Under the pieces are notes generated by a model, which worked only from the letters and a program-made list of their open reading frames with translations, made no database searches and was not told the DNA's origin. From positions 1-9,408 of the IMG/VR virus record IMGVR_UViG_2541047897_000001: DNA of 9,408 nucleotides; one strand, 5' to 3'. This DNA is from a virus (taxonomy: Duplodnaviria > Heunggongvirae > Uroviricota > Caudoviricetes). Shown here in pieces: positions 1 to 9,408 of this stretch (positions are counted from its first letter, which is position 1; the number at the start of each line of letters is the position of its first letter). A program made the position numbers and the translations under genes.

Positions 1-882
1 GTTGCCGTTATGGATGGCAGAACACGCCCGGAACATGCGCGGCTGCACAATATGGTTTTCAGGTATGACGACATTTTCTGGCAGACGCATTACCCGCCCA
101 ATGGCTGGAACTGCCGCTGTCGCGTCCGGGCGCTGTCTGCGGCCCGCATGAAAGAACTGGGGCTACAGGTCAGTTATGGTGCGTCATTCATGAATACCCG
201 CGAAGTGGATGCCGGTACGGATGAAAGCACCGGAGAGATTTTCCGCACATCGTCAACCACGTTTGACAACGGTCGGGTAAAAATGACGCCGGATGTGGGC
301 TGGTCATATAACCCCGGTTCGGCGGCATTTGGTACGGATCAGGCACTGATTCGAAAACTGGTGGAAATTCACGACGCGCAGCTGCGTGAGCAGGTTGTGC
401 AGACACTGAATAACAGCCGGGAGCGTCAGCTTGCTTTTTCCCTCTGGCTTAAACGCCTGGCAGGATCACGTCAGGCCGGTCATGAAATCCGGGCGCTGGG
501 TTTTATGACGGGATCCGTGGCTGAAGCCGTATATCAGCGCACCGGGAATATGCCAGCCCGTTTGCTTGTAATGAACGGGAAAAGTCTGGCGACCACTGCT
601 GATGCCGCCCTGAAACCGGAAGATTTACAGCGTCTGCCGTCGCTGATGGCAAAACCACAGGCGGTATTGTGGGACAGGGAGAACCACCAGTTGCTGTATG
701 TTGTGGCAACCCGCGACGGCACTGCAAAAGTTATGGTCAGAACATCGCAGGCTGTCAGCAAACAGAATGACCGGGCGGATGTGCTGGTCAGTATCAGCCG
801 CGTATCTGCACAGTCGCTTGAAGCCGCGATTGCTGACGGGATGATTGACGTACTGGAGGGGCATGTGGAGGTGAATAAGTGA
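1..882 (+). CDS. F: Head morphogenesis protein, Mu F-like, C-terminal part (5'-truncated by window edge)
   Basis: Frame 1 is open from nt 1 to the TGA at 880-882; the ATG at 10 is only the first in-frame Met, so the gene almost certainly starts upstream of the window. The translated sequence (MVFRYDDIFWQTHYPPNGWNCRCRV...) matches my memory of the Mu F / SPP1 gp7-type head morphogenesis family, and the position directly upstream of G-like and I-like genes fits Mu late-region order. Not confirmed by any search. Confidence 0.8.
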   Translation, partial: VAVMDGRTRPEHARLHNMVFRYDDIFWQTHYPPNGWNCRCRVRALSAARMKELGLQVSYGASFMNTREVDAGTDESTGEIFRTSSTTFDNGRVKMTPDVGWSYNPGSAAFGTDQALIRKLVEIHDAQLREQVVQTLNNSRERQLAFSLWLKRLAGSRQAGHEIRALGFMTGSVAEAVYQRTGNMPARLLVMNGKSLATTADAALKPEDLQRLPSLMAKPQAVLWDRENHQLLYVVATRDGTAKVMVRTSQAVSKQNDRADVLVSISRVSAQSLEAAIADGMIDVLEGHVEVNK

Positions 883-1349
883 GTATTGATATGAACGTTG
901 CCGTGGATGTGCGACGTATTCAGCTTGCGCTGGATGAACTGGGAACCGTCACACGTGACCGCGTCATTCCCCGTGTGATGGCTGCGGCGCTGCTGTCATC
1001 CACGGAACAGGCATTTGAACGGCAGGCAGACCCGGATACAGGGAAAGGCTGGGAAGCGTGGAGCGATTCGTGGCAGGCATGGCGTCAGGATCATGGTTTT
1101 GTTCCGGGCAGTATCCTTACCCTGCATGGCGATCTGGCACGCAGCATTACCACCGATTATGGACAGGATTATGCCCTGATTGGTTCGCCAAAAATTTATG
1201 CTGCCATTCATCAGTGGGGCGGTACACCCGATATGGCACCCCGCCCGGCAGGCGTTCCTGCGCGTCCTTATATGGGGCTGGATAAGACCGGGGAACAGGA
1301 AATTTTTGATGCCATCAGAAAACGCGTCAGCGCCGCTCTGAGGCAATAA
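879..1349 (+). CDS. G: Virion morphogenesis protein, Mu G-like
   Basis: 156-codon ORF starting at GTG 879, which overlaps the F stop. A GGAGG at 866-870 sits 8 nt upstream. An alternative ATG at 891 would give 152 aa. Size and position (after F, before I) match Mu G. Stop TAA at 1347-1349. Confidence 0.75.
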   Translation: MSIDMNVAVDVRRIQLALDELGTVTRDRVIPRVMAAALLSSTEQAFERQADPDTGKGWEAWSDSWQAWRQDHGFVPGSILTLHGDLARSITTDYGQDYALIGSPKIYAAIHQWGGTPDMAPRPAGVPARPYMGLDKTGEQEIFDAIRKRVSAALRQ

Positions 1350-1396
1350 ACAGAATCAGGCATAAAATCAGCCGCACAGATTTTTTAAAACGCGCC

Positions 1397-1438
1397 ACGG
1401 GATTTTTAAACCGGTATTTAACGGTGTATGAATCCCGT
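1397..1438 (+). terminator. Candidate terminator-like hairpin in the G-I intergenic region
   Basis: Inverted repeat acgggatt (1397-1404) / aatcccgt (1431-1438), an 8 bp stem with a large 26 nt loop, followed by the T-rich run ttttatcttccttcc. The loop is larger than a classic intrinsic terminator, so this is tentative. Confidence 0.3.
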
Positions 1439-1545
1439 TTTATCTTCCTTCCACTTTCTTTCTCCAGTACTCAAATAGCATAACCCCAGATTTTCCCGCA
1501 CCTCCCGCAAACTGACTGCTCACAAACCATGATGAGCAGCAGGAC
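1439..1545 (+). promoter_or_regulatory. Probable late promoter region for the I-T head operon (exact -10/-35 not resolved)
   Basis: 196 bp non-coding gap between G and I where all other gene junctions are tight. In Mu a C-activated late promoter (P_I) lies upstream of I. I cannot confidently pick out the hexamers or an activator site by eye. Confidence 0.3.
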
Positions 1546-2628
1546 ATGAAAAAACACGCGATTGGCATTGCCGCACTGAATGCGCTGTCCATTGACGATG
1601 ACGGCTGGTGCCAGCTATTGCCTGCCGGTCATTTCAGTGCCCGTGATGGTCGTCCGTTTGATGTGACAGGCGGTCAGGGGTGGTTCATCGACGGTGAGAT
1701 TGCCGGGCGTCTGGTTGAAGGCGTTCGCGCGCTCAACCAGGACGTGCTGATTGATTACGAGCATAACCAGCTACGTAAGGACAAAGGATTACCCCCGGAA
1801 CAACTCGTCGCGGCTGGCTGGTTTAACGCCGATGAAATGCAGTGGCGTGAAGGTGAAGGATTATTTATCCACCCACGCTGGACGGCGGCGGCACAGCAGC
1901 GCATCGATGACGGCGAATTTGGTTATCTCTCTGCGGTTTTTCCGTATGACACCGCCACCGGTGCGGTGCTGCAAATCCGCCTTGCTGCGCTGACCAATGA
2001 CCCCGGTGCCACCGGCATGAAAAAGCTGACCGCACTGGCGGCAGACCTTCCCGACATCCTTCAACAGGAGAACAAACCCATGAATGAAACGCTGCGCAAG
2101 CTGCTTGCGCGTCTTGGGGTGACTGTCCCCGAAAATGCAGACATCACCGATGAACAGGCAACAGCGGCACTGACCGCGCTGGACACGCTGGAAATTAATG
2201 CCGGGAAAGTGGCGGCGTTGTCTGCCGAACTGGAAAAGGCACAGAAAGCCGCCGTTGACCTGACGAAATACGTCCCGGTGGAAAGCTACAACGCCCTGCG
2301 TGATGAACTGGCCCAGGCGACTGCACAAAGCGCCACAGCCAGCCTGAGCGCCGTTCTGGACAAGGCGGAACAGGAAGGCCGCATTTTCAAAAGCGAACGT
2401 ACCTACCTGGAACAGCTTGGCGGTCAGATTGGCGTGGCGGCACTGTCGGCACAGCTTGAGAAAAAACAGCCCATCGCTGCGTTATCTGCCATGCAGACCA
2501 CCACAGCGAAAATCCCGTCGCAGGAAAAACCGGCGGTGGCGGTGCTGTCTGCGGAAGATCTCGCCGCAGCCCGTCTGCTGGGTAAAACCGAAGCAGAATT
2601 TCTGAAACTGAAAGAGGATTCAAAATAA
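1546..2628 (+). CDS. I: Prohead protease / scaffold protein, Mu I-like
   Basis: 360 aa ORF with ATG at 1546 and AGGA 4-5 nt upstream. The N-terminal half has globular composition and the C-terminal half is Ala/Leu/Glu/Lys/Gln-rich and helical, as expected for a protease-scaffold fusion. Stop TAA at 2626-2628 overlaps the T start (TAATG). Size and position match Mu I. Confidence 0.85.
   Translation: MKKHAIGIAALNALSIDDDGWCQLLPAGHFSARDGRPFDVTGGQGWFIDGEIAGRLVEGVRALNQDVLIDYEHNQLRKDKGLPPEQLVAAGWFNADEMQWREGEGLFIHPRWTAAAQQRIDDGEFGYLSAVFPYDTATGAVLQIRLAALTNDPGATGMKKLTALAADLPDILQQENKPMNETLRKLLARLGVTVPENADITDEQATAALTALDTLEINAGKVAALSAELEKAQKAAVDLTKYVPVESYNALRDELAQATAQSATASLSAVLDKAEQEGRIFKSERTYLEQLGGQIGVAALSAQLEKKQPIAALSAMQTTTAKIPSQEKPAVAVLSAEDLAAARLLGKTEAEFLKLKEDSK
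2080..2628 (+). CDS. Z: Nested in-frame scaffold protein (Mu Z-like), translated from an internal start within I
   Basis: In-frame ATG at 2080 (codon 179 of I) with a strong SD, AGGAG at 2066-2070, 9 nt upstream. The product would be the helical C-terminal 182 aa. Mu is known to make scaffold Z from an internal start in I; the exact start here is inferred. Confidence 0.4.
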   Translation: MNETLRKLLARLGVTVPENADITDEQATAALTALDTLEINAGKVAALSAELEKAQKAAVDLTKYVPVESYNALRDELAQATAQSATASLSAVLDKAEQEGRIFKSERTYLEQLGGQIGVAALSAQLEKKQPIAALSAMQTTTAKIPSQEKPAVAVLSAEDLAAARLLGKTEAEFLKLKEDSK

Positions 2629-3566
2629 TGCCAACTCCGATTACTCCGGCGATGATCACCTCGCTGATGACCGGCTACCGTGGCGATTTTCAGGCCGGTA
2701 TGGCAATGGCCCCGTCGCAGTACCAGCAAATTGCAATGACCGTGCCGTCCACGTCGAAATCCAACACGTACGGCTGGCTGGGCCAGTTTCCGCAATTCCG
2801 TGAGTGGATTGGTTCGCGTGTCATCGAGAAGATGAAAGCCTATGGCTATTCCATTGTGAACAAAACCTTTGAAGGCACGGTAGCCATTAACCGTGATGAC
2901 TTCGAAGACGACAATCTCGGTATTTATTCTCCGCTGTTCCAGGAAATGGGCCGTGCCGCAGCGGCACAGCCGGACGAACTGGTGTTCGCAGCCCTGCGTG
3001 ACGGTGTGAAAGTCGCCTGTTATGACGGACAGAACTTCTTCGATACCGAACATCCTGTTTATCCGAAAGTGGATGGCACCGGAGATGTGCAGAACGTCAG
3101 TAATAAATTTGTGGCACAGACTGCCGAAAAAAGCGATTACACCGGTCCGGCCTGGTATCTGCTTGACTGTTCCCGCGCTGTGAAACCGCTGATTTATCAG
3201 GATCGCCGCAAGGCAGAACTGGTCGCCCAGACAAAAGTCGATGAAGGCCGGGCGTTTACGGATAACGAGTTTGTGTTTGGTGCATCAGCCCGTCGCAATG
3301 TGGGGTACGGCTTCTGGCAGATGGCTTACATGATGCAGGCACCGCTGACGCTGGATAATCTCTGGCTCGGCTGGTCGGCCATGCGTGAATTTACGGCTGA
3401 TGGCGGGCGCAAGCTGGGGATTAAGCCCACGCACATTGTGGTGCCCACCTCTCTGGAAAAACAGGCGGTGCAGTTACTGGAACGCGAACTGTTCGCGGAT
3501 GGCAATACCACCGTCTCCAACGAGATGAAGGGCAAGCTGCAACTGGTTGTCGCTGACTACCTGTAA
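2628..3566 (+). CDS. T: Major capsid (head) protein, Mu T-like
   Basis: 312 aa ORF translationally coupled to I (TAATG). The sequence (MPTPITPAMITSLMTGYRGDFQAGMAMAPSQYQQIA...) matches my memory of the Mu T major head subunit family. It is followed by a strong hairpin terminator, as is common after abundant capsid genes. Confidence 0.9.
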   Translation: MPTPITPAMITSLMTGYRGDFQAGMAMAPSQYQQIAMTVPSTSKSNTYGWLGQFPQFREWIGSRVIEKMKAYGYSIVNKTFEGTVAINRDDFEDDNLGIYSPLFQEMGRAAAAQPDELVFAALRDGVKVACYDGQNFFDTEHPVYPKVDGTGDVQNVSNKFVAQTAEKSDYTGPAWYLLDCSRAVKPLIYQDRRKAELVAQTKVDEGRAFTDNEFVFGASARRNVGYGFWQMAYMMQAPLTLDNLWLGWSAMREFTADGGRKLGIKPTHIVVPTSLEKQAVQLLERELFADGNTTVSNEMKGKLQLVVADYL

Positions 3567-3574
3567 CCGTCATT

Positions 3575-3598
3575 AAAAGGCGGTTCAGACCGCCTTTT
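3575..3598. terminator. Rho-independent terminator/attenuator downstream of the capsid gene
   Basis: Perfect 10 bp inverted repeat aaaaggcggt (3575-3584) / accgcctttt (3589-3598) with a 4 nt loop tcag. The GC core (ggcgg/ccgcc) is flanked by an A-run on the left and a T-run on the right, so it is symmetric and could act on either strand. Confidence 0.6.
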
Positions 3599-3632
3599 AA
3601 CCTGATTTAAAGGAAAAGGAGGAGCATGTGTT

Positions 3633-4043
3633 ATGTCAGGCACTTCGCTTAATTCACAACGGCTGGACACTTCTCGCATCACTTGCACGGCGATTATTAA
3701 ATGCCTTCGTCCGGTCTACCGCCGCGCCGGAATCGCCTTTACACGTGGCGAAAACACCGTGGAAGTCACCGAAGAACAACTGGCGATCATTCGTGCCGAC
3801 AGCGTGCTGTCTGTGGTATCTGCATCGTCAGCAGAAACGCTCGCTGAGGCTGGGGGGCTGGACGTTCTGGGTGTGGGCGATCTGAATACCCGTATCCGTG
3901 CGACCGTTGCCGGTCTGGATAAGGCAAACCCGGAACACTTTACCGCAGGGGGAGAACCCAAAGTGAAAGCCGTCAGTGCGGCGCTGGGAGAAAACGTCAC
4001 TGCGGCACAAATCAAAGCCGCGCTGGCTGAGGCACAAGCATGA
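3633..4043 (+). CDS. Small head-completion protein, Mu gp35-like (hypothetical)
   Basis: 136 aa ORF with ATG at 3633 and a strong SD (ggagg at 3620-3624) 8 nt upstream. The position immediately after the capsid gene matches the Mu/FluMu gp35 slot. Stop TGA overlaps the next start (ATGA at 4040-4043). Confidence 0.65.
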   Translation: MSGTSLNSQRLDTSRITCTAIIKCLRPVYRRAGIAFTRGENTVEVTEEQLAIIRADSVLSVVSASSAETLAEAGGLDVLGVGDLNTRIRATVAGLDKANPEHFTAGGEPKVKAVSAALGENVTAAQIKAALAEAQA

Positions 4044-4462
4044 GCTATGCCACTCTTGACGACATGGTAAAGCGTTACCGGCGCAGCAGCCTGGACGCGC
4101 TGACATCGGATAAAACCGATTCGGGCGAACCGGATGACAGCCTGGTTGAACAGGCGTTACAGGATGCCCGTGCACTTATCGACAGCTATATCAGCCCGCG
4201 TTATCCGTTGCCGTTATCTGTTGTGCCAGCCGCCCTGACCCGCGTCTGCTGTGATATTGCCTTCTATTACCTGTGTGATGCGCAGGCAACCGAGCAGTGC
4301 ACGCAGCGTTATAAAGATGCCGTTAAGTGGCTGCATGACGTACTTAACGAAAAATTGCCGCTGGGAACGGACGCGCATGGCGCTGAACCGGTGAGCGAAA
4401 ATCTGGTGGAAGTGAAATCTGATACCGCTGTTTTTTCCCGTAACCAGAGAGGATTCATCTGA
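4040..4462 (+). CDS. Head-tail connector / neck protein, Mu gp36-like (DUF1320-type)
   Basis: 140 aa ORF with ATG at 4040 overlapping the upstream stop, and gagg 7-8 nt upstream. Position and size match Mu gp36 (often called J). Stop TGA at 4460-4462 overlaps the next start. Confidence 0.7.
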   Translation: MSYATLDDMVKRYRRSSLDALTSDKTDSGEPDDSLVEQALQDARALIDSYISPRYPLPLSVVPAALTRVCCDIAFYYLCDAQATEQCTQRYKDAVKWLHDVLNEKLPLGTDAHGAEPVSENLVEVKSDTAVFSRNQRGFI

Positions 4463-4995
4463 TGATTGCCACGACAGAAGCTGCGTTGCTTGAAACCGTT
4501 CGCGGGCTGTTCGGGCGAACGTTACGCGAAATCAAAACGCATCCGGGCACCTGGTCTGATGCCGCAATAAAAAAAATCCTGATTGCACCACCGTCTGTTT
4601 ATCTGGCGTGGCTGGGCTGCGGTGAAGGCCGCACCCGCCGTGAGGTGGAAAGCCGCTGGGTGTTTTATGTGGTGGCAAAAATGCTGAATGGTCGGGAGAC
4701 CGACCGTCCGGGGATTTACCAGATTGTTGAGCGTCTGATTGCCGGGATGAATGGACAGACGTTTGGCCCGACTACCGGCCTGCGCCTGACCAGCGTCCAG
4801 AACCTGTATACCAGTGCTCAGGGTAATTCAGGTGTCGCACTGTACGGCATCTATTTCAGTGGCATCACGCCGTTGCCGTCAGGTGTGGACATGGATTCGC
4901 TGGATGATTACGAGCGTCACTGGCAGACCTGGAAATTCCCGGACGAAACCCCGGAATTTGCCGCACATATCAATGTTAATGGAGGAACTGATTAG
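4462..4995 (+). CDS. Head-tail joining / tail completion protein, Mu gp37-like
   Basis: 177 aa ORF with ATG at 4462 (TGATG overlap with the upstream stop) and SD agagagga 8 nt upstream. Position and size match Mu gp37 (often called K). Stop TAG at 4993-4995. Confidence 0.7.
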   Translation: MIATTEAALLETVRGLFGRTLREIKTHPGTWSDAAIKKILIAPPSVYLAWLGCGEGRTRREVESRWVFYVVAKMLNGRETDRPGIYQIVERLIAGMNGQTFGPTTGLRLTSVQNLYTSAQGNSGVALYGIYFSGITPLPSGVDMDSLDDYERHWQTWKFPDETPEFAAHINVNGGTD

Positions 4996-5006
4996 TTGGG
5001 GTAAGA

Positions 5007-5034
5007 AAGCCACACAATGCTGGTTGTGTGGCTT
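5007..5034. terminator. Bidirectional hairpin terminator between the convergent gp37-like gene and the minus-strand accessory gene
   Basis: Perfect inverted repeat agccacacaa (5008-5017) / ttgtgtggct (5024-5033) with loop tgctgg, extendable to 11 bp with the a5007:t5034 pair. It lies between two convergent stop codons (TAG at 4993-4995 on +, TAA at 5053-5055 on -). The flanking runs are only moderately U-rich on either strand. Confidence 0.45.
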
Positions 5035-5052
5035 GATTCTGCGGTTTAGTGC

Positions 5053-5385
5053 TTAGGTTCGTTTTTCAGAGATGATAATTCGCTCTCCGTCAATGATGCG
5101 TTGTTTTAACCCACTGATGGTGGCCTGGAAATCTGAACCATCGGGTGCGAATGAAAGCTCGATGGTTCCGCCTGAGTTAAAAACGACGGAATGAAAGATT
5201 TTTCCGTCTTTTCTTTCAATTTCATAGGAACAGATATCCGCAAGGTGTTCTATTCCGAAAGAGAGGATCTTATCCATGTGTGCTGAAACAGATTTTGCAC
5301 GTACAACAGGGGAACCATCCTCCCCGATTTTGATCTCCAGAGGTCCATTGCCGGGAGTCATGGTTACTGGTTTAGGTTCGGTCAT
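5053..5385 (-). CDS. Hypothetical protein, 110 aa; moron-like accessory gene of unknown function, opposite in orientation to the structural operon
   Basis: The only minus-strand ORF that does not lie antisense inside a + strand gene. ATG is the complement of 5383-5385 and the minus-strand reading is AGAGGAG-TATCAAAA-ATG, giving a strong SD about 8 nt upstream. Stop TAA is the complement of 5053-5055. Local GC is about 40-48% by hand count on three 60-nt stretches, clearly AT-richer than the flanking phage genes (not measured). The protein (MTEPKPVTMTPGNGPLEIKIGEDGSPVVRAKSVSAHMDKILSFGIEHLADICSYEIERKDGKIFHSVVFNSGGTIELSFAPDGSDFQATISGLKQRIIDGERIIISEKRT) is hydrophilic, slightly acidic, with no signal peptide or TM segment, and its alternating pattern suggests beta strands. 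I recognise no catalytic motif or family. Confidence 0.6.
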   Translation of the reverse strand: MTEPKPVTMTPGNGPLEIKIGEDGSPVVRAKSVSAHMDKILSFGIEHLADICSYEIERKDGKIFHSVVFNSGGTIELSFAPDGSDFQATISGLKQRIIDGERIIISEKRT

Positions 5386-5419
5386 TTTTGATACTCCTCT
5401 TTTAGAAATAACCGCATCT

Positions 5420-5448
5420 TTTATACAGACAAAAACAATGCGTGAAAA
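5420..5448 (-). promoter_or_regulatory. Candidate sigma70 promoter for the minus-strand accessory gene
   Basis: On the minus strand: TTTTCA (complement of 5443-5448), 17 nt spacer, TATAAA (complement of 5420-5425). This sits about 35 nt upstream of the ATG, in the AT-rich gap. It is a by-eye hexamer match only. Confidence 0.3.
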
Positions 5449-5500
5449 CAGTGCCGGAACATCCTGTCAGTAACCGGGACATATCAGAAAGTAATCTTTA

Positions 5501-5725
5501 GTGAAAATGGCTATGAATGACGTTCTGAAAATTAAACCCGCAGCGGGAAAAGCCATCCGTGACCCGCTCACGATGAAATTACTGGCGTCTGAGGGGGAAG
5601 AAAAGCCCCGTAACAGTTTCTGGATACGTCGCCTTGCAGCCGGTGATGTGGTTGAAGTCGGGAGCACCGAAAACACGGCGGATGATACCGACGCTGCGCC
5701 GAAAAAACGGAGTAAATCGAAATGA
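5501..5725 (+). CDS. Small conserved protein, Mu gp38-like (DUF2635-type)
   Basis: 74-codon ORF from GTG 5501; alternative starts are ATG 5507 or ATG 5513. No convincing SD precedes any of them. Stop TGA at 5723-5725 overlaps the sheath gene start (ATGA). The position immediately upstream of the tail sheath matches Mu gp38. Start codon is uncertain. Confidence 0.55.
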
Positions 5726-7209
5726 GCGATATTTCATTTAACGCGATCCCGTCAGATGTTCGCGTTCCTCTGACGTATATCGAATTTGATAACAGTAATG
5801 CCGTCAGCGGAACACCGGCCCCCCGTCAGCGCGTGCTGATGTTCGGACAAAGCGGAAGTAAAGCCAGTGCGGCACCAGACGTGCCTGTCCGTATCCGTTC
5901 CGGCTCACAGGCCAGAGCGGCGTTTGGTCAGGGTTCCATGCTGGCACTGATGGCAGATGCATTCCTGAACGCTAACCGCGTGGCGGAGCTGTGGTGTATT
6001 CCGCAGGGGAACGGCACCGGTAATGCTGCTGTCGGTGAAATTTCACTGTCAGGAACGGCAGGCGAAAACGGCTCGCTTGTGACTTACATTGCCGGTCAGC
6101 GACTGGCGATATCTGTCGCAGCAGGTGCTACAGGGGCGGCGCTGGCTGACCTGCTGGTTGCCCGAATCAAAGGCCAGCCTGATTTACCGGTGACGGCAGA
6201 AGTTCGCGCAGACAGCGGGGATGATGACACCCATGCAGATGTGGTTCTGAGTGCAAAATTTACGGGTGCATTATCTGCCGTGGATGTGCGCTGGAACTAT
6301 TACGCGGGTGAAACCACCCCTTACGGGATTATCACGGCATTCAAAGCCGCCTCCGGGAAAAATGGCAACCCGGATATCAGCGCAAGTATCGCGGGAATGG
6401 GAGATCTGCAATACAAATATATTGTGATGCCCTATACCGATGAACCGAACCTGAATCTGTTACGCACTGAATTGCAGGAACGCTGGGGACCGGTCAATCA
6501 GGCTGATGGCTTTGCCGTGACAGTGCTGTCCGGCACGTATGGGGATATTTCCACGTTTGGTGTCAGTCGTAATGACCATCTGATCTCCTGTATGGGGATT
6601 GCCGGTGCACCGGAACCGTCATATCTGTACGCCGCCACACTGTGTGCCGTTGCCAGCCAGGCGCTTTCCATCGACCCGGCGCGTCCTCTCCAGACGCTGA
6701 CGTTGCCCGGAAGAATGCCGCCTGCGGTGGGGGATCGTTTCACCTGGTCAGAACGTAATGCGCTGCTGTTTGACGGCATCTCCACGTTTAACGTGAATGA
6801 TGGTGGTGAAATGCAGATTGAACGCATGATCACGATGTACCGCACAAACAAGTACGGTGACAGTGATCCGTCTTATCTGAACGTGAATACCATCGCCACG
6901 CTGAGTTATCTGCGTTATTCACTGCGAACCCGCATCACGCAGAAATTCCCGAACTACAAGCTGGCAAGTGATGGCACCCGCTTTGCCACCGGTCAGGCCG
7001 TGGTGACGCCATCCGTGATCAAAACGGAGCTGCTGGCACTGTTTGAAGAATGGGAAAACGCCGGACTGGTCGAGGATTTCGACACGTTCAAAGAGGAGCT
7101 GTATGTGGCACGTAACAAGGACGACAAAGACCGCCTTGATGTGCTGTGCGGCCCGAATCTGATTAACCAGTTCCGCATTTTCGCGGCACAAGTTCAGTTC
7201 ATTCTGTAA
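5722..7209 (+). CDS. L: Tail sheath protein, Mu L-like
   Basis: 495 aa ORF with ATG at 5722 and ggag 9 nt upstream. Size and position (before a 118 aa tube gene) are typical of a contractile tail sheath and match Mu L. Confidence 0.9.
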
Positions 7210-7218
7210 GGAGCATTT

Positions 7219-9408: not shown

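Follow-up and report, generated by a model that had tools for sequence, protein, structure and literature searches.

The window, as the whole stretch of 9,408 nucleotides analysed here is called, belongs to a Mu-like Escherichia coli prophage in which a module of 548 nt (positions 4977-5524) is inserted between two tail genes. To the left of the module lies the gp37-like gene, named tail terminator / K in the curated Mu record, and to its right the gp38-like gene is followed by the tail sheath gene L. The module itself holds one gene on the opposite strand, referred to below as the cargo gene, together with its leader and a hairpin. The features of the region are as follows:

4462..4995, plus strand: gp37-like gene; 177 aa; Pfam Phage_Mu_Gp37 (6e-20); 98% identical to SfMu gp37
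4977..5524, no strand: whole module; divergence from SfMu sets in at 4977 on the left side and at 5524 on the right
4998..5034, minus strand: predicted intrinsic terminator of the cargo gene; 11-bp stem (5007-5017/5024-5034) and 6-nt loop, followed in the minus-strand RNA by UUUCUUACCCC
5053..5385, minus strand: cargo ORF; 110 aa, 12 kDa, pI 5.6, no signal peptide, predicted all-beta
5394..5399, minus strand: Shine-Dalgarno (SD) sequence GAGGAG, 8 nt before the cargo ATG; anti-SD duplex of -8.6 kcal/mol
5405..5418, minus strand: leader element GATGCGGTTATTTC, conserved between copies
5420..5448, minus strand: candidate sigma-70 promoter; -35 TTTTCA (5443-5448), 17-nt spacer, -10 TATAAA (5420-5425)
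5513..5725, plus strand: gp38-like gene; Pfam DUF2635 (2.8e-22); 'putative sheath terminator' in the Mu record
5722..7209, plus strand: tail sheath gene L; PHROG tail sheath (4e-210); 4-nt overlap with gp38

Module boundaries and flanking genes

The junction was compared with those of Mu (AF083977.1), SfMu (NC_027382.1) and E. coli RM8082. The flanking genes in Mu and SfMu are the same as those of the window (91-99% nucleotide identity), and direct comparison revealed 525 extra nucleotides in the window relative to all three references, in which gp37 and gp38 overlap by 14-17 nt. Relative to SfMu, which is 99-100% identical to the window in the module flanks, 23 nt of the gp37/gp38 overlap (GAATCAGGAAGAGGATCATGATG) are exchanged for the 548-nt module. 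An insertion at this junction had been proposed in the earlier note, which equated it with the 505-nt spacer between the gp37 stop and the first possible gp38 start (4996-5500). The spacer is present and the insert is real, but its true limits are wider: the module also takes in the last six codons of gp37 (4977-4995, ...NGGTD*; the divergence from SfMu starts at 4977) and the first four codons of gp38, counted from ATG 5513. The GC profile across the region, a check suggested in the same note, drops to 43.0% in the module, compared with 55.1% in the rest of the window. A search of positions 4900-5600 against Rfam returned no match.

A transposon-type insertion was considered and rejected. A transposon, IS or MITE is disfavored by the lack of terminal inverted repeats at the boundaries, the lack of a transposase, and the position of the 7-bp repeat TTTAGTG, which is not found at 4977 or 5524. 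This repeat had been described as flanking the module and too short to be significant; it is present at 5045 and 5497, and at chance level (at least two copies in 30 of 200 shuffles, with 9-nt chance repeats in the same region), but it lies inside the module. Its chance-level frequency and its position away from the boundaries also led us to discard it as a target-site duplication.

Because the cassette site is located inside the overlapping gp37/gp38 pair, both neighbors received new ends: gp37 has 5 C-terminal residues instead of 10, and the N-terminus of gp38 is 3 residues longer. As had been pointed out, translation of gp38, whose ORF ends at 5725, could start at GTG 5501, ATG 5507 or ATG 5513, and gene callers give a protein of 70 or 72 aa. 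Judging from the sequence, the start is most likely ATG 5513 (MNDVLKIKP...); the N-termini of gp38 in other loci read MSDVLKIKP and MNDLFLKP. None of the three starts has a recognizable SD, with anti-SD duplexes of -0.4 to -1.5 kcal/mol, compared with -4.0 to -11.6 kcal/mol for the remaining late genes. The gp38 ATG of Mu and SfMu is located 14-17 nt before the gp37 stop and has an annotated RBS, whereas in the window the gp37 stop (4995) and ATG 5513 stand 517 nt apart. The translational coupling of gp37 and gp38, which the earlier note suspected to be broken, is therefore necessarily lost, and no SD has taken its place. The accompanying statement that neighboring genes elsewhere overlap by 1-4 nt holds for F/G, I/T, gp35/36, gp36/37 and gp38/L, but not for G/I, T/gp35, L/M and M/gp41, which are separated by gaps of 196, 66, 9 and 9 nt, respectively.

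Distribution, expression signals and origin of the cassette

A spacer and hairpin shared with cargo-free relatives, which would speak against an insertion, did not emerge from the comparison: among 39 Mu-like loci sampled through gp37, 38 have gp37 and gp38 overlapping or abutting without any spacer, and one carries the cassette. No other cargo occupies the junction in these 39 loci, and the idea of a general cargo hotspot was dropped. Each carrier has a close cargo-free relative (gp37 identity of 86-100%), and comparison of one carrier, L003, with its cargo-free relative L025, in which gp37 and gp38 overlap by 8 nt, gives the same module boundaries as in the window. The cargo gene is syntenic in five Mu-like backbones, with the same position and orientation in L003-L008 and L060-L066. 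Seven E. coli contigs are 97.7-99.7% identical to the window, and all seven contain the cassette. The arrangement is evidently tolerated: many E. coli assemblies, with a divergence of up to 2%, contain this lineage. The nearest cassette outside the window's own cluster is only 77% identical, while the flanks are 99-100% identical to SfMu, so the histories of the cassette and of the backbone differ. Taken together, the sequences indicate that the cassette moves between several Mu-like backbones, always at the gp37/gp38 site. It is also present outside this group. In lambdoid Yersinia prophages, a copy encoding a 48%-identical protein lies in antisense orientation in the interval from Q/NinG to the lysis genes and keeps the leader and terminator of the Mu-like cassette, and close relatives of the cargo gene adjoin lysis genes in lambdoid and HK97-like prophages. 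Neither the cassette nor its protein was found in complete E. coli genomes, GenBank phages or PLSDB plasmids, and a pattern scan with the conserved leader gave no matches in IMG/VR and two chance matches, in unrelated contexts, in JGI metagenomes.

That the reverse ORF is a real gene, as the earlier note assumed, is confirmed by purifying selection (dN/dS of 0.10-0.42), by its synteny in the five backbones, and by the joint movement of gene, leader and terminator. Between the Mu-like and lambdoid copies, dS is saturated and the nucleotide identity of the ORF is 52-57%; despite this, GGTTATTTC is invariant and the 45-nt leader is 69-80% identical. The GGAG of the cargo SD is invariant across all carriers. 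The leader (5386-5500, 36.5% GC) also contains GGUUAUUU, which is complementary to AAAUGACC at the cargo start codon; RNAalifold predicts this pairing with an energy of -5.8 kcal/mol and no covariation. The minus-strand promoter motifs TTTTCA and TATAAA with their 17-nt spacer, noticed previously, are present as sequence and match the consensus at 9 of 12 positions. A consensus scan does not call this candidate because the last base of the -10 element is A, while the rule requires T. The -10 TATAAA is conserved in the Mu-like carriers and reads AATAAA in the lambdoid copy; the -35 element is variable.

The GC-rich hairpin is a perfect 11-nt inverted repeat with fold z-scores of -3.1 (plus strand) and -4.6 (minus strand), and it had been described as bidirectional, with a possible partial termination of late transcription that might affect head/tail gene dosage. 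If it were a true bidirectional terminator, the module would mainly attenuate late transcription before gp38-L-M and thereby shift the head/tail ratio, which we consider unlikely. The window taken by itself is compatible with such a role: the stem is perfect in both senses, its energy is -18.8 kcal/mol in the late sense and -16.1 kcal/mol in the cargo sense, and the T-tail score of the late sense (2.38; tail UUGAUUCUGCGGUUU) is not far under that of the cargo sense (3.19). In addition, the Mu record already annotates a predicted attenuating terminator after the capsid gene. In the other carriers, however, the late-sense tail is poor, with scores of only 0.07-1.99 (in L003 it reads AGGAAAA...), while cargo-sense scores range across loci from 2.44 to 4.93 and exceed the late-sense score in every locus. 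The hairpin is kept in all carriers, with one compensatory A-U to U-A change in the lambdoid copy, and three one-sided stem substitutions produce G-U or U-G pairs in the minus-strand RNA but would be A-C mismatches in the late sense. These substitutions keep pairing in the cargo sense only, and partial termination of late transcripts, possible in the window, is not a conserved property. As far as sequence comparison can tell, the substitutions and the T-tract are more consistent with a terminator for the minus-strand gene than with one for the late transcript. Moreover, the carrier lineage persists, and strong termination at this position should be selected against because each virion requires many copies of sheath and tube. 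A different objection concerns the direction of change, as the spacer and gene could be ancestral and could have been lost by deletion from Mu, SfMu and most relatives. Such retention agrees with the use of one identical site by five or more diverged backbones and with the divergence of the cassette protein (62-77%), which resembles that of gp37 (68-75%) in magnitude and fits a long association with the junction. This scenario is nevertheless quite unlikely in view of the 38 of 39 gp37-sampled loci lacking the cassette, including the most distant one, L052 (43% gp37 identity), the cargo-free relative close to every carrier, the SfMu-like flanks beside a cassette whose nearest outside copy is at 77%, the GC content of 43% vs 55%, and the occurrence of the same cassette in lambdoid phages.

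The feature is thus probably a self-contained antisense moron cassette, gained by insertion and composed of a candidate promoter, a 110-codon ORF preceded by a conserved leader that includes a strong RBS, and a terminator of its own. It would have entered an SfMu-type E. coli prophage by recombination in the conserved terminal parts of the two genes (3' in gp37, 5' in gp38), with replacement of the 23-nt stretch of their overlap. In the lysogen, the cassette promoter would drive transcription in the direction opposite to the C-dependent late operon and without dependence on it, and the gene would yield a soluble all-beta protein of 12 kDa from which the host benefits. Translation of gp38 would have to begin separately at ATG 5513, where the surroundings are A/U-rich and lack an SD, and late transcription would have to read through the hairpin with its weak late-sense T-tract.

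The cargo protein and its relatives

The cargo protein (P0069) is identical to an E. coli 'hypothetical protein' (EEV7832156.1) and is predicted to be cytoplasmic. With 6 input sequences AF2 gave a poor model (pLDDT of 59), and the model built from 47 family sequences, which is all-beta with a pLDDT of 92, was used instead. The family as a whole comprises about 50 clusters at 50% identity. Scans of the cargo protein and 47 family members against Pfam, PHROGs, NCBIfam and PADLOC gave nothing consistent, and in PADLOC-DB 2.0 no defence family was matched at E values up to 10 by the window protein, P0004 or P0005. The fold has no match among solved structures or viral predicted folds. Described immunity families showed neither sequence nor fold similarity to the protein, which also matched no known immunity, defence or anti-defence model, and the cassette has no homology to known Acr/Aca families and contains no second gene. 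Weak matches between the family profile and repeat proteins of the WD40, beta-propeller and PepSY types (P0015, P0016, P0025, P0026) look like generic beta-hairpin matches and were set aside. A DNA mimic was likewise rejected, given the pI of 5.6 and a net charge of only about -3.

Inspection of the neighborhoods of family members (about a dozen contexts) revealed distant relatives of the cargo gene at the end of T6SS VgrG/PAAR effector-immunity clusters, where they form the final gene; these clusters reside on chromosomes, on plasmids and on predicted viral contigs. The T6SS contexts comprise DotU, VasX with DUF6708, Eag-PAAR-SsdA-Imm5, VgrG-PLD-Sel1, VgrG-DUF4123-DUF2235 and VgrG-DUF3304-effector, and in one of them the relative overlaps DotU/TssL. 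The relative directly follows DUF2235-type effectors in L075 and L076 and the cognate immunity gene in L067, L069 and L070; one Ralstonia megaplasmid context showed no T6SS genes. This layout, with a co-oriented toxin gene upstream, is absent from the window and from the other phage copies. The protein does not appear to be a cognate immunity protein, since the adjacent effectors belong to at least four classes and cognate immunity genes are already present. The effector-immunity company of the distant relatives makes a protective role the most likely one, probably through neutralization of an incoming protein by binding, by guilt by association at 25-45% identity. Prophages are documented carriers of T6SS auxiliary clusters and immunity arrays in a Ralstonia atlas (PMC11481896). 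The cargo protein may be orphan-immunity-like, an assignment that is plausible but short of likely. The fuller proposal, which we put forward only tentatively, is that it is the first phage-borne member of a new and structurally novel family of ~110-aa all-beta proteins common to T6SS islands and temperate phages (Mu-like, lambdoid and HK97-like), that it acts as a stand-alone protective factor of broad use, either immunity-like or anti-phage, and that the leader/start-codon pairing gates its expression.

The same neighborhoods bear on two further possibilities. The protein could be an anti-phage, superinfection-exclusion or anti-defence factor rather than one resembling toxin immunity; antisense, separately expressed genes in late regions of prophages are classic exclusion and defence sites, the lambdoid copies occupy the Q-to-lysis moron site, and a gene with an Acb2/Tad1 hairpin lies a few kb away in L054. 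T6SS effector hotspots, moreover, also hold anti-phage systems (bioRxiv 10.64898/2026.08.01.741415). We regard this possibility as doubtful, because PADLOC gave no match and, in six independent chromosomal or plasmid contexts, the relatives directly follow, and are co-oriented with, an effector or immunity gene rather than being part of mixed defence islands; for the anti-defence variant, a place in an early lytic transcription unit would be expected, and not one antisense in the late operon. The location between the tail terminator gene and the sheath terminator and sheath genes, taken with the presence of distant relatives in T6SS loci, including the one that overlaps DotU/TssL, might instead suggest that the protein is an accessory component of contractile injection systems, acting in the virion or in tail assembly. 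This is highly improbable for a gene that has a separate RBS and terminator and runs opposite to the late operon, and that 38 of the 39 related phages lack, among them Mu and SfMu, whose tails assemble regardless. Its close relatives adjoin the lysis genes of lambdoid and HK97-like prophages, and in T6SS loci the distant family members follow effector or immunity genes and not structural ones.

Significance and comparison with known systems

The locus represents a natural experiment, in which presumably coupled, overlapping tail genes were split by 517 nt through an antisense cassette in a lineage that still circulates. Comparison of a carrier with SfMu would show what weight the coupling and the intervening hairpin have in tail gene expression. 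The cargo gene, in turn, belongs to an uncharacterized family without a domain model or recognizable fold, found at the ends of T6SS clusters and as cargo of several unrelated temperate phages. This is the distribution expected for a portable protective gene, and the cargo gene is a small single-gene candidate for one; if the protein does nothing measurable, the finding stays that of an ordinary moron.

The cassette is probably an ordinary phage moron. In lambdoid phages, morons, as defined by Juhala, Hendrix and colleagues, reportedly carry their own promoter and terminator and lie between genes that are adjacent in relatives. They are often of deviant GC content and expressed from the prophage. 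Similarly, the cassette is missing at the same place in the closest relatives, differs in GC content (43% vs 55%), comes with an RBS of its own, a candidate promoter and a predicted terminator, and is oriented against the late operon; the classic lambdoid Q-to-lysis moron site is occupied by a related copy. The differences are that the host is a transposable Mu-like myovirus, that the site lies inside an overlapping, presumably coupled gene pair, and that the promoter is a candidate and not a clean consensus.

With orphan immunity genes and T6SS auxiliary clusters, the cassette shares the distant family members that end such clusters. It differs in that the window gene has no effector and no known immunity domain, the neighboring effector classes vary, and neutralization by the family is putative. 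Pseudomonas Mu-like phages of the JBD30 type contain an anti-CRISPR locus between the G and I/protease genes. As in those phages, small cargo is tolerated in a Mu-like structural operon at a fixed junction and is exchanged among relatives. However, the anti-CRISPR genes are located at G/I, are co-oriented with the late genes and are paired with aca, whereas the cassette of the window is located at gp37/gp38 on the opposite strand.

The gp37/gp38 junction of the window

The window (9.4 kb) represents the late structural region of a Mu-like myovirus, and each of its + strand genes has strong Pfam and PHROG matches.

Genes of the window with Pfam/PHROG matches
10–882, + strand, F
879–1349, + strand, G (virion morphogenesis)
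1546–2628, + strand, protease/scaffold I
2628–3566, + strand, major head protein T (312 aa)
3633–4043, + strand, gp35
4040–4462, + strand, gp36
4462–4995, + strand, gp37
to 5725, + strand, gp38/DUF2635
5722–7209, + strand, sheath L
7219–7575, + strand, tube M
7585–8019, + strand, gp41

Over matching parts, the window DNA shares 99% identity with Shigella phage SfMu and 91% with Mu, and seven E. coli assembly/metagenome contigs match it full length at 97.7–99.7% identity. All elements described in the earlier note for the gp37/gp38 junction are present, including a 7-bp repeat.

Elements of the junction
4995, + strand, gp37 stop
5007–5034, hairpin
5053–5385, − strand, cargo ORF (110 codons)
5386–5500, leader (36.5% GC)
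5448–5420, − strand, TTTTCA-17-TATAAA
5501, 5507 and 5513, + strand, candidate gp38 starts

The gp37 protein has 182 aa in SfMu, Mu and E. coli RM8082, where the gp38 ATG precedes the gp37 stop by 14–17 nt; the gp37 segment of RM8082 is 100% identical to that of the window. When the window was compared base by base with SfMu, the first difference was found at 4977 from the left and at 5524 from the right, with flank identities of 99–100% over ~900 nt and ~600 nt, respectively, so 548 nt (4977–5524) replace 23 nt of SfMu (GAATCAGGAAGAGGATCATGATG). Alignment with SfMu thus gives exact boundaries to the insertion-like module proposed earlier. Both gene ends are changed: the C-terminus of gp37 reads NGGTD* (5 residues) instead of NQEEDHDAEN*, and the N-terminus of gp38 reads MNDV-LKIKP instead of M-LKIKP. 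The GC content is 43% in the module and 55% in the remainder of the window. The 7-bp repeat had been described as flanking the module, but it lies inside it, not at its ends, and is at chance level (at least two copies in 30 of 200 shuffles, with 9-nt chance repeats nearby); transposon insertion was therefore rejected.

The gp37 and gp38 genes are 517 nt apart, which makes translational coupling geometrically impossible, as the earlier note had surmised. The lack of a recognisable SD for gp38 was also borne out, as the anti-SD duplex energies of its three candidate starts are −0.4 to −1.5 kcal/mol (−4.0 to −11.6 kcal/mol for other late genes and −5.4 kcal/mol for Mu gp38). The start itself is ambiguous to gene callers (5513 or 5507), but the N-termini of homologues in related loci (MSDVLKIKP in L004 and L008; MNDLFLKP and MNDFFLKP in L003 and L025) single out ATG 5513. 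The A+U content around the start is 65–70%, and we infer from the sequence that gp38 is initiated de novo and independently of an SD. The lineage that retained the cassette has diverged by up to ~2%, so the arrangement is tolerated.

Several other features of the window were observed. Apart from the gp37/gp38 junction, the widest intergenic gap in the operon (196 nt, 1350–1545) separates G and I, the region in which the late promoter P_I sits in Mu; the corresponding junction of Pseudomonas Mu-like phages carries anti-CRISPR cargo. The head protein T has 312 aa, compared with an annotated CDS of 918 nt (305 aa) in SfMu and Mu, and ungapped identity to SfMu drops sharply to the left of ~3500 within this gene (2628–3566), which points to an indel or mosaic patch. 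A second mosaic patch, unconnected with the cassette, covers the 3′ portion of the sheath gene (6825–7225), where identity to SfMu is 86–92% (98–100% in adjoining stretches). PHROG 490 and the RefSeq records of SfMu and Mu name gp37 (1663–2211 in locus L001) 'portal protein', whereas the curated Mu record AF083977.1 lists it as tail terminator (K). The actual portal gene is Portal_Mu, farther upstream, and the label is probably a propagated annotation error.

Distribution and mobility of the cassette

A cargo-blind sample collected via gp37 comprised 39 Mu-like loci (7 species-representative genomes and 32 IMG/VR contigs). The cargo gene was present in one of them, an Enterobacteriaceae MAG (L016, the same locus as L003). 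In the other 38, gp37 and gp38 abut or overlap without any spacer, which agrees with an insertion rather than a spacer shared by cargo-free relatives. No other cargo was found at this junction in the 39 loci, so a general cargo hotspot was rejected. A protein-side search of 5.8 billion proteins returned five homologues (62–97% identity), and all those with usable context lie at the gp37/gp38 junction in the same antisense orientation. The exact cargo protein, P0069, carries the label 'hypothetical protein' in E. coli and is recorded in 81 index blocks, with a 97% variant in Yersinia enterocolitica; it was not found in 5,426 complete E. coli genomes (44 with a Mu-like gp37), 50,697 GenBank phages, PLSDB or IMG/VR.

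Each carrier has a cargo-free close relative, as judged by gp37 identity: SfMu, L022 and L049 for the window (100% over 170 aa), L025 for L003 (96%), and L018, L036 and L050 for L006 (97%). The presence of the cassette is therefore patchy across backbones. The boundaries between L003 and L025 match those of the window (after the gp37 HI(N/E)VN codons and at the gp38 ATG). Sequence identities indicate that the window backbone (99–100% to SfMu) and the cassette (77% to the nearest copy outside its own cluster) differ in history. The simplest account is that cassettes are exchanged by recombination within the conserved coding sequence on either side, with ancient presence followed by repeated loss as a minority alternative.

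A 48%-identical homologue of the cargo protein, P0006, was identified in Yersinia ruckeri, Y. enterocolitica, Y. massiliensis and Y. pekkanenii. It is carried by three distinct lambdoid prophage backbones and lies antisense to its neighbours, with the Q/NinG antiterminator region on one side and the holin/lysis genes on the other. Between Mu-like and lambdoid cassettes, the nucleotide identity of the ORF is 52–57%, with synonymous sites saturated, and that of the 45 nt upstream of the cargo ATG is 69–80% (CCTG(T/A)ATAAAGG..G.GGTTATTTCAA...GGAG). The lambdoid copy keeps the terminator hairpin, in which one A-U pair has become U-A by a compensatory change. Homology is lost immediately upstream of the −10-like box and immediately past the T-tract, and the mobile unit is thus composed of leader, ORF and terminator. 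In one lambdoid Yersinia prophage with a homologous cassette (L054), an Acb2/Tad1-hairpin protein, of the anti-CBASS/Thoeris sponge-like type, is encoded ~3 kb off (4876–5124).

Expression signals of the cargo gene

The cargo gene is, on sequence evidence, real, and pairwise dN/dS among its Mu-like copies is 0.10–0.42. Its RBS is GAGGAG, 8 nt ahead of the ATG (anti-SD duplex −8.6 kcal/mol). The best match to a promoter, TTTTCA-17-TATAAA, agrees at 9 of 12 positions, with A as the final −10 base, and a consensus scan made no call. TATAAA is kept in Mu-like carriers (TTGCCA-16-TATAAA in L003) and reads AATAAA in the lambdoid copy; a minus-strand promoter for the cargo gene is plausible here. The leader element GGTTATTTC is invariant. 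RNAalifold paired GGUUAUUU of the leader (5405–5413, −) with AAAUGACC (5380–5388, −), which spans the cargo start codon, at −5.8 kcal/mol; both sides are invariant, so the pairing has no covariation support. The SD would fall in its loop. This pairing may form a translational control hairpin, and the invariant leader element could equally be a protein operator.

The hairpin at 5007–5034 has the perfect 11-bp stem described earlier, and the stem is conserved in all carriers. Its claimed bidirectionality is not demonstrable. Three one-sided stem substitutions all give U-G or G-U in cargo-sense RNA and A-C or C-A in the late sense, and T-tail scores (d'Aubenton-Carafa-type) are 2.44–4.93 in the cargo sense versus 0.07–2.38 in the late sense. 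The wobble-only substitutions and higher cargo-sense scores argue that the hairpin is primarily the predicted terminator of the cargo gene. In the window, the perfect stem and a late-sense score of 2.38 make some attenuation of late transcripts possible, which is not a conserved feature.

The cargo protein family and its possible role

The cargo protein (12 kDa, pI 5.6) has no signal peptide or TM segment. An HMM scan of 1.84 billion representatives yielded ~50 clusters of proteins of ~100–130 aa with the motif I.S(V/F)GIENI.D..SY.I....H.(V/I).F..GG...(L/F).Y..dG, in which H64, F68, G71, G72 and G82 are invariant or nearly so. The family is undescribed, and its predicted fold, modeled with confidence, is unmatched. 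One member (P0027, 239 aa) contains two tandem domain copies and several others (P0039, P0058, P0063, P0065) have N-terminal extensions of 40–90 residues. The domain therefore does not occur only as a stand-alone protein. P0035 (L014, 744–1097), named 'TnpA family transposase' by JGI, has 117 aa and no transposase domain and adjoins DotU; the name is probably a mis-annotation.

Distant relatives (25–45% identity) recur in two settings, as antisense or separately oriented small phage genes and as the last gene of T6SS effector clusters.

Neighbourhoods of distant homologues
Phage, L068: between HNH/terminase and lysis genes
Phage, L009, L010 and L057: adjoining HNH genes
T6SS, Iodobacter (two contexts): VgrG–PLD effector–Sel1/DUF6396–homologue
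T6SS: Eag/DcrB–prePAAR–PAAR–SsdA deaminase–Imm5–homologue
T6SS: VasX_N toxin–2× DUF6708–homologue
T6SS, Ralstonia plasmids: VgrG–DUF4123–DUF2235–homologue
T6SS, Ralstonia plasmids: VgrG–...–DUF3304–effector–homologue
T6SS: homologue overlapping DotU/TssL

No T6SS gene was evident in one Ralstonia megaplasmid context. A branch with proteins of 127 aa occurs widely in the Ralstonia solanacearum species complex (116 plasmid/megaplasmid records); on conjugative/mobilizable plasmids, the homologue directly follows the Tle1-type (DUF2235) effector of VgrG clusters (L075, 6926–7309; L076, 6980–7363). This branch is more tractable experimentally than the E. coli prophage.

The adjoining effectors are of different classes and most come with an immunity gene of their own, so a role as cognate immunity protein was rejected. 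A portable protective role would fit both settings, and the protein might be an orphan-immunity-like neutraliser of a common cytoplasm-acting toxin or might have an anti-phage function. T6SS auxiliary clusters and immunity arrays are known to be carried by prophages (PMC11481896), and anti-phage systems have been documented to co-localise with T6SS effector hotspots (bioRxiv 10.64898/2026.08.01.741415), so the T6SS association cannot separate the two roles. The upside of the finding hinges on the putative function of the cargo protein.

Judged by its predicted elements, the cassette has the architecture of a textbook moron, with four of the five defining features present or plausibly present. 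What is unusual about it is modest in extent: it resides in a Mu-like phage, its insertion separates two overlapping genes and gives both of them new ends, the unit of leader, ORF and terminator also occurs in lambdoid phages, conservation is higher in the leader than in the protein, and the protein belongs to an undescribed family with a T6SS-island connection.

Follow-up and report, generated by a model that had tools for sequence, protein, structure and literature searches.

Comparison with related loci shows the minus-strand gene of this Mu-like prophage to be the centre of a putative autonomous moron cassette, in which a promoter/leader block, a 110-aa open reading frame (ORF) and a terminator lie antisense between gp37 and gp38. 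The comparison also shows a gene that is, judging by its distribution and divergence, accessory and under purifying selection. Modelling and database searches show its product as a predicted cytoplasmic (by eye), mildly acidic, all-beta protein whose family is absent from every library searched. What is new here is that the gene has a family, that the cassette moves between unrelated phages, and that a sister subfamily ends type VI secretion system (T6SS) toxin islands.

Gene order in the late region

The analysed stretch of DNA (hereafter the window; 9,408 nucleotides) comes from an SfMu-like Muvirus prophage of E. coli and covers the late region of this Mu-like phage. The following genes and elements were placed on it, the inserted segment by base-by-base comparison with SfMu (L001) and the conserved upstream block by alignment A6:

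10–882, + strand, MuF C-terminal part (window annotation)
879–1349, + strand, gpG-like
1546–2628, + strand, protease/scaffold
2628–3566, + strand, major head
3633–4043, + strand, FluMu_N protein
4040–4462, + strand, Gp36 adaptor
4462–4995, + strand, gp37-like (Phage_Mu_Gp37), last codons altered by the insertion
4977–5524, inserted segment, 548 bp, 42.9% GC
5000–5034, − strand, intrinsic-terminator-like hairpin (stems 5007–5017 and 5024–5034) with a T-rich tail on the ORF strand
5053–5385, − strand, 110-aa ORF (stop codon included), ATG start, uncharacterised small all-beta family
5386–5437, − strand, conserved 52-nt upstream block with −10 element, AU-rich unstructured leader and Shine-Dalgarno (SD) sequence
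5394–5399, − strand, SD sequence GAGGAG, 8 nt before the ATG
5420–5425, − strand, −10 hexamer TATAAA (TATAAT in distant relatives)
5443–5448, − strand, weak −35-like hexamer TTTTCA, 17 nt upstream of the −10
about 5513–5725, + strand, gp38-like (DUF2635), coupling to gp37 lost, new N-terminus
5722–7209, + strand, sheath
7219–7575, + strand, tube
7585–8019, + strand, gp41

The structural genes (F, G, I, T, gp35–38, sheath, tube and gp41 in the window annotation) all lie on the + strand, as the initial annotation had stated, and the minus-strand ORF fills the sole gene-sized gap among them. Its lower GC content relative to the neighbouring genes was likewise confirmed. The GC profile of the window drops to 0.42–0.45 at the ORF region from ~0.55 elsewhere, and the rest of the window has 55.1% GC against the 42.9% of the inserted segment.

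Two other intervals of the window deserve mention. A 196-bp gap with a GC dip to 0.48 separates the gpG-like and protease/scaffold genes (1350–1545), and no + strand ORF of at least 50 aa is listed there; the late promoter P_I of Mu and the anti-CRISPR genes of Pseudomonas Mu-like phages are located at this position. Between gp41 and the tape-measure gene lie ~144 nt (8020–8163); many tailed phages encode a frameshifted extension of the tail-assembly chaperone at this point.

Insertion at the gp37/gp38 junction

The window is identical to Shigella phage SfMu up to position 4976, and the match resumes at 5525 with two mismatches. The 548-bp segment in between takes the place of 23 bp in SfMu, at the junction where its gp37 and gp38 overlap. 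By megablast the flanks are 99.4% identical to SfMu, with a spacing that is 525 bp longer in the window. The two genes overlap in SfMu, and alignments with Mu and D108 close across the junction likewise, which agrees with the statement in the initial annotation that gp37 and gp38 are adjacent in canonical Mu. At the protein level, gp37 ends in ..NVNGGTD* in the window vs ..NVNQEEDHDAEN in SfMu, and the ..NVNGGTD ending also occurs in other cassette-bearing lineages. The N-terminus of gp38 reads MNDVLKIKP in the window vs MLKIKP, and its translational coupling to gp37 was lost through the insertion.

The junction is empty in Mu, D108, SfMu and Yersinia Mu-like phages, in all 44 complete E. coli genomes that carry the region (of 5,426), and in 32 of 32 IMG/VR Mu-like loci with gp37 identities of 62–98%. 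The insert sequence itself had no match among the 5,426 complete E. coli genomes. Measured by blast coordinates, the junction gap is 8–38 nt in empty loci vs 529–546 nt in those with the cassette. In the synteny comparison across Mu-like prophages, the junction was empty in all others surveyed save the cassette lineages. Different cargo, about which the initial annotation had asked, was not found there among the 32 IMG/VR loci. Because the junction in these loci is either empty or holds this cassette, a general cargo hotspot was rejected. Target-site duplications or terminal inverted repeats were also discarded, since the insert ends share only 8-nt and 80%-identical 15-nt matches, both at chance level.

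Relatives with 62–77% identity lie antisense at the same junction in four other Mu-like lineages, whose gp37 proteins are 68–73% identical. The gene is therefore present in five Mu-like lineages including the window, antisense in all, and absent from the other surveyed Muvirus-like loci. Because ORF and gp37 show similar identities, the cassette must be old in part of the Mu-like clade. It may either have been recombined into an SfMu-like backbone or have been lost from the Mu/SfMu branch. On one cassette-bearing Mu-like contig (L009, 3–1210), DUF2635 is followed by a 157-aa gene (without a recorded Pfam match) and a 246-aa gene, which stand in place of the 495–505-aa sheath gene, suggesting that another type of tail module follows the junction here.

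Putative promoter, leader and terminator of the cassette

The ORF is preceded by a conserved block of 52 nt, beyond which similarity ends upstream. Its consensus is TTTAYCTGTATAAAnnnTGCGGTTAYTTCAAMAnnAGGAGCATYAAnAATG, and its identity to the window ranges from 0.67 to 0.90, vs 0.29–0.73 at third codon positions in the same loci. In our reading, it consists of a −10 element and, after it, an unstructured, AU-rich leader that is efficiently translated. The −10 is kept in every relative and is a perfect TATAAT in two distant ones; at about 27% protein identity the homologous block still has the form GTATAAT-N4-GCGTTTAWTTCAACAWAAGGAGC. The core AGGAG of the SD sequence is kept in nine of ten aligned relatives, with AGGCG in L060, and in the window GAGGAG (5399–5394) stands 8 nt from the ATG, in accordance with the SD sequence proposed initially. 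The promoter proposed at the same time was only partly borne out. TTTTCA-N17-TATAAA is present at 5448–5420 and its −10 is conserved, whereas a strict sigma-70 consensus scan found no promoter; conservation of the TTTTCA −35-like element is confined to the Mu-like lineages.

A search of IMG/VR found the block nowhere but ahead of this gene, which excludes a generic promoter common to other genes. A LexA box was rejected by eye, as only the CTGTAT half-site is present and the second half is GCG, not CAG. A stable RNA structure or riboswitch was dismissed as well (consensus fold −1.4 kcal/mol, no Rfam match). No regulator site was recognised and no RNA structure predicted in the leader; the block could still serve as an operator. 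Conservation of the leader (GCGGTTAYTTCAA..AGGAGC) exceeds that of the protein behind it, and homologous blocks are found at L002, L003, L006, L007, L009, L057, L058, L060, L061, L089 and L091.

Beyond the 3′ end of the ORF, 19 nt past the stop codon, lies the hairpin that had been described there, a perfect 11-bp stem with a 6-nt loop (5007–5034). A 10-bp hairpin is conserved across nine loci, with a consensus fold of −14.1 kcal/mol and compensatory double changes in four of its ten pairs; more distant members have different GC-rich hairpins. On the ORF strand the hairpin is followed by TCTTACC. The T-tract lies on this strand, and the late-operon strand has only TTGATTCTG after the hairpin. 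Given this asymmetry, termination should favour the moron transcript, and late transcription would read through. The interpretation of the gene as an acquired moron at gp37/gp38 is thus upheld by the precise indel, the empty junction elsewhere, the conserved promoter block and terminator, and the atypical composition.

An unannotated protein family under selection

The gene had been called an orphan, which proved wrong: it belongs to a sizeable, unannotated family. A word-indexed search of 5.8 billion proteins returned five clusters only (62–97% identity), each of which sits in a Mu-like prophage, in antisense orientation between gp37 and DUF2635; one host is an Enterobacteriaceae gut isolate. 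The exhaustive profile search of 1.84 billion representatives gave 60 matches at E < 1e-3, about 45 of which are stand-alone proteins of 72–170 aa aligned over their full length. Large profile matches (WD40, PepSY, DUF5122 and a surface-repeat protein) were set aside as repeat proteins with generic beta-hairpin patterns that lack the family motifs. The identical protein appears under the label 'hypothetical protein [Escherichia coli]' on 38 contigs; Yersinia enterocolitica has one that is nearly identical. Family members are found in E. coli, Yersinia, Providencia, Serratia, Iodobacter, Collimonas and many metagenomes, and one subfamily alone comprises 90 clusters at 90% identity. All named members are labelled 'hypothetical protein', except P0035, a 'TnpA family transposase' (JGI).

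Relatives at 35–77% identity keep the reading frame with pairwise dN/dS values of 0.10–0.43; the ORF is therefore a real gene and not a chance frame. The typical member is a stand-alone protein of about 100–120 aa, which settles the concern that the window protein might be a fragment of a larger gene (a pseudogene remnant). P0027 (239 aa) is a tandem duplication of the family domain, and P0058, P0063 and P0065 carry N-terminal extensions of 60–100 aa. At window positions 5245–5247 (codon 47), within the motif G-I-E-N, the window protein has His, a 97%-identical relative Gln and most of the family Asn, indicating that the E. coli lineage changed a conserved motif residue.

Library searches gave no name to the family. 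Pfam, PHROGs and NCBIfam returned nothing significant for the window protein, nor did Pfam for all 48 family members, and the PADLOC-DB v2 defence-system HMMs gave no match at E <= 10. Sequence and profile searches of the PDB yielded sub-threshold beta-hairpin matches only (Tse15, E = 0.12; DMP12, E = 1.5), and tblastn against 50,697 phage records one weak match (PaMx31, E = 0.4). No paper describing this gene was found in literature searches.

Predicted structure of the protein

An AlphaFold2 model based on 48 sequences (pLDDT 92.3, pTM 0.80) contains eleven beta-strands and no helices of four residues or more. It replaced a poor model obtained with six close homologues (pLDDT 57). Together with the absence of any library match, the predicted fold is in keeping with the earlier description of a soluble, beta-rich protein of an undescribed family. 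Foldseek searches of the PDB and BFVD identified no fold analogue below E = 1e-3, and the small beta fold is possibly new. Neither in sequence nor in fold was similarity detected to solved anti-defence proteins (Acr, Ocr, Tad, Acb and others).

The window protein is mildly acidic (pI 5.6, the same as the family median) and has no recognisable catalytic motif. By eye it lacks a signal peptide and membrane segment, and family members are likewise without a signal peptide. In the family alignment, His65 is the sole invariant polar residue, and F69, G72, G73 and G83 are nearly invariant.

The cassette in unrelated temperate phages

The cassette is about 440 bp long, and comparison of its surroundings shows it as a unit that has moved between unrelated temperate phages. 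Non-Mu prophages carry relatives at 35–55% identity, placed either between the genes for lysis and terminase or next to a methyltransferase gene. In two different lambdoid prophages of Providencia rettgeri, the sister-subfamily gene separates the lysis genes from the GpA terminase; in prophages of Serratia fonticola and Yersinia thracica it is inside the lysis cassette, with a presumed endolysin gene (without Pfam match) on one side and the spanin genes on the other. The gene runs counter to its neighbours in each of the 15 distinct phage contexts; at L010 the counter-oriented gene is part of a three-gene islet. The GC content of the gene is below that of its locus in nearly every context.

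Several of these prophages carry further accessory genes. Genes for Acb2/Tad1-hairpin domains (anti-CBASS or anti-Thoeris sponge type) are located at L087 9987–10226 and L091 4707–4988, in the lysis-to-terminase region of Providencia and Yersinia prophages with family members, and are co-oriented with the phage genes. A HicAB toxin-antitoxin pair adjoins the lysis cassette of the Serratia prophage (L089 8165–8798) and a Mom-like gene that of the Yersinia prophage (L091 8148–8876). The lysis-cassette region at both loci is dense in accessory genes.

Sister-subfamily members at the end of T6SS islands

About ten non-phage contexts had usable flanks. Four of them are effector islands of T6SS, each ending in a co-oriented gene of the sister subfamily:

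Collimonas pratensis: VgrG, DUF4123, DUF3304, Tle1-like, then the family member
Iodobacter: VgrG, PLD-domain (PLD/Tle5-like) effector, Sel1/DUF6396, then the family member
Metagenome contig: Tle1-like effector, signal-peptide protein and two small ORFs, with the family member last
IMG/VR contig: VasX_N toxin and a pair of DUF6708 genes, with the family member last

The four island members lie at L092 7001–7351, L085 5001–5366, L082 3445–3783 and L056 6001–6336. DUF3304 is the Tli1 immunity family and DUF4123 an adaptor (PMC13133936). The immunity slot in the islands is filled by other genes (DUF3304, Sel1/DUF6396, DUF6708 and the signal-peptide protein), and the family member is therefore an extra gene rather than the cognate immunity gene. 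No toxin-paired homologue of the family was found in the contexts examined. All four island effectors act on the membrane or periplasm, and the family protein has no visible export signal.

The island members, drawn from a sister subfamily with only about 25–30% identity to the window protein, lack the phage-type upstream block and may differ from the window protein in function. As it comes from the sister subfamily, the T6SS link is suggestive rather than demonstrated. At other chromosomal sites, members occur singly, with low GC content, next to housekeeping genes. No conserved partner gene was found next to family members.

Proposed function and alternative explanations

The cassette combines a host-type −10, an unstructured AU-rich leader and a consensus SD sequence, and faces the C-dependent Mu late operon. 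These signals and the opposing orientation argue for transcription by host RNA polymerase, probably independent of the lytic cascade, which would mean expression in the lysogen, at a high level. Since the family has one invariant polar residue, His65, and neither a catalytic motif nor a partner gene, the protein most likely acts by stoichiometric protein binding. Its occurrence in prophage moron hotspots and at the distal end of T6SS islands makes a component of inter-microbial conflict the most likely target. The carrier cell would then be protected against an incoming toxin or a superinfecting phage. We infer a role in conflict, through exclusion or protection of the immunity type, and with lower likelihood through counter-defence; hotspot position is not evidence of function, and the defence, anti-defence or host-fitness roles put forward in the initial annotation are still hypotheses. 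The full proposal is that the protein is made in the lysogen, where it binds and neutralises a target involved in conflict and so acts like an immunity or exclusion factor; we judge its chances to be even. Counted against it are the negative strict promoter scan and the weak −35 element, the lack of any homology or fold match that points to a mechanism, and the fact that the T6SS members form a distant sister subfamily in islands whose cognate immunity genes are other proteins and whose effectors act on the membrane or periplasm, where a protein with no visible export signal would not be expected. The exclusion genes of phage Fc02 (PMC9936078) were considered as an analogue and rejected, as they are positioned near the repressor region.

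A counter-defence protein, made on DNA entry from the host-type promoter and inhibiting host immunity in the manner of small beta-rich anti-CRISPR or sponge proteins, would have much the same appearance: small, soluble, encoded by a single accessory gene that evolves fast, and equipped with a strong ribosome-binding site. In two prophages, Acb2/Tad1-hairpin genes share the region with a relative, and Mu-like Pseudomonas phages have anti-CRISPR loci in their structural region. We nevertheless regard this role as unlikely. Similarity to solved anti-defence proteins and a linked aca-type regulator gene are both absent, counter-orientation and a private terminator are more typical of lysogen-expressed morons, and the members in chromosomal T6SS islands would be hard to explain.

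The immunity- or exclusion-like role can be taken a step further. The family might constitute a new class of mobile cytoplasmic protective protein, carried as a phage cassette or as a T6SS terminal gene, that shields the cell against membrane-targeting attack, whether from type VI effectors (lipases or pore formers) or from a comparable insult delivered by a phage or bacteriocin. This extension is speculative and, in our estimate, distinctly improbable; if true, it would amount to prophage-borne interbacterial defence by means of a fold without a solved analogue.

Membranes also enter into a different and still more doubtful explanation, in which the protein modulates envelope, membrane or lysis physiology, for example by tuning how holins or spanins act or how the cell responds to damaged phospholipids. 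The position between endolysin and spanin genes in the Serratia and Yersinia prophages, the adjacency to spanin or lysis genes in other prophages, and the membrane-attacking effectors in four of four neighbouring T6SS islands are consistent with such a role. It is contradicted by the absence of a visible membrane segment or signal peptide and by the antisense orientation to the lysis genes, with which the gene is thus not co-regulated. The lysis–terminase boundary is moreover a generic moron hotspot, exemplified by lambda bor, and in Mu-like phages the gene lies far from the lysis genes.

We give very little credence to a selfish or neutral passenger, or to an effect at the DNA or RNA level in which convergent transcription or the terminator insulates or dampens the tail genes and the protein is unimportant. 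A hairpin and a putative convergent promoter are indeed placed in the middle of the late operon (I to tail genes), and the upstream block is more conserved than the protein. Yet the protein is under purifying selection across 35–77% identity and retains an invariant His and near-invariant F and G residues, the family also occurs in chromosomal islands without cassette signals, and the T-tract of the hairpin belongs to the ORF strand and not to that of the late operon. Finally, a virion or assembly accessory of the neck–tail junction, as the position between gp37 and the sheath-proximal genes might suggest, or a remnant of a larger gene is effectively refuted, because the gene runs on the opposite strand, because it is missing from Mu, D108, SfMu and all other surveyed Mu-like loci, so that no conserved virion-structural homologues occupy this position in most Mu-like phages, because it is present at unrelated positions in siphovirus-type lambdoid prophages, and because family members stand alone at about 100–120 aa.

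Significance

A moron in a Mu-like prophage will in itself not surprise the specialist. A confirmed function would annotate a family that is unrecognised in every library searched and add a new example of the gifts of prophages to their hosts. The gene is a good candidate for screening: the compact cassette stays intact across unrelated phages, its leader is more conserved than its protein, and a sister subfamily recurs at the end of T6SS islands. SfMu, with an empty site, and this prophage, with a filled one, offer a natural isogenic comparison. The recurrence in T6SS lipase and pore-former islands links phage morons with interbacterial weapon loci and is the most original lead of this analysis; cassette, possible new fold and T6SS co-occurrence together make a worthwhile experimental target.

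Comparison with known systems

At the sequence level, the family motif GG-x-[VI]-x-[LF]-x-Y-x-x-x-G-x-L resembles the YD/RHS-repeat hairpin, and weak profile matches extend to the Rhs effector Tse15 and to PepSY and WD40 repeat proteins. All of these matches fall short of family thresholds (best PDB E = 0.12; RHS_repeat in one of 48 members, E = 0.037). Unlike YD/RHS and PepSY-like repeat arrays, the window protein stands alone at 110 aa, and it has no fold match.

In Pseudomonas Mu-like phages, an anti-CRISPR/accessory locus lies between the G and protease/scaffold genes. It shares with the present cassette a small accessory gene within the structural region of a transposable phage. Here, in contrast, the site is gp37/gp38 and not G/I, the gene is on the opposite strand and has no aca regulator, and no similarity in sequence or fold was detected.

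Orphan immunity genes occur at the 3′ end of T6SS auxiliary clusters. The sister-subfamily members are comparable in being last and co-oriented after effector and immunity genes in four vgrG or effector islands. They differ in that family members were not found directly paired with a toxin as cognate immunity, and in that the export signal expected for immunity to the periplasm-acting Tle and VasX effectors is absent by eye.

The closest parallels are the phage morons, which were reportedly defined for HK97 and HK022 by Juhala, Hendrix et al. (2000). Examples are lambda bor, which encodes the lipoprotein Bor, and HK97 gp15, a membrane protein for superinfection exclusion. Like the morons of HK97 and HK022, the cassette is a single extra gene of atypical composition, with a candidate promoter and a terminator of its own; it runs against the late genes and occupies a precise junction at which close relatives have no insert. 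The relatives in lambdoid prophages sit exactly at the bor site, just after the lysis genes. The window protein is unrelated to Bor and gp15, being cytoplasmic and all-beta as far as can be predicted, and its expression in the lysogen is putative. The cassette also differs from other morons in that its promoter/leader block is conserved across about 27–77% protein identity; to our knowledge, conservation of such a block over this degree of protein divergence has not been described for any other moron.
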